From positions 32,001 to 96,000 of IMG/VR virus record IMGVR_UViG_3300048837_000975: a DNA stretch of 64,000 nt; one strand, given 5' to 3'. The notes beneath the pieces are model-generated. The model was not told where the DNA came from, made no database searches, and saw only the letters and a program-made list of their open reading frames with translations. Source of the stretch: a virus. Both the position numbers and the translations under genes were made by a program. The stretch's first letter is position 1; every line of letters begins with the position of its first letter. Shown here piece after piece: positions 1 through 64,000 of this stretch.

Positions 1-39
1 TCCTTGGCTTGCTTCTTGAAATTGGTCTTACGTGCCATG

Positions 40-348
40 TTACTTTTGTTCCTCGCTGCCGCCCAAAGCGGCAATATTCTTGCTCAAGATTCGGATAGTT
101 GTTTGAAGGTCTTTGTTCTCAGAATTCTTCTCGCCGAGCTCCAGCTTTACGTTCCATAGCTGCTTCTGAAGCTCGTCGTTTTCGTTCTTCAGTGAGGATA
201 GCTTCCCACGAAGCCGTGCGCAAGCCTTTCTTGCGCCATTACGTCGTTTATCTGCAAGTCGCTTGAAGTGGAGCGCGGCGTCAATTTGTTCCGCTAGACC
301 GGCGGCAACCGACACTAGCTTACCAAGATTAAGGTTCTTCAGCTCCAT
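40..348 (-). CDS. hypothetical coiled-coil protein
   Basis: ORF in a tightly packed minus-strand run; heptad-like C-terminal half. Confidence 0.55.
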   Translation of the reverse strand: MELKNLNLGKLVSVAAGLAEQIDAALHFKRLADKRRNGARKACARLRGKLSSLKNENDELQKQLWNVKLELGEKNSENKDLQTTIRILSKNIAALGGSEEQK

Positions 349-749
349 GACGCAGCTCCTCCAAGGAGTTCACGAAGAACCTCGCCACCCTCACATGAGA
401 ACAAGTCCTCTGGGTCATCTGAGACCTTGGTGAGGAAGAAGGTCGGGATGCGCTCGGTTGAGGCGACCGCTACTTCGCCAAGTGTACCGGTGGATTTCTC
501 GAAGTTCGGTAGCACTACAACCGCGTCGCATACCTCCATCATGTCAAGGTCGCCATCGAGCCAGACCTGATCCGGACAGGCCCCGCTTAGACCTCTACCC
601 ATGGTGTGTGGGCAGCATGGGAATCCCCTGACGGTTCTCGCTACGGCGACGGCAACCGCTCGCGCTCGATCGCAATTCAGCTCAACCTCGTACGGCGTCT
701 TCGCTCGAAAAGGTCCAGCAACGTAAACCAAAACTCGTCGTCGGCTCAT
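339..749 (-). CDS. DUF4406/DUF1937-like nucleoside 2-deoxyribosyltransferase-fold protein
   Basis: VYVAGPF...CPH...CDAVVVLPNFEKSTGTLGEV motif pattern. Confidence 0.65.
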   Translation of the reverse strand: MSRRRVLVYVAGPFRAKTPYEVELNCDRARAVAVAVARTVRGFPCCPHTMGRGLSGACPDQVWLDGDLDMMEVCDAVVVLPNFEKSTGTLGEVAVASTERIPTFFLTKVSDDPEDLFSCEGGEVLRELLGGAASWS

Positions 750-988
750 CGTTTGTCACCCAAGGAAAGAATCATGGTCCACTCCAAAACCACCGTGAGC
801 AAGCTCGAAAGCGCTCCAGCCAGAAGGTATCCGCTGAAGTCTTCTGCGCCGAACGCCACGACCACAAGCGATGAAGCGAGGGCTACGCAGAAGATGATCA
901 CGCCAGTGAGGACAAGCGCGAGCAGCAGACGGACGATGTGATCTGCGTCGATCACCGAAAGAACCTCGATCCGAGGATTGCGGCGCAT
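746..988 (-). CDS. small two-TM membrane protein
   Basis: two hydrophobic segments; 4-nt overlap with the neighbouring ORF. Confidence 0.5.
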   Translation of the reverse strand: MRRNPRIEVLSVIDADHIVRLLLALVLTGVIIFCVALASSLVVVAFGAEDFSGYLLAGALSSLLTVVLEWTMILSLGDKR

Positions 989-1112
989 AGCCCGGCAACC
1001 ACGAGAACAAACAGCGATCCTACCTCATCCTGATTCGCTTGGTGCCACATGGCTGCGCCAACGATGCCTGCGACAGCAACTAAAACGAGAACGAGGATCC
1101 GGGCCCAGTACG

Positions 1113-1553
1113 TCACTTGGTCATACAGCATGTTGCCAACTCCGATTCCAAAAGGTCAATTGCTGAGGCTAGCAGCTTGATGCGCGCCTCTTCGTTGTCT
1201 GTGTTGTTTGCCATGAAGATGTTCGAGATCGCCATGCCGATGCGAATGTTCTCGGCGTAGCTGACCCGCACCACCTTCTCTGTGAGCTCGTCCGGATCAA
1301 CCTTCGGTTGGTTGATGCTGTAGTTGCAGTACCAGATCGCTTTTCGAAGATCCTGCTGGAGAGATCCCTTGTGGTTGCGGCGAAGAATGTACTTCGCCGC
1401 GTTCCCGAGAGGGAAACTCATGCTGCCGGTGATCTCGATAGCCTCAACGCCTGAAGGATGTGACGTATAGTGAGGTGGGTGTGCAACTGGATCCACCACT
1501 GTCTTCTTGTCACGCTCGTGCTTTTTCATGACTTGACACCCAGTAAACCGCAC
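1113..1553 (-). CDS. DUF3310 (T7 gp1.7-like nucleotide kinase family) protein
   Basis: DPVAHPPHYT...EAIEI...GNAAKYILR..HKG...DLRKAIWY signature. Confidence 0.85.
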   Translation of the reverse strand: MRFTGCQVMKKHERDKKTVVDPVAHPPHYTSHPSGVEAIEITGSMSFPLGNAAKYILRRNHKGSLQQDLRKAIWYCNYSINQPKVDPDELTEKVVRVSYAENIRIGMAISNIFMANNTDNEEARIKLLASAIDLLESELATCCMTK

Positions 1554-1993
1554 AGGATATCGAAAGCTTCTTGAGGAGTTCGCCCGCGGGAGCTGGCACG
1601 GAAGTAGCGACTGGCTTGCTGCCCACTGTCTGACTCAACTACAGCTATGTAATAGCTTTTGTCAGGAACGTCACAGACGCTTACGAGCACCGTAGCGCCG
1701 CGCCATTGGCCGCGTCCATACCACTCGTTATTTCCTGGAGGGCTTCCTGGCTCGTGAAACCTTTGAACTTGTATTCCCGCGAACTGAAAGTCGTCGTTCA
1801 TCTTCTTGAATCTTCGCTTCAAGCTCCTTAGCGAGCTCGGGTTCTAGAATCGAAACTTGAACATCCATGCCAAAGCGGCACTGGGCGGACTCCCGCGCGT
1901 CGAACCATGTGTGGTGCTGCTCAACCTTGCCGATGTCCCAGTCGGCTGCCTGAATCCGAAACCACGGATCGCCCTTTTGGACCTTGGCGGCCA

Positions 1994-2275
1994 TCAGGCC
2001 TCGTCCTCGTCGTCAAGGGCGGAGTTGAAGTTCTTGCGGTTCAGCTCGCCGACCTCTTTCAGGCCGTCGACTGACGCGTAAAACTCGGGCCAGCGAGATT
2101 TGGACCAGATGACAAGACGAAGCTTCGTTCCCTCGTCCTTGGCGGCCTGTACCAGATCCGTAGCTTCTTGTAAGGCTGCCTTCGTAGCCCACAAAAGTCT
2201 GTCGTTGAAGAAAACAAAATCGACAACGCGGTTTGAGCGATCAACAAGTGAAATGTAATTGGAAGTTGCACTCAT
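1994..2275 (-). CDS. hypothetical protein
   Basis: ATG ORF with stop/start coupling to the downstream ORF. Confidence 0.5.
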   Translation of the reverse strand: MSATSNYISLVDRSNRVVDFVFFNDRLLWATKAALQEATDLVQAAKDEGTKLRLVIWSKSRWPEFYASVDGLKEVGELNRKNFNSALDDEDEA

Positions 2276-2306
2276 GTCTGTACCATATCATCCGTACGCT
2301 TCGGTT

Positions 2307-3431
2307 TCAACCGGAATCTTTGTTCCGATGTCGATTTTTCAAAGGGGCTAGGAGCTTGGCTAGAGAGGAACCTCCAGGGAGACCGCGAGCGCCAGAGTAT
2401 AGTGCACTATGATAAGCTGCCCATGTGTCTCCAGGATGACCGTTCTCAACTTTTCCAGAATGAACAGAAGGCCACCTCCCTTTGGATCTGTTATGTTCTG
2501 CTGCTCGTTCGAGTATAAATTCTGTGTTTATCGGCCGTTTGTTGCTTATGTTCTGAACCCCAAATCTATCCTCGAACAGCTTAGCAAGAGAGCTTCCTCC
2601 AAGCAGCCCTCTGGCACCGGTCATTAGCGCCGTATTGTAACCACTCCACGTGTCAGTTTCGTATCCACCGTCAACGCGACCCGAGTACTGCGTTGGCCAG
2701 CTCCCGTGCCGCCAGAAGAATCCCAATGCCATGTCTGAGACAAAATCTTCTGTTAGCCTGGGAAGTGCCGCCTTATTTGGCACGCCAAACCTTTCACTAA
2801 GTAGTTTTGCTAACGATGAACCTCCCGGAAGACCCCTTAGTCCTTCGCGAAGCGCGTATTCGTACCTACCCCACGTGTCGCGAATATGTCCTCCGGGGAC
2901 CTGTTCCTCCGTCGTTGCTTTCGGCCAATTTCCCGTCAGTGCGCGATACTCAAGCGCTCTTTCTGCTATGAAGCTCTCGGTTACATGAAGACCCCTTCTT
3001 CCTTGACCACCGAGCGTGGCGTTGTAGCCAAAGGAAGGACACCAACCAATGAAAGAGCGAAACGCTTTAACGAACCTAGGCTCCATCTCGGCGAGCGACA
3101 GGTCCCTTTCGTCTGACGCAAAAAGTATCTCATGCAGAAATACGTCAGACCCATACTTTCTTATTGCTCTTTTGAATACGTAGTCATATCCGCACCTGTG
3201 CTTTTTGCAGCTCTCAGTTTTGTGAAACGACCATCTGCTTGTTGGATTCGCAGCAAATCCCACATACGAGAACTCCCGCTCAACCCCGTCCACGACCTTC
3301 ACATGGTAGTGCCGGTAGACGTAGTACAGTGGCGCGTTCGGATCCGAAATGACGTGCGAGTACAGCGGGCTCTTCGTCCACTGCACTCCCCGTCGATTCA
3401 ACCTCGAGATGGTATCAATCTCGTCGGACAT
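2307..3431 (-). CDS. GIY-YIG homing endonuclease-like protein with three C-terminal repeat domains
   Basis: YVY...YVG...RW..H...AIRKYG...E...GYN.TLGG; three DTW..Y..AL..G.RGL.GGSSLAKL repeats. Confidence 0.8.
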   Translation of the reverse strand: MSDEIDTISRLNRRGVQWTKSPLYSHVISDPNAPLYYVYRHYHVKVVDGVEREFSYVGFAANPTSRWSFHKTESCKKHRCGYDYVFKRAIRKYGSDVFLHEILFASDERDLSLAEMEPRFVKAFRSFIGWCPSFGYNATLGGQGRRGLHVTESFIAERALEYRALTGNWPKATTEEQVPGGHIRDTWGRYEYALREGLRGLPGGSSLAKLLSERFGVPNKAALPRLTEDFVSDMALGFFWRHGSWPTQYSGRVDGGYETDTWSGYNTALMTGARGLLGGSSLAKLFEDRFGVQNISNKRPINTEFILERAAEHNRSKGRWPSVHSGKVENGHPGDTWAAYHSALYSGARGLPGGSSLAKLLAPLKNRHRNKDSG

Positions 3432-3753
3432 TCAAACTGACCGTCTCGTAGATCTGACTCGTTAGTCCGTAGACCCCGCGCTTCTTGATCTCTTCGTCGC
3501 TGCTGAATGTTTTGAACTCAACTTCGACCTTCACCGTTCGTGGGCCATCGATCACCTGGGCGTCTTGCCACTCATTATCGTAGAACACCTCGATGAATGT
3601 TCCGACGCGAAAAGCAGACACGGGAGACAGTTCCTTGACGACCCTGGCTGGCGTGTCGCCGCTAACCTGAACACGATTGGGCTCGTCGTCAAGGTTTTCT
3701 CCGCTAATCTCCAACCAAATCCTGTCATCGATCTTCATCGTCCGGCCATCCAT
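3415..3753 (-). CDS. hypothetical protein
   Basis: ORF in operon context. Confidence 0.45.
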   Translation of the reverse strand: MDGRTMKIDDRIWLEISGENLDDEPNRVQVSGDTPARVVKELSPVSAFRVGTFIEVFYDNEWQDAQVIDGPRTVKVEVEFKTFSSDEEIKKRGVYGLTSQIYETVSLNVRRD

Positions 3754-3805
3754 TCGCTCTCAGTCGTCACGTCTGGATCTTTGAGGCGTCCAGCTGCCTT
3801 TGTAA

Positions 3806-4213
3806 TTATCGTCCGGCGATCCACTCGGTAATGTAGAACTTAGCATCCCCAAGCGAGTCGGCAACCGCAAAACGAACGCCCTCGGATTCCGCTCGCTTTG
3901 CCCACTCGACCTGGTTTTTATTTAGCTTTCCACCCTTCTTCTTACACTCCAGGAAGCACGGTTTACCTTTCACAACAAGGAAAATATCCGGAGTCCCAGG
4001 CGGAGACAGCTGGACCTTCGACCCACTCTCGGTCGTCACCAGCCCGGAGTTCATGCGCCACGCCCAGATATGCAGCGCGTCACAAAGCGCAAGCACCTTC
4101 TTGACCAGACCATCGTCAGCGCGGCGGCGCACGGAAGGGAACCTGCGAGACACCTTCGTGCTAGCCACTGGTCCTCCTCGGGAATAGCCAAAGCCAGGAT
4201 ATTGCTCCAACAA
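3806..4213 (-). CDS. VRR-NUC domain (PD-(D/E)xK) endonuclease; true start probably near 4164
   Basis: PGTPD...FLECK...GKL...Q..W motif. Confidence 0.85.
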   Translation of the reverse strand: MLEQYPGFGYSRGGPVASTKVSRRFPSVRRRADDGLVKKVLALCDALHIWAWRMNSGLVTTESGSKVQLSPPGTPDIFLVVKGKPCFLECKKKGGKLNKNQVEWAKRAESEGVRFAVADSLGDAKFYITEWIAGR

Positions 4214-4439
4214 TCAGCAGATTGACAGAGTAATTCCCAACCAGCGCAAGATCCGACGGGTACTTCGCCAGCACGTAAGCAAGCATCGCCACTTCGCCGA
4301 CCATCCACAGCGCAACCGTACCCCCAGCCATGCCCCGAGACGTTCCAAGGCGAACAGACTGAATCGCCTGCGGAATGCCGGATAGCGCGAACGCCAGGGC
4401 GCCAACGAAACCAACGACCTCAACCACTGTGGCGAACAT
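4161..4439 (-). CDS. PQ-loop / SemiSWEET-like small transporter
   Basis: three TM helices with IPQA..S.R.G.SRG PQ-loop motif. Confidence 0.75.
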   Translation of the reverse strand: MFATVVEVVGFVGALAFALSGIPQAIQSVRLGTSRGMAGGTVALWMVGEVAMLAYVLAKYPSDLALVGNYSVNLLIVGAISWLWLFPRRTSG

Positions 4440-4794
4440 GAACCACCCAAACCGGAATACTGTGAGCCCTGCATCGCGTTACGCAATCAAAAGTTCCTCG
4501 AGAGTCTTCGAGATCATCCTTGTCGCATAGAGCCAGGCAATGCGTTGCGGCGGAGTGCCGAATCATTCGCTCGTTTCTCTCGGGTCCAGCACGCCTTCCT
4601 TTGGACCAGTCCGCCGTGTAGACATGAACAGGAACAGAGAACCGGCTGCCGACGTTGCCAGCAGCCTGATCTGGTCCTCGGCACCCTCCGTGCACGATCT
4701 TGCTAGGTTTCCCGTTCTGATTGATCCACTCAACGATCGCCTTCTCGGCATCGAACTCTGGAATCGTTCTAGAACCACATACCAGCAAGATCAT
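4420..4794 (-). CDS. SLOG family (DUF2493/YspA-like) protein
   Basis: LVCGSR...IVHGGCRGPD..A...ADW...AGP.RN..M...SRGT motifs. Confidence 0.85.
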   Translation of the reverse strand: MILLVCGSRTIPEFDAEKAIVEWINQNGKPSKIVHGGCRGPDQAAGNVGSRFSVPVHVYTADWSKGRRAGPERNERMIRHSAATHCLALCDKDDLEDSRGTFDCVTRCRAHSIPVWVVHVRHSG

Positions 4795-4809
4795 AAAGCC
4801 TCACTTTAC

Positions 4810-5775
4810 CTATGCGCGGCGGCGCGTTCGCTTCTGCTGTTCAGGATCCGAGGCGTCGAGCCCTTCGGTGGCGGCAACGAATTCGCTCACCAGTGCGCTC
4901 CCGCCAACCGTGGGCGGCAGATCTGCTTCGGCAACCTCAACCGTTGGCGTCGAGCTTACGACCTCGGCGGCTACCGTCTGGACAGCTTCCTTGTCGGCTC
5001 GCTTCTCTTCCGCGGCTGCGATCGTGGCCCCGATGTCGAACCCTGCGTCGCTCTCGAGCACCTTCGCCAAAGCATCGTCCGGCGACAGGGCGACGTACTT
5101 GAGAACCTGCTTGATCGCAGTCTTTTTCCACATAGACGATTCCCATGCGTTCCATGGCGAACTCGGGTTGTTTGACGACTTCGATGCCTTCTTTACCTTG
5201 TCAATGTAGCGCTGGTTGATCACCTCGAACTCGGCGTCTCCGGACTTGAGAATAACAACTCCATACGCGTAGATCGGCCTGTCGATGTCCACTTCACCAT
5301 CAGACATCACATGAAGAGCTCCAAGAGCTTCTCGGTCTGACATCCCAGCCGGGACATGTTGCAGATCTCGGTGAAGGCCCAAGGTGTAACGGAATTCGTC
5401 ACCCGGGTATACGCAGTAAGCATAGATGCTCTTTACGTTACCAGACCGACGGGCCAGTTCACACAGACCCTTGTACCCGATCTGAAACTGGCACTCGCGC
5501 CCGTACGGAATCAGGTACGCCAGACCGAGAGCGCCATTCGGCTCAAGTCCCAAAGACGCAGACTGTCGAACCGAGTGAAAGAAGCTCTCTGGAGTGCAAT
5601 TCAGTAGTGCTGGATTTGTATGAATGGCATTGACGCAGACCTGCGCGAACCTCTTAAGATTCTGGTCTCCGCCCATTCCCTGAGGCAACGCCTGCGCCAG
5701 GGACTTCATGTTGTTGACCAAGATCTTGCGCAGCGCGGTAAAGCGCTCGTCGTCTGCTCGAATGATAGCCGTCAA
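4810..5775 (-). CDS. recT: RecT single-strand annealing recombinase
   Basis: LLNCTPES...LGLEP..LG.AYLIPY..ECQFQIGYKGL.ELARRSG...W..MWKKTAIK. Confidence 0.95.
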   Translation of the reverse strand: MTAIIRADDERFTALRKILVNNMKSLAQALPQGMGGDQNLKRFAQVCVNAIHTNPALLNCTPESFFHSVRQSASLGLEPNGALGLAYLIPYGRECQFQIGYKGLCELARRSGNVKSIYAYCVYPGDEFRYTLGLHRDLQHVPAGMSDREALGALHVMSDGEVDIDRPIYAYGVVILKSGDAEFEVINQRYIDKVKKASKSSNNPSSPWNAWESSMWKKTAIKQVLKYVALSPDDALAKVLESDAGFDIGATIAAAEEKRADKEAVQTVAAEVVSSTPTVEVAEADLPPTVGGSALVSEFVAATEGLDASDPEQQKRTRRRA

Positions 5776-6155
5776 TTTACTTTGCCTCCGGTTGCGCCCT
5801 TCTTGGGCGGTTGCGCCATCTTCAGAAGATCGCTGATCGTCTGAACGTCGTCACCCTGCGACTTGGACTTTATCTCATCCAACTGATCGATTATCGTCGA
5901 TAGCTTCAGAAGAATCGCGATGTGCTCAGACGTTGCAATGGACACCTGAATCATTGCGTGAGCATCTGCCCATCGACCTTGTTCGCTGAACTTCGCTGCC
6001 ACCCGAGGAGGAAGAAGCTGAAGCTTGTCAAAGATTCCTTGCAAGAATTCTTTGTCAGCGTAACGCTTGTCTGACCCTCCGGTGTACGCGTCATCCATCA
6101 GCTTAGCTGTCAGGTTCATAAGCGAGATAAGTTCAGTCTCAGGATCCGTTGTCAC
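5772..6155 (-). CDS. hypothetical protein
   Basis: ORF with 4-nt overlaps to both neighbours. Confidence 0.6.
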   Translation of the reverse strand: MTTDPETELISLMNLTAKLMDDAYTGGSDKRYADKEFLQGIFDKLQLLPPRVAAKFSEQGRWADAHAMIQVSIATSEHIAILLKLSTIIDQLDEIKSKSQGDDVQTISDLLKMAQPPKKGATGGKVN

Positions 6156-7354
6156 TTCTTCGCGCCCTTCTTTGCAGGTTTCTCTTCGACCTTCTTTTCG
6201 GCCTCGGAAATCTTCGTTGGCTTCTGAACAAGCGCGACAAGCGCCTTGTAGTCGCCGCTTGTCACAGTAAGATGATTCGGCTCAGACAGCTTGATCGACA
6301 CAACATCGGTTGCCGCGGACTTGATGTTAGCCAGCAGGAGAGGTGCGCTGATGTAAAGCTCGGTGTCTCGTTCTACGGAGTCACACTCTACGATATCTAC
6401 GGCTCCAAGCTCAGCGTCCGCCGTAAAGTCGGTCACCATCTCGATCTTCACTCGCCCAGGCTTCGTTATGTCGCTGAGCTGCTTTGAAAACTTCAGAGAG
6501 ATCACCGAATCTGGCTTCACGCAGGTTACGCCTTTGATGGCCTGCGTAAGAGCTTCTGAGCTCACGGTCGCGATAGAGCGCGGCTCGATCATCTTGAGAA
6601 CATTGCGCCACGGGACGAATGGCTCCATCGGCGTCATGCACGCGATCATGCTCTCATCCGTCTCAACATAGATGTGGTTTTCGTCCTGGTTGATCTGGAG
6701 AGTTTGTGAGTCTTCGCAGATCTCCCCGAGCGCCCGGTGCATCAGGCTTGGGATCAGGCGCTCCCACTTCGTATCAGCTGCGCACCCGGACGCCGACTCA
6801 ACAGCGGCGAGCTGGTATCCGTTCGCTGCAGCGACCGCAATCACCTCTCCAGTGATTTCGACCATCACTCCGGACCTGCCGGTGTTAGGTGCCGGATCCG
6901 AAGCGTGACTCACACGATTCACGAGTCCGCGGAACACTGACGCCTGTACAGTGATCGCCCCGTCCTTAGGAGGAAGCGGAATCTTCGGCATCTCGTCGGC
7001 TGGGCGAGTCGGAAGCTTGTGCGTTCGCGCAGTGCCGACCCCCTTCACAATCAGTGAGCTGCCGTCGAGGGTCATTGAGACCTCTTCCGATGTAAGGGAC
7101 TTTACGATGCGAGACAGCGGCTTGACGGACACGAGCAGCTTTCCGGCATCAGTCACGTCCGCCGGGATCGTAGTTTCTAAAGCCATCTTGAGGTTCGTGC
7201 CGGCAAGCTGAAGAGTTGCTCCAGCTTCAGCGTCAGCGACGAAAGCCATAATGCGAACATAACCTAGGGTGCTGATCGTAGACTTGTCGTCTGTGACGCC
7301 CTCAACTTTTTCGAGAGCGCGCGTAAGCGATTGGCGGTTTACCGTTAACTTCAT
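6152..7354 (-). CDS. dnaN: DNA polymerase III beta sliding clamp (divergent)
   Basis: MKLTVNRQ.L..AL..V.GV.D.KST...L; GTNLKMAL; three-domain length; GGAG SD before the ATG at 7354. Confidence 0.85.
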   Translation of the reverse strand: MKLTVNRQSLTRALEKVEGVTDDKSTISTLGYVRIMAFVADAEAGATLQLAGTNLKMALETTIPADVTDAGKLLVSVKPLSRIVKSLTSEEVSMTLDGSSLIVKGVGTARTHKLPTRPADEMPKIPLPPKDGAITVQASVFRGLVNRVSHASDPAPNTGRSGVMVEITGEVIAVAAANGYQLAAVESASGCAADTKWERLIPSLMHRALGEICEDSQTLQINQDENHIYVETDESMIACMTPMEPFVPWRNVLKMIEPRSIATVSSEALTQAIKGVTCVKPDSVISLKFSKQLSDITKPGRVKIEMVTDFTADAELGAVDIVECDSVERDTELYISAPLLLANIKSAATDVVSIKLSEPNHLTVTSGDYKALVALVQKPTKISEAEKKVEEKPAKKGAKK

Positions 7355-7406
7355 AGCTATCTCCGGGTTAAAATGTTGTAGCAGGCTCAACCTATACGCG
7401 CAAGCG

Positions 7407-7622
7407 CTATTTCTCTTCGGCCGCTAGGCAGGCTTCGCACCTGGCCGGAGAGCCAATCAATCCCTTGCGAATCGTTGTCCGGAAAAGCTTGCAAGCGTAC
7501 GAATCGGGCCCTCCTTGCATCGGAGCCGGAATGTACCTAACGGCCGGACACGGACCGCAGTGGATTCCGTCCTTCGCGACAGAGGTTAAGAGGCACAGGT
7601 GTACGGTTTTACTTTCTTCCAT
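7407..7622 (-). CDS. small Cys-rich (zinc-binding) protein
   Basis: CxxC...C...CxxC spacing; overlaps the upstream gene. Confidence 0.5.
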   Translation of the reverse strand: MEESKTVHLCLLTSVAKDGIHCGPCPAVRYIPAPMQGGPDSYACKLFRTTIRKGLIGSPARCEACLAAEEK

Positions 7623-8547
7623 AGTTCTTCTTCAATTTCAGTTGTCGCACCTCGGTCTCCGCGACCGTGTAACTCTTGCGTTTGTACTTCGAGTAGTCCC
7701 AGGATCCGGACCCATCAGGAAGCAGCCCGCGCTCATGCTGCCCGATAGACTCCGCTAGCCTGTTCTCAAGCTCGTTTACTGTCTTCTTCAAGTCCGAGAT
7801 CTGATCCTTGGTCTCCTGAAGCTCCTTGGTCCAGATCACCGCCTCATCAGGTAGGGTCACTGCCGACCCAGCCATGATGTCCAAGGCATCGATCGCGTCC
7901 TTTGACGACGTGGTGTTGTCTGCCGGGAACTCGGGCATCTTGTCGCCAGCCAGAGAGTCATAAAACTCCTGGGTCTTGCGTACAATGAGAGCGCTCAGGC
8001 CCTTGTCTCTTCTGAAGTCGCCAAACCTATGATGAAAGAACGGAGCCCCGATCACGGCCGACAGTCCACCCCAGGAGGCGCCCGTGACGATCATCTGAGT
8101 CTGCAGCTGAATCTGGTACTTCAGGTGAGGTTCACCCTTCGCTGGCCAGTTCTCTCCATTACCGGTCGTCTTCAGCTCAAGAGGCGGAAGCGGTCCAACG
8201 ATCGGCCTTCCGTCAACATCCAGAATCTCGTAGTCCAGCGTTGCGCCGAGCCACGGGTACTGCTTTGACCTCATCAGGTACTGGCAACGTCGAACCTTGC
8301 GACCGGTCTTCTTGCTGTAGAGCTCCGCAACAAGCGGCTCCATTACGTGACCCATCTCGAGGTATCCTGGGTCTTCGAGCTCTTTGCGCTCGATCCATCG
8401 TTTCTTCTCAAGCCAGATCTTGGTCGCGCCAGGCACCACGCCTAGGATAGCTGGAACCTCGCTTGCGGTGATGAGTTTCCACCTGTGCTTTAGCCAGGCT
8501 TCACGGTCGTCGTCGCCGTTGCAAACGATGTCGTAAAACTCGCTCAT
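7609..8547 (-). CDS. YqaJ-like viral recombinase exonuclease (partner of RecT)
   Basis: WL..R...ITASE...ILG...GH..EP...PWLGATLD...LELKT...Y.IQLQ.QM.VTG. Confidence 0.93.
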   Translation of the reverse strand: MSEFYDIVCNGDDDREAWLKHRWKLITASEVPAILGVVPGATKIWLEKKRWIERKELEDPGYLEMGHVMEPLVAELYSKKTGRKVRRCQYLMRSKQYPWLGATLDYEILDVDGRPIVGPLPPLELKTTGNGENWPAKGEPHLKYQIQLQTQMIVTGASWGGLSAVIGAPFFHHRFGDFRRDKGLSALIVRKTQEFYDSLAGDKMPEFPADNTTSSKDAIDALDIMAGSAVTLPDEAVIWTKELQETKDQISDLKKTVNELENRLAESIGQHERGLLPDGSGSWDYSKYKRKSYTVAETEVRQLKLKKNYGRK

Positions 8548-10043
8548 TTTCTGCCGATACTACCGAAACAATCGATCACGATGTCTTGAATCCTATCGCA
8601 GTATCCGTGATCGTCGTCGCCCCATCCCATAGCCTCGCTGCATATGTCATCGATCTTAGATAGCGCTGAAACCGCTACGCGAAGGCTCCTCTTCGCAGAC
8701 TCAATGATCTCAATAGCCTCGGCCAGCTCAGCTTTCGTTTGTACCAGGTCGACACAAACCTTGGCGCGCTCCTCTATTCCAGCTGCGTCAAGGTCGTACG
8801 CGATGATTTTCTCCTGGTCGGTCATAAGTCGAACACTTTCCCGGTCCCTGCGCCATTGCAGCCAACCACGATCCGCATCCTGCCATCGTGCAGGTGGGTA
8901 CCGTCGTAGCGACCGATCTCCTTTGGGTCTGCTTTCTTCACATGTGCACAGTACGCCTTTGTGAGCTCACGCGCAAGCGAAAACGAGACGGTTGGTGTGG
9001 TCTTTCCTGTCCGATCGTACTGGCGGAAGGTGCGCGTCTTCGCGAGCAGATATCCGTTCATTCTTCTTGTTTCCGTTGCGCATCTCGCAGGTTTGCTGCG
9101 GCCTCAAAGAACGCCCGGTGCTGACTCGGGAAGTCGCCGAGGCGAGTACCGTCGGTACCGATGACGGTCCAGCGGTTCACTTGCCGAAGTTCATCAAAGC
9201 GCACATGTACAGTGTGTAGTTTGTTTGAAAACGTCCACCAGTACGGTTTCACCTCGATCCACTCAAACTCTCCCGAGTAGATCATTGGGCGGTCATCGAA
9301 TCCGATTTCCTTGCTTACGCACTTGTCACACATTCTGTCTCCTAGCAAAAAATTTTTCGCACGAAAAGCTCTTCTCGGTTGTCTCTTCGCGATACCAGTT
9401 TACTCGTTCTGAGCAGCTTCCAAAGTCTCCTCCGACGTGAGCGCTCCAATGAACGCACGCTTCGCAGGTCTTCTTCCTGTTTTTACAGGAGCATCCTTTG
9501 CAGTTTTTGCAGGTCATCCCAGAACCCTGAGCGCCCACTGGATAGCGGCGGTTGACGTGGTCAGGTCGCTATTCTTAGCCATTATGGTCGGATTCGAGAC
9601 GCTAACGGACCAGCCCTTTACATCTTTCTGGCACAGTCGCACTCGAGCATTCCACATCTGACACGACCACTCTCCAATCACGTTTGTGCAGAACTCGTCA
9701 ACAGCTTCTGGCCTGAAGATGAACGTCCCGTACTTGAACTCTTTCCCTGGCTCCGGAACCTTCTCCTCGCGCTCTCTATTCTTGATGCTATCCATGTAGT
9801 TATTTACCCAGTGATCTCCGGTTACTCTCACCATTAGCGAGCCACCCATCCCATGTTGTTAGGCTTGTCCTGAAAGGATATGCTGAACGACAGATACTGC
9901 TGACCCGGCCGAATCGTTGACCTGATCCAAAGCTGTTGGTCCTTCAGGTGGTACGGAACCACCACCTTGCTGCATCCAAGGTTGCTCACAGTGATCACGT
10001 ACCCGCCGCTGTCGATCCGATCATCAGTCCTCGTTGGCTTCAT
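8544..10043 (-). other. run of small hypothetical early genes (8544-8825, 8822-9061, 9058-9348, 9514-9849, 9834-10043 and others)
   Basis: consecutive short ORFs, several with 4-nt overlaps, all on the minus strand. Confidence 0.55.
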
Positions 10044-10686
10044 CGATCATCCTAACGATCTTGAGCATGTCTCCAGTGTGATCCTTGAAGCCGTCAATAA
10101 CGTCTACACAGAACCGCCGAACCTGCTGCAATTTGTCTCGAAACCTAAACTGAAGATCGTCGCACTGCTCCGCTTCACGAATCCAGTCGTTACGCTGCCA
10201 GCGCACATGCTTCGCGTAGCGCTTCCATGTATCAGCTCGCTCCTCTGCTAGGTCTCGTCGTCGGACAGCCTCGTCGCGCTCCTCCTTCATACCATCGAAG
10301 TTCAGTTGAGCTGCGTGACAGAGAACCTGTTCGGTCTCGAGCTTTTCTCGAAGCTCCTCGCGATCAGCAAATAGCTCATCACTGAGAGCGCCAAGGGTTC
10401 CAACAAGAGTGCGCAGGTGCTTGTTCTCTCGACTGAGGCGTGCCGCATCTTCGATTTTGTTCTGAAGAGCCTGAGACTTCTCAAGATCTCGAGAGTTGAG
10501 CCTATGAATCTCGCGTTCGTAAAGCTCGATCTTCCGCAGTTGAGCACACGTCTCCTTCTCAGCAAACTCCTGATGCATCTCAGCTTCTGAAGCTCGACTC
10601 TGAATAACGTTCACAGCCTTCAGGATCTCCTCCCGAGCCGAGTCGAGAGTGACGTATGTTTCAAGAAGTTGTTCGATTGTGTTCAT
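10024..10686 (-). CDS. coiled-coil hypothetical protein
   Basis: 220 aa, E/R/K/L-rich helical. Confidence 0.65.
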   Translation of the reverse strand: MNTIEQLLETYVTLDSAREEILKAVNVIQSRASEAEMHQEFAEKETCAQLRKIELYEREIHRLNSRDLEKSQALQNKIEDAARLSRENKHLRTLVGTLGALSDELFADREELREKLETEQVLCHAAQLNFDGMKEERDEAVRRRDLAEERADTWKRYAKHVRWQRNDWIREAEQCDDLQFRFRDKLQQVRRFCVDVIDGFKDHTGDMLKIVRMIDEANED

Positions 10687-12163
10687 CGTTTGTTGCTCAT
10701 ATCCCTCAAACTTCTAGTCCAGAATACGTGGCTGTGCGCGCTATGGAGCGGGCACAACTTCAGAACATCGCCGATGCCAGCTCCATGGTCTCTTATCCAT
10801 CTACATCCGCAGGTATACTCGCTGTCACTTCCTTGTTTGTATACTCGGTTGTAGATGTCTCCGTTCGTTGGTTGCGAGTGTTTGCTCATTCTGCTCCAAG
10901 TCTCCTAAGAACAGCTTCCATTGCCTGGTTCCAGCCCCTCTTCCACATGTCTGTCTCATCGCGCGGCCACGGGTCTTTCGCCAAACGGATCAATCTGTCG
11001 ACTGAGTCCTTCAAAGCGTATTGTTCCTTGTGCACGCGGTTGACGTAACTTACGATTCTATCTCTAGCTTCGTCCTTTTCTTCAAGAGTCGCAGCGCAGT
11101 CGTAGTCATCAAGCAAGTCTTCTATGTGTGTCACTGTAACCCCTCTCTGCAGGACGACGGCGCTCCGCAGTTTGAACAGGGACCAAGCCCAAAGTCGTAA
11201 CAGTAGCTGCAGCGCCTGGGCTCAGGCTCGGACAGAACCCGGTGCGGCATCTGTGGAGTTGGGTGCTTCGGAAACGGAGGACGGTGCTCATGCGGATCGC
11301 GCGAGCTCTGACCAGCAGTCCTGGAGCTCTGCTCTGCTGCTCGTCGCATCATGGATCACCTAGCACTTCACTAATTAGCTCACGAATCATCGCGTGCTTC
11401 GCCGGAACGCTGAGTAGCTCGTGGTCCAGAACAAGGGTGATCTCCGAAAGGATCTCCTCAGCCTTTTTTGCTCTCTCCTCCATTAGGGATCCGGCGACAT
11501 CAGACTCCCAGCACGCAGCTCTGTATGTGTTTAGGAGATATTCGGCCCTGTCAGCTCGCGCCACCTCAGCGAAGAATAGATTCCTCTCGGTTGATGCTGC
11601 AAGCTCTGCTTTTTCTGCGCGAACAAGAGCAGATACCAGACTCTCCTGAGTCTCATAAAGCTCACCAGATAGCTGTTGAACGCGTAGCTCTGCCTTCTCG
11701 GTTCGAGCGCTAAGATCTCCGAATAACTTCAAGATGGCGTCCTTGGAGTTATCAAACCACTCCTTAGCCTCGTCAATCTCTTCTTTCGATGCTGCGCTCT
11801 CCATGCAGCAAAACAGCTCATCTTGAGCCGTGTAGAGTTCTTTTAGAAGACGTTCTATCTTAGTCATTTGTTGTCCTGATGAAGCGGGCATGACGGATCG
11901 TGAGGATGCCTTTTCCTTCCCCGGTGAGACCCCCTGCCTTCCGTTCGGCACAATGTGCACCATGAGCGTTCCATGCAAACCTCTACCACAGCTAGCGCAA
12001 GAGCTTCATGCAGAATCTTGATCTTCGCTTCTGCCTTCTCAGCCCGATCCTTCATCCGCTTCCATCGGCGTCCCTCAATCTCGGCGACTCTTCCTGTATG
12101 GCCGTACCGGCGTGCGTCGTCTAGCTCGAGATCTTCGATGTCTTGTTCTGTAAGATCGCTCAT
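10683..12163 (-). other. run of small hypothetical genes (10683-10889, 10886-11134, 11131-11352, 11349-11867, 11864-12163)
   Basis: 4-nt overlaps; shared MxxIExLL N-termini and RAEKAE motifs. Confidence 0.55.
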
Positions 12164-12995
12164 TGTTGGTCACACGCGCACGGTATATATCCGCACGTCC
12201 CGCATTCTCCGGACGCCTTCTTACCACAGATGCCACGCACGAAAGGATCGGTCAACCAAAATCGTGTGGCATAACCCAGGTCACACGTGACCCATCAATG
12301 TTAAAACATACCCACCTAAGATGTTAGTTGAGCCTAAACTAAGCATCTGCCGAAGGTGGTATTCGTGGCCTCATCGCAAACTTTGCGTACCCTACCGAAC
12401 CATTTTGCGCATTCAGGAGGGACGCAACGGAGCAACTACCACCTATCCCACCTCAGCTAAGTACAGAAGAAAAGAAGAGAAAACCTGCCCTACACGATTT
12501 TTCTTGACATCGTATTTCGGACGTGGTAGACGTTGTGTCTCGCGTGTGTTCGTTTTCTTTTGTTCGCTACCGCGGACAAGCCTTCAGGGTACGCAGCTAC
12601 CAGGTGTGAGTTCGGCATTGAAGCGCTAACCCTTACCACGTAGGATGCTTTCATGCAAGGGTTGGCGCTTCCGTTCCAACCCGCAAAGCACAACCGGTGG
12701 TTCGGCGCGGGGAGGAAGTGACGAAGCGTAGCGTAGTCGCTTCCGAGAGAAAAAAAGAAATCAGGGATGTTCGTCGGCGCTTCGGGGCCGAGACCCCGAG
12801 CAAGCGGGATGGAAGGGCGAAGGGCCCTTCCCGCAGTGCAGCGCTAGCCGCTGCCCATGAGCTCTGGTCTAAAGACGTTACCGGTTGGAACTTCCTGTCG
12901 CTCCCGCCTGGCCTGGCGTACCAAGTCGGGCACACGTTCCTTTTCTTTAGATCTCTTTTTCTGATCTCCTACCACCTTACCAGGTTACTATAGCT

Positions 12996-13019
12996 ACGCC
13001 CGCGCGCGCGCGCGGGCGT
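12996..13019. repeat. perfect 24-bp palindrome containing (CG)7
   Basis: ACGCCCGCGCGCGCGCGCGGGCGT equals its own reverse complement; located at the strand switch. Confidence 0.95.
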
Positions 13020-13113
13020 GTGTGCGCGTATGTGCGAGCGCGAGCGCGCGAACAACAAAGAACCAAGAATCTGGTTGCGCCAGGTGCTTATCTGGTGTAG
13101 AGAGATCGGATCC

Positions 13114-14043
13114 ATGAGCGAAAACGAAACAGATCCGAGTGGTGGGTCAGAGAACACCGATCAGGCTGCCGGCCCGCTGGACCAACTTGCGATCGGATGG
13201 CAGCAGTCGCTGACCAAGATGCGAGCAGAGTTTGCTGAGCGACTTCGTGAGAAGGGTCCGATCGGGTGGCTCGAGGAGAACGCTCCTCGGTTGCTACCTC
13301 TCGTCGGACCGGACGTGACCGAGGAGGAGCTGCTTGCTTGCTCCAAGGAAGACCTCTCAGACGCGTCCGTGCGCATCGGGCACTGCGAGACCTGTCCGGA
13401 GACCGGAGGCGTCTGTGCGGGCGCGTACAGGGCCGGCGAGACGGTGTCCTGGGAGAAGGGGCAAGGGGTGGTCTACTCTCCGTGCTCCGAGAAGTGGAAA
13501 AAGCACATCATCACGGAAACTGTGCGACGATGCGGAGTCCCTCGCGGCATGGAGTGGGCGAAGCCTCACAAGGGCTGGGATCTTGTGACCATAGGTGCAT
13601 GGCTACGCGGGGTCATATCTGGTCAGTCGCAGAGCCTGCTCATCCTGAGCGCCCCCAGGCAGCCGCGCGTACTGGCTCCGGTATGTGCCGCCGTCGCGCG
13701 CAAGCTGACCGAGAACACGGGTTTGGGTGGCAGGTGGACTCCTGCGTGGGTCCGGAACGCCTACGCGCTGGAGGAGCCCGTTCTGCGCGCCCTGAAGGAT
13801 GATCTCGACCCACTCGACTGTGACACGACGCGCAACGCTCAGCTTGTCATCCTGTACGGGTGGGACGGAGAGATCGAACGCAAGGTCACCAGGAGTATTG
13901 ATAAGATGCTCTCGTTCAGGCTTCGAGGCCGGAGCCCTTACACAATCTTCGCCACCACTGAAAGTCCGCGTTTGATAGCAAACTGCTTCAAGCAGTGCGC
14001 GGATTTGCTAGATTGCGCAGAGGTGGTAGAGTTTAGAGGGTGA
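13114..14043 (+). CDS. DnaC/IstB-like helicase-loader homologue with degenerate P-loop
   Basis: N-terminal Cys cluster; SLLILSAPRQPRVLAPVCAAVARKL where a Walker A is expected; R....TIFATT sensor-like segment. Confidence 0.5.
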   Translation: MSENETDPSGGSENTDQAAGPLDQLAIGWQQSLTKMRAEFAERLREKGPIGWLEENAPRLLPLVGPDVTEEELLACSKEDLSDASVRIGHCETCPETGGVCAGAYRAGETVSWEKGQGVVYSPCSEKWKKHIITETVRRCGVPRGMEWAKPHKGWDLVTIGAWLRGVISGQSQSLLILSAPRQPRVLAPVCAAVARKLTENTGLGGRWTPAWVRNAYALEEPVLRALKDDLDPLDCDTTRNAQLVILYGWDGEIERKVTRSIDKMLSFRLRGRSPYTIFATTESPRLIANCFKQCADLLDCAEVVEFRG

Positions 14044-14243
14044 AGTTGCTGTTCGTGCTCCTGATGTTAGCAAGCGCGTCTTGTCTTCGTGGCAAGTGCT
14101 ATGAGTCCGTGTCCGACAAGGACGAGGGCCTCTATTGCGACAACGGAGCTACGCTCGTGTATTGGAACGGTCGATGGGCCTGTGTTTGCGGTCCCGTTGA
14201 AAATCGCACTGTTGAGCAAAATTCGGTTGACCAGCAAGAGTAG
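14040..14243 (+). CDS. small Cys-rich lipoprotein-like protein
   Basis: signal peptide ending LASASC. Confidence 0.5.
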   Translation: MKLLFVLLMLASASCLRGKCYESVSDKDEGLYCDNGATLVYWNGRWACVCGPVENRTVEQNSVDQQE

Positions 14244-14261
14244 GCATGTAAGCATGGGTTC

Positions 14262-14813
14262 ATGCGCCTGGTATTCGCCTTCGCTGAACTTACCATCATA
14301 ACCGGCCTGCTGGCATCATGCTGCGGTGTAGCTCCTGAGGCGGAGGCTCCCGATCGTGTCTTTCTTCCTGTTCCAGCTTTCATAAGCGAATCTGTTACGG
14401 TGTTTCGTAGCGGAACATACAAGTGTGGCGCTTGGCTGTCTGGGCCTGCCGAGCTAACGACCGCGCTTCATTGTTACAACGGTGAGGACGCGAACGCTGA
14501 GCGAGTAGCGATTCGCTCGGTGCGCAGAATGGACATTCTTCGTGACACAGTGGTCTTTGATCTTGCGAACACGAATCCGACGTGGCTAGACCCTGGCAAG
14601 CCGTATGACAACGAGATCGTTGACGTTGTTTCTCCGATCTTCGGTGTCAGCATAACGCCTGTCACTGCTGTGAGTTCAAACTTTGTTAATCTAGAATGGA
14701 CGGCGAAACCAGGGTGGTCCGGAAGCCCAGCGATCGGACCCGACGGGACTGTTGCGTGCATGATTTCTGCGTACTACTACGCGGGAGGTACAAAATGTGT
14801 GAGAGTAAGATGA
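14262..14813 (+). CDS. secreted trypsin-like serine protease
   Basis: signal peptide; CGA...TALHC; D; PGWSGSP. Confidence 0.75.
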   Translation: MRLVFAFAELTIITGLLASCCGVAPEAEAPDRVFLPVPAFISESVTVFRSGTYKCGAWLSGPAELTTALHCYNGEDANAERVAIRSVRRMDILRDTVVFDLANTNPTWLDPGKPYDNEIVDVVSPIFGVSITPVTAVSSNFVNLEWTAKPGWSGSPAIGPDGTVACMISAYYYAGGTKCVRVR

Positions 14814-15148
14814 GCAAAGAAGATCTGGAGCGCGCCATTAAGAACCACCTCGCGTGCGTGCACGGCGATGCAGGAGAGACCACGGATGAGCTCGGTCTGA
14901 AAAAAGCTATTGCAGAAGCAACGGCGAAATGGTACAAGGCTGTGGAGCGCCTAGATCGCAGCGCATGGATCCCTGTCGAGGTTGTGATGCCAGGGACTCC
15001 TATGAAGGTCGGCGTCTGGTCCAGCAGTACCGGACACGCTACTGCGTTCTATCACAACGGATTCTGGATCGAAACGTACTCTGAGCTTCCGCTGGTTGAC
15101 GTAACGCACTGGAAGCTGCTTTCGGAGCCGCCGAGGGACACAAAATGA
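14810..15148 (+). CDS. DUF551-like protein
   Basis: WIPV...MP...VTHW.LL.EPP C-terminal domain. Confidence 0.65.
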   Translation: MSKEDLERAIKNHLACVHGDAGETTDELGLKKAIAEATAKWYKAVERLDRSAWIPVEVVMPGTPMKVGVWSSSTGHATAFYHNGFWIETYSELPLVDVTHWKLLSEPPRDTK

Positions 15149-15320
15149 GCAAAATGAATTGGATTGCTGAAGTCGAGCGACTTAACAAAAAGCAAGAAGA
15201 ATTCAACAAGTCTACCGAAGCGACGCGTAAGTTCATGATAGACGACATGCTTGAAGAGCTCGGGCTACTTCGAGGAATGCCTTACGAGGTCGCGCTGGCG
15301 ACGTTGCTTTCGCGAAAACA

Positions 15321-15713
15321 ATGAACTCTAAGCGCATACGCCACGAGATCGCCCGCGAACTAAAAGGCGGAGAAAAGTATGAGTTCAAAGTACTTGAAAA
15401 GGTTGCTGTCAGGCTCAACCTTGGCAAAGACGAAGTGCTCGACTGCATAAACAGAATGGTCTACTTGTACAGAGAGATCGACAGATCGTACAACTCGATA
15501 CATCTGGAAGAGCTTGCACTTACTGGCAAGTACGATCCTGCCAGGAAAGAAGAAATCAAATCGTACATGATTGAGCTCGGAACTATAAGGACTTACATCA
15601 ATGCCGAGAGCGAGAACCTTGCTAGGATCAAGGTGTCAAGAGCCATCTCTTGGCTAGCGAACAACCTGGATGACGTGGAAGCGGCAGTGTCCGCTGGAAA
15701 CATGGAGATTTGA
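15321..15713 (+). CDS. hypothetical protein
   Basis: ORF in operon. Confidence 0.55.
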   Translation: MNSKRIRHEIARELKGGEKYEFKVLEKVAVRLNLGKDEVLDCINRMVYLYREIDRSYNSIHLEELALTGKYDPARKEEIKSYMIELGTIRTYINAESENLARIKVSRAISWLANNLDDVEAAVSAGNMEI

Positions 15714-16183
15714 TGGCAAAAGTTATCAACATGGATGCGTTGGACTTCTACGCGTACGAGTCTACGGTGCAGTCCCTTGAGCGTGACGCTCAGCAAGCTA
15801 GGATAGCGGCGAAGCAGTCAAGGTCAGAGTGGGTAGGTGACATCCTTCAGGCCGCGGGTCTGCCGCGAACGATCGCACTCGAGGAGGCCGTGTTCCTGCT
15901 CTCGAAGCGCAGCGTGGAGCTTTCGGTTCCTGACGATCACGAGCTTATCAGCACTGAAAAGCTTGAGATCCTGATGGCTCAGGCGGATGCGTACAAGGCC
16001 ATGTGCGAGGCTTCAAAGGTGTACGTGGATCCTCAGACGTTCAATGACGCCTGCAACACGTTCTACGATGCGAACGATGATGATGGCACGTTCTGTGTTC
16101 CTGTTTACGCATCGGCGAACAAGTCCGATCTGGACGAGATTCCACTGGTACAGTTTATCTGGGCTGACTACGACAATTCGTGA
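15710..16183 (+). CDS. hypothetical protein
   Basis: ORF in operon. Confidence 0.55.
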   Translation: MMAKVINMDALDFYAYESTVQSLERDAQQARIAAKQSRSEWVGDILQAAGLPRTIALEEAVFLLSKRSVELSVPDDHELISTEKLEILMAQADAYKAMCEASKVYVDPQTFNDACNTFYDANDDDGTFCVPVYASANKSDLDEIPLVQFIWADYDNS

Positions 16184-16211
16184 TGCCACTACTTACAAGG
16201 GTTCAAACTTT

Positions 16212-16451
16212 ATGAACGAAACTGAAGAAGAGTCGTCCTCGCTTACCTGGAGTGAGGTTTTCTATCGACTTGGCGTGGTATTTGCTGTATACCTGGTGAT
16301 GTCGATCGGCGCGTTCCTTTCAGCCAATCTGCTGGGGGTCGCTGTTACGTACGCATCCGTGCTGTACGTCACTCTCTTCATCTTGGTAATGAGGCTCGCG
16401 TTCTCATTCCTCGCCGCGGCTCACCGACTATTCAACGAGAAGGACAACTGA
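16212..16451 (+). CDS. two-TM membrane protein
   Basis: two hydrophobic helices. Confidence 0.55.
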   Translation: MNETEEESSSLTWSEVFYRLGVVFAVYLVMSIGAFLSANLLGVAVTYASVLYVTLFILVMRLAFSFLAAAHRLFNEKDN

Positions 16452-16474
16452 CTCTCGCGCAACGAAAGTCTGCT

Positions 16475-17671
16475 ATGCTTCGCCATCGCGCCTACCGCTA
16501 CGAACTAGATCCCGGTCTAGAGACCGAGGAATTGTTGCGCAAGCATTGCGGCGCAGCTCGATGGGCGTGGAACTGGGCGCTTGCGGAACGGAAGAAGCGG
16601 TTCACTGAGAAAGAAGGAAAGGAACGCTTTACGAATGCGCAGACCCAGAACAAGGAGCTGGTTCTACTTAAGCACACTACGCATCCTTGGTTGTTCGATG
16701 TAAGCAAGTGTGCTCCCCAGCAGGCGCTTCGTAATCTAGATCGCGCATTCAAGAACATAAAGAAGACTGGTGCCGGGTTCCCAAAGTTCAAGAAGCGCGG
16801 AGCGTGTCGAGATAGCTTCTATCTTCAGCTAAACATAGCCATTTCCGGACGCTACGTCCGCCTTCCTCGCCTAGGCGCCATTCGGCTGAAGGAGCGCCCG
16901 AAGGTCTACGGTGAGATCAAGAGCGCTACGGTATCACGACAAGCAGATCGCTGGTTCGTATCGCTTCACGTTGTTGAGGAGGTTCCGCTTCCGGCTCCTC
17001 CGCCTCCAAATGGAGATGTCACCGGGGTAGACCTGGGCATCAGCACCTTCGCGACGCTGTCTGATGGGACGAAGATCGAGCATCCGAAGCCGCTGGCGCG
17101 CGACCTGGAGAAGCTGAAGCGAGCACAGCGAGCGCTGTCTAGAAAGCGCAAGGGATCCAAGAACCGCGAGAAGGCGGCGCTTCGGTTCGCCAAGATTCAC
17201 ATGCGCATCGGAAACGTGCGCAAAGACTTTTTGCACAAGATCACCACGATGCTTGCGAAAACCAAGCAGGCTATAGTCGTGGAGGATCTTAACGTCTCGG
17301 GCATGGTAAAGAACCGCCACCTGTCGCGCTCTATCATGGAGCAAGGCTGGGGCGAGTTTAGGCGTCAGCTCGAGTACAAGACGGAATGGTATGGTTCAAA
17401 GCTCATCGTAGCGGATCGCTTATTCGCATCATCGAAGAAATGTTTCGATTGCGGAGAGAAGAACGCCATGCTAAAACTGTCTGATAGGAAATGGACTTGT
17501 CGATGCGGAGCGCATCACGATCGTGATGTGAACGCAGCGAGAAACCTACGCCAGCTCGGCGTGGTCAAGCCTGTGGAGAGTCCTCTTGCGGCGGAACCGG
17601 AATCCTCCGGGTCTACGAGTAATGGCTCGATGAAACAGGAAGCAGGAATGGGAAATGTCAGAATTTTCTAG
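16475..17671 (+). mobile_element. tnpB: solo TnpB (IS200/IS605/IS607-type RNA-guided endonuclease), no transposase adjacent
   Basis: HTH AYRYEL.P...G.AR.AWN.AL; GFPKFKK; RuvC GVDLG, VEDLNV, DRDVNAA; CxxC/CxC zinc finger. Confidence 0.95.
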
Positions 17672-18146
17672 GAACGCAGTGCGGAAAAGCATTAACCTGC
17701 ATACCATTAGCGGAAACATCGGGCGCGACCCGTACTACAAGCCGGGACACGGAAACGGAAGCTTCATCGCGTTCTCAGTCGCTACGTCTACGTCGTGGAA
17801 GGACAAGAACGACGAGTGGAAAGAGAAGACGCAGTGGCACAACGTGAAGGTGTTTGGAAAGCTCGCCGACAAGCTGTCGAGCGCCCTCTCTAAAGGTACT
17901 CCGGTGTTCGTCTCAGGGCGCCACGAGTACGAGAAGAAGACTGGGAAGGACGGCAAGGAACACAACGACTCCTACATCCTGGCAGACAACGTCTACGTAC
18001 TGGTCCGCGAGGAAGCCGACCCAGACCAGCGAAAGACGCAGCGACGAAAAGATCGGCAGGACAGCGCAGGTCCGATGGGCACCGCTGACGACCTGGATGA
18101 CGCGTACTACTCAGTTGGAGGTGGAGACGAAGACATTCCGTTCTGA
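17655..18146 (+). CDS. ssb: single-stranded DNA-binding protein (start may be GTG at 17679)
   Basis: SIN...I.GNIGRDP...FSVAT...W.EKTQWHNV..FGKLA...KG..VFV.GR; acidic tail ending DIPF. Confidence 0.95.
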   Translation: MSEFSRNAVRKSINLHTISGNIGRDPYYKPGHGNGSFIAFSVATSTSWKDKNDEWKEKTQWHNVKVFGKLADKLSSALSKGTPVFVSGRHEYEKKTGKDGKEHNDSYILADNVYVLVREEADPDQRKTQRRKDRQDSAGPMGTADDLDDAYYSVGGGDEDIPF

Positions 18147-18212
18147 TCAGAGTCTTCCTCTATGAGGGTCTGTTGAAAGGAGTCTTTTAAGTTCTGAGCG
18201 CGAAGCGACACT

Positions 18213-19838
18213 ATGAGCCAAGACTGGATCGACATTGCGCAAGGTAAGTTTCGTTCTGGGGCGTTCCCTGAGGACGTTACCGTAGTAGTGCCTGATCCAG
18301 GTAAGCCAACTACAACTCCGCTCAAAGACGACAAGACAAAGAACAAGACTCCGCCGTGTGCTCTTCGCTCGGAAGAGGTAGTGCTAGTCGGGTGTATGTC
18401 CATTCCTGAGAGCATGGACGAGCTTGATGACCTGCTGCCTCAGCACTTCTATGACGTACGGAACCAGATCATCTGGGAAACGATGCTGGATCTCAGATCC
18501 AAGGATCTGGTTCCAGATCATGTCCAGATAAAGGCGAAGATCGAGGAGAAGGGGAAGACCCCACTCGTCAAGGAGTCGTATCTCAGCTACCTCGATGAGA
18601 TTCCGATCAACGCAAAGGTCCGCGAACACGCTAATATCGTAATAGCTAGGTATCGTCAGCGCGAATTGGTGAACCTTGGCAGGAGCATCGCAAATAATGC
18701 GATGACCCCTGCCGAGGACGTTCAAATGATGATCGAGGAGGCCGAGCGACTGGTCTCCGAACTTGCTCATACCAACAAAAAGTCTACACTTATCAGTATC
18801 GGAGAAGTGTACGACGAAGAGCTGCGGACGATCACCAGAGCTCACCAAACTGGTGAGTCCGCTACAGGTGTGCCTAGCGGCTTCGATGGCATCGATCGTC
18901 TAACCGGAGGATGGCACGCTGGCGATCTGGTAGTGATCGCTGGCCGTCCAGGATCCGGAAAGACCAGCTTCGTAACGAACACGCTGCTGAACATCGTGTC
19001 GACGCGCCTGGATGACGATGGCACCAGGTTCGGTGCTGCGTTTTTCTCTCTGGAGATGCCTCGAGCACAGATCGCCGTGCGTCTTGCCTGCTCCAGAAGC
19101 GGTGTTGCAAGCGAGAAGGTGCGTTTCAACAAGCTCGACTCGAGGGAGCTGGCGCGCCTGGTCAACGAAACCGTCGCGATGAAGCAGTTTCCGCTGTGGA
19201 TCGACGACACTCCGGCCATTTCGCTGCTTGAGCTAAGATCCCGAATAAAGACGCTCAAGCGGCAGGTAGACGCCGGAACTTCACGGATCGCGTGTAAGAA
19301 ACTGAAGATCGTAGCGGTTGACTATATTCAGCTGATGAAGTCACACGCAAAGAAGAACGAGAACCGCGACCGAGAGATCGCGCTCATTACGTCTGGACTG
19401 AAAGAGATCGCTAAGACAGAAGAAGTTTGCATCATAGCGCTCAGCCAGATGAATCGATCCATCGAGAAGGACAAGAAGCGTCGCCCGTGCCTGTCTGACC
19501 TGCGAGAGTCAGGGTCTATCGAAGCAGACGCGGATGCTGTTATGTTCGTACACCGCCCGTACGTAGGCGTAGACGAGGACAGCGAGGCTCCTGTCGATCG
19601 GGTTGAGCTGGTGATCGCGAAGCAGCGAAACGGCCCAACTGAGTCGGTTGCGCTTCGCTGGGACGGCAAGACTACGACCTTCTCTGACGAGGATTCTCAG
19701 CCTGGAAGGTACGTCCATAAGAGCGACTCGTACGCTGGGACTGGAAATGGCTTTGAAAAGGTGAGGAATGGTGGTAAGGTAGACTATAGGAAGCAGGAAG
19801 ACTACGATGACTTCGACATTCCAGAAGGGCTTGCCTAA
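18213..19838 (+). CDS. dnaB: replicative DNA helicase DnaB
   Basis: AGRPGSGKT, FFSLEM, VDYIQLM, ALSQMNR, SDLRESGSIEADAD, IAKQRNGP. Confidence 0.98.
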   Translation: MSQDWIDIAQGKFRSGAFPEDVTVVVPDPGKPTTTPLKDDKTKNKTPPCALRSEEVVLVGCMSIPESMDELDDLLPQHFYDVRNQIIWETMLDLRSKDLVPDHVQIKAKIEEKGKTPLVKESYLSYLDEIPINAKVREHANIVIARYRQRELVNLGRSIANNAMTPAEDVQMMIEEAERLVSELAHTNKKSTLISIGEVYDEELRTITRAHQTGESATGVPSGFDGIDRLTGGWHAGDLVVIAGRPGSGKTSFVTNTLLNIVSTRLDDDGTRFGAAFFSLEMPRAQIAVRLACSRSGVASEKVRFNKLDSRELARLVNETVAMKQFPLWIDDTPAISLLELRSRIKTLKRQVDAGTSRIACKKLKIVAVDYIQLMKSHAKKNENRDREIALITSGLKEIAKTEEVCIIALSQMNRSIEKDKKRRPCLSDLRESGSIEADADAVMFVHRPYVGVDEDSEAPVDRVELVIAKQRNGPTESVALRWDGKTTTFSDEDSQPGRYVHKSDSYAGTGNGFEKVRNGGKVDYRKQEDYDDFDIPEGLA

Positions 19839-20053
19839 CAATCTGATTGCTATCACCAGGTGGCAGTCAGGAGCGTGGTACGGGAAGGTATTCTTTCCCG
19901 ACGGAACCACGCAGTGGTACAAGCTCTTCGAGGGATCTCAGTGCAAGACGAACTCAAGATGGGCCTGGCGGAGGGCCGGTCAGATGATTCGTACAGTGCA
20001 GCAGTACGGAATCTTACCGCCCAGCAAGAAAGCCGATACGAACAAATAACGGC

Positions 20054-20365
20054 TTGCGGCTCGTTCGGACCTATGACAGCATGGGTCCTATGATCGACGG
20101 AAACTTCATTGCATTGAAAGAGGAAGCGATTCACCGGCTTAACCTGCCGTACGGAATCAACGGTAAGGACATCAAGTTCGCGCGTCTGGCGCTAGGCATG
20201 TCGCGCATCACCATCGCCTATGACCTTCGTATGAAGGTCGAGGAACTTAAGAACATAGAGATGTGTTTGGATCCCGTTCCGGACTATCTTCTTGATCACA
20301 TGAAGTTCCTGCTTGGAGTTCCGGAGCTTCAGGATCCCAGGGATGAGCTTGAGGAGGATATATGA
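20054..20365 (+). CDS. XRE-like helix-turn-helix protein
   Basis: GKDIKFARLALGMSR..IA..L.......NIE....PVP. Confidence 0.6.
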   Translation: MRLVRTYDSMGPMIDGNFIALKEEAIHRLNLPYGINGKDIKFARLALGMSRITIAYDLRMKVEELKNIEMCLDPVPDYLLDHMKFLLGVPELQDPRDELEEDI

Positions 20366-20640
20366 AGACATCCAAGCGCTTTCGCAAGAAGCGGGAGAAA
20401 CGACGACACCTCAGCAGGTGGTTCTATGTGCGCGACGCAGGAAGTCACCAGCGGTGGATGGCAGCTGGTGTTATTCATAAGCTTGTTGATTCCGAAAACG
20501 GCTGGACATACTCTTGGTGCTTGCGCGAAGTTGCTGACATGCTTCACGGCATTGATCTGTACCAGCGCACCGGAGATCGTGCTAGAGGGAAAGTCCTGAA
20601 GCGTTACATGGATGGGTTCCTGAAAGGATTAATGCATTGA
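20362..20640 (+). CDS. hypothetical protein
   Basis: ATGA overlap; GAGGAGG SD. Confidence 0.55.
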   Translation: MKTSKRFRKKREKRRHLSRWFYVRDAGSHQRWMAAGVIHKLVDSENGWTYSWCLREVADMLHGIDLYQRTGDRARGKVLKRYMDGFLKGLMH

Positions 20641-21107
20641 ATGTGTTCGCTGTAAATCTCGATCCAGTGCTCGCTGCTCGCGATTTGGCTAACCAGCATG
20701 TCGTGAAAATGCCGTTGGAAACCGCGCAGATGCTGTGCAGCGTGTCTGCACGCCACGGAAAGCCGGGTCCGTACAAGGCCGCCTACACGAAGCACCCGTG
20801 TACGCTGTGGGCTGGCGATAGTTACGAAAACTGGTACTGGCTAGTTCTTCACGGAATCGGCCTCTGCGAGGAGTACACCGCTCGCTACGGCAAGAGACAC
20901 GCTTCTCACGATGTGATCGAGTGGTGCCTAAGTGACGGGAGAATGCCAACCGATCACGGATTTACTCCATTCGCCCAGGCGATGCCTGATCAGTACAAGC
21001 GCACTGATGCAGTAGAGGCTTACCGCGCCTATTACATCGGCGAGAAGCTGAAGTTCGCCAAGTGGGAACCTCGCGCTAAGCGTCCCGACTGGGCAAATGG
21101 ATCCTAG
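20637..21107 (+). CDS. pyrimidine-dimer DNA glycosylase / DenV-related family protein
   Basis: MN.F....DP..AA..L...HVVKM.LE.AQML...HPCT.WA...EYT.RYGK.H...QAMPD.YK..DAV.AYR.YY. Confidence 0.8.
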   Translation: MNVFAVNLDPVLAARDLANQHVVKMPLETAQMLCSVSARHGKPGPYKAAYTKHPCTLWAGDSYENWYWLVLHGIGLCEEYTARYGKRHASHDVIEWCLSDGRMPTDHGFTPFAQAMPDQYKRTDAVEAYRAYYIGEKLKFAKWEPRAKRPDWANGS

Positions 21108-21303
21108 ACCACAGAAGCCGCGCAAGTACGTGGTTGTCTTTGACCATATATCAACGGTCAAGGCCGGGGACATGGTTGTGTGCCCGTCAAGTGGCTGCTG
21201 GATCGGTGTCGAAAAGGTCACAACCGACAGCGAAGGCAATATTGAGCTGACCTGGGTGGAAAGTCGCCCACCAGGATGCGACGGCTTCGTGGGAAGCCCG
21301 AAT

Positions 21304-21540
21304 CTAGAGCTGGCTGTCCGAAGACAGGCCCGATGAGGCGTCGGATACGCCCTGAGCGTACGCGTCCCCGATCGAGTCCTCTACCACTCTAGCCAAAGTT
21401 ACACGAAGACCTGCCATGATCTTGTTGATCTGGTCAGTCGTGTTCTGATCTGCCTTAGCAACAGCGTATCCCTGGCGCTGAGCTGCCTTGATCAGACTAG
21501 TTAAAAGCGAGTTGAACTTCTCTTCTTGCTCGTTAGACAT
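21304..21540 (-). CDS. small hypothetical protein, lone minus-strand gene next to the solitary CRISPR repeat
   Basis: AAAGGAAG SD; minus-strand promoter TTGACA-N17-TATGGT at 21670-21642. Confidence 0.6.
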   Translation of the reverse strand: MSNEQEEKFNSLLTSLIKAAQRQGYAVAKADQNTTDQINKIMAGLRVTLARVVEDSIGDAYAQGVSDASSGLSSDSQL

Positions 21541-21566
21541 TGTCCGGGCTTCCTTTGTTGTAGGGG

Positions 21567-21595
21567 TTGACTTTCTTAGCCATCAGCAGTATCCA
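21567..21595 (+). promoter_or_regulatory. sigma70-like promoter for the solitary repeat RNA
   Basis: TTGACT-N17-TATCCA, 6 nt before the ATTG at 21602. Confidence 0.55.
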
Positions 21596-21601
21596 GTATC
21601 C

Positions 21602-21621
21602 ATTGCGCTCCGAGGAGCGAC
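21602..21621 (+). CRISPR. solitary truncated CasPhi repeat (single repeat-guide unit)
   Basis: ATTGCGCTCCGAGGAGCGAC, 19/20 identical to the repeat core, with the change in the hairpin loop. Confidence 0.9.
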
Positions 21622-21714
21622 TAGGGCACCATATGTCAATGACCATACACTACAACATGTGCGGTGTCAATAAATTCTGTTGACTGTGTGTCAAGAACTT
21701 GGTACAAGTAGGCG

Positions 21715-22158
21715 ATGCGCGCTATCCGCCTGGTCCTCGGTCTGGCTCTAATTTCGCCGTTCGCTCTCGGTTGCTCCCTGCTAGGAGGGGTCGGCCCTGC
21801 TATTCCGACCATCGTTTCTGTTGTAAACGACGCGATGCTCATTCTGAAAACGATTGACGCGGCCGCTCAGGAGTACTTTCGCTCTCGAGAGGTGCCGGAA
21901 GATGTGCGAAAAGAGTACGTGCGAGCATACACGGCTGCTGTGGCAGCCCTGAACGCAGCAAATCACACCTTGCGAGGCGTCAAAAACATCGATCAGAAGG
22001 AGTACGACCGGGCTATTCAGGAGTTCCGTAGCGCATACGGTGGCCTTCGTGATTTCCTTGAGCAGTATGGTGTCATGCGCGACGACAAGATGTCTATCGG
22101 TGGAGACGAGGTGACTGTTCCTGTTCCCGAAGCCATCGAGTTCCGATTCGATGACTGA
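21715..22158 (+). CDS. lipoprotein
   Basis: signal peptide with ALGC lipobox; promoter TTGACT-N17-TACAAG-N6-ATG. Confidence 0.7.
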   Translation: MRAIRLVLGLALISPFALGCSLLGGVGPAIPTIVSVVNDAMLILKTIDAAAQEYFRSREVPEDVRKEYVRAYTAAVAALNAANHTLRGVKNIDQKEYDRAIQEFRSAYGGLRDFLEQYGVMRDDKMSIGGDEVTVPVPEAIEFRFDD

Positions 22159-22527
22159 TCCAATAGCCATCGCGGCAGGGTACGTCGCTGTAGCCGTCCT
22201 GCTGTCGTTAGTTGGTCGAATCTTTGAGCTTTTCCACTAGGTATGGTAGTCTCATGGAATGGGATCCATAGACCCGAGGCATGTTCCGTATCTAGCAGCC
22301 GCAATCGGAGCCACAGCTGCGATGCTCACTGGACGTGAGCGCACCAGAATCGACAATCTGTTGATTGGTGGTCTGTTCGCCGGATTCGCAGCGTACCGCG
22401 ATCCGCGAGCGACCCCAGGTTCAACGCTCGCCGTTGCCGCGATCGAGGGAATCATCTGGGGGGTAACCGACCGGATGGTTCCTGTGATTAAGGAAAAGAT
22501 CATGCCGAGCCACCCGCAGGTCTCTGC

Positions 22528-22923
22528 ATGACAGCCAAAATGACCCCAGGTCACGGGACGTGCGTTCGTCTCGAAGATCCGGAGTCTGGGTTGGACTTCT
22601 CCTGGACTGGAAAGTGTCCGATCCTTGGCGTTGGTGTGTTCGGTGACAGCTTCATCTATCTTCGGTGCGAATCTCACCGTGCGATCGTGGTGTTTAGGGA
22701 CAAGAACGACGCTCGGTGGACATACGAGGAGCACGTTTCCGGGGCCGGGCTCATGCCGTGTTACGAGGTGCGCTTTCTGATTGAAAGAGCAACAGAGCGC
22801 TTCCTGGAAACTAGACCGGCTCTTGACCTGGATCAGGGAGAGCATTCTGCCGAAACGGAATGTCACCGTCTCACAAGCGAGTCTGGCGACAGAACAAGGC
22901 TAACGTACCGCCCAGCGGGGTAA
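22528..22923 (+). CDS. hypothetical protein
   Basis: ORF in operon. Confidence 0.45.
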   Translation: MTAKMTPGHGTCVRLEDPESGLDFSWTGKCPILGVGVFGDSFIYLRCESHRAIVVFRDKNDARWTYEEHVSGAGLMPCYEVRFLIERATERFLETRPALDLDQGEHSAETECHRLTSESGDRTRLTYRPAG

Positions 22924-22926
22924 AAA

Positions 22927-23682
22927 ATGACACGAGAAAACGGCTGGTTACCTGATTTTGCTGACCGCCGAGACAAGCCACTGGCGGCCACCATCGAGAC
23001 CGAAGAGGAGTTCCCGGAGAGCTGCTCGCTGTCCATGCACGTTCCGTTCGTTCTGGACCAGGGCGGGCTCGGATCCTGCGTCGCTCACGCCGTTCTGTAC
23101 GCCACGATGGTAAACGATGCTGCGAACGGACGCCGAATCATGCCGTTCTCGAGGCTGTTCGCCTACTGGCACTCTCGGAACCAGCACGGAGACGCCAGCA
23201 AGAACACGGGGACCTATATCCGTACTCTGATCAAGGTACTGAATACGCTTGGGCGTCCGCCCGAGTCTGAGTGGACCTACGAAGGCGACCCAAAGAACGA
23301 CAAATTCACCAAGAAGCCACCGCTCACTGTGATGCTTTCGGCTTTCGACAGGAGAAAGGCAGACTACAGCCGAATTGATGCAGACGGAGAGGAGCGGATT
23401 CGCCAGATCAAAGCGTCAATCTGCAACAAGCGCCCGGTTGTGTTCGGAACTGGCATATCGTCTGAGTTCGCCGAGGGTAACACGCCGCCCGGAGGAGTCT
23501 GGCGCCTTCCGTCCTCTACCATTGGCGGGCACGCAATGTGCGCAGTCGGGTACAAGAAGACAGGTTTGGTGATTGTGAATTCATGGGGCCTGCTTTGGGG
23601 CGACAACATGGGGTACGCGACGCTCGACTGGGAATGGATCGCCGACCCGTCGACGCGCGACCTGTGGTCTATATCACTGTAA
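22927..23682 (+). CDS. papain-like (C1) cysteine peptidase
   Basis: DQG.LGSCVAHA; GGHAM..VGY; NSWG..WG..GY. Confidence 0.93.
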   Translation: MTRENGWLPDFADRRDKPLAATIETEEEFPESCSLSMHVPFVLDQGGLGSCVAHAVLYATMVNDAANGRRIMPFSRLFAYWHSRNQHGDASKNTGTYIRTLIKVLNTLGRPPESEWTYEGDPKNDKFTKKPPLTVMLSAFDRRKADYSRIDADGEERIRQIKASICNKRPVVFGTGISSEFAEGNTPPGGVWRLPSSTIGGHAMCAVGYKKTGLVIVNSWGLLWGDNMGYATLDWEWIADPSTRDLWSISL

Positions 23683-23729
23683 AATTATTCAGTTGACGCC
23701 AGGTTACAATCAGGGTATAAACGGTACTC

Positions 23730-24068
23730 ATGTGGTCCCGGTTTGTCCTGCTTTCCGCGCTAGCCGTTCCTTCTATCATAACGTGTCATCACGTGACGGT
23801 TGATCCGGATACGGTCGAGCCGAATCAGGTGGTTCCGGCGCCCCCATCTTCCGTAGCAACGGATCCGTGTTCACTAGCGTGCCGCAGACTGTATGACTTG
23901 AAGTGCCCAGAGTGGAAAGGATCGCCCGGGGGCGCATCCTGCTGGGATGTTTGCTTTTATACGGAGTCTAGCGGCATAGCGCATTTCTGCCCTGACGCTG
24001 TTGCGAAGATCAAGACCTGTGCCGAGCTTGATGAGGCTTTCTTGTCGTGCGAAAACACGGTGAAATAA
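23730..24068 (+). CDS. secreted Cys-rich protein
   Basis: signal peptide and multiple Cys; promoter TTGACG-N17-TATAAA at 23693-23721. Confidence 0.65.
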   Translation: MWSRFVLLSALAVPSIITCHHVTVDPDTVEPNQVVPAPPSSVATDPCSLACRRLYDLKCPEWKGSPGGASCWDVCFYTESSGIAHFCPDAVAKIKTCAELDEAFLSCENTVK

Positions 24069-24577
24069 CAGTCCTGGGCGTATGCCCGGGAATGAAGTCG
24101 CTCTCGTACTGCTGCGTCACGTGGGAACTCGGTGTTCCCGAGGGCGAGCTGATCGATTATGACGTTCTAAGGGGCTCGAAATGCTCACCTGACGATGATG
24201 AGGAGAGAATCCTGCGTCGAGCAAGGGCGCACATGCTTATTTTGTCTGTTGTTATTGAAAGACACGAGCCGGACCTGATTGCCATAGCCCCAGTTTCCAT
24301 CAAGGAGCCGCCGGAACGGACCGAGGCCGTAGCCTTCGAGCTGGGAAAGACCGCCGCGGACTACAAAGTGCCCGTTCTGGTCTGGTCGGACAAGCGCGAT
24401 CTCTTCGGATCGTTCCCTGTGGGCGCCGACTCGAAGGGAATTATTTTGCAACGTATTGAAAATGGCGTTCCCGGGTCACGGAACAGGGCGCTGGCGTGGT
24501 CGGCGATAGCGTCAATCGCCGGATTTGAACGCCTGGCAATGGCTAGCGGCGCCGCTGGTCTATTTGTGCAAGAATAG
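24047..24577 (+). CDS. RuvC Holliday-junction resolvase-like protein, catalytic acids substituted
   Basis: VLGVCPG (cf. ILGIDPG); ...RHEPDLIAIAP (cf. PD.VAIE); similar length. Confidence 0.55.
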   Translation: MRKHGEITVLGVCPGMKSLSYCCVTWELGVPEGELIDYDVLRGSKCSPDDDEERILRRARAHMLILSVVIERHEPDLIAIAPVSIKEPPERTEAVAFELGKTAADYKVPVLVWSDKRDLFGSFPVGADSKGIILQRIENGVPGSRNRALAWSAIASIAGFERLAMASGAAGLFVQE

Positions 24578-24828
24578 CGCTTGCGCCAACAGATCTATGG
24601 TGCTAGTTTCGTTTGAATGAGCAAGTGTGGCCCGTGTTCGTCGGTTGGTTCCTTCTATTCGCGGTATGAGAACGAGAGAGATCTCGGTCCGGTCTTTATT
24701 CGTGAAACCTGCGGAAGATTTCACGTACTAAAGCAACTATCCGACAATCCCGGATTGTTCGAGATCGTTGCGGACACTGGGACGAACCGCGAACTGGCCG
24801 AGGTGTTGGTCGATTACTTGACAGTTGC

Positions 24829-25335
24829 GTGAAAGATTTCGCTTGCCAACCGGTCTTGGTTGGTGTAGGTTCGCTTACCATGGTCGAAATTGTTTTTACG
24901 GTCATGCTCCTACTTTTGGGTGGAGCTGTTGGGTACGGAGCATACCAGCGACGGTCGAATTTGACCCTGTCGTCTGCCCTGAACGACGTGATGGACCGGT
25001 CGATTGGCCAGTCCATGCGCTACGAGGAGCAGGTTGCCAGCCTCAAGGCACAGGTATCCAACGAGATCCGGAAGCGAGAAGAGCTCTTCAAGTCGGTAGA
25101 CGACGCGGTCAACGAGACCCGCAGGTGGAGGGACCTCTATTTCGTGGAGGCCATGGAACACGGGAACGCCCAGGTGGCAATGATGAACGAAATCGCCCGC
25201 CTGTCGAAGCTGCTGTCTGCCAAGGGTGTCAACGTGAAGCTGAACCGTGGCATCGAAGCGGCGCTCAACGAGTTTCGTGAGCACCATCCTGTTACCCAGG
25301 AACAATACGCAGAAGCGAAGAAGAGCATAAAGTAA
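24829..25335 (+). CDS. N-terminally anchored coiled-coil membrane protein
   Basis: TM followed by helical region. Confidence 0.65.
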   Translation: MKDFACQPVLVGVGSLTMVEIVFTVMLLLLGGAVGYGAYQRRSNLTLSSALNDVMDRSIGQSMRYEEQVASLKAQVSNEIRKREELFKSVDDAVNETRRWRDLYFVEAMEHGNAQVAMMNEIARLSKLLSAKGVNVKLNRGIEAALNEFREHHPVTQEQYAEAKKSIK

Positions 25336-25542
25336 CATGGACCTGTTGAACTTCCTTACCATATCTTCCTCCATGCTTTTTGGAGGCGTTCTTGGGTACC
25401 ATATGTGCCATCGTCGCTACGAGAAGCAGGATTATGCTGATTTTCTGACAGCGAGAGAGTCTGAGCGCAAAAGAGCTATGCGCGAGGCTAGGGCTGTGGC
25501 CGACGGAAAACTGGTTCTTTTGAGCGCAAGAAAGGCTGCGAA

Positions 25543-26262
25543 GTGCCGACAATTCTAGGTAGAAATGACGATGAGGAGGTCACGCTAGATGGAGCCCTGG
25601 ACGGCTCCAGGGCTGGTCTCGATCGTCACAAGGTTTCAGACTCTATTTATCAACAAATGCAAGAGGAGCGGCTGGATTTCGGGCTCGCTCCCGACGGACT
25701 ACCGAGGCCAATCGTGAAATCAAACGGACTACCATTAGCTCCAGTACTTGATCCTAAAACTTTTGTTTGCATGGCGGACACGTCTGAATTCGTGATCCGA
25801 GATCGATGGGGCGAGGTGATTCTTCGCTTCACTCCGGATCAGGTTGAAAGGACCGAAGGGGGAGCTTACAGGGTCCTGCGCTCCGGTGTGGTCAAGCTAC
25901 TGCCGAGCCTCAACGACCGTGGTGCAGACATCGGAAACGACGATAAGTACCTCAAGGTAGAGCCGCTGCGTCCCCAGTGTCGCCACTACGCGCGTCAGAT
26001 GACCGACTTCGCGGACAACCCCGGCGCCCGCTTCGTGGAACGCGTGTGTACGGCTCGACGAGACTCCGGAGGAGAGTTCTTGTCCCTGCGAGATTCGTGC
26101 ATGTATGCTTGCGAACTTCGCACTCCGCGTCACTCAGTTTCAGAGAAAACCCTTGACGCCTTCGATGAGGAGAAGGTAAGGTTGGGTCGCGAGCGAGTTG
26201 AGGCAGAGGAACCTTTTGATGTTGATGCGGCTCTGACCGCTATCACCGAGGAGATCAAGTAA
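25543..26262 (+). CDS. hypothetical Cys-containing protein
   Basis: 239-aa ORF coupled to neighbours. Confidence 0.65.
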   Translation: MPTILGRNDDEEVTLDGALDGSRAGLDRHKVSDSIYQQMQEERLDFGLAPDGLPRPIVKSNGLPLAPVLDPKTFVCMADTSEFVIRDRWGEVILRFTPDQVERTEGGAYRVLRSGVVKLLPSLNDRGADIGNDDKYLKVEPLRPQCRHYARQMTDFADNPGARFVERVCTARRDSGGEFLSLRDSCMYACELRTPRHSVSEKTLDAFDEEKVRLGRERVEAEEPFDVDAALTAITEEIK

Positions 26263-26828
26263 TGTCCGAAGTTGAGTCAAATCCGTATGAGGCGATTGCT
26301 GAAGATGCAAAGAAAAACCTTCAGCGCGTCAAGGTGCTTGTTTCGTCTCTGACGGACAAGGCAAAGAACGGCGACCAGGCGGCGCTTCAGGAGGTGGTAG
26401 CCACTCTGCTGAAGGAGCAACTCACGGTCTACTCACTTCTGACCGATGTTGCTGGTCTCACGAAGGATCTAGACGAGGGCCTCACTGGCGTTGAGGAGTC
26501 GATTGATGCCATTGCAGAAGCTGGCGACGAGGAAGACGAAGAAGACGGCGAAGAAACTGACGAGGAAGAAGGAGACGAGGAAATGGTCGACGATGAAACT
26601 GGTGAGTCGCAGCTTGAGCCCCATCACGCAGAACCTCTGAAGTATCTGATTCAGGCGTTCATCACGTCACTGAATGCTGCGCTTGCTCAGCCCGGACTCG
26701 ATCCTCAGCAGAAGTCTTCCGTGGAAGAGCTTGTTCGCCTATGCGATGAGCAGGTGAAGTTCATTGATAACATCACCCTCGTTGATGACGACGAGGAAGA
26801 GGGCGAAGAAGAAGACGAAGAGGACTGA
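26262..26828 (+). CDS. highly acidic helical protein
   Basis: D/E tracts; GAGGAG SD. Confidence 0.75.
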   Translation: MSEVESNPYEAIAEDAKKNLQRVKVLVSSLTDKAKNGDQAALQEVVATLLKEQLTVYSLLTDVAGLTKDLDEGLTGVEESIDAIAEAGDEEDEEDGEETDEEEGDEEMVDDETGESQLEPHHAEPLKYLIQAFITSLNAALAQPGLDPQQKSSVEELVRLCDEQVKFIDNITLVDDDEEEGEEEDEED

Positions 26829-26830
26829 AA

Positions 26831-29452
26831 GTGGCTTCCGCACTAACAGACCAGCCGGATGTCCATCCTATTGACGAGCCCGTTGAACAGGATGGCGTCC
26901 GGCTCCGCAAGTGGGAACGAAAGATCCGAAAGGACGGAGCCGCGATCGTGGAAATAGAAGACAAAACCGAAGAGGAAAAGCCGCAAAAGCGCGGTCGCGG
27001 CCGTCCGCGCAAGAATCCAGATCAGAAGGCTGCGAAGCCGTCTAAACCGGCAAAGAAGGCTACGAAGCCAGCAAAAAACGCGATCAAGAAGATCGTGAAA
27101 CAGCCGGAACCGGAACCGAGCGATGAAGAAGAGGTAGAGGAAGAAAGCGAAGACGAGGAAGAGGAGTTTGACGCAGATGAGCAAGCGGAAAAGCTGCTTG
27201 ATCTTGTCGACTCTGTAACAAGCGGAGTGTCGCTTGTCCCAGGTCTTTCTGACGCTCCGGTTCAGCGCCAATCTGTTCCCACCATCGGCGGCGACTTTCG
27301 TGTTCTGGACGAAGAGGAGGCTCCAGATCTTTCCGACGGAAAGCCAAAGACGCTCGAGGATCTTGTTGCTAAGTTCCCGATCGGGGACGGGCAGCACTTC
27401 ATTCGCGTAAACCGCCGCAAGCCGCAGTCGTGGCACGGATACTCGTGTCACGGAATTCAGCGACCAATGCGAGATCCGCTATCCTACGAGCAATTCGTAG
27501 AGGAATACGGAGGCGGTGAGTACGCTCTTACGGTCATGGGTCCGCCTCGAAAAGGCGGAATCTACGATCCGTCCACCGGAAAGCTGCGTCCCAAGACGCT
27601 TACCGGCGAGATTGTCTTCACTGTCCCTTGGGATAGCGCCGGGTATGGCGGATACGCGCCGAATCCGGAATCTGCTTTGGTTGACGTAGAAACAGAAGAG
27701 GATACCGAAATGCGATTTTCAGGCGCACCTGCTGCGCGCGGGCCAGTGACGCCTGCTACCGCGGCTATGTTCAAGACACAGGTAGAAGCAGACGAGCGCC
27801 GCGAGGAGCGCCAAGAGCGTAGGGAGCGCGAGCGTAGCGCTGCCGAGGCTGCCGCAGTCTCTCCGGCGATCGAATCGCTTCGGGAGATGGGAAAGACAGC
27901 GATCGACGTTGCTCAGTCTCAGGCTGAACAGACCCGTCGAGAGGCTCAAGAGTCGATTCGGCGCGCACAAGAGCGCCAGGAAAAGCTAGAGGAACAGCTG
28001 CGCGAGACTCAGCGTGAATCTCGCGAACGTGAAGAAAGGCTTCGGGAGGAGATGCTAGGCAACAACAAGCTCGATTTTGGCGGTTTGGCATCCCTGATGG
28101 CGTCTATGCGCCCGAAGGAAGACAACACCGCAGTCCTGGCAGCGCTCGAATCTGCTCGCGCAGACGTTCAGCGCGTTCAAGATGCCGCACAACGCGAAAT
28201 GGACCGCGTTCTCCGTGCGCATACCGACGAGCGGCGCCTCTGGGACGATCGCGTCAAGGAGGAGCGAGAGCGAGCGGATCGACGACTTCGAGAGATCGAG
28301 GAGCTGGCTGACAAGCGCGTGGCCGAAGCCGAGCGCAGAGCCGAGCGCATGATCAAGGAGGTCCGAGAGGACGCAGATCGGCAGCTTCGCGCTACCGAGA
28401 CGATGTACAAGATTCAGCTCGACAACGCGGCGCAGAACCGCGATCGGGACCACCAGACTACGACCACGGCCTTCGAGTCTCGAATGCTGGCCGAGAAGGC
28501 TGCTCTTGAGGCACGAATCTCGATGCTCGAGATGGAAACGAAGCGCCAAACGAACGAGGCCGAGAAGTGGCGTCAAGAAGCCGAGAACAACAAGGATATT
28601 GTCAAGAAGATCCAGGAGTTTACCGGCGTTGCGGAGGCGCTTGGATTCCAGAAGGACGCTGGCGGATCTGGCGAGGACGATGACGACGAGGAGAAGCCGT
28701 TCAACTGGAGGGCGATTCTTGGTCAAGCGCTGATGCAGGGCGTTACCACTCTTCCTAGCATCATCTCGAATGCTGGAGAGGCAGCTGCCCGGCTGAAGGG
28801 CGCGCAATCGAGCCAGAGCCAGATGATGCAGCTCGCTCCTCCCTCCATGAGCCCCGCATCCCTCGCTTCGATGCCCACGATGCGAGCTATTCCCGGCGGA
28901 GACCTGCCCTTCGGAACCGAAGACGGCGGACCGATCGGAATGCCGTTCGATCATAGCATGGCGGTCCCGCTTCCTCCGCCTCCTCAGGTTCCGCGAGTCA
29001 GCCGACCGGTGCAGCACGTTCAGCAGATGGCACCCGCTCCGGTTCAGCAGACACAGGCGATCGTCCCGGTTCAGCAGTCTCAGGCGCCAATCCAGCAGGC
29101 AGCACCTGTGGCTCCTCAACCGTCACGAACGTCAAAACGACACCAGAAATCACAGCGAGCAAGTGAGCAGGTTCAGGAAGCCTCAGGTGGTGATGACATG
29201 ATCGGTGATGAGCAGATTCTCATGTTCCGTGGAGCCCTGGAAATGTCGATCTCTAACGGAGAAACTCCGGAACAGGTCGCCGAGGGACTGAAGAAGGAAT
29301 ACGGCCCGATGGTAGTCTCCATGGTCGCAGGATCCCTGACACCTGCCAGGGTGGCGAAGGCCGTCATGTCGGCTCCTGACGGTGCGTCAAGCGTGCTTGT
29401 TCAACCGGAAGGTCAAGCCTGGTTGACTAAGCTGCAGTCGCTTCTCTCCTGA
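26831..29452 (+). CDS. large protein with AT-hook-like motif, long coiled coil and Pro/Gln-rich linker
   Basis: KRGRGRPRK; about 280-aa E/R-rich coil. Confidence 0.75.
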   Translation: MASALTDQPDVHPIDEPVEQDGVRLRKWERKIRKDGAAIVEIEDKTEEEKPQKRGRGRPRKNPDQKAAKPSKPAKKATKPAKNAIKKIVKQPEPEPSDEEEVEEESEDEEEEFDADEQAEKLLDLVDSVTSGVSLVPGLSDAPVQRQSVPTIGGDFRVLDEEEAPDLSDGKPKTLEDLVAKFPIGDGQHFIRVNRRKPQSWHGYSCHGIQRPMRDPLSYEQFVEEYGGGEYALTVMGPPRKGGIYDPSTGKLRPKTLTGEIVFTVPWDSAGYGGYAPNPESALVDVETEEDTEMRFSGAPAARGPVTPATAAMFKTQVEADERREERQERRERERSAAEAAAVSPAIESLREMGKTAIDVAQSQAEQTRREAQESIRRAQERQEKLEEQLRETQRESREREERLREEMLGNNKLDFGGLASLMASMRPKEDNTAVLAALESARADVQRVQDAAQREMDRVLRAHTDERRLWDDRVKEERERADRRLREIEELADKRVAEAERRAERMIKEVREDADRQLRATETMYKIQLDNAAQNRDRDHQTTTTAFESRMLAEKAALEARISMLEMETKRQTNEAEKWRQEAENNKDIVKKIQEFTGVAEALGFQKDAGGSGEDDDDEEKPFNWRAILGQALMQGVTTLPSIISNAGEAAARLKGAQSSQSQMMQLAPPSMSPASLASMPTMRAIPGGDLPFGTEDGGPIGMPFDHSMAVPLPPPPQVPRVSRPVQHVQQMAPAPVQQTQAIVPVQQSQAPIQQAAPVAPQPSRTSKRHQKSQRASEQVQEASGGDDMIGDEQILMFRGALEMSISNGETPEQVAEGLKKEYGPMVVSMVAGSLTPARVAKAVMSAPDGASSVLVQPEGQAWLTKLQSLLS

Positions 29453-29499
29453 TACAAATTGTCTGCACATAGACAAGAAGTGTAGGCAGTTTGTAACAA

Positions 29500-29534
29500 T
29501 CGCCCGGCGCCTCTAAAAAGGGGTTGCCGGGCGA
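29500..29534 (+). terminator. GC-rich hairpin, probable terminator
   Basis: TCGCCCGGCGCCTCT-AAAA-AGGGGTTGCCGGGCGA; weak U tract. Confidence 0.5.
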
Positions 29535-29553
29535 ACCTGTTTGAGGTAGACCG

Positions 29554-30102
29554 TTGGGTATGAAGAGACTGCTGATCCTGCTCCTGGCTTTGTTCGCATG
29601 TACGCCTCAGACTCCTCCGTCGGTTCCCAATACGGAGCCGCCGAGCTTCCCCAGTGTGGCTGTGCGCGCCAGCAACGGGCAAGGTTTCTGTGGAGGTGTC
29701 TGGATCGCCAACGACCGGATTCTGACCGCCGCGCATTGCGCGAATGACCATATGTTAGCTGTGTATGAGAAGCAGCAGATTCTGGGTCGTGAGGTCTGGC
29801 GTGACGATATGTTTCTGGACCTGGCGGAGTACGCCACGGACAAGGCTAGCAGCCACTACGCGAAGGTTGGTGACGTTCCGAGTGTAGACAACAAGCTCAC
29901 GATCGTGATGGCGGACGGCGGAAGAATCGTCACATGGGTTGTCGGAATCGACTTGACCTGGAAGACTGCTCAGCTAAAGTGGATAGCACCGCGAGGCGCA
30001 AGCGGAAGCCCTGCATTCCACGAAGACGGAACTCTTGCTTGCATAATCACTAAGCAGCTGCCCAATAGGGGGTCGCTGTGTGACTTGTACCAGTTGAGGT
30101 AA
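29554..30102 (+). CDS. lipoprotein trypsin-like serine protease
   Basis: LFAC lipobox; CGG...LTAAHC; DLA; GASGSP. Confidence 0.85.
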   Translation: MGMKRLLILLLALFACTPQTPPSVPNTEPPSFPSVAVRASNGQGFCGGVWIANDRILTAAHCANDHMLAVYEKQQILGREVWRDDMFLDLAEYATDKASSHYAKVGDVPSVDNKLTIVMADGGRIVTWVVGIDLTWKTAQLKWIAPRGASGSPAFHEDGTLACIITKQLPNRGSLCDLYQLR

Positions 30103-30526
30103 CCTATGCTAGATATTCGAGTCGAGTGTCCAGAATGTTTTCAGAGCTTCGATGTTATCGAAGAGGACCCTGACAACGCGACATATGTTAACGAGTTCCT
30201 TCAGTCCGAAAGAGGTACTGGTTGCGCTCGAGAAATCGAGCAGGAGTTTCGAGATCTTGCGGAGCTTGCGTACGCTCAAGATCCGAAGCATACAGAGTAC
30301 CTGCTGACAAAACTCGGACTGCGAAAGATTCTGCGGTCTGTTGAGTTTATGTCGAGGAACCGATGAAGGAACAATGGGCTGTAGCTGTCGACATCATGTG
30401 TGTTCCTGCCTCAATGAAGCTAGCAAGCACGAACCTGGATAGCGGCAACTACGTTTTTGCATTCTTGCTTGTTGCGCTTTGCGTTTGGACATCGTATAGA
30501 TTGGCTGGACTCATCATTAAGTAAAC

Positions 30527-31732
30527 GTGCCGTTCATCAAGAAAAAACTAGGCGTCAACGTGCTCGAGGCGGCTAAGTCTCGGATCTCTGAAGTCTTCGA
30601 CAACTTCGAGCACATCTACGTGTCGTTCAGCGGAGGCAAGGACAGCAGCGTCATGCTGCACCTTGTTATGGCCGAAGCAAAGAAGCGCAACCGCAAGATC
30701 GGTGTGCTGTTCGTCGATCTGGAGGCGCAGTACGCTCTGACCATTGAGCACATTCGCGAGTGCTACGACGAGTACGCAGCCAACATCGATCCGTACTGGG
30801 TTGCGCTTCCGATCGCCCTCAGGAACGCTGTCAGCAACTACCAGCCACAGTGGTTGTGCTGGGATCCTGACGCCAAGGACATGTGGGTGCGCGAACGCGA
30901 TCCGATGTCGATTGCGGACGAGAGCTTCTTCCCGTTCTTCGAGCGCGGAATGGAGTTCGAGGACTTCATCGAGGTATTTGGTGAGTGGTACGGCAAAGGC
31001 GAGCCAACGGCGTGTTTCGTCGGCATCCGATGCGATGAGAGCCTGAACCGGTGGCGCACACTGACCGGTGACAAGGCAATGTGGGGCGGCCGGAAGTGGA
31101 GTACCCAGGTCACGGAAAATGTGACGAACATATATCCAATCTACGATTGGAAAACTGCTGACCTGTGGGTTTTTTCCAGCAAAACCGGACTAAAGTACAA
31201 CAAGCTGTACGACCGGATGCACCAGGCCGGTTTGACCATACATGCGATGCGGATCTGCCAGCCGTACGGAGACGACCAGCGGAAGGGTCTCTGGCTGTAC
31301 CAGGTGATTGAGCCTCAGACGTGGGGAAAGGTAGTAGCGCGTGTCAACGGTGCAAACTTTGGGAGTCTTTACGCCCAGGAGTCCGGCAACGTCCTGGGGC
31401 GCCTCAAGATCGCGAAACCGAATGGGCACACCTGGAAAAGCTTCGCGAAGCTGCTATTGGATACCTTGCCGCCTGCGGCACGAGAACACTACACAAACAA
31501 GATTATAGTGTTCCTGAAGTGGTACTCTGAACGCGGGTATCCAGATGACATTCCAGACGACGGGCCGGTCAACACAAGGGATACACCGAGCTGGGCAAGG
31601 GTGTGCAAGATGCTGCTCAAGAATGATTATTGGGGAAAAACGCTCGGTTTCAGTCAGCACAAGACTGGCGCCTACCAGAAGTATCTCGAGTTGATGCGCC
31701 GTCGCAAGGAAGCCTGGGGAATCAAAGTATGA
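30527..31732 (+). CDS. ibrA: IbrA-like PAPS reductase family protein (DUF3440)
   Basis: SFSGGKDS PP-loop; VGIRCDESLNR; PIYDW; MRICQPYGDDQR.GL; SW.R.CK..LKNDYW. Confidence 0.92.
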   Translation: MPFIKKKLGVNVLEAAKSRISEVFDNFEHIYVSFSGGKDSSVMLHLVMAEAKKRNRKIGVLFVDLEAQYALTIEHIRECYDEYAANIDPYWVALPIALRNAVSNYQPQWLCWDPDAKDMWVRERDPMSIADESFFPFFERGMEFEDFIEVFGEWYGKGEPTACFVGIRCDESLNRWRTLTGDKAMWGGRKWSTQVTENVTNIYPIYDWKTADLWVFSSKTGLKYNKLYDRMHQAGLTIHAMRICQPYGDDQRKGLWLYQVIEPQTWGKVVARVNGANFGSLYAQESGNVLGRLKIAKPNGHTWKSFAKLLLDTLPPAAREHYTNKIIVFLKWYSERGYPDDIPDDGPVNTRDTPSWARVCKMLLKNDYWGKTLGFSQHKTGAYQKYLELMRRRKEAWGIKV

Positions 31733-32364
31733 ATGGGCTAATCGAAAAACTGGTTGCCGAGCTTGGTGCGCTGGACCTGGACGCGCGTGTTGAGGCGCTG
31801 AACAAGATTCGTGAGGCGCTTCACGATGTGAGCCCGTTCAAGGAGGAACCGGTCGACTTCGTTCGATGGGTTAAGTCCGATACAGTTTCCGCGAACGCGT
31901 GGAATCCAAATCACGTCGCTCCGCCTGAGATGAAGCTGTTGGAGCTGTCGATTGTCGCTGATGGGTACACTCAACCAGTGGTAGGGTACGCCATTGAATC
32001 CGGCTACGAGGTTGTTGACGGCTTTCACAGAAATCTAGTGGCCAAAACTTCACCTCAAGTACGCGAACGAGTGAAGGGTTACCTTCCGATAGTCCGGATC
32101 AAATCCGACCGAGAAGATAAGGGAGATCGGATGGCGGCCACAATACGCCATAACAGGGCTCGCGGAAAACATGAGGTAATGGCCATGTCAACCATAGTAG
32201 CCGACCTAATCAAGCGCAACTGGTCAGAAAGTCGTGTTGCTACAGAGCTCGGAATGTCCGCTGATGAGGTTTTACGCTTGCGTCAGGTTACAGGGCTAGC
32301 AGAACTGTTCGCGGATCGCGAGTTCTCAGAGGCTTGGGAGATCGTTGAGGACACTCCGGAATGA
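31729..32364 (+). CDS. ibrB: IbrB-like ParB/Srx nuclease-domain protein
   Basis: EPVD.V.WV...AN.WNPN.VAPPEM.LL..SI..DGYTQP; VDGFHR; ATIRHNRARGKH. Confidence 0.92.
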   Translation: MNGLIEKLVAELGALDLDARVEALNKIREALHDVSPFKEEPVDFVRWVKSDTVSANAWNPNHVAPPEMKLLELSIVADGYTQPVVGYAIESGYEVVDGFHRNLVAKTSPQVRERVKGYLPIVRIKSDREDKGDRMAATIRHNRARGKHEVMAMSTIVADLIKRNWSESRVATELGMSADEVLRLRQVTGLAELFADREFSEAWEIVEDTPE

Positions 32365-33638
32365 AGCTTGAGCAGATGCTAGAAACGGACGGCTGGAGCA
32401 AAAGTTCGCTGTACTCCGACGAATCAGAATACCCATGGTATGTGTATAGGCATATATGCGAGCCAACTGGCAAATGCTACGTTGGTTATTCGGACAAGCC
32501 GATCAGGCGGTGGTTAGAGCACGTCAGGAACTCAAGAAATCAAAACAGCGATTGCTATGATACGAAGCTAAGTCGAGCGATCAGAAAATATGGAGAGACA
32601 CAGTGGTCGCACGAGATAGTAGCAAAGACCGACTGCCAAGAGTCGGCGGCTACACTTGAGCTGAAGTACGTTTCCGTGTTCAATTCGTACGAAGATGGTT
32701 ACAACTCCACGCTGGGCGGAGACGGAGCATCTCAAAAAGAGCGACTTACTGAAGAGTTCATCCTCGATAGGATCCGTGACCACAAGAAGCTCACGGGAAA
32801 GTTTCCGACCACGTCGTCGCTTTCGGTTGCCGGCGGATACGAAGGAGACACCTGGAACGGATACAGCCTAGCACTGTCGCAGGGATTTAGAGGGTTGCCC
32901 GGCGGATCCTCTCTGGCAAAGCTTCTGGCAAAGCACTTTGATCATGCAACAAATATGACCAAAGTGGACCTGACCGAAGAGTTCATTCTTGAGAGAGCTA
33001 CCGAGCACTTTAGAATCTTTTCAAGGTGGCCCCGCGGGTCTGATGGAGATGTTATAGGAGGACATCCCGGCGATACCTGGTCAGGGTATCATAGTGCTTT
33101 GTCGAAAGGTCACAGAGGTCTTCGCGGAGGAACGTCACTGGGAGAATTCCTACTATCAAAGACAGGTTACAGGAACCACAAAAACAAGCAGAAGCTTACC
33201 GAGTCGTTCATTGCAGAAGCTGCAACAAAGTACAAGGATAAAAACGGACGATGGCCAACATCAAAATCTGGTGATGTAGAATTTGGTCATCCAGGAGATA
33301 CCTGGATTGGTTACGACGGTGCGCTTGAGAAGGGTCTCCGCGGCCTGCCAGGCGGAAGCTCACTAGCTAGACTGTTAGACGAGCAAACTGATTATGTGAA
33401 CCACAAGACGAAGCCGGATCTAACTGAAGAATTTATCCTGAACAGGGCAGCAGAATACCTGTCAGAAACAGGAAAGTTACCAACCAAGCATTCCGGTAGC
33501 GTAAGAAACGGTCACCCTGGCGATACGTGGTGCGGATACGCAGCATCCCTGGAAAGGGGAACAAGAGGTCTTCCTGGCAAATCAACCTTGCCGAAGCTCC
33601 TCAAACCCCTGAAGCTCGTCAAGCCCACTCAAACTTGA
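32361..33638 (+). CDS. GIY-YIG homing endonuclease-like protein with four C-terminal repeat domains
   Basis: YVY...YVG...RW.EH...AIRKYG...GYN.TLGG; four G..GDTW.GY..L..G.RGL.G repeats; paralogue of 2307-3431. Confidence 0.8.
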   Translation: MKLEQMLETDGWSKSSLYSDESEYPWYVYRHICEPTGKCYVGYSDKPIRRWLEHVRNSRNQNSDCYDTKLSRAIRKYGETQWSHEIVAKTDCQESAATLELKYVSVFNSYEDGYNSTLGGDGASQKERLTEEFILDRIRDHKKLTGKFPTTSSLSVAGGYEGDTWNGYSLALSQGFRGLPGGSSLAKLLAKHFDHATNMTKVDLTEEFILERATEHFRIFSRWPRGSDGDVIGGHPGDTWSGYHSALSKGHRGLRGGTSLGEFLLSKTGYRNHKNKQKLTESFIAEAATKYKDKNGRWPTSKSGDVEFGHPGDTWIGYDGALEKGLRGLPGGSSLARLLDEQTDYVNHKTKPDLTEEFILNRAAEYLSETGKLPTKHSGSVRNGHPGDTWCGYAASLERGTRGLPGKSTLPKLLKPLKLVKPTQT

Positions 33639-33671
33639 ACTTCCGGCCGGCAAAGTGTATTGTCAACAGAA

Positions 33672-34208
33672 ATGTTGACGCTTGCCGACGTTGCCGCTCC
33701 GAAACACACCATCCGGTCATTCAAAGGGCCAGAGGATACGATTTCGACCATGACGGAAATGGTGCGCGGTCCAAGAGGCGAGCGCTCCATGGTCGTATAC
33801 GCCGCGACGCAAGCCGTTATTCGCGGTCTGCAGCCGAAGGACTACCTGTCGGAGATCCTGGCGATCCGGAACTTCGTTGCTGAAAAGTGTAGATACTGCA
33901 ACGATCCAGCCAGTACCGAGCTCGTTAGGGATCCTCAGCATATCATTGAAGAGATCGCGAAGCACGGTCGCATCAGCGCCGACTGTGACGACATCGCCTG
34001 TGTGACCGCCGCTATGGCGCGCCAGGTTGGGCGAGATGCGGAGTTCATCACTGTTGGCTTTGGGGAGCCTGGTCGGTTTACTCACGTGTTCTGCAGGGTT
34101 CTGGAGCCGAAGTCAGGCAAGTGGATCGTGTGCGATCCGGTTGCTGGCACCGGCGAAGAAAAGATGCTGTTGCGAGTCAAGACGTGGAAAGCACACAAGA
34201 TTCCGTAA
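33672..34208 (+). CDS. transglutaminase-like cysteine protease, candidate virion maturation protease
   Basis: DCDD...HV...W...DP (Cys-His-Asp triad); first gene of the structural cluster. Confidence 0.8.
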   Translation: MLTLADVAAPKHTIRSFKGPEDTISTMTEMVRGPRGERSMVVYAATQAVIRGLQPKDYLSEILAIRNFVAEKCRYCNDPASTELVRDPQHIIEEIAKHGRISADCDDIACVTAAMARQVGRDAEFITVGFGEPGRFTHVFCRVLEPKSGKWIVCDPVAGTGEEKMLLRVKTWKAHKIP

Positions 34209-34219
34209 GGTAAACAAAC

Positions 34220-34891
34220 ATGAGCTACTATCCTACGAATGGTTTGGGCGCGTCCGCGTCTGTTTCGGCCTCTGCCTCGTTGAGCGTTGGTGCGAAGAAG
34301 CCGGCTCCGAAGAAGCCTGCGCCCAAGAAACCGGCTCCGAAGAAGCCTGGTCTCATCACTTCGTTCGCCGCGAAGATAGCTGCGGCTACGAAATCTGCCG
34401 CTGATGCTAAGAAAAAGGCACAGATTGAGGCCGCCCGCAAAGCAGCCTCAGCTGCCGCATCAAAGCCTGGCACACCGAAGGCTGCTTCTGTTCCCGCTGC
34501 GCGGCCAGCGCTGCTGAGCGCTGCTGGTCACGCTATCAAGGCTGCGTCTACGCCAGTTGCTCGCCCAGCGCTCCTGAGCGAGTCCGGCGCGAAGGCGAAC
34601 GCCGATGTGATGAATCCGGAAAAGCAGAGCATTTCGACCGACGGAAAGTGCTACGCTGGTAAGGTTCTTTTTGAGAACCGTGGAATCAGCTTCTGTATGC
34701 CTCCCGCCGCGTACGCGCAGATGCAGCTCGAAAAGGCTGGCCCCGCCGTCGTCTCGGTGAAGCCCGAGGATGCCATTAATTCTGATCAGAAGACGGTGGA
34801 GGTGGAGCCAAAGAGTAACCTTCCTCTGAAGATTGCTGTCGGTGGGTTGATTGCTGCCGGAGCCATCACGCTGATTATTGTGGCAAGCTAA
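34220..34891 (+). CDS. Ala/Lys/Pro-rich protein with C-terminal TM
   Basis: NGLG, KKPAP x3, C-terminal hydrophobic helix. Confidence 0.7.
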   Translation: MSYYPTNGLGASASVSASASLSVGAKKPAPKKPAPKKPAPKKPGLITSFAAKIAAATKSAADAKKKAQIEAARKAASAAASKPGTPKAASVPAARPALLSAAGHAIKAASTPVARPALLSESGAKANADVMNPEKQSISTDGKCYAGKVLFENRGISFCMPPAAYAQMQLEKAGPAVVSVKPEDAINSDQKTVEVEPKSNLPLKIAVGGLIAAGAITLIIVAS

Positions 34892-35913
34892 TGTCGGTTC
34901 TTACATCAATAGCAAAAGCTCAAGCTGCCGCTGCCAAGGTTGTCGCAGAAGTGAAAGCTAAAGCGGCAGCTGACGCCAAGAAGAAGGCTGCGATTGAGGC
35001 TTCGCGTAAGGCATCATCCGAGATGGCTGCAAAGTCAGCCGCCTACGCCGCTCAGCAGGAGGCAAAGGCTCGTGCCGCTCAGCAAGCTGCGATCGAAGCC
35101 TCACGCCGAGCGTCTGCGGAGCAAGCCGCCAGATCTGCTGCGGCAGCTGCCCAGTCTGAAGCGAAAGCAAAGGCTGAACGCGCAGCTATGATCGAGGCAT
35201 CCCGGAGGGCGTCGGCTGAGATGGCTGCGAAGTCTGCTGCAGCGGCTGCTCAGGCCGAGGCTAAAGCCAAAGCGGAGCGCGCGGCGATGATCGAAGCCTC
35301 GCGCAAAGCTTCGGCGGAGCAAGCTGCTAAGGCTGCTGCCTATGCTGCTCAACAGGAAGCTGCCGCCAAAGCTGCTGAAGCGAAGCGTCTAGCTGCGATC
35401 GAGGCGTCCCGCAGGGCTTCAGCCGAGATGGCGGCGAAGTCTGCAGCGTACGCTGCTCAACAAGAAGCTGCCGCCAAGGCTGCTCAACAGGAGGCTATCG
35501 AAGCTGGGCGGGCAAAGCTGTCTCAGCAGGCGTCTGCGGCTGCCGCTCAATCCGCGCAGATCGAAGCTGCTGCGAAGCAAACCGAGTCGCGAGTGTCGAT
35601 GGAAGCTGCTCGCGCTGCTGACATGGCGGCTCGCGCTGCCGCTTCAGCAAAGACGGCTGAGGATGCTCGCGCAGCACAGATCGCACAGACCATCGCTTCA
35701 GCAAAGGCTGCCGAAGCGAACCGCATCAAGCAAGAGACCGATTCCGTTCTGGTTCAACCGGAGAAGTCAGCCATAACCCCGATTGACATCAAGGAATTTG
35801 CTCTAAAGCAAGAACCGGTGCAGAATAGACCCAAGGTGTCTAAGGTGGCAGTCGCTGCGGGCGCCGGCATTCTGGGAATCGGTGTGGTTGCATATCTAGT
35901 GTATCGGAAATAA
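34891..35913 (+). CDS. Ala-rich repeat protein with C-terminal TM anchor
   Basis: six IEA(S/G)R repeats; TM followed by RK. Confidence 0.75.
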   Translation: MSVLTSIAKAQAAAAKVVAEVKAKAAADAKKKAAIEASRKASSEMAAKSAAYAAQQEAKARAAQQAAIEASRRASAEQAARSAAAAAQSEAKAKAERAAMIEASRRASAEMAAKSAAAAAQAEAKAKAERAAMIEASRKASAEQAAKAAAYAAQQEAAAKAAEAKRLAAIEASRRASAEMAAKSAAYAAQQEAAAKAAQQEAIEAGRAKLSQQASAAAAQSAQIEAAAKQTESRVSMEAARAADMAARAAASAKTAEDARAAQIAQTIASAKAAEANRIKQETDSVLVQPEKSAITPIDIKEFALKQEPVQNRPKVSKVAVAAGAGILGIGVVAYLVYRK

Positions 35914-35916
35914 CCA

Positions 35917-36603
35917 ATGTCGAGATATCCTGTTTACCCTACCCAGATTGTTGGCGGTAACCTTCCTTCAATGAAGGATATGGGGCCCCCAGATCTGAGG
36001 CCGTCCTCGAGCACGGCGCCGCGATACCAAAGGAGATTTGATCAAATGTACGGAAGGCACTTGGCTGGCGCGTCGCTGGGCACCGTCGTAGCGGACGAGG
36101 AGGTTCAGTCGGGCTGGGCGCTGAACGAGATTCAGCAAATGGAAGCGATGGACGACACGCAAGCTTCTGGCGTGTTCGACCCGCCCGGCTCACGTCCCAA
36201 CATTAACGTTGACTACGGCATTCTTGCTGCGCGCTACTCGCTTCCGGGGTTCCTTGCGCGCGAGAAGATGTTCGCGCCGTCCGAGGTTCGCGATGCGACT
36301 ACGGGCGAGCCGATTGTGAACGTTCCTGCCGGCTGGACGGTCGCTGATGACGCGTCGAAGATCGCGTTCATTCAGAATCGCTTTCACCAACCTCCGAAGT
36401 CTGTGGTCGCTTGGACCAAACAGGATCCGATGGTTGAGCGCTCTACCGTGAATGCGACCATGCCCGCGAAGCCGGTGAGCGGCCTCGGAAGCCTCGGTTC
36501 GTCTACTACCATGATCGCTGTTCTGGGTCTTGCTGGTCTTGCTGCTGGCGTGTATGCGGCTAGCAAGATGGGAGCGATGTCGAAGAACGGGAGAAAGCGC
36601 TAA
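35917..36603 (+). CDS. putative virion membrane protein
   Basis: SGLG, TM, basic tail. Confidence 0.7.
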   Translation: MSRYPVYPTQIVGGNLPSMKDMGPPDLRPSSSTAPRYQRRFDQMYGRHLAGASLGTVVADEEVQSGWALNEIQQMEAMDDTQASGVFDPPGSRPNINVDYGILAARYSLPGFLAREKMFAPSEVRDATTGEPIVNVPAGWTVADDASKIAFIQNRFHQPPKSVVAWTKQDPMVERSTVNATMPAKPVSGLGSLGSSTTMIAVLGLAGLAAGVYAASKMGAMSKNGRKR

Positions 36604-37115
36604 TGGCAACTGTTCTTGGTCTGCCTCTGATTCTTGATGATGAAGAGGTGAATGAGCCGGTTACCATTCGTCACGATCCTCGTGAGCCGGGTCACCCGCT
36701 TCACGTTCAGCGAGACTACAACCGTCCGATGAACATTCGGCACGGAGGCAACATGTCAGGGTTCGGAAACCCGGATCCAAGCATGGGCGCATTCGGCAAC
36801 CTCGGCGCGTACTACCCATCTTCCGGCAAGCCTGTTGGCGCAGGCTCAGCGATTGCTGCTACGGTTTCGCCGGTTGCTGGCCTTGGAATGGGTCCTCTGT
36901 CCGCTGCTGGCCTTGGCATGGGAACGATCGCGCTGATTGGGCTCGCGTACGTGGCGGCGCTTGGCGGCTCTGGCTATTACCTCGGCGGTAAGTTCGCTCC
37001 TTCTGCAAAGCAGGAAGAGGCGTACAAGTGGATTGGTGCGGTTGCCAACGTGATTCTTCCTGGCATTGGTCTTGTTGGCCTTGGTCTGGCTAGCGCGCTG
37101 TCCTCAGATGAGTGA
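36603..37115 (+). CDS. putative virion membrane protein
   Basis: multiple GLG/GFG motifs, two TM. Confidence 0.7.
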   Translation: MATVLGLPLILDDEEVNEPVTIRHDPREPGHPLHVQRDYNRPMNIRHGGNMSGFGNPDPSMGAFGNLGAYYPSSGKPVGAGSAIAATVSPVAGLGMGPLSAAGLGMGTIALIGLAYVAALGGSGYYLGGKFAPSAKQEEAYKWIGAVANVILPGIGLVGLGLASALSSDE

Positions 37116-37155
37116 ATTTGTGTTTCATCCCCAAAAGGGGTAGATTAGAGGAGTC

Positions 37156-37554
37156 ATGTATCAAGGCGTTCCCTCCCCTTTTGCTGTCAGGGCACATCCA
37201 TACCCGTCAAGGTTCCACGGAACTTCTTCCGTGCGTCCGGTCTTTAGCTTCCCTTTCGTTAGGAAGCCTCACAATGTGCTGATGCCAAATCAGTACAAGG
37301 GGCTCGGTGCTGAGATCGCAACCGTTCCGACCACGACCGCTCCGGAGGAGATTGATTATCCCGAGAAGCATATCGGATGGGACACTCGTGATGGTATCTT
37401 CCGCGACTACGAGGTTGGCGGAGGAGGACTCTTCAACAACGTTTCGGGGCTCGGTATGACCGTAGACGCAAAATCAGTTTCACTGTTCATGGTTGGTGCT
37501 GGCGTAGCGTTTGCCGCCGTGTCCCTGTTCCTGGCGAACCGAAAGAAGGCGTAA
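37156..37554 (+). CDS. putative virion membrane protein
   Basis: GAGGAG SD; two GLG; TM and basic tail. Confidence 0.7.
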   Translation: MYQGVPSPFAVRAHPYPSRFHGTSSVRPVFSFPFVRKPHNVLMPNQYKGLGAEIATVPTTTAPEEIDYPEKHIGWDTRDGIFRDYEVGGGGLFNNVSGLGMTVDAKSVSLFMVGAGVAFAAVSLFLANRKKA

Positions 37555-37555
37555 C

Positions 37556-38377
37556 ATGGCTTACACTTCTCTTCGCGGTGGACTCGGCGCTGGCTGTCAG
37601 GGGGTGACCCTTGCTGAACCGTCTCCGGTCTGCTGGGACAAGCCCGGCTTCACGGACTGCATGAACGAGCAGCTTCGTAAGGCTCAGGCCAACTGCAACA
37701 ACGTTTGGAAGACGCAAGGTTATTGCAGCTACGACAACTGCGTTCAGCAGTATCGGCGCATGTACCAGAAGTCCAATTGCAGCAACATCTACTGTGATGT
37801 TGGGCCAGCAAAGCCGACCGAGACGAAGTGTTACACCAGCGCGCAGTGCCCATCTGGTCTGATCTGTCAGGGAGCAGGAAGCTTCTCGCAAGGAATCTGC
37901 GTCGCCAAGGTTCTGCCTTCGGTCACCACGTCTGCTCAGAATGCTGTTGCGCAGATGCAGGTCTCGGACGCGAGCAAGTATCCGTGGATGGTGAAGTCTG
38001 CGGCTACCCTCGAGCTTCAGAAGAGAATCAACGCCGCTGGGTTGGACCGCTGGAAGAAGGGTCTAACGAAGGGCTACTGTAAGATCGAAGAGGACGGAAA
38101 GCTTGCCGCTGGCACTTGTGGCGCCGGTCGAGCTAATGGCATTCCGATGCCGACTTCGTGTAAAGAGTACGCGACGGATTGTCGAGGAACTTTCGTTGGC
38201 GACGCGAAACCTGCGGTTGTTGCGCCTCGCCCCACGTCTGTTCCTGTATATGTGCCTACTCCTGCTCCGGTTGACGTGCCCGCCTACGTGGCTCCGGAGC
38301 CCGTGTACAAAAACAAGGCGCTTCTCTTTGGTATCATCAGCGGAATCGTTGGCGCGGTTCTGAAAACGGGAATGTAA
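37556..38377 (+). CDS. Cys-rich protein with peptidoglycan-binding-like domain and C-terminal TM
   Basis: GGLG; LQKRIN...I.EDGKL...TC resembles PG_binding_1. Confidence 0.6.
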   Translation: MAYTSLRGGLGAGCQGVTLAEPSPVCWDKPGFTDCMNEQLRKAQANCNNVWKTQGYCSYDNCVQQYRRMYQKSNCSNIYCDVGPAKPTETKCYTSAQCPSGLICQGAGSFSQGICVAKVLPSVTTSAQNAVAQMQVSDASKYPWMVKSAATLELQKRINAAGLDRWKKGLTKGYCKIEEDGKLAAGTCGAGRANGIPMPTSCKEYATDCRGTFVGDAKPAVVAPRPTSVPVYVPTPAPVDVPAYVAPEPVYKNKALLFGIISGIVGAVLKTGM

Positions 38378-39165
38378 TGGCTACTCACACTATCAAAGCT
38401 GGCGATACGCCCTGGTCTCTCGCGGTGAAGTACGTTGGAAACGGAAACCGCTGGAAGGAACTCTGTTCGTCGAATCCGCAGCTTCCGAAGCACGCGACGT
38501 ATGGGTGCGTGTTTACGGTTGGTAAGGTGATTGAGCTTCCGCAGTCCTGGGTTCCTGACTCTCCTGTTCAGCAGGATCTGCCGACGGCTCCGACCACCTA
38601 CATTACGGTTCCGCAGCAGATCAATATTCCAGGATTTGGGCCGGTATCCGTTCCTCAGATTCCTGGGCTGACGGCTCCGACGGCTACTCCAGCTCCAGCG
38701 ACTGCTCCTTCGGTTACGTCCGCTCCGAAGCCTGGTCTGATGGTTCCGGTGACTGCTCAGGTGAAGCCGGGTCTCATTCCTGGGTTGCCCGCGCAGGTAG
38801 CTGGCGTCGACACGTCGTACCTTCTGATTGGTGCCGCTGGCTTGCTCGCGATTGGCGCCGCCGTGGTGTTGACCGGCAAGAAGAAGCCGGCCATGTCGCA
38901 GAACCCGCGCAAGCTCACCAAAGAGCAGCTGTCGGCGTTCAAGCGGTGGGACCGTGCGTCCAAGGCGTGGTACGGAGCGATCAACGCCAAGAGGAAGCCC
39001 GAGGTGATCTCGGTCCTCGCCAAGAAGGAGATGGCGGCTCGAGACAAGATGCGAAATGCTGGTGTACAAGAGCAGTACATCCACAGCATCGAGACTCGCA
39101 ATATGAAGCTGCGACCGAAGCGCAAAGCTGCGCCCAAGTCTAAGCGGCGTGGTGGTCGACGATGA
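38377..39165 (+). CDS. LysM domain membrane protein with basic tail
   Basis: HTIKAGDTPWSLA.KY.G...RWKEL...NP.L...VG.VI.LP. Confidence 0.85.
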   Translation: MATHTIKAGDTPWSLAVKYVGNGNRWKELCSSNPQLPKHATYGCVFTVGKVIELPQSWVPDSPVQQDLPTAPTTYITVPQQINIPGFGPVSVPQIPGLTAPTATPAPATAPSVTSAPKPGLMVPVTAQVKPGLIPGLPAQVAGVDTSYLLIGAAGLLAIGAAVVLTGKKKPAMSQNPRKLTKEQLSAFKRWDRASKAWYGAINAKRKPEVISVLAKKEMAARDKMRNAGVQEQYIHSIETRNMKLRPKRKAAPKSKRRGGRR

Positions 39166-39644
39166 GCGGTCTATTCAGAAACCAGCGAATAACGCGAGAG
39201 TCGTGCGGATCCTGCTCCGGTATGGGCGAGGTGACGCAGGATGATCTTGCACGCTGGCAGGCCGGTGACTTCTCATGGGCGGACTGGGCCTGGTGCAAGG
39301 CGTCCCCGAAGGCTCTGCTTGTCCTGGTGCCGCTGATCGGTCCGGCGCTTGGAGTTGCCTCGCTCTTTGGCGCTGGGCGCATTCCAATGCACAAGAACGT
39401 TCCGCTTGTCGCCGTTCAGGCGGCGTCGGTGTGGCCGTGCTTGTCCGAGGAGGCTCAGCGAGCAGCGAACAAGAAGGCAGAGGAGTACACCACCGGCTCT
39501 CCGTCTTCGACGCCTACTAACGTACCTGAGACATCTGTTATCCCTGAGGTGTCCAAGGAAACCAAGAAGCAAATTGGACTTTTGACTGTAGCTGCTGTAT
39601 TTATCGGTCTGACTATTCTGTCGAAACGTAAGAACAGAAAGTAA
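39162..39644 (+). CDS. membrane protein
   Basis: two hydrophobic segments, basic C-terminus. Confidence 0.6.
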   Translation: MSGLFRNQRITRESCGSCSGMGEVTQDDLARWQAGDFSWADWAWCKASPKALLVLVPLIGPALGVASLFGAGRIPMHKNVPLVAVQAASVWPCLSEEAQRAANKKAEEYTTGSPSSTPTNVPETSVIPEVSKETKKQIGLLTVAAVFIGLTILSKRKNRK

Positions 39645-39647
39645 CTC

Positions 39648-40796
39648 ATGGCTAGAGACCTGATCATATCCTGCTTCGCTCGTGCGGGGCAGAGTCAGCT
39701 GAACGCGGCTGGGCTCAAGATGATGCGCCCGGAAGACGTGTTTCCGATCAACAAGCTGACTAACTCTGTTGATGTGATCGCCATCGAGAAGGGGATGGCT
39801 GGGCACGTGCGCTCGCCGTCCGGAACCTTCTGCGACGCTGGTGACGTTTGGGGAGGGTTCTGCTTTGATCAGCTTGCGGAGAAGCTGCGAGCGTCAGGTG
39901 GCGGCTCTATCCTCCGCGGAGCCATCCTTCAGAAGGGTCTCAATCCGGCCGACTATGAGGGTGGTCGAATCGCATTGATCGCCTTCAGCGCCGGTCACAC
40001 GATGGCCCGCCACATTCTGAATAGCGCAGACGCAGAGAAGATCGATACTGTGATCTCTCTGGACGGCATTGCTTTCTCAAAGGTCAACGGAAACCTGATT
40101 GACGATCAGGGCTGGATGAACTTCGCGCGTCGCGCGTGCGGCATTGACCGAATGGGCGCAAACCGGAATCCGTATCTCGGTCCGATGATGGTTGTTGCGC
40201 ACACGCGCATAGCTCCTGCTAGCGCTGCTGTTGCGGCAACCTACCAGTCGTCTGAGAGGATCTTCTGGAGGCTCACCGAGGACTACATGAAGAAGCTGGC
40301 CTCTGTTCCTCGCTCCTTTGTGGAGCAGATGGGCAAAGCTCAGCAAGAGATCATGGCTCGCGTGACTCGGTCGCTCGACACGCTTCCGTGGCCACTCACG
40401 ATCAACTGCGCTGGCAGCAAAACGTTCTCTCGTGCATCAGCGACGCCTAGCCGAACAGGCTATCTTGGTAACCTGTGGGATCTAGAGTGGTCTGGTACGC
40501 AGGGAGCCGATCACTGCTTCGTTGCCTATGTTGCGCAGCGCGTGATCATGGAGTCGTACCTAATTCCTCGATGGAACTCGAACGACGTTGCTGTCGCCGG
40601 GCTCGGATCTGACGCTCTCACGAACGGATCTGTTACGTTTCAGTCTCCTTCCTACGCGAACCGTGGTGGAGGAGTTGTCAATCCTGGGTCTCTAGGACCA
40701 GCGAACTATTCGGTTCCCACATTGGCGCTAGGTGCTCTTGCGGCATATGGCGGATACTGGCTCGGCAAGCGTTGGTATTCAAAGAAGCGAAAGTAA
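39648..40796 (+). CDS. alpha/beta hydrolase-like protein with C-terminal TM anchor
   Basis: IALIAFSAG nucleophile elbow; ID.VISLDG; ADH; AGLG then TM. Confidence 0.6.
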   Translation: MARDLIISCFARAGQSQLNAAGLKMMRPEDVFPINKLTNSVDVIAIEKGMAGHVRSPSGTFCDAGDVWGGFCFDQLAEKLRASGGGSILRGAILQKGLNPADYEGGRIALIAFSAGHTMARHILNSADAEKIDTVISLDGIAFSKVNGNLIDDQGWMNFARRACGIDRMGANRNPYLGPMMVVAHTRIAPASAAVAATYQSSERIFWRLTEDYMKKLASVPRSFVEQMGKAQQEIMARVTRSLDTLPWPLTINCAGSKTFSRASATPSRTGYLGNLWDLEWSGTQGADHCFVAYVAQRVIMESYLIPRWNSNDVAVAGLGSDALTNGSVTFQSPSYANRGGGVVNPGSLGPANYSVPTLALGALAAYGGYWLGKRWYSKKRK

Positions 40797-40803
40797 ACTC
40801 ATC

Positions 40804-41190
40804 ATGCGCAGAATTTACACTTCAGTTGCGAACTTTCGCGCTCCGTACAACAACGTTGAGTTCGCCGGCCTTGGCGACGCTCCGACGTGGCCGAAGGGAC
40901 GAACGTACTGGGACACGGCCAACTTTATGGCCACTCAGGACGATGGGTATTTCCAGAACAATAGCCTTTTTGGGCTTGGTTTGACCGACGTTCAGCGAGC
41001 AAACATCGAAGCTGCTCGCAAAGCCTCGTCAGAGGCGGCGTCCAAGGCGGGAGCTATCGCCGCCAGAGCCGAAGCTGTCGCTCGCGGTCTGGTTCCTCCG
41101 CCGTCTAGCCTTACGTCCTACCTGTGGCCGGTCGCTATCGGCGCGGCTATCATTGGTGCGGCTGTCGCCTATCGTAAGTTCAAGAGCTAA
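40804..41190 (+). CDS. putative virion membrane protein
   Basis: two GLG; IEAARKASS module; TM. Confidence 0.7.
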   Translation: MRRIYTSVANFRAPYNNVEFAGLGDAPTWPKGRTYWDTANFMATQDDGYFQNNSLFGLGLTDVQRANIEAARKASSEAASKAGAIAARAEAVARGLVPPPSSLTSYLWPVAIGAAIIGAAVAYRKFKS

Positions 41191-41210
41191 GCTCTTCAAT
41201 TTGCTCGAGG

Positions 41211-42071
41211 TTGAAAACCGGTGTACTCTACTGTGAGTACATGAGCGCACTAATCTCACTTGCGGCCAAGTACACGTCCGCGAACCCGTTTCCGGTTGGC
41301 GACTTTGCCAAACCAGACGTGCGCTGGGCTGTGCTGTGGGCCAAATACCTATCCGCGAAAGCCGTTGTGGACCAGCTGGACAAGACCGGCTACTCAAAGA
41401 CCAACGCAACAACGGCTAGTCAGAAGCTGACGACGTTCGCTGAGCAGAATGCTAACAGCTGGATTCCGGAGTCGGTTTCGAGGCTCATCTCAACCACGGT
41501 TAAGACTCCGATCTCTTCTAGAGATCTGCGCGATCTGATTCTGAATCAGTTCTTTGCGGCAGCCGAAGCGATGCGGCTGCATGAGATTGATCGAGCATCG
41601 AAGCTGATCGCTCAGGGTATCATGTCGAACGACGAGCTAATCCGAGATTTCTCGGCTCGCCTTCGCATCTTCTCTGTCATTGAAGATCTGAACAAGAAGA
41701 AGGCCCTTGAGAGCATCAAGGGAGTCTATTCTCCTGTGCCGCTTGGCGAACCGATCACGATCGGAATCAGCGCTGCCGTGCTGGCTGTCGTGCTGGCTTT
41801 GATCGTTGTTGCTGGCATCGTCGCGTGCATCGTTATGATGTACGAGATTGAGCGAAAGAATCAGTTTGCTCGAGAGCAGTGCCGAATCAACCCGAACAGT
41901 CTGGCTTGTGTGCAGGCTGTTAAGGAACTTTCCTCGGTATCAAAAGGGATCACCGAGATGGGTGGGGATATTCTGAAGTATGTGCTGATTGGTGGAGCGA
42001 TCTACCTTGGAGCAAACATGCTTCTAGCAAAGGCTCAGGGCGCCGCCATCAGTAGGGCTATTCGACGATGA
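41211..42071 (+). CDS. membrane protein (start probably ATG 41241)
   Basis: two TM near the C-terminus. Confidence 0.65.
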   Translation: MKTGVLYCEYMSALISLAAKYTSANPFPVGDFAKPDVRWAVLWAKYLSAKAVVDQLDKTGYSKTNATTASQKLTTFAEQNANSWIPESVSRLISTTVKTPISSRDLRDLILNQFFAAAEAMRLHEIDRASKLIAQGIMSNDELIRDFSARLRIFSVIEDLNKKKALESIKGVYSPVPLGEPITIGISAAVLAVVLALIVVAGIVACIVMMYEIERKNQFAREQCRINPNSLACVQAVKELSSVSKGITEMGGDILKYVLIGGAIYLGANMLLAKAQGAAISRAIRR

Positions 42072-42388
42072 AATACTCTAAGTGGAAGCCGTCAGTTGGT
42101 GGGTACGACGTTTTCGAGGAGCGCGGAGGGCAGTCCGTTGACCTTGGTAACGACCTGCCTGTGCCCAACCTCACAGGAGGAAGCCCTATCGGCGTTTCCA
42201 GCGTGGAAGCTGGAAGACGAGCGACCGGTCGCCATGTGAAGGTTGGAACCTCGCCGATGCCGCAGGGAATGATTTTGGCAACCAGATCTGGTCAGCTCGG
42301 GTTCCTTCCGGAGATTCCTGGCGGGACGAGCGGGCTCTGGATGCTCTTAGCTGGGCTTGGTTTCGGTTGGTTGCTTTGGCGCAAGTGA
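42068..42388 (+). CDS. small membrane protein
   Basis: C-terminal TM followed by RK. Confidence 0.65.
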   Translation: MKYSKWKPSVGGYDVFEERGGQSVDLGNDLPVPNLTGGSPIGVSSVEAGRRATGRHVKVGTSPMPQGMILATRSGQLGFLPEIPGGTSGLWMLLAGLGFGWLLWRK

Positions 42389-42398
42389 AGAGGTAGCC

Positions 42399-42851
42399 GT
42401 GGAATCTCACGAAAAAGCAATTCTTACTACGTTGCTCAACGAAGTTATGGAACTCCGTCGAGAGATTCAATCTATGCAGGTTGAGGATTCTCGGCGGTTC
42501 GATCTGATCACCGGCAGAATAGCTTCGCTCGAAGTCGACGGAAGTTCCGCTCGAACCGTTCGTCACCTAGAGTCGCTGGACAACGCGTTCGCGCAGCACG
42601 TCGAGGATGAGATTGAGTGGCAAGGGCGCGTCGGAGAGAGGCTGCTTGAGATCGACAGAAAGCAGGATGAGTTTCAATCGAACTTCATTGGCTCACTGCA
42701 GGAGATGAATGTTCTCACTCGCGATCTTGGTAACACGCGCGCAGAGATCATTAGTCGAGGTCAGGTTCACGGTCTGAAGGCCGGCGCTCTGGTATCCTTC
42801 GTTGTCAGTGTCGTTGTTGGTGTAATCAACGCGTTTGGTTTCGGGAACTAA
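42399..42851 (+). CDS. coiled-coil protein with C-terminal TM
   Basis: GAGGT SD before GTG; C-terminal hydrophobic helix. Confidence 0.6.
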   Translation: MESHEKAILTTLLNEVMELRREIQSMQVEDSRRFDLITGRIASLEVDGSSARTVRHLESLDNAFAQHVEDEIEWQGRVGERLLEIDRKQDEFQSNFIGSLQEMNVLTRDLGNTRAEIISRGQVHGLKAGALVSFVVSVVVGVINAFGFGN

Positions 42852-42856
42852 AGGCT

Positions 42857-43405
42857 ATGCGCAGAACGGAAGTTGATGCAAAGGCTCTCCGTGAGACCTT
42901 TATGGATCGTCCTGCTAAGCGAAAGACCAAGCTCAAGTGGTCTTGGCCCAAGCAGATGATTGAGGCTGGCTCCTGCGAAGCTGTGATGTATACGTCCGAC
43001 AAGTGGCGCGACGAGGGCGACTATCAGGACTATAAGCACGTCGCGGAGGGTCCGCAGACGCTCTACGTAAAGAAAGGTTTCCTAGCGGACCACGCTGGTA
43101 AAGAGATCGTTCTTTGTGGACCAGTCGTCGAGATCGTTACGGACATGCCCGACACGATCGCGATGCTCGCTCCGATTCTTGGAGTTCAGTGCCGCCTCTA
43201 TGATGAGGATGAGGGCGGCGAGGCGTACCTGCCCAATGGAAACAAGAACCTGTATCAGGTTGACATCAAAGGAGCGAAGCTTGGCGCGGCGAAACACCCT
43301 GAGACCGGCGAGACGTTTCTCGTCGTTTACACAGAGAACGAGGGTGTACTCTGCATGATCACTGGCACCAAGCTCGACGTTCTCAAAGACGGAATCGTAG
43401 GCTAA
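42857..43405 (+). CDS. hypothetical soluble protein in the structural cluster
   Basis: 182-aa ORF with TAATG coupling. Confidence 0.65.
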   Translation: MRRTEVDAKALRETFMDRPAKRKTKLKWSWPKQMIEAGSCEAVMYTSDKWRDEGDYQDYKHVAEGPQTLYVKKGFLADHAGKEIVLCGPVVEIVTDMPDTIAMLAPILGVQCRLYDEDEGGEAYLPNGNKNLYQVDIKGAKLGAAKHPETGETFLVVYTENEGVLCMITGTKLDVLKDGIVG

Positions 43406-44400
43406 TGTACTATTCGCTTTCTGGAACAACCACCGTGAATCAGTATGCCAAGGATGTTGGCATTACTGATGATCTGGTTCGCGCGTGGGAGGACAAGAAG
43501 GCAGCGTTCGTTAGCAAAGCAAGATCCGATATCGAGCAGTTTGCTGCAAACGCAGAGCAGCTGATCGCCAAGAAGAGCAAGTTCGCGAACGAACTTCTTT
43601 CGATGGATGCCGACAGTCCAGCTGGAAGGGCTGTCATTTCTACTCTCAAGGCTGTTGCGGACGGGAAGCTTCGCGCTTCTGAGGTCGAACAGATCGCTGG
43701 TGGAGCCGCAGCTTCAGCGGGTGTGATTTGTGGGCCAGGAGCTCCCGCTTGTGCGGCTGCGTTCGCTACAGTTGCCAGCTTCACGGCCGGATCCATTCAC
43801 AGGTGGGTCACCGGTGAGTACAAGAAGGCTCGGCGCGAGGAAAAGAAGGCGGAGAGTTTCTGTCGAGAAACAAAGGTAGCTTGGCAGTCCGCGATCGACG
43901 GCCTCTCGTCCGCATACTATCGACTTCTGAGCCCGTACATCGGCAACAAGGCGTTCTTGAGCAGGGCGGATGCGGAAAGGCATCTGATCAACGCTGGAGC
44001 CGTTCCTCCTCCAGAATACTGCACAGTTCCGTGTAGCACATGGGGAAACCCGAGTTGCGTCAAGCCAGAGACTGCAAGAGCGAAGGCTTCCGATCTTACT
44101 CGTAAGTCATCGAACACTGTTGAGTCAACTAAGGTTGCGTACGAGGCGGTGATCAAATCGTATGCAGATCTGTCTCTGGCATACCAGATCAAGTCCAGGG
44201 TTGAGGAGGCAGCAAGGTTCGCTCAGCAGTCTGCCGCAGCAAAGTCAGAGGATGACACAAAGAGAGCCGCGTACGAGGCCAAGATGCGCGCAGCTCAAGC
44301 TGAAGTAACCAAGCAGCGTACTCGTAACTTCACAATAGCGGTTGTGTCCGTCTCTGCGCTGGCCGCTGCTGCGATTGTAGTTCTTGCTCCACGCAGGTGA
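43405..44400 (+). CDS. helical protein with C-terminal TM
   Basis: 331-aa ORF; TM followed by RR. Confidence 0.7.
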   Translation: MYYSLSGTTTVNQYAKDVGITDDLVRAWEDKKAAFVSKARSDIEQFAANAEQLIAKKSKFANELLSMDADSPAGRAVISTLKAVADGKLRASEVEQIAGGAAASAGVICGPGAPACAAAFATVASFTAGSIHRWVTGEYKKARREEKKAESFCRETKVAWQSAIDGLSSAYYRLLSPYIGNKAFLSRADAERHLINAGAVPPPEYCTVPCSTWGNPSCVKPETARAKASDLTRKSSNTVESTKVAYEAVIKSYADLSLAYQIKSRVEEAARFAQQSAAAKSEDDTKRAAYEAKMRAAQAEVTKQRTRNFTIAVVSVSALAAAAIVVLAPRR

Positions 44401-45110
44401 TCCAAATGTCGGACGGACTAGGTAAACTGAGAATCAAGAGCCCGATCAAGATCAGCACAAAGGGCGGTCTTAAGGTCGGGGTGCAATCGCCTGTTCAGGT
44501 TGATAAGGGAACGAAGCCACTGGAGATCGTTAGTGGCGTAGCTAAAGCGATAATCAGCCCGGTCACGGCTCCCGTAAAGGCCGTAAACCAGTTGCTGGAC
44601 AAGGTTCAGGATCAAAAACCAGCAGATCCTTTTGGTGGAATGTGCTGGACAGCAATAGCAGTTTGGTACTCGGACTTTGCCAAGTCGGCGACTGCAACTG
44701 AGCGGGCATTTGTTCTGGCCAAAGGCAGATCCGCAACGGCTAGCGAGCTCGCACAGATGAGAAAGATCGCCAACCGTGTCCCGGTTGAGCACTATAGATT
44801 CCTGAGATCCAAGAAGGACAGAAGAAACGATAAGGTATCCAGCACATGCGACAAAACAACCGACGATCTCTTCAAGGCTGATGTCCAGCGAAGAGAGTCC
44901 GAGATCGTGTCGGCGTTGTCGCGTGAAGCTGCGGCTAAGCCGGTGACAAAGAGTCCTGCTCAGCCGACGATAGCTCCCCAGATCGAAAGATATGTCGCTC
45001 CTCAGGTCTTGGTCGAAGCGGTGTCGTCCGCTCCGGCCAGGATTGCTATATCTGTTGCGGTTGTCGGCGTTGCCGCGATGATTGCATACCGCATTGCTAG
45101 CAAATCTTGA
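44397..45110 (+). CDS. putative virion membrane protein
   Basis: DGLG near the N-terminus; C-terminal TM. Confidence 0.65.
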   Translation: MIQMSDGLGKLRIKSPIKISTKGGLKVGVQSPVQVDKGTKPLEIVSGVAKAIISPVTAPVKAVNQLLDKVQDQKPADPFGGMCWTAIAVWYSDFAKSATATERAFVLAKGRSATASELAQMRKIANRVPVEHYRFLRSKKDRRNDKVSSTCDKTTDDLFKADVQRRESEIVSALSREAAAKPVTKSPAQPTIAPQIERYVAPQVLVEAVSSAPARIAISVAVVGVAAMIAYRIASKS

Positions 45111-45156
45111 CCGAACTTCTCATGTGTGAGACTCTACTGGTTAAGGGGAAACAACT

Positions 45157-45546
45157 ATGTTCAGTGGACTAGGCGCTACAGCTCAGGCATCGTTGAGCTT
45201 CAACGCGAGCAGCTCTGGCGGAACTTCCACCAAGAGCACATCTTCTTCTGGAGGGGTAAATCCTTTCCAGATCATTCAGAAGGTACAGAGCGATTTCGCC
45301 GCCGCGCAGAGGAAGGCGGCAATCGAAGCCTCGCGCAAGGCGTCGTCTGAAGCTGCGTCCAAAGCCGGAGCAATCGCGGCACAGATCGAGGCTGCAGCAA
45401 AGCGTACCGCGGCTGAGCGCTCGCTACTTACGTCTAGTGTCACCGCTCCGACCGCTCCCGCGTCAGGAGTCTCGACTGGGCTTCTTGTCGCTGGCGCTGC
45501 TGTTGTTGCTGCTGGCGTTGTTGGATATCTAGTTCTGAGAAAGTAA
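45157..45546 (+). CDS. putative virion membrane protein
   Basis: MFSGLG; IEASRKASS module; TM followed by RK. Confidence 0.7.
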   Translation: MFSGLGATAQASLSFNASSSGGTSTKSTSSSGGVNPFQIIQKVQSDFAAAQRKAAIEASRKASSEAASKAGAIAAQIEAAAKRTAAERSLLTSSVTAPTAPASGVSTGLLVAGAAVVAAGVVGYLVLRK

Positions 45547-45549
45547 CAC

Positions 45550-46230
45550 GTGCCGACACCCTGCGGGAAAGCGTCGTACCAGATTCTGCCCAACTACCTT
45601 GTTGAGGTAAACGGGAAGGTTCCGACTTCTGACGGAATGCGCTCGAAGCTCGAGAAGCTTTGGAAAATGTATGGTCGCGAGGTCGCGGCCGCTTGCTCCA
45701 AGCACGGCATTCCTAAAGCGTGGTTCATGGGAATCATGCTGAAGGAGTCCGGTGGAGATGCGAACGCCTGTAGCCAGTGCAACGCACAGCTGTGTCCAGC
45801 CCTGTATAAGCACGGACTGTGCGCCACGCAGAAGTGTTGCGCATACGGTCTGATGCAGTTTATTGACAGCACAGCTCGCGACTACGGGACAACTGGCCCG
45901 GCGTTGCTAGGAAACGCTAGCCTGGCGATCGAGATTGCTGCTAGGTTTATTGCAGACAAGCGTTCCGAATATGGAAACGATCTCGTAAAGATCGCCGCAA
46001 GCTACAACTGTGGAAGCCCAAAGTGTACCGGAGAGGGAACCTTTGGGTACTGCGGACAGAACGACTACTCGATGGGCGTTTTGACCGCATCAAATACCTT
46101 CCAGCTGATGGGGCTCGGATCTGACTTCAGCTTGAGCCTGGAGCCAATCTTCTGGTATGGCGCCGCCTTGGGCGCCTATCTCGCCTGGCGCAAAATGCGC
46201 AAAGCGCAGCGCCTTCCGGTACCGGTGTAA
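45550..46230 (+). CDS. SLT-family lytic transglycosylase with C-terminal TM
   Basis: ESGG..NA; GLMQF...TA; ASYN.G. Confidence 0.88.
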   Translation: MPTPCGKASYQILPNYLVEVNGKVPTSDGMRSKLEKLWKMYGREVAAACSKHGIPKAWFMGIMLKESGGDANACSQCNAQLCPALYKHGLCATQKCCAYGLMQFIDSTARDYGTTGPALLGNASLAIEIAARFIADKRSEYGNDLVKIAASYNCGSPKCTGEGTFGYCGQNDYSMGVLTASNTFQLMGLGSDFSLSLEPIFWYGAALGAYLAWRKMRKAQRLPVPV

Positions 46231-46235
46231 CTTAG

Positions 46236-46904
46236 ATGGCTGTTTCCGTAAAAGACGTTTGTGGCCAAGCTCACCTAAAGCGAGGTGTCTGGGAGAAGGT
46301 GTGCTTTTCTCAGCAGTCTGACGCTTTCAAGGTGAAGATGGTCCAGGTCGCCCAGAGGTTAGGAATGGATCCTAGCTGGCTGGCCGCCGCGATTGCGTTT
46401 GAGAGCGGATTCAACCCGCAGGCCGTTAACCCGATATCTGGAGCTACTGGTCTTATCCAATTTATGCCGAAGTCGACAGCTCCTCAGCTTGGAACCTCCC
46501 AGGCTGAATTGCTGAAGATGAGCGCCATTCAGCAGTTGGACTACGTTGAGAAGTACTTTACGAAGTTCCACGCGAACAGATCCTGGAAAGGTCCCCAGGA
46601 TGTCTACTTTGCCATCTTCCTTCCAGTACTGATCGGAAAGGGACTGGATGACGTTGCGGCAAAGGCTGGCTCCCCGATCTATGATCAGAATAGGGGTTTT
46701 GACAGATCTGGAAAGGGATACTTTACGGCAAGAGACGTGGCTCAGCCCATCCTCTCTATTCTTAGCTCTGCAGATAGCAAACCACTTGTGATCGCGGCCG
46801 CGGCCGCAACAATCGGAGCGGCTGTCTGGTTTGGTGTCGCGGTTGGCGCATATCTCGCCTGGCGCAAGATGCGTAAAGCCCAGCGCCTTCCGGTGCCGGT
46901 GTAA
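46236..46904 (+). CDS. lytic transglycosylase with C-terminal TM
   Basis: FESGFNPQAVN..SGATGLIQFMP..TA. Confidence 0.88.
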   Translation: MAVSVKDVCGQAHLKRGVWEKVCFSQQSDAFKVKMVQVAQRLGMDPSWLAAAIAFESGFNPQAVNPISGATGLIQFMPKSTAPQLGTSQAELLKMSAIQQLDYVEKYFTKFHANRSWKGPQDVYFAIFLPVLIGKGLDDVAAKAGSPIYDQNRGFDRSGKGYFTARDVAQPILSILSSADSKPLVIAAAAATIGAAVWFGVAVGAYLAWRKMRKAQRLPVPV

Positions 46905-46912
46905 CTTAGAAC

Positions 46913-46941
46913 TTGACTATACATAAATCGGATGGTACCTT
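46913..46941 (+). promoter_or_regulatory. sigma70-like promoter
   Basis: TTGACT-N17-TACCTT with extended TG. Confidence 0.55.
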
Positions 46942-47067
46942 CCTACGTGAAGCTGAGTGATTCCTGGTTTTGTGTTCTCGCCAATCCAAAAATGGCGAAT
47001 GACCATGCCAGGTACTCTCTAAAGAGAGACGGCGGGCTCCGTGTCGTGCGGAGTTGTGTATTCAGAC

Positions 47068-49329
47068 ATGGCTGCTAAGCGAACAACCAAAGGTAAGGCG
47101 TTCAAGATCACCGAGAAGCAGGTGAAGGGCTACGGTTATGCGAAGCCTAATCCTGTTCCGGTTACCGCCATTGTCGCTGTGAACGGCAAAGGCGCGTACA
47201 AGAAGGCGCAGTCCGCTAAGTCTGTCATGTCCGGTCGCTCCAAGTCCGAAAGGCTCGGACGCGCACGGAAGTTGACTGCAAACACCCTAAAGGGTGAGAA
47301 TGCAAAAGGTTCGGCCTCTTACAAGAGCAACAAGGAGATTGGTATGCGGAAAACGGTAGCGCGCGCTCGAGTAAGGGCCGCGCTGAAAAAGAACCCCAAG
47401 TCGCCCACTGCGGCGCAGCTGAAAGCTCGTCAAGCTTTCGCCAAGATGGTCAAGGCGAAGTCTGGTAAGCTCAAGAAGAACCCGGGCAAAACTTCTGCGA
47501 AGAAAGCTCTGGCTGCTGCGCGCAAAGAATGGGCATCAAAGATGACCGCTAACAAGCGGCGTCGCGGTGGAAAGGCCAAGAAAAAGTGGGCCACTCCGCC
47601 AAGTTGGGCTCGCGGTCCTGCTGGCACCCAGGTGATGGGCGCCATTGGTCCTACCGGAACCAAGGTGATGGATGCTGCGAGGACTACGCGCATGGACGCC
47701 GTTGGCGCCCGTACGATGGTCTCCCCGGTCTACAGTGAAAGTTCTGCGCCCACTCGGCGCGCCGGTCGCAAGACCGCTTCTGTTCGTGTTGTGAAGCCTA
47801 CTAAGAAAGCAAGAAAGGGATCTCGTAAAATGGCTCGAAAAGCGGCCAGCAAGCGCGCCAAGAAGGCCGCTTCGGTCAAGTCGGTTAAGGTTGTTCGTCG
47901 TCGTCGGAAGCGCGTTGCCAAGAAGGCGGCGAAGAGCGTCAAGTCTCGACGCACGCGCAAGGCTGCGAAGTCTCGCAAGCCCCGTCGGCGAGTGAAGCGC
48001 ACCGCGAAGAAGGCAAAGCGCACCAAGAAGGCGAGCAAGCGTCGCACCAAGAAGAGCCGCAAGGCTGCCGCGAAGAAGGCTCCCCGCAAGGCTCGCAAGA
48101 CGCGGAAGGCTCGCAAGAGCCGCAAGACGCGACGTATGCGCAAGAATGGTCTGACTCGTCGTCAGCGCGCGGCTCGCAAGGCCGCTGCCACTCGCGCGGA
48201 GAAGAAGGCGCGACGTAGCGCTGCTGCGAAGAAGGCTGCTCGCAAGCGTTCACGCAAGTCTTCTGCGAAGAAATCGGTTCGTCGGGTGCGTCGTCGTCGG
48301 TCCGCTAAGCGGACGACCAAGCGATCCGCGAAGCGTGCTGCTCCGAAGAAGAAGGCTCGCAAGGCTCGCAAGTCGCGTCGCTCGTACAAGCGCAATGGCG
48401 TCGGTGCGAAGGTCAAGAGCTTCTTCAAGCGGAATGGCGTGATGGAGATCGTGAAGTTGGCGGGTCTCGTGACCGCTGGCGTCGTGACTCACCGCGCTTT
48501 GACCGCTGGTCTGAACGCTCTCGTTCTCAACCCGCTGCTCAACCCCGCTCCGACGGTTGCTGAGCCTGCTGCGACCGGATTCGTTCCGGAAGCTGCGAAG
48601 CCGATCGTCAAGCTGCTCGCTTCGGCTGCTGTTGCCGCGGCTGGTACGCTCGCCGTCAAGGCTGTCTCGAAGGATGCTCAGGTCGTCAACTCGGTTGCTG
48701 CCGGTATGATTGCCTCGGTTCTCCATCAGGCGGTTGTGACTGCGGTGGATATGGTCTCGCCCAAGGTTGCTGGCTACCTCGCTGGCGTCGAAGACGGTAC
48801 CGCGGCTCGCCTCTCGGCGATGTACGGTTACGGCGCTGCGTCGCTGCAACCGAGCTATGCTCCGATCTCGGGCATGGGCGAGTACTTCGAGGGTACGGCG
48901 GGTCTCGGCGAGTACTTCGAGGGTACGGCGGGTCTCGGCGAGTACTTCGATAGCACCTCCGGTCTCGGCTCGTATGGCGGCAACCCCGACATCTTCGAGG
49001 CGGCGGCGGGCTACGGAATGCTCGGCGACAACTCGGACGGCTACACGAACAACATCAACCCCAATGACGACCTCGATCGCCAGCTGACGATCGCGGAAGC
49101 GGCGGCTGGTGTTGGCGCGGCGCCCTATGAGGCTGCTGCTGGCATCGCGGAAGCGGCGGCGGGCTTCGGCTCGATCCAGTCGGTTCCCTCGGCGGACACC
49201 TGGGTTCCGGGTTCTGCTAACGGTCAGCTGTGGGCGGGTACGCGAGCTGTGAGCAATCCGCAGTCGGCAACCGCGATGGTTCCGGCCGGCGTGCTCGAGA
49301 GCGGCGGCGGCGCTGGCATCTTCGGCTGA
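47068..49329 (+). CDS. histone H1-like Lys/Arg-rich protein with hydrophobic helices and acidic GLGEYF/EAAAG repeats; candidate DNA-condensing core protein
   Basis: about 450 aa extremely basic region; strongly biased codons; directly upstream of the capsid-like gene. Confidence 0.7.
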   Translation: MAAKRTTKGKAFKITEKQVKGYGYAKPNPVPVTAIVAVNGKGAYKKAQSAKSVMSGRSKSERLGRARKLTANTLKGENAKGSASYKSNKEIGMRKTVARARVRAALKKNPKSPTAAQLKARQAFAKMVKAKSGKLKKNPGKTSAKKALAAARKEWASKMTANKRRRGGKAKKKWATPPSWARGPAGTQVMGAIGPTGTKVMDAARTTRMDAVGARTMVSPVYSESSAPTRRAGRKTASVRVVKPTKKARKGSRKMARKAASKRAKKAASVKSVKVVRRRRKRVAKKAAKSVKSRRTRKAAKSRKPRRRVKRTAKKAKRTKKASKRRTKKSRKAAAKKAPRKARKTRKARKSRKTRRMRKNGLTRRQRAARKAAATRAEKKARRSAAAKKAARKRSRKSSAKKSVRRVRRRRSAKRTTKRSAKRAAPKKKARKARKSRRSYKRNGVGAKVKSFFKRNGVMEIVKLAGLVTAGVVTHRALTAGLNALVLNPLLNPAPTVAEPAATGFVPEAAKPIVKLLASAAVAAAGTLAVKAVSKDAQVVNSVAAGMIASVLHQAVVTAVDMVSPKVAGYLAGVEDGTAARLSAMYGYGAASLQPSYAPISGMGEYFEGTAGLGEYFEGTAGLGEYFDSTSGLGSYGGNPDIFEAAAGYGMLGDNSDGYTNNINPNDDLDRQLTIAEAAAGVGAAPYEAAAGIAEAAAGFGSIQSVPSADTWVPGSANGQLWAGTRAVSNPQSATAMVPAGVLESGGGAGIFG
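48877..48950 (+). repeat. 30-bp coding tandem repeat, about 2.5 copies (GEYFEGTAGL)
   Basis: GGCGAGTACTTCGAGGGTACGGCGGGTCTC exact copies. Confidence 0.95.
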
Positions 49330-49335
49330 TAGTTG

Positions 49336-49364
49336 TTGACAAATGATGTAGGTTCATGTAGTAG
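49336..49364 (+). promoter_or_regulatory. putative promoter of the capsid-like gene
   Basis: TTGACA-N17-TAGTAG. Confidence 0.45.
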
Positions 49365-49503
49365 TATCTGAACACATCGCACCTTGCCCCAGAGACTTCC
49401 GGAAAACCGGGGTCCTGGGGTTAAGGTGTCAGAAGGGTCCGAGCGGGAACCAGGCCCGTAACTAACCAAGGTAGACCTTTCAGGAAAGTAAAAGCAAAAG
49501 ACC

Positions 49504-50253
49504 ATGGCAAAAATTGTTTCTATTCGCGAGCGCGTTCATCAGCCCTTCTATGACCACCTGATCCGTACGGCTGGTATGGCGCAGGGCTCGGTCCAGGACA
49601 CGAACGCTCTGTTCACCTCGAACGGCGCGCGCACCGAGGCGACCACGAACTTGATCAACGGCGCGACGCTGCCGTCTGACCAGTCGCACGTGACCCTCGT
49701 GCTTCGCGTTTTCACGTGGTTCCGTAACCCCGTTCTCCGCGTTGCGGGTGCGGATGCTGGTGAAGTGGCTGGCAACGGCGATTATGACGATCTGGACGAG
49801 TTCCAGACCGGCGGGATCGCGGTCGGCAACGCTCCGGGTTCCACGAAGGACGTGTACCGTCTGGCGTGGCAGTCGAGCGAGCAGCTTCACTGGACGTTCG
49901 GTGCGGGTCTGAAGCCCAGCATTGACAATATGCCTACTTGGTACTTCCCGACGGGTGGCGGCCTCCTGTCGGACCTCGCCGGCAGCACGGACCTCGTGCA
50001 CCTCAACAACGGTATGCCCTCGCATGAGAGCATTCTCCGCCTCGGCCGCGCGGTGCTCATCCCCCCGCGTCAGAACATTCTCTGCACTGCCAAGATTTTC
50101 AGCCTTCCCGACGCCGGGAACGCGCTGGCGTTCGGCACGGTGCAGGGCAGCCGCAACATGCTGTCGCTCCGCGACAACCTGAACGCGGTCGACCTCGTGC
50201 AGAAGTGCGTGAGCTTCTGTATCGATGGTCTGTTCAGCCGCGACGTTCAGTAA
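49504..50253 (+). CDS. putative major capsid protein (beta-rich, single jelly-roll-like)
   Basis: 249 aa, no TM, alternating beta pattern (QPFYD...TNL..G.LP...FP.GGG...NG.P...IDGL.SRDVQ); strong codon bias; own promoter and terminator; the fold is inferred, not searched. Confidence 0.6.
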   Translation: MAKIVSIRERVHQPFYDHLIRTAGMAQGSVQDTNALFTSNGARTEATTNLINGATLPSDQSHVTLVLRVFTWFRNPVLRVAGADAGEVAGNGDYDDLDEFQTGGIAVGNAPGSTKDVYRLAWQSSEQLHWTFGAGLKPSIDNMPTWYFPTGGGLLSDLAGSTDLVHLNNGMPSHESILRLGRAVLIPPRQNILCTAKIFSLPDAGNALAFGTVQGSRNMLSLRDNLNAVDLVQKCVSFCIDGLFSRDVQ

Positions 50254-50280
50254 CAGCGGATTCTGTCGAAATCGACAGGG

Positions 50281-50316
50281 CGAAGGGGCTCCGGGGTTGA
50301 CTCGGGGCCCTTTTCG
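50281..50316 (+). terminator. intrinsic terminator hairpin after the capsid-like gene
   Basis: CGAAGGGGCTCCGGG-GTTGA-CTCGGGGCCCTTTTCG; a second small hairpin CTGTCGA-AA-TCGACAG at 50263-50278. Confidence 0.7.
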
Positions 50317-50324
50317 TCTACAAT
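50297..50324 (+). promoter_or_regulatory. sigma70-like promoter of the mini-array, embedded in the terminator
   Basis: TTGACT-N16-TACAAT, 7 nt before the first repeat. Confidence 0.7.
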
Positions 50325-50331
50325 GTAGAGC

Positions 50332-50570
50332 ATTGCGCTCTGAGGAGCGACATACAGAAGCTGACGCACCGTCGCAAATTGCGCTCTGAGGAGCGACATG
50401 CTGGGCTTCAGACCTGCGGCACCTATCATTCCACAAATTGCGCTCTGAGGAGCGACTAGAAGGGCTGATGAACGCGCTCGCGAATAGAATTGCGCTCTGA
50501 GGAGCGACAGCCGCGACGTTCAGTAACAGCGGATTTGCGCTCTGAGGAGCGACACTTGGTACTTCCCTAC
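50332..50570 (+). CRISPR. mini-array of five 5'-truncated CasPhi repeats with five self-matching guides
   Basis: core ATTGCGCTCTGAGGAGCGAC at 50332, 50378, 50437, 50489 and (19 nt) 50535; guides match 49518-50262. Confidence 0.95.
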
Positions 50571-50603
50571 ACACTGTAATCTGGAGTGGTGCAAAAAAAG
50601 TTC

Positions 50604-50632
50604 TTGCTCCGCTTCGCATGGGCTGCTACAAC
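50604..50632 (+). promoter_or_regulatory. putative cas12j promoter
   Basis: TTGCTC-N17-TACAAC with extended TG; ATG at 50642. Confidence 0.5.
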
Positions 50633-50641
50633 GCTGGAGCG

Positions 50642-52945
50642 ATGAAGAAAACGACAAATCTGAAGATTGAAAATGGCGTATCGCCGCTTGCGCAGATGAC
50701 TCGCAAGCATTTTCCGGGAAAAAGGTTTCCAGCTAGCGTCTTGAAGCCAGCTGGCAGGAAGCTCAAGGATCACGGTGAGCAAGCTGCGATCGAATTTCTG
50801 CAGGCCAACATTGATGTTCCTTACGGGAACTTTAAGGCGCCGGCAAAGTGTAATGTTGTCGCTACTAGTCGCCCGTATAGCGAGTGGCCGCTTTACAAGT
50901 TCTCATCTGAGCTTCAGAAAGCAGTCTTTGCACTCTCAAAGGATAGGCTGATGGAGATTGAACCATCAAAGCAATCCGACGCAGAGAACGAGAAGTTCCT
51001 GTCAGCGATCGGAGTCAGCGCGGATCCGTCAATTAACGTGACGTTCGTTAGCGCGTGCATTTCAAAGGCCGTGCATACGTACCTTGGAATGGAGAAGAAG
51101 GCTGAGAACAAGTACCAGAAGAAGTTGTCAAGGTGTCGCTCAGAGAGCGAGCTAAGTAGCGTCACACCAGAAAACGTATACAATGAAGACGGAACGCTTT
51201 CTGACGGGTGGCGGCCCGGTTTCAATGCTAACCTATACGGAAACTCAAATAGCAAGCTGAGTCTATTCGGATCCGTTAGGTCGCACAACAAGGTGGAGCT
51301 GCCTGTGTGGCTTTCTGAATACCGAGAGTGGGCAAAGAATCGCTCAAAGGATTCAAAGATCAATGAGTACAGCGCAAGCGTTGATCGACTGTCGATTCCG
51401 GAGGGCCAGCCCGGTCACGTTCCGCTTTGGCAAAGAGACTCGTCTAAGCGAACTAAGCCGGGCGGTGGAGAGATCAAAGAAGGGGTTCGTCGTCATCGAT
51501 GGTACTCGAACCGAAACAACGCGAACCGAAGGAACAAGGTTGACCAGGCAACCAGGTTGGCCGCATCGGCTATGGAGATGGTTCTTGCAATCGCATTCTT
51601 CGGAGAGGACTGGGTTCTCTTTGACATTCGCGGACTACTTAGGAACGCTCGCTACCGCAAGCTTGTGAACAAGAATACGACATATGGCGATCTGATGGAG
51701 TTGTTTACGGCAGATCCTGTTCTTGATACAAAGCGAGGAATCATCACCGCATCGTATAAGGACACGACTCTCAAGATCGTTCAGCAGACAATAGTCGGCG
51801 AAAAGAAGTCCAAATCCAAGATTCTGGAAGAGGTCCAGAAGAACGGGCCGGTTGCTGTTGTATCGATCGATCTCGGTGTAAATGAGCCCGTGTCGTACCG
51901 TGTGTCGAGGGTTGATGTAGCTGGAGGGAACGCCATCGTTGCCGAGCTTGCCGCTGAAGGATTCATGAGCAACGAACTAAAGAAAGAGATTTCTAGTTAT
52001 CGGGAAAAGTCGGACGAGCTTAACGGCGATCTTCGTGAGAAGGCAGTCCTTTCCCTCTCGGACGAAATGCAGGCAGAGATTCGCCGAGTCGACGCAACGA
52101 ATGCCAGTGACTCGAAGAACAGAATCTGCGAAATGCTCAGCCTGGATCCGGAAAGCGTTGACTGGTCAAAGATGACCACGCAAACCAGGTTCATTTTCAA
52201 CAAGCACGTTGAGAACGGCGGGGATCCTAACGTCCTTCTGTTCACTCCGACCGAGGACAAAAAGAACAAAGGTAAGAAGAGCAAGAATAAGAAGGGCGAG
52301 TACGGAGACAGGGTTCCGCACTCCGACAGTGGGATCGCTCGGAACATTGCCAGAGAGAAGCTCAGTATGGAGACTTGCGAGGCTCTCAACAAAGCAAAAC
52401 GGGAACTGCAACAAGAAGATCCTCGGTATGGTAAGCTTTCCAAGCGAAAGCAGGAGTTCGCTCGACGCGTAGTGAACGGAGTGGTTGTGCGCGCACAGGA
52501 AGTCACTGGGTGTGATAACGTTGTGCTGGTCGTTGAGAAGCTCAACGTATCAAACAAGATGTTTAGCGGAAGCGGAAAACGAGCTCCAGGATGGGACAAC
52601 TTCTTCGTTCACAAGAAAGAGAACCGCTGGTTTATTCAGGCGCTACACAAGGCGTTCACCGACAAGGCTGCGCACAAGGGCATTCCTGTAATCGAAATTA
52701 AACCGAGCTATACAAGTCAGACTTGCCCAGCGTGCGAGCATTGTGACAAGGACAACCGAGACGGGGTTCACTTCTGCTGCACCAGGTGCGGGTTCACCGG
52801 TCACGCGGACCTCAACGTAGCGTGCTTCAACATTGAGAAAGTTGCTCTTACTGGAGAAGCTATGAGCGGACCCGGCAGCGCAACTGCGCACAAAAAGACT
52901 CGCAAACCAAAGAAGGCTATGGTAGAGTCAGATAAAGCCGCGTAA
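50642..52945 (+). CDS. cas12j: CasPhi (Cas12j) type V CRISPR effector
   Basis: KHFPG.RF; NF..PAKC.VV..SR...EWP; PG..P.WQR; D.RGLLRNAR; FT.DPV.D; RuvC-I SIDLG; RuvC-II VEKLNV; GSGKR.PGWDNFF..KKENRWFIQ.LHKAF; zinc ribbon; RuvC-III ADL.VA. These match the CasPhi-2 sequence as recalled. Confidence 0.97.
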   Translation: MKKTTNLKIENGVSPLAQMTRKHFPGKRFPASVLKPAGRKLKDHGEQAAIEFLQANIDVPYGNFKAPAKCNVVATSRPYSEWPLYKFSSELQKAVFALSKDRLMEIEPSKQSDAENEKFLSAIGVSADPSINVTFVSACISKAVHTYLGMEKKAENKYQKKLSRCRSESELSSVTPENVYNEDGTLSDGWRPGFNANLYGNSNSKLSLFGSVRSHNKVELPVWLSEYREWAKNRSKDSKINEYSASVDRLSIPEGQPGHVPLWQRDSSKRTKPGGGEIKEGVRRHRWYSNRNNANRRNKVDQATRLAASAMEMVLAIAFFGEDWVLFDIRGLLRNARYRKLVNKNTTYGDLMELFTADPVLDTKRGIITASYKDTTLKIVQQTIVGEKKSKSKILEEVQKNGPVAVVSIDLGVNEPVSYRVSRVDVAGGNAIVAELAAEGFMSNELKKEISSYREKSDELNGDLREKAVLSLSDEMQAEIRRVDATNASDSKNRICEMLSLDPESVDWSKMTTQTRFIFNKHVENGGDPNVLLFTPTEDKKNKGKKSKNKKGEYGDRVPHSDSGIARNIAREKLSMETCEALNKAKRELQQEDPRYGKLSKRKQEFARRVVNGVVVRAQEVTGCDNVVLVVEKLNVSNKMFSGSGKRAPGWDNFFVHKKENRWFIQALHKAFTDKAAHKGIPVIEIKPSYTSQTCPACEHCDKDNRDGVHFCCTRCGFTGHADLNVACFNIEKVALTGEAMSGPGSATAHKKTRKPKKAMVESDKAA

Positions 52946-53133
52946 TGATCTAAAACGCCGAGATCCTCTGAACCGGAGGCGCTCGCAAACAGAAATTGAC
53001 AACAAGTTCGACAGGATGCCATCTGAGCATAGAATGGCACCAGGAGGCACGAGCGCGAGATCGCTCCCGGATCGGAAAGGCTCTCGCAAACCGTTCGGTA
53101 ACCGCGCGAATCTACAGGGTCTCACGGAGACCC

Positions 53134-53662
53134 ATAGAAACCCCTACAAATTGCGCTCTGAGGAGCGACGACCGCCAAAGCAGCCAAGGTGCCAGCGCTA
53201 CCGACATAGAAACCCCTACAAATTGCGCTCTGAGGAGCGACTGACCACGGGATCGCTCGCCGTCGTGAACGGAATGATCATAGAAACCCCTACAAATTGC
53301 GCTCTGAGGAGCGACCCAGTGTTCGTGACCTCTACCGCCGTCTACTTTTGGCATAGAAACCCCTACAAATTGCGCTCTGAGGAGCGACTTGGTGCCAGCC
53401 TCACCACGACCGCCGCATCAGGCGCGATAGAAACCCCTACAAATTGCGCTCTGAGGAGCGACTGAGTCCACCCAATCACTATCGAGCATATGCCACTCCT
53501 ATAGAAACCCCTACAAATTGCGCTCTGAGGAGCGACCGCGACGAACGCAAAGAGCTTGTGGCTGCGGCCCGCCATAGAAACCCCTACATATTGCGCTCTG
53601 AGGAGCGACTTAGCTTCGCCGAGGATCTAGAAACCCCTACAAATTGCGCTCTGAGGAGCGAC
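53134..53662 (+). CRISPR. CasPhi CRISPR array, 8 repeats of 36 bp and 7 spacers (36, 38, 37, 38, 38, 37, 17 nt)
   Basis: ATAGAAACCCCTACAAATTGCGCTCTGAGGAGCGAC at 53134, 53206, 53280, 53353, 53427, 53501, 53574 (1 SNP) and 53627 (1 SNP); ATTG-hairpin-AC 3' end typical of CasPhi. Confidence 0.99.
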
Positions 53663-53788
53663 ACTCAAACGGAACGAACGTCAGGGGAGACGCCACAAAA
53701 CGTAAAGCTTGATTGAATTCCTGCGTCATGGTAACTTGCTATGTGTTGCAGCCCGCCATGTTGGCGGAGACCCAATCATAGGAGAACC

Positions 53789-54721
53789 ATGGCAAATATC
53801 GATCTGACTCAGCTCATTCAATCCGCTAATTTTGCGAGCGCGGCCGCGCGTAAGCACGAGCAGCAAATCTCTGGCATCGGAATGCGCGTTGCGGAGATTC
53901 AGAAGGAGTTCGGCAACCTTCGTGATGCTCTTTCGCGCGTTGAGATCTCGTCCCGCATGGGCGATCCCGGAATTCAGCGTGTTGAGAACATTCCCGGCCG
54001 ACGAGTGCCCTTCGATCTGCTCGTAGACATTCCGATCGCTGCGGGCAGCACCGCTGTTCAGCAGGGCACTATCACGATCAGCCAAGAAGGCCCGTTCGTG
54101 GCGGTCTCGCGCTTCGCTACGCTGCTTTCTGCGTACGAGTACACCTACACGGAGCCCGGCACTTCTAGCACGACGCGTTACCAAGGCCGCAGCTACGGCC
54201 GGTACCGCCCGATTCACTCTGCGTGGGATCTGAACGATGGCAATCCGATTGCGACTACGACTCTGACGACTCCGCCCACCTTCCCTGGTACCGGTGCGCC
54301 TCTGATCGTGTCTCCGAGCAACGCGAGCAGCTTCCGCACGATGGAGGGAGACTTCCGAATCAAGTTCGAGAACGCCGGTTCCAGCTTCCCCAGAAGCAAC
54401 CTCGAAGTTCCGAGCCCGTTCTGGACGAAGAGCATCAACGAGGCATTCGATCTTGGGGCTCTGGATGTGTTTGAGCGCGGCGAGGTGCTGAGCTTCCGTG
54501 TTCTTCCGCTTCATGCCGCAAACGCCTCCTATGGCAACCTCGCTGGCTACGGAACGGGCGACTATCCGTACATTGAGTCGCAGTGGGATGCTGTCGAAGG
54601 TATTGACGATACGGTCGACGCGGAAGCCACGGTGGATCCGATTACGCGTTACCCGAACTCGATTCTGACTATTGGCTTCCACGGATACCGGATCATCCAA
54701 CAGCCGGGCGTCGTCTACTAA
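53789..54721 (+). CDS. second beta-rich capsid-like protein with N-terminal coiled coil
   Basis: AGGAG SD; beta pattern ending LTIGFHGYRI; biased codons. Confidence 0.55.
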   Translation: MANIDLTQLIQSANFASAAARKHEQQISGIGMRVAEIQKEFGNLRDALSRVEISSRMGDPGIQRVENIPGRRVPFDLLVDIPIAAGSTAVQQGTITISQEGPFVAVSRFATLLSAYEYTYTEPGTSSTTRYQGRSYGRYRPIHSAWDLNDGNPIATTTLTTPPTFPGTGAPLIVSPSNASSFRTMEGDFRIKFENAGSSFPRSNLEVPSPFWTKSINEAFDLGALDVFERGEVLSFRVLPLHAANASYGNLAGYGTGDYPYIESQWDAVEGIDDTVDAEATVDPITRYPNSILTIGFHGYRIIQQPGVVY

Positions 54722-54729
54722 GGAGCATT

Positions 54730-55560
54730 ATGAGCGATTTCGCGAGGCAATTTAGCCAAGCGTTCGCGCAGACCAACCCGCACATCGGTGGCAATCGTTC
54801 TGCCAGTGTGCGGGTTGGACAACCGGCGCCAATTCCCGAGTCCGTAAGGGGTCGGGGGTGTAGCGACGCTGCGCGCACTGTTGTGGCTGGCGGAGCAATG
54901 TCACAGTTGCTTCTGCACCCTACGTTCGTTCCGTTTGAGCTTACGTTCCGTAAGCTACCCGACGACGGCGTTTATACCGCTAACAGAATAAACCAATACG
55001 CATTTGAGCTTGGATCCTTCACGGTTCCCACTTCGATGTCATTGGCTGTCGCGGAGTACTCGTTTCGACCTTACCGCATCTCTGGGGCTGCTCCTGGAGA
55101 AGCTGTTCCGCTCGAGACAGGTAGATTGTCGTTGGAGCTTGCGTACGACCTGAACATTGACCAGTACCGTAAGGGAAACATCAAGACACAGGTTGTCCCG
55201 CGGCTACCTTCGCCTGCACAGAACGCGTTTGCTGGTAATCCTTCTGGCGGATCTGTGTTTCAGCAGTCGGTTGGCGGGCTGGCTGGATCGGCGTCGCTGG
55301 CGAGCTTCAACTCTGACGTTACATCCGGGCTCACCAACTATGGTGACGCTCTCATCATTCAGGGAACAAAGACTCAGCAGGGTCCTGAGAAGTTCCCGTT
55401 CACCTATTACGTTAGGTCCAACCAGGCTGTTCAGATGCGAGTGATCGTGTTTGGGCAGATCACGATTCCTCTTGCGTTCTTCGAGGGCGTGTTGAGCGGG
55501 TATCTGATGCCGCAGAACACTCTTGAGTCGATGCTTGACGGCGTGAGTCCCTGTCAGTGA
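54730..55560 (+). CDS. third beta-rich capsid/vertex-like protein
   Basis: AGGAG SD; FELGSFTVP...EGVLSGYL. Confidence 0.5.
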   Translation: MSDFARQFSQAFAQTNPHIGGNRSASVRVGQPAPIPESVRGRGCSDAARTVVAGGAMSQLLLHPTFVPFELTFRKLPDDGVYTANRINQYAFELGSFTVPTSMSLAVAEYSFRPYRISGAAPGEAVPLETGRLSLELAYDLNIDQYRKGNIKTQVVPRLPSPAQNAFAGNPSGGSVFQQSVGGLAGSASLASFNSDVTSGLTNYGDALIIQGTKTQQGPEKFPFTYYVRSNQAVQMRVIVFGQITIPLAFFEGVLSGYLMPQNTLESMLDGVSPCQ

Positions 55561-55651
55561 GTTTGCTTGTTGCGTTGCTGCTGCGGAGGAGACAAAACAC
55601 CCTACGTGGCAGCGGCGCAACGGGCAGTATCGTTAGCGAAGAGAGTGGATA

Positions 55652-55795
55652 ATGGCAAAGACAGTTTCCGTTATCTCTGGAGTGCCTGATGGGCTGAGCG
55701 GATCGCCTGGAGCGACTATCGTTCCGTGGGTGATCATTGCCAGTGTCGTTGGATTTGTGTTTTGGTCTACGACATGTCAGATTAAGGGGAGCTAA
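55652..55795 (+). CDS. 47-aa membrane protein (absent from the ORF track)
   Basis: MAKTVSVISGVPDGLSGSPGATIVPWVIIASVVGFVFWSTTCQIKGS; TAATG overlap with the next gene. Confidence 0.65.
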   Translation: MAKTVSVISGVPDGLSGSPGATIVPWVIIASVVGFVFWSTTCQIKGS

Positions 55796-56121
55796 TGTCC
55801 CTTAGTCTCGCAGACATAGAGACGATCTCCAACGTGGCGACTCGGATTGACGCGAATCCGGTGTTGCTGCTTGGAAGGTTCTTTGGGCTGAGCGCGGAAG
55901 AGCAGCGCGCGGGCGTTCCGACGTGGGGATGGATCGCTTTGGGGGTTGGCGTAGCTGTGGCTGGCGGACTGCTTCTTCATCGCAAGTACGCGAAGAACAG
56001 TAGTGAAGACGACGACGAGGAAGAGGACGAGAAGCCCAAGAAGCGTGTGAAGAAGCGCAAGAACCCAGCGAAGCGCTCTAAGATGTTTCGCGTAGTTAGG
56101 ACTCCAAATGAGACGGTCTGA
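55795..56121 (+). CDS. membrane protein with charged tail
   Basis: central TM; RKNP motif. Confidence 0.7.
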   Translation: MSLSLADIETISNVATRIDANPVLLLGRFFGLSAEEQRAGVPTWGWIALGVGVAVAGGLLLHRKYAKNSSEDDDEEEDEKPKKRVKKRKNPAKRSKMFRVVRTPNETV

Positions 56122-56356
56122 CACTGAGTTTATTGCTGAGGTTGCTCTGAGGGCCGGGTTATCCGTTAACGCAACCGGCGTCGGGTATATGTGCCTCGTG
56201 AGTCCGGACGATCCTCATTCGTCGGTCGCCTGCTATGCGGTCGTTTTGACCCAAGATGGCGTTGAGACCATTTTTGATCCTGGCGTGGGCGGTACAGTTG
56301 CTCAGGCTGAGGAAGACCTACTGTCGATTGTCAAGCGAGTTCACAAGAAATTGTGA
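56108..56356 (+). CDS. hypothetical protein
   Basis: ORF in operon. Confidence 0.5.
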   Translation: MRRSDTEFIAEVALRAGLSVNATGVGYMCLVSPDDPHSSVACYAVVLTQDGVETIFDPGVGGTVAQAEEDLLSIVKRVHKKL

Positions 56357-56400
56357 TTCACAAGAGTTTTTGATACTCTGTATCTCAGGAGTCGAAGATT

Positions 56401-56688
56401 ATGGCTAACGGAATTCTGCAAGTTGGGCAAGGTCGTGCGGTTCGTGATGGTGTGCTTGGTTCGGTGCTTGCTACCGGTCCTGGCGCGTCGTATCGTGATG
56501 GCTCGCTTGGCGAGTACATGAGCTACGGAACGAACGGCCTTGGCGGCTGCAGCTCGTGTGGTACGAGCGGTCTCGGCGAGGGCGCGAGCGTGCTCGGTTT
56601 CGATATCGGCACTAACACCATCCTTGGCGCGCTGATCGGTGCCGCTGCAGTGTACTACGCGATTGCTAACGGCCATATCAAGGTGTGA
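56401..56688 (+). CDS. small Gly-rich membrane protein
   Basis: AGGAG SD; SLGEY, two GLG; TM. Confidence 0.75.
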   Translation: MANGILQVGQGRAVRDGVLGSVLATGPGASYRDGSLGEYMSYGTNGLGGCSSCGTSGLGEGASVLGFDIGTNTILGALIGAAAVYYAIANGHIKV

Positions 56689-57191
56689 TCGTGGCGCACA
56701 GATCCGAACATAGTCAACGGATCCTGTCTATGGCGGCGGAGTACAACGCTAAGAAGGTTGAGAGCTGCCTACGGCACATTGATCTGGAGATGAACCGTCT
56801 TCAGGAAGCGTCAGATCGCGGCGTTGATGTTTATGAGCTGTGGACAACGGCTACTCCAGAGTCTCTCGGTAAACTCCAAGAGATGGGCATAATCCGCAAC
56901 GCCAAAGCTCTCGCTGACTCGATGGACTACTGCGCTGAGCACTATGCGCGGTGGGAGAAGGAGCAGCAGAGCGATCGTAGCTACGACTCCGAGGAGTACG
57001 AGTACAACGGAAAGAACTCGTTTAAGACGAGGGCAGCTTTCCAGATTGGTGGCCGCTGGAAGTGGGTAACGTGGGTTCACGAGGAGCCCAATAAGCACGC
57101 AGCGATCATCGAAAAGGCGAAGGAGCTCGGAGCTTCCCGGTGGGATTACGGAAACGCAGATCATGCGTTTGTGAGTGAAGCTAACTTCTGA
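56685..57191 (+). CDS. hypothetical protein
   Basis: GTGA overlap. Confidence 0.55.
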   Translation: MIVAHRSEHSQRILSMAAEYNAKKVESCLRHIDLEMNRLQEASDRGVDVYELWTTATPESLGKLQEMGIIRNAKALADSMDYCAEHYARWEKEQQSDRSYDSEEYEYNGKNSFKTRAAFQIGGRWKWVTWVHEEPNKHAAIIEKAKELGASRWDYGNADHAFVSEANF

Positions 57192-57247
57192 TCTCTGCGC
57201 CAAGCCACGTCGCGAACAGCGAAGGCGCCAGACTCCTGTTGTGGCCT

Positions 57248-57285
57248 GACCCGGTGATCGCAAGGTTGCCGGGTCCTACTTTTTT
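57248..57285 (+). terminator. intrinsic terminator
   Basis: GACCCGGTGATC-GCAA-GGTTGCCGGGTC followed by a T tract. Confidence 0.8.
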
Positions 57286-57323
57286 GTCTTCCATTTAAGC
57301 TGGATCTGTGCTAACACCGTTGG

Positions 57324-57974
57324 ATGGTACAGTTTTTGGATTGGCTTGAGGTAGCCGGGCGCGTTGCTACATCGTTTCAGGTTGCGCCCGAGGGAACGCC
57401 TCAGCGAGTGTGGGCGGAGATTGCTCCGTGGCTCACGCGCTTTAGCAAGAACGCAGCGCAGAAGTGGCTTCCTCGCATTCTCAACAACCAGACGTGTCAG
57501 GTTCCGAGTCTGACCAGCGGCATTCCTTCGCCGTGTACGCGTCACGCCGTATCTACGTGCGATGTCTGCGGTCGGCAGGTTTGCTTGGAGCACGCTCGAG
57601 TAGACCACCGAGCAGAAGCGATCTGCTTTCCGTGTGTTGCGGCGGCGATGAAGGCGGCTCGCGCGCAAGGAACAGGGTTCTACGGCGAGAATCAGCCAGC
57701 TGACAAGGGCTATGAGGGGGATCCTGGTCAACCTAAGGCTCAGCAGCCTCCTCATCGAGACAAAAAGGAGATTCTTCGGGAAGCGTACAAGATTCTTGGC
57801 GTCAAGCAGTCGTGCACAGATGCTGAGTTGAAGTCTGCTTACAAGAAACTTGCTGCGAAGTGGCATCCAGATCGGCATCCGGATGACAAGAAGGCGGCCG
57901 CCGAGGAGCGGTTCAAGCGTGTCCAGAAGGCGTACGAATACGTCACTGCAGCCAGAGAAAACTCCGAAACTTGA
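57324..57974 (+). CDS. zinc-finger plus C-terminal DnaJ (J-domain) protein
   Basis: C..H...CxxC...C..H...CxxC; AY.ILGV...ELKSAYKKLA.KWHPDR...AEERFK.V..AYE. Confidence 0.88.
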   Translation: MVQFLDWLEVAGRVATSFQVAPEGTPQRVWAEIAPWLTRFSKNAAQKWLPRILNNQTCQVPSLTSGIPSPCTRHAVSTCDVCGRQVCLEHARVDHRAEAICFPCVAAAMKAARAQGTGFYGENQPADKGYEGDPGQPKAQQPPHRDKKEILREAYKILGVKQSCTDAELKSAYKKLAAKWHPDRHPDDKKAAAEERFKRVQKAYEYVTAARENSET

Positions 57975-58006
57975 TATAAGTCCTCTGATAGTGCAGACTG
58001 TAGAGC

Positions 58007-58327
58007 ATGAGTTACCTAGGCGTAAATCCGGGCTGGTATCAGATGACGGCGCCGGATACCGTTCTATCGGCCGGCAGCAAAGGGTGGAGCGAAGCTCCCT
58101 GGGTTGATTGGGGCGACAATCCCAACACCGCTGGCGGGCCTAGGCTTGCTGTGGGAGCGTTTGGTGAAACGAAGCCAGTGACTGGGCTTCTGGATCCTTC
58201 GCTTGTTGCCGCTGCTCAGCCTGCTCAAGCTAAGTCGAGCGGGCTCCTGGTGACCGGTGGTCTTTTTCTGGCAGCCGCGGCCCTGATCGGAGCGGCGGTG
58301 TATATGGTCAAAAAGGAGTCCGTGTAA
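58007..58327 (+). CDS. putative virion membrane protein
   Basis: YLG/AFG motifs; C-terminal TM. Confidence 0.65.
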   Translation: MSYLGVNPGWYQMTAPDTVLSAGSKGWSEAPWVDWGDNPNTAGGPRLAVGAFGETKPVTGLLDPSLVAAAQPAQAKSSGLLVTGGLFLAAAALIGAAVYMVKKESV

Positions 58328-59049
58328 TGTTGTACGCGGAAGAAGTTGAAGTTCCGGATCTTGGAGCGGACGCTCCAAAGAAACCTCCGTTTTGGCAGTC
58401 AGGCGGCTTTCAGTGGCAGGGGTTCGTTCGTCCGGAAGCTGCTCCATGGGGCGACTTTCGGCGCGCGTACGCTTCTCCTCGTGAGAGCACGTGCCCAAGC
58501 TGTGTAGGTACTCCGGTTGGCCTTTCCGGAACGGAAGCTTGCCAGGTGATGCCTCTCGCGGCCTCGTCGCGGACTGGCCGCTGGGCGGAGATGACGGCTA
58601 AGTTCGGTTGCCCGGTGCGACTGTACCCGTTTTGGTTTTGGCCCAAGTCGCCAGTTACCGGAGCCTTCGGGTACGGATGGTTCAAGTACATTCCGTTCAT
58701 TCACGGTGAGAAAGATATGCGCGCACGGGATGCCTGGTCCAAGGCTCACCCGAGCGACTACATGACTCCTCCTTACATGGAGGACTTCGGATCTGACTCG
58801 AAGCCGGCCGCTCCAGTTAAGCCCGCGGATCCTGCGATTCAGGCAAGCACGGCGCCTACGGCTACGGTAAACGTGATTCCGCCTCCTCCTGTTACGTCAA
58901 ACCTTGCTAAGAAAGCAGAAGAAGAGCTTCTGATCCAAAGCACCATTGATGCTAGCAAGAAGAAGAAGGAGCAGCAGCTAGTTGCGGCTCTTGCTATCGG
59001 AGCGGTCGCGCTGATCTGGTGGACGCGCAAGAATAAGAAGCGCAAGTAA
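58327..59049 (+). CDS. putative virion membrane protein
   Basis: C-terminal TM followed by RKNKKRK. Confidence 0.65.
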   Translation: MLYAEEVEVPDLGADAPKKPPFWQSGGFQWQGFVRPEAAPWGDFRRAYASPRESTCPSCVGTPVGLSGTEACQVMPLAASSRTGRWAEMTAKFGCPVRLYPFWFWPKSPVTGAFGYGWFKYIPFIHGEKDMRARDAWSKAHPSDYMTPPYMEDFGSDSKPAAPVKPADPAIQASTAPTATVNVIPPPPVTSNLAKKAEEELLIQSTIDASKKKKEQQLVAALAIGAVALIWWTRKNKKRK

Positions 59050-59080
59050 ACAGTCCTCCCTCACGGTACGCCCGTGAGCC

Positions 59081-59109
59081 GCCCCGGGTTAACAGCCCGG
59101 GGCTTTTTT
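59081..59109 (+). terminator. intrinsic terminator
   Basis: GCCCCGGG...CCCGGGGC followed by TTTTTT. Confidence 0.85.
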
Positions 59110-59171
59110 ATGCTGTTATTGTAACTCAGAAATGTGTTGACCGGATCCGAACGGTGCGCTAGTCTCTCGGC

Positions 59172-59759
59172 ATGGCTGAAGAAACTAGCAAGAAGACTGC
59201 GTCGCCGACCGTGTTCATGCGCGGCGGCTCAACTACATCAACCTGGGCTCAGCAGAAGGCTGACGACCAGATGCGCGTTGAGACCGCGAAACGTCGAGCG
59301 GCCGCTGACAAGATGAAGAAGGTTGCGAAGGAGCAACCGCGTAACGCGAAGTTGTTCTCGTATAAGATGGGAACAGCCGACAGCAATGCGAGCATTGTGC
59401 TCTCTGTGCAGGGAAAGGACTCCACCTCTCAGGAGTTTGAGACCTGTGAGCTGAACTTGGTGGATCTTCCTTCTGGCGGAAACGAGATGACCCTGACCCT
59501 CGTTTGCCCAGTTTGCGCGATCACCAACAACAAAGGACATGCGGCGTCACAAATGACGTTGCACAGCTCATCGCGAGCTTTCACACTCGATACTCGTACA
59601 CCTTCAGAAGGTGGAGTGGCCGGTACGCTGTGGGTCAACCCGAACGATTCCTCTGACGTTGTTCACCTGGCTGGCCAGATCAACATGCACGGCCCAGCTA
59701 GGTGTCCGGTGTGTTCTTGGCAGTTTATCATCGAAAACAATGTGCTGCGACGGTACTAA
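59172..59759 (+). CDS. zinc-binding hypothetical protein
   Basis: two CPVC motifs; promoter TTGACC-N17-TAGTCT-N6-ATG. Confidence 0.7.
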   Translation: MAEETSKKTASPTVFMRGGSTTSTWAQQKADDQMRVETAKRRAAADKMKKVAKEQPRNAKLFSYKMGTADSNASIVLSVQGKDSTSQEFETCELNLVDLPSGGNEMTLTLVCPVCAITNNKGHAASQMTLHSSSRAFTLDTRTPSEGGVAGTLWVNPNDSSDVVHLAGQINMHGPARCPVCSWQFIIENNVLRRY

Positions 59760-59762
59760 TAA

Positions 59763-61109
59763 ATGACTACACCCGATCAACTGCATAGCTTTGCTGGCGC
59801 TCCGACTCCAATCGAGGACGGTGAAAACGTTGCAATCTGCGCTCAGGGAGAACCGGCGAAGTACATTACCGGAATCGAGTACCGTGGGCCTCACGAGACC
59901 GTTGCCGACGGAACGAACCGTGCCGTCAGACTTAACGCTCGAGCCTTAGCTTCTGCTGGACTTCCTTTACTTCTTACTTCCTTCGCCCATATCGTTGTCG
60001 ACGAGAGCGGAATCTGTCACCGGGTATTCGATGTAGGTCTTCCGGAGGACGTTGAGAACGAGGTTGGACCGCTTCGGCGCACCAGCATCGGAACCGTTTC
60101 TGCGCGAATTCTTCACATGGTGGTGACGAGCGCAGATCATCTTCGTCGCAGCGTTCTGCCTCGAAGCTATGCTCTCATGGAGCTGGACGAGGTTGAACAG
60201 CTTCTGGCGACGACTGTTGTGTATTCCGTATGGGAACGTGATCGAATCGACCGAGAGATCGTGGAGATCATGAACCGTTGCGGGCAGCAGTGGGTTCCGT
60301 GTGAGCAGAACAAGCAGATGCTTGTCGACAGCGGGGTGATCGAGTCCAAGGTGAAGGTTGTTCCTCACCCGTTCGATCCTGAAAGCAAGATCGCGAAGCT
60401 CACCAAGCGACCCGTCGGCTACAAGCCTCCAGGTGGCGCCACGAAGCGCTTTTACAGCATTGGGCACTGGCAGCCGCGAAAGGGCTACCACGAGCTTATC
60501 GGGGCGTTTCTCCAGGCGTACGGGCCAAACGATGACGCTACGCTGACGCTCAAGATCAATGGGCACTCCTGGCCGGACTATCCGAATCCTGAGGAGTCCG
60601 TGTCTCAGTGGCTTCAGGACTCTGCGGTAAAGCGCAACGGGTGGGACTCTGCGTCGCTTGATAAGCGAGTCACGCTGATCCGAAAGCGAATCTCAGAAGA
60701 TCAGATCGTGAAGCTGCACTTTGAGAATAACATCTATGTTTCTGCCTCTCGAGGCGAAGCGTGGAATCTCGGAGCTTGGGATGCCAAGATCGCCGGAAAC
60801 GTAATGGTCCATGTACCTTACGGCGGAACGGCTGATTTTGAGGACATGTCTCGAGATCTGATTGTCCCGTATCACATGTCTCCTGTGCACTCGAGCTATC
60901 GCTGGGAACCTGGCGCTCAGTGGGCGGATTTCGACCAGCAAGACTTGGTTGAGGCTTTGCGCGATGCACAGCCGGCACCGTTCGTGCGAACCGACAAGTT
61001 CAACCGATTCACCATTGAGTCTGTTGGAAAAGAGATGAGAGCAAACTTGCTTAACATGCTTGAACTTACATTTCCGCAAGCTTGGGAGTATCTGAATGCG
61101 CAACGTTGA
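59763..61109 (+). CDS. GT-B (family 4-like) glycosyltransferase
   Basis: VVPH.FD; IGHWQPRKG...LI.AF; YVSASRGEAWNL...DA. Confidence 0.85.
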   Translation: MTTPDQLHSFAGAPTPIEDGENVAICAQGEPAKYITGIEYRGPHETVADGTNRAVRLNARALASAGLPLLLTSFAHIVVDESGICHRVFDVGLPEDVENEVGPLRRTSIGTVSARILHMVVTSADHLRRSVLPRSYALMELDEVEQLLATTVVYSVWERDRIDREIVEIMNRCGQQWVPCEQNKQMLVDSGVIESKVKVVPHPFDPESKIAKLTKRPVGYKPPGGATKRFYSIGHWQPRKGYHELIGAFLQAYGPNDDATLTLKINGHSWPDYPNPEESVSQWLQDSAVKRNGWDSASLDKRVTLIRKRISEDQIVKLHFENNIYVSASRGEAWNLGAWDAKIAGNVMVHVPYGGTADFEDMSRDLIVPYHMSPVHSSYRWEPGAQWADFDQQDLVEALRDAQPAPFVRTDKFNRFTIESVGKEMRANLLNMLELTFPQAWEYLNAQR

Positions 61110-61560
61110 TTGGGTTCTTAGCGAAGATGAGGCACAGGATCTGAACGAGGACGAGGACCAAGATCCAAGTCGTCTCACAGAGACCATGGCTGCGCTAGAA
61201 GGAGAGTCCTTCGGCGTGGCGTTCGCGGATGAGCAGTCACACTCATCCGGAGACCGAGGTGTAGAGATCGGTTGTGCTCTGATGTGGAACTGGAAGCTTG
61301 CGACCGGAATTCTGTTCGTCCAGGTCACAATTTCCGCTCCTGACACCGATACTACGGATGTGATCTGGAAGACCTTCTGTGCCTCTCTGCCTGACGATCA
61401 GGTCGTCTCCGTGTGCGAGTCGAACCACTTTGACATGTTCTTTGTTGCGGGAAACCTGAAGACTCGCCGATCTGCGGTTCGGTGGGCGGCCCACATGGCT
61501 CACGACGTAAACAAGGCTGCAGAGGAATCTCTTTCCATGATTCCGCGGGGGACGGCATGA
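61096..61560 (+). CDS. hypothetical protein
   Basis: ORF in operon. Confidence 0.5.
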   Translation: MRNVDWVLSEDEAQDLNEDEDQDPSRLTETMAALEGESFGVAFADEQSHSSGDRGVEIGCALMWNWKLATGILFVQVTISAPDTDTTDVIWKTFCASLPDDQVVSVCESNHFDMFFVAGNLKTRRSAVRWAAHMAHDVNKAAEESLSMIPRGTA

Positions 61561-61898
61561 CCAAGCAGGAGGAATTGGCTGATCACATTCAGAACATCTT
61601 CCCTGTTCTGAAGAAGTTGGTGATGGCTACTCCGGAGATTCCTGTAAAGGAAGCTCTTGCTGTGGCGATTCAGAACAAGGGCGAATACTCGATCTTGTAC
61701 CACGACTTCTATGAGATCATGAGTGAGTTCGAGGTTCTGAATGAGCAGCACCCGAGCAAGGAACTTGAGCTCATGATCGATGCTTGTGATCAGATCAAGA
61801 GCAAGACTGATGCCACGCTGCTACGAATCATTGTCGTAGCGGAAAGTGGATCATCGTACTGTGGAAGAGTCCAAATCTGGAACAACCCAGTCTGCTGA
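61557..61898 (+). CDS. hypothetical protein
   Basis: ATGA overlap at 61557. Confidence 0.55.
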   Translation: MTKQEELADHIQNIFPVLKKLVMATPEIPVKEALAVAIQNKGEYSILYHDFYEIMSEFEVLNEQHPSKELELMIDACDQIKSKTDATLLRIIVVAESGSSYCGRVQIWNNPVC

Positions 61899-61918
61899 TC
61901 GTGTGACGGGGGATTCAA

Positions 61919-62989
61919 ATGGCAAGAGTTTACGGAGTTACGGGAACTTACACGAGCCACGCAGCTGTAACGCGTGGAATGGTCGCGGGGCTGAAGGCTA
62001 ACGACTGCTTCTCTGGGTTGTATTCCTTGAATGAGGAATGGGATCCCGATGTTGATGAGCCGCGCACCGGCTTTGATGCGTCAGTGGCAGTCTTCACTGG
62101 CAGCTTGGATCAGACGGCAAAGATGAAGCAGTGGGGCAAGCACGAGCACCGTCTTGCGATGGTTGCTCCGAATAGCTCCGCTCTTCCGAAGCGCCTCATG
62201 GTCTCCCTCGAGCACACATGCACAGGACTGCTGGCTCCGAGCGGCTGGGCAGCGTCTGTGATTCGAGCTCACACCTCGCTTCCTGTGCTTACCGTACCTC
62301 ACGGCCTTGATGAGGAGTTTGCTCCCGATCCGGAGGCCAACCTGCGGGATGCGTTTACGGCTCTGCATTTCTCAACGTCAGACAGGTCCAGGAAGGGAAC
62401 CGATCAGCTTGTTCAGGCGTGGTCGTACCTGAAGGATGCTGGAAAGCTTCCTGAGAGCGCGAACCTGAAGTTGATTCTCAACGATCATGTTCTGTGCGCC
62501 AACGAGAAGAAGTACAACGGGTGCAAGCGCTGGGGAATCGACCTGGTTGAGCGCCCTGGCGGTGGAAACGGTTTCTCGCCGGAGCAGATGGCTTTCGTTC
62601 TGCAGCACTCCCACCTTGTGATTCAACCTTCTCGCGGCGAGGGCTTCGGAATGGTGCCGTTGCAGGCGCTGGCTTGCGGAACCCCGATCGTGGCAACGGA
62701 TTGCACCGGGCAGGGCGAATACCTTGTTATGCGATCTCTGCAAGACGGTTTTGTGAAGGTAGAAACCGGCAAGAACGAGCCGATTGACGATCTTCCCGAC
62801 GAGGGATCTCTGGCTCCCTCTCTGTCGTGGGAAAGCGTTGCGGAGTCGATTGCTCTGGCTTATGATGTGTGGCCGCTGCTGAAGCAGGCTGCGATGGAGC
62901 GGGCTGTGGACGTTTGCCAGGAATGGTCCTGGAAGCGACAAACCCGTGAGTTTGCTGAACGAATCAAGAACGGATTTTCTTATGAGTAA
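61919..62989 (+). CDS. GT-B (family 4) glycosyltransferase
   Basis: VPHGLD; RKG.D.L..AW; PSRGEGFGMVPLQALACGTPIVAT. Confidence 0.9.
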   Translation: MARVYGVTGTYTSHAAVTRGMVAGLKANDCFSGLYSLNEEWDPDVDEPRTGFDASVAVFTGSLDQTAKMKQWGKHEHRLAMVAPNSSALPKRLMVSLEHTCTGLLAPSGWAASVIRAHTSLPVLTVPHGLDEEFAPDPEANLRDAFTALHFSTSDRSRKGTDQLVQAWSYLKDAGKLPESANLKLILNDHVLCANEKKYNGCKRWGIDLVERPGGGNGFSPEQMAFVLQHSHLVIQPSRGEGFGMVPLQALACGTPIVATDCTGQGEYLVMRSLQDGFVKVETGKNEPIDDLPDEGSLAPSLSWESVAESIALAYDVWPLLKQAAMERAVDVCQEWSWKRQTREFAERIKNGFSYE

Positions 62990-63404
62990 TGCGATGACAC
63001 CCGAGCTGAATGCCGAAGTGAAGCCCTCTCCAGCTGTGGAGCGATTGGCCGAGTTCTTTATGGTTCCGGTCGTTGTGCAGCTGAAGCACGCGATCTATCA
63101 GGCCGCTCCTGTTCTCGAAAAGGGATATGTTCCCACGAGCTCCGGACAAGCGCTGTGCTATCCGGGAATCGACACGACCGACGATGGTAATTATATCGCG
63201 TCTGATGTGATCGCTCCGGCGATCCTGAAGCCCGAGCATACCGGAACCTGCGTTCGCATTCTTCAGGAGTACAAGAAAGCCGGCGTCACTGTAGCTGTCA
63301 CGGAGACCGTTGTTGCGGCCGAGGACATTGCTGCGGTCACTCTGATTTGGTCCAACGGAAAGCAGCCGGCTCCTCAGAAGCCGAGCATCATCCTCACGAA
63401 GTAA
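62982..63404 (+). CDS. hypothetical protein
   Basis: ORF overlapping the glycosyltransferase stop. Confidence 0.55.
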   Translation: MSNAMTPELNAEVKPSPAVERLAEFFMVPVVVQLKHAIYQAAPVLEKGYVPTSSGQALCYPGIDTTDDGNYIASDVIAPAILKPEHTGTCVRILQEYKKAGVTVAVTETVVAAEDIAAVTLIWSNGKQPAPQKPSIILTK

Positions 63405-64000
63405 CATGACAATTCTACAAGCTTCCGCCGTCGGGCTTCTCTTCTCAGCGTGGATCGTTAAGTTCATGGCTCTCGTGCTGCTCCTGTCCGGAGAGCGCGT
63501 TGGAGCATGGTTTGCGCTGTGTGCCGCAATCGTTATGGTAGTAGCGTGCGTGTCTATTTGCATATACGATCTTAAGATCAATGCGACTTCCCAAGACTGA
63601 CGAAACCAGAGCAAGGATCCAGCTCTTTGTTCGACTGAACCCTGGTTGCATTATCGCTGATGTGATTCAGGATCTTCGCGACGCGGATCTCTTCTTCTGG
63701 AAGAACGCCAAGCAGGCGAGACTCAGTATCCGTCACATGATCAAGAAGAAGCTGATTGACGTGGTTGGCGTTAACCGCAGGCATCTGCTACTGTTTCCTG
63801 GCGACAAGCGATCTTCACTTCGCAAGGTGGAGCGGCAGTTGCTTGCGGTGGTGAAAGAAACGCCTGGAATACCGATCAAGACTGCTGTAAGCAAGATCGA
63901 GTGGAAAGGAACTTGGCGCAGTTACGAGAGCGCTATCTGCTCCGTTGACTATCTTGTTCGCAACGGAAGTATTCCGGTGTACTCGAAGATTGCAGGAACT

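Follow-up and report, generated by a model that had tools for sequence, protein, structure and literature searches.

A candidate guide beyond the last repeat of a phage Cas12j array matches a gene beside its cassette and may come from a relative's allele

Arrays that direct CRISPR guides against relatives of their own carrier have been described before. The closest precedent for the locus reported here is SPV1/SPV2, whose mini-arrays target sites near the arrays in co-occurring kin, the carrier's own locus bearing point mutations or deletions (Medvedeva et al. 2019, PMC6858448). When the terminal repeat of a Cas12a array is intact, the sequence beyond it gives rise to a functional crRNA; mutations that disable this repeat occur in 11 of 14 native arrays (Liao et al. 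2019, PMC6610086). For Cas12j3, the hybrid of crRNA and DNA is split after pair 17 and pairing over more than 12 nt activates the nuclease; double-stranded DNA without the PAM, which is TTN, remains uncut, and the handle of the crRNA involves C-1, A-2, G-17 and U-18 (PMC8298400).

The locus lies in a virus record of 125,690 bp, and the window, that is the whole stretch of DNA analysed, is a 64,000-nt part of this record. Its main features, in window positions, are the following.

50318 to 53779, plus strand: the Cas12j cassette, made up of mini-array, cas12j, main array and trailer; skipped in one sister-phage contig.
50333 to 50553, plus strand: mini-array upstream of cas12j, with five 19-nt handle cores and five guides matching gene X.
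50618 to 52945, plus strand: cas12j, 775 aa, recognized by PDB phmmer and Pfam PF07282.
53008 to 53035, plus strand: promoter-like site ahead of the main array, TCGACA-16-TAGAAT, 10 of 12 positions, a match to the consensus only.
53134 to 53662, plus strand: main array, eight repeats of 36 nt and seven spacers.
53789 to 54721, plus strand: gene Y, 310 aa from an ATG behind an AGGAGA ribosome-binding site, the first gene after the cassette.
54730 to 55560, plus strand: gene Z, 276 aa, jelly-roll-like.

Like the Cas12j (CasPhi) systems of huge phages, reportedly described by Pausch et al. and by Al-Shayeb et al. in 2020, the locus is phage-borne and encodes a single effector of about 700-800 aa with one RuvC site. 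It also shares with them 36-nt repeats with a 3' hairpin handle, a T-rich 5' PAM and the 17-nt hybrid. Unlike in the huge phages, the protein is at most 37% identical to any found and the record measures 125.7 kb, not more than 200 kb; unlike for Cas12j3, the flanks are mostly TCA and not TTN (PMC8298400). With SPV1/SPV2 it has in common spacers that would act against kin, targets near the arrays and an altered carrier locus, the last being true here for the terminal guide, T. The SPV1/SPV2 arrays, however, hold one or two canonical spacers, contain no cas gene and use the type I machinery of the host, whereas here Cas12j is encoded by the phage; moreover, T follows the last repeat, has a match of 19 nt and stands beside guides that match the carrier perfectly. 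The extraneous crRNA of Cas12a likewise arises in a type V array whose last repeat is intact, and its guide, derived from downstream, is able to target DNA. It is an unwanted by-product in synthetic arrays, whereas here the downstream sequence has a natural match and, judged from sequence only, looks used. In the literature searched, no paper was found that describes Cas12j guides aimed at the genes flanking their cassette.

The best solved relatives of the 775-aa protein (PDB phmmer) are CasPhi-3 (7odf, E 7.8e-133) and CasPhi-2 (7lys, 3.7e-124), with which its three RuvC motifs (IDLG, E and ADL) align. Residues D418, E640 and D731 are invariant in all six aligned sequences, namely the effector and the only five other homologues found, each at most 37% identical. 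Its sequence identifies the effector as a Cas12j in which the RuvC residues, the D/E/D triad of a Type V-J enzyme, are intact. The array has the corresponding form, a 36-nt repeat with a 3' hairpin handle and the guide directly 3' of it. No relatives of this Cas12j were found in viral_contigs, no match to Cas1 (PF01867) was obtained in the 125,690-bp record (CheckV completeness 78%), and an Rfam search of 49300-55700 returned nothing relevant.

The repeats of the main array start at 53134, 53206, 53280, 53353, 53427, 53501, 53574 and 53627, and spacers 1-6 are 36-38 nt long each. At its trailer end the array reads as follows.

53574 to 53609, plus strand: repeat 7, whose single change, T for A at position 16, spares the handle core.
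53610 to 53626, plus strand: spacer 7, 17 nt, without a self match.
53627 to 53662, plus strand: terminal repeat 8, handle intact, its sole change being a C instead of A at the first base.
53663 to 53681, plus strand: terminal guide T, position 1 mismatched and positions 2-19 matching gene Z.
53682 to 53779, plus strand: trailer up to the right edge of the cassette, 98 nt, without a decayed repeat or a plus-strand terminator.
54922 to 54939, minus strand: the site matched by T, codons 65-70 of gene Z (TFVPFE); the non-target strand is the minus strand.

The 19-nt core of the 3' handle is identical in 13 of 13 copies, eight in the main array and five in the mini-array; elsewhere, on either strand, there is a single one-mismatch copy at 21603. 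The handle hairpin is present in the MFE fold, and the core can be regarded as the whole structural handle, since the letters C-1, A-2, G-17 and U-18 from the description of Cas12j3 are all present in the repeat. As is required for an extraneous terminal crRNA, repeat 8 keeps the handle for binding and processing. The core has no match in viral_contigs. A lone single-copy match in genome_contigs (L009) was read as chance, because we estimate about four chance matches from 2 x 596 billion bases / 4^19. A ninth, decayed repeat after T was considered and rejected (alignment score 14, shuffle mean 14.1), and no plus-strand terminator-like site was found between repeat 8 and gene Y. A search for RNA runs containing this stretch returned none.

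The sequence that follows repeat 8 is not arbitrary. Positions 53664-53681 are the reverse complement of 54922-54939 over 18 of 18 nucleotides, by script and by BLAST (E 4.4e-5 against the 125,690-bp genome). Identity with Z ends after guide position 19, and at the other end guide position 1 (53663, A) stands opposite a G in the carrier's own genome. On the non-target strand there, GTAA stands 5' of the protospacer and puts TAA in the PAM slot. The site is located 190 nt into Z and 1.26 kb from the array. For comparison, 1,500 shuffles of the 38-nt guide and 1,500 38-mers of the reversed genome were used as a null; their longest exact genome match was 11.3 nt on average, with maxima of 16 and 17, and none of the 3,000 reached 18 nt. 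As the match exceeds this null, starts from guide position 2 and involves a site 1.26 kb away from the array, chance is very unlikely, and the match between T and Z is real. T is not a canonical acquisition of full length, since its identity stops at nucleotide 19, while spacers 2 and 6 match foreign targets over all of their 37-38 nt. Spacer 7 has no second site with up to three mismatches in the window and no match of at least 12 identities in the 125,690-bp genome. Complementarity of 13/16 to the cas12j coding region was read as chance, given the window search with up to three mismatches. A partner guide for T at 13-bp spacing was also sought and rejected: none of the 13 guides fits the plus strand beginning at 54954, and spacer 7 agrees with this stretch at 6 of 14 positions only, by reading. 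An earlier note on this DNA, made from the sequence, had described the 17-nt spacer without a clear match in the window, the exact 18-nt reverse complement, the mismatch at position 1 and the TAA flank; all of this is confirmed, and for spacer 7 the absence of a match extends to the 125,690-bp record.

To see how the locus looks in related phages, contigs of four public runs were compared with 49400-55700, and one run (X1) gave sister contigs. A contig of 3,998 nt (depth 17.4) covers 49400-50317 with 37 differences and then joins 53780, skipping 3,462 nt that include T (53663-53681) and the 98-nt trailer; this is the evidence of one contig, aligned at 80% likeness and with 44 nt on the short side. 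The left edge of the cassette lies just after the T-run of the X terminator, the right edge just before the ribosome-binding site of gene Y. Inverted or direct repeats were not seen at these edges, and the joint has no shared letters. A second contig, of 7,993 nt, spans the Z site and differs at 56 positions across 54632-55700 (1,069 nt), a divergence of about 5%; sister contigs about 95% identical thus cover gene Z in this run. More distantly, metagenome_contigs yielded eight related loci at 40-48% identity, which are identical to the T site at 10-15 of 18 positions and have no Leu there. In all four that span the insertion site (L003, L004, L007 and L008), X and Y are separated by 166-178 nt, with Z next in order; the remaining four of the eight begin inside Y or later and are therefore uninformative on the cassette. 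From the sister joint and these four relatives we conclude that the cassette was inserted into an X-Y-Z module. Close relatives without the cassette exist in nature, and as for a homing element, the same site is empty both at the 50317-53780 joint and in the four distant loci. No relatives of Z were found in viral_contigs, and the search for close relatives gave no match in the phages collection.

Neither Pfam nor PHROGs returned anything for X, Y or Z, and paralogy of the three was rejected in the absence of BLASTP similarity. Z has 13 homologues at 34-98% identity. Its model, of low confidence (pLDDT 56.7), contains a beta-sandwich core, whose best structural matches, led by two VIA hits, are to small jelly-roll virion proteins: the SPV1 capsid chain (Z-score 8.3), HHIV-2 (8.2) and the capsid-entry chain of cyanophage Pam1 (7eel_H, 7.2), values that lie in the range the search tool calls common; matches to the model in BFVD had a TM of 0.32 or below. 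The model suggests a jelly-roll fold, as a borderline case, and makes it plausible that Z is a virion protein. The residues targeted by T sit within one of its three best-conserved blocks: the six-residue window itself ranks 28th of 271 in conservation, and the neighbouring window 63-68 is joint third. X has 671 homologues, 62-97% identical among the 120 listed, and its model is too poor to place the fold (pLDDT 48.8, best Z-score 5.8).

On the other side of cas12j, the spacers of the mini-array are pieces of 14-33 nt from the adjacent gene in both orientations. Guides a-d match gene X (49504-50253) from their first base. Perfect matches to the carrier's X with a PAM are found for b (17/17, TCA), c (33/33, TCA) and d (27/27, TTC); a matches at 17 of 18 positions, and the match of e comprises 14 nt. 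The four mismatches of a, b and e to gene X all fall on third codon positions, from which the guides look copied from natural alleles of relatives; at two of these four positions the sister phage has yet another base. Against the cassette-less sister, the mismatch count of guides a, b, c and e is in each case higher by one than against the carrier. Six guides are thus directed at the flanks, five from the mini-array and T, and the carrier is clearly protected from T only. With b, c and d perfect on the carrier and next to PAMs, self-avoidance is not general at this locus. Together with the worse fit to the sister, this means that a simple model in which the empty allele is cut and the full one spared fails on the left flank. 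On its sequence, the carrier would thus seem to tolerate or use self-matching guides.

These matches also allow an estimate of the PAM. The flanks of guides a-d are ATCG, GTCA, GTCA and GTTC. In run X1, one foreign contig matches spacer 2 (53242-53279) only and another spacer 6 (53537-53573) only; just before the match they end in ..GATCA and ..AGTCA, respectively, and 5' of the match they run into unrelated sequence. The targets of both spacers had no match in viral_contigs, the foreign matches being loose contig ends in this run. In all six readable protospacers position -3 is T and position -2 is C or T; four of the six read TCA. We estimate from these flanks that the PAM of this very divergent Cas12j would be T-[C/T]-N, mostly TCA, which falls within the TBN rule of CasPhi-2. 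Measured against the other six protospacers, the carrier's own T site, with TAA, has no PAM, and the 5' PAM of a Type V-J target is lacking for guide T in the carrier. The two guides that follow a last repeat, e and T, both lack T at -3 or a pyrimidine at -2 and have matches of 14 and 18 nt. What removes the PAM for T is a single codon.

54940 to 54943, minus strand: Leu codon CTT plus the next base, which correspond to guide position 1 (G) and to TAA in the PAM slot.

The three bases of this codon, Leu 71 of Z, supply PAM -2, PAM -1 and guide position 1, and CTT is the sole one of six Leu codons that gives an A at PAM -2. Position 1 of the guide is A, which implies a T at the first codon base of the source allele, and if Leu was kept the codon was TTG or TTA. 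Either one at 54940-54942 would create a full 19-nt match and a TCA or TTA PAM, respectively. Leu is present at the position of codon 71 in close Z homologues (P0001-P0003); of these, P0001 is 98% identical and encoded by the 7,993-nt X1 contig, and P0002 is 66% identical. The carrier locus is thus altered with respect to T as in known cases of kin targeting, by a null PAM and a position-1 mismatch arising from one synonymous codon. As evidence the PAM-null codon alone is weak, roughly a one-in-four coincidence, because CTT is common: it occurs 609 times (27%) among the 2,230 Leu codons of 92 long ORFs, and 7 of the 22 Leu codons of Z are CTT.

The earlier note had proposed that TTG in place of CTT restores a full match with a TCA PAM. 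This is correct and can be widened to TTA, and TCA is indeed the flank of four of six protospacers. No TTR allele turned up: the site pattern had no match in viral_contigs, and a degenerate codon pattern had none in viral_contigs or genome_contigs. Its broader idea of kin targeting with self escape gains from the cassette-less sister and the PAM-null T site, and loses from guides b, c and d, which match the carrier next to PAMs. That structural genes are targeted on both sides stands in part, for Z as a borderline jelly-roll (best Z-score 8.3, pLDDT 56.7), and is not supported for X (Z-score 5.8). The comparison with a homing endonuclease that it drew is a conjecture by analogy.

Our preferred account, held tentatively and at a little less than even chance, is that T is a kin-derived terminal-repeat guide against a relative's Z allele, the carrier being disarmed by one synonymous codon. 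The array would then end in a unit whose guide works, or recently worked, against kin. From the intact handle of repeat 8, Cas12j would make a predicted crRNA consisting of repeat 8 and the sequence downstream. The first 19 nt of T would have been taken from the Z allele of a relative with a TTR Leu codon, hence with a T-[C/T]-A PAM. Relatives of this kind would have their Z bound and cut by Cas12j, 1.2 kb rightward of the cassette location. The carrier's Z would be safe as double-stranded DNA, where the synonymous CTT abolishes the PAM as well as pairing at the first position. Spacer 7, trimmed to 17 nt, would have the length of the longest Cas12j hybrid and may therefore still be workable; the lengths of spacer 7 (17 nt), b (17), a (17/18) and T (18) could all be set by this 17-nt limit. 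The consequence may be that the rival is excluded or that it receives a copy of the cassette. We infer that the RNA is made and that the TTR allele exists and is cut. Escape as the reason for CTT is weakened by the self-matches of b, c and d to the carrier.

The strongest rival, doubtful but with a chance that deserves attention, sees T as a relic without present function. It would be the stump of the oldest spacer, once acquired from a relative's Z, of which a deletion at the trailer end took the 3' half together with the next repeat, and T would resemble the carrier's Z only through the closeness of the lineages. Decay at the trailer end is typical, and here repeats 7 and 8 are each changed, spacer 7 is short, the identity of T breaks off abruptly at nucleotide 19 and no ninth repeat is left. 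Given the divergence of about 5% between carrier and sister (56/1,069 nt), an 18-nt identity is also unsurprising for a piece derived from kin. What speaks against a relic is where the decay has stopped. The truncations of spacer 7 and T end at or just above the 17-nt hybrid length and not below it, and repeat 8 has kept its handle intact, unlike the last repeat of 11 of 14 native Cas12a arrays, which is disabled (PMC6610086). T is also one of six guides that are all aimed at genes beside the cassette.

T might also be directed at the carrier itself as a PAM-independent regulatory guide, which we regard as distinctly unlikely. A cut at repeat 8 would make T the 5' end of the Y-Z message, and T would pair with the Z coding RNA or with displaced single-stranded DNA of the coding strand, so tuning Z or activating Cas12j in time with late-gene transcription or replication. 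T is complementary to the Z mRNA and to the non-template DNA strand, with a predicted RNA duplex energy of -29.7 kcal/mol. The missing plus-strand terminator between the array and Y and Z fits such a role, as does the fact that both guides behind a last repeat, e and T, are PAM-poor and short (14 and 18 nt). A CreR/CreA-type RNA has a degenerate repeat and a partial match beside a promoter PAM; T does not conform, as it matches a coding region, has no PAM and follows a full consensus handle. We know of no RNA-targeting by Cas12j. Cas12j3 is activated by PAM-less single-stranded DNA (ssDNA) with pairing over more than 12 nt (PMC8298400), but the targeting of ssDNA had no detectable role in Cas12a immunity according to another study (PMC9226536). 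Moreover, the position-1 mismatch and the PAM-null codon are predicted by escape and not needed by a regulator.

Least probable of all, and in our view very unlikely, is that T arose as an assembly by-product without a guide role, by inverted templated insertion through a replication template switch or by pure chance, since this short (18 nt), inverted piece from 1.26 kb away, however much it resembles the mini-array spacers, themselves fragments of 14-33 nt taken from the adjacent gene in either orientation, and although the null tail extends to 16-17 nt, adjoins the 3' end of a repeat within one base and reaches a length seen in 0/3,000 null 38-mers, and since the internal self-matching guides have PAMs in four of four cases, which points to selection or PAM-dependent acquisition.

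The reading of T as a kin-directed guide can be carried further to the 3.46-kb cassette as a whole, which would then be a natural RNA-guided homing or drive element with fixed guides at both ends; we consider this unlikely as matters stand. During co-infection, cassette-less sisters would have their flanking genes cut, the left one through the mini-array and the right one through the T crRNA, and recombinational repair would copy the cassette into the cut sister phage. The carrier's right flank would be spared through its single PAM-null synonymous codon, and the lengths of 17-19 nt (spacer 7 and the matches of a, b and T) would have been brought down by selection to the 17-nt hybrid. RNA-guided homing by TnpB/IscB has reportedly been described by Meers et al. 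in 2023. As in homing endonucleases and TnpB/IscB, the nuclease is absent from a close relative, the putative target lies in a neighbouring conserved gene and the carrier is disarmed, the last for T only. An immune carrier is predicted on one side: the right-flank site would be protected by the absence of a PAM, but unlike in homing elements the left-flank guides are not disarmed in the carrier, where sites b, c and d are perfect and have PAMs. The guide of TnpB is moreover the DNA just outside the end of the element, whereas here the guide is inside the cassette and its inverted site 1.2 kb away.

If our account of T as a guide against kin is true, it would represent a natural use, by a phage, of the last-repeat crRNA of type V arrays, which is usually deemed an accident to be suppressed. 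T would be a fixed guide directed at the phage's own kin, and one synonymous codon would be all that protects the carrier from it. Together, T and the cassette-less sister provide a testable pair of alleles, with which an exclusion weapon may be told from a homing element and which may reveal the minimum length of a natural Cas12j guide.

The family of gene X (49504-50253), which lies to the left of the Cas12j cassette and is targeted by guides a to e of the mini-array, is large and very conserved. There are 671 homologues, 120 of them listed at 62-97% identity, and several of the matches listed lie on contigs 118-138 kb long. Neither Pfam nor PHROGs assigns X to a family. Gene Z, to the right of the cassette, diverges much faster than gene X. 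The same contig size, 16,657, appears with an X homologue at 87% identity and with a Z homologue at 54%.

Within gene X, the targets of four guides form two pairs. For b and e (49922/49936) and for a and d (50222/50236), the targets start at a distance of 14 nt from one another and lie on opposite strands; a 13-bp gap separates the two targets of each pair, and their PAM sides point toward each other. Guide T, the sequence following the terminal repeat of the main array and matching gene Z, has no partner guide of the b/e or a/d kind.

In a distant relative (the metagenome contig L004), the gene X homologue is split twice by group I introns of approximately 235 nt each, 98% identical to one another.

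Group I introns in the gene X homologue of L004 (Rfam RF00028, gathering score 50)
L004:7875-8116, group I intron 1, 77.4 bits
L004:8299-8542, group I intron 2, 76.8 bits

They interrupt X at about residues 125 and 185. The site of intron 1 is located roughly 20-25 nt from the predicted cut position of guide b, and no guide site is found near that of intron 2.

In the predicted minimum free energy fold of repeat 8 with the trailer, the 5' ACCCC of the repeat pairs with the GGGG(A) directly after guide T. The z-score of this fold is only -1.79, and 7 of 200 shuffled sequences folded equally well. Trailer positions 53725-53732 pair in it with the region around the start codon of gene Y (53785-53792).

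At 21603-21659 a lone repeat core with one mismatch lies downstream of a promoter-like site, and nothing across the 125.7-kb record matches its 38-nt 'guide' with at least 12 identities. A contig of the public sequencing run X1 agrees with the window from the second mini-array core (50380) onward, and the 227 nt ahead of that point are unrelated, which suggests that another element in this sample carries the same repeat core.

Spacers 2 (53242-53279) and 6 (53537-53573) of the main array each match one X1 contig, unrelated on both sides. Searched against viral_contigs, the seeds of these spacers gave 0 matches. The X1 matches have TCA flanks and probably represent protospacers that belong to other mobile elements from the same habitat.
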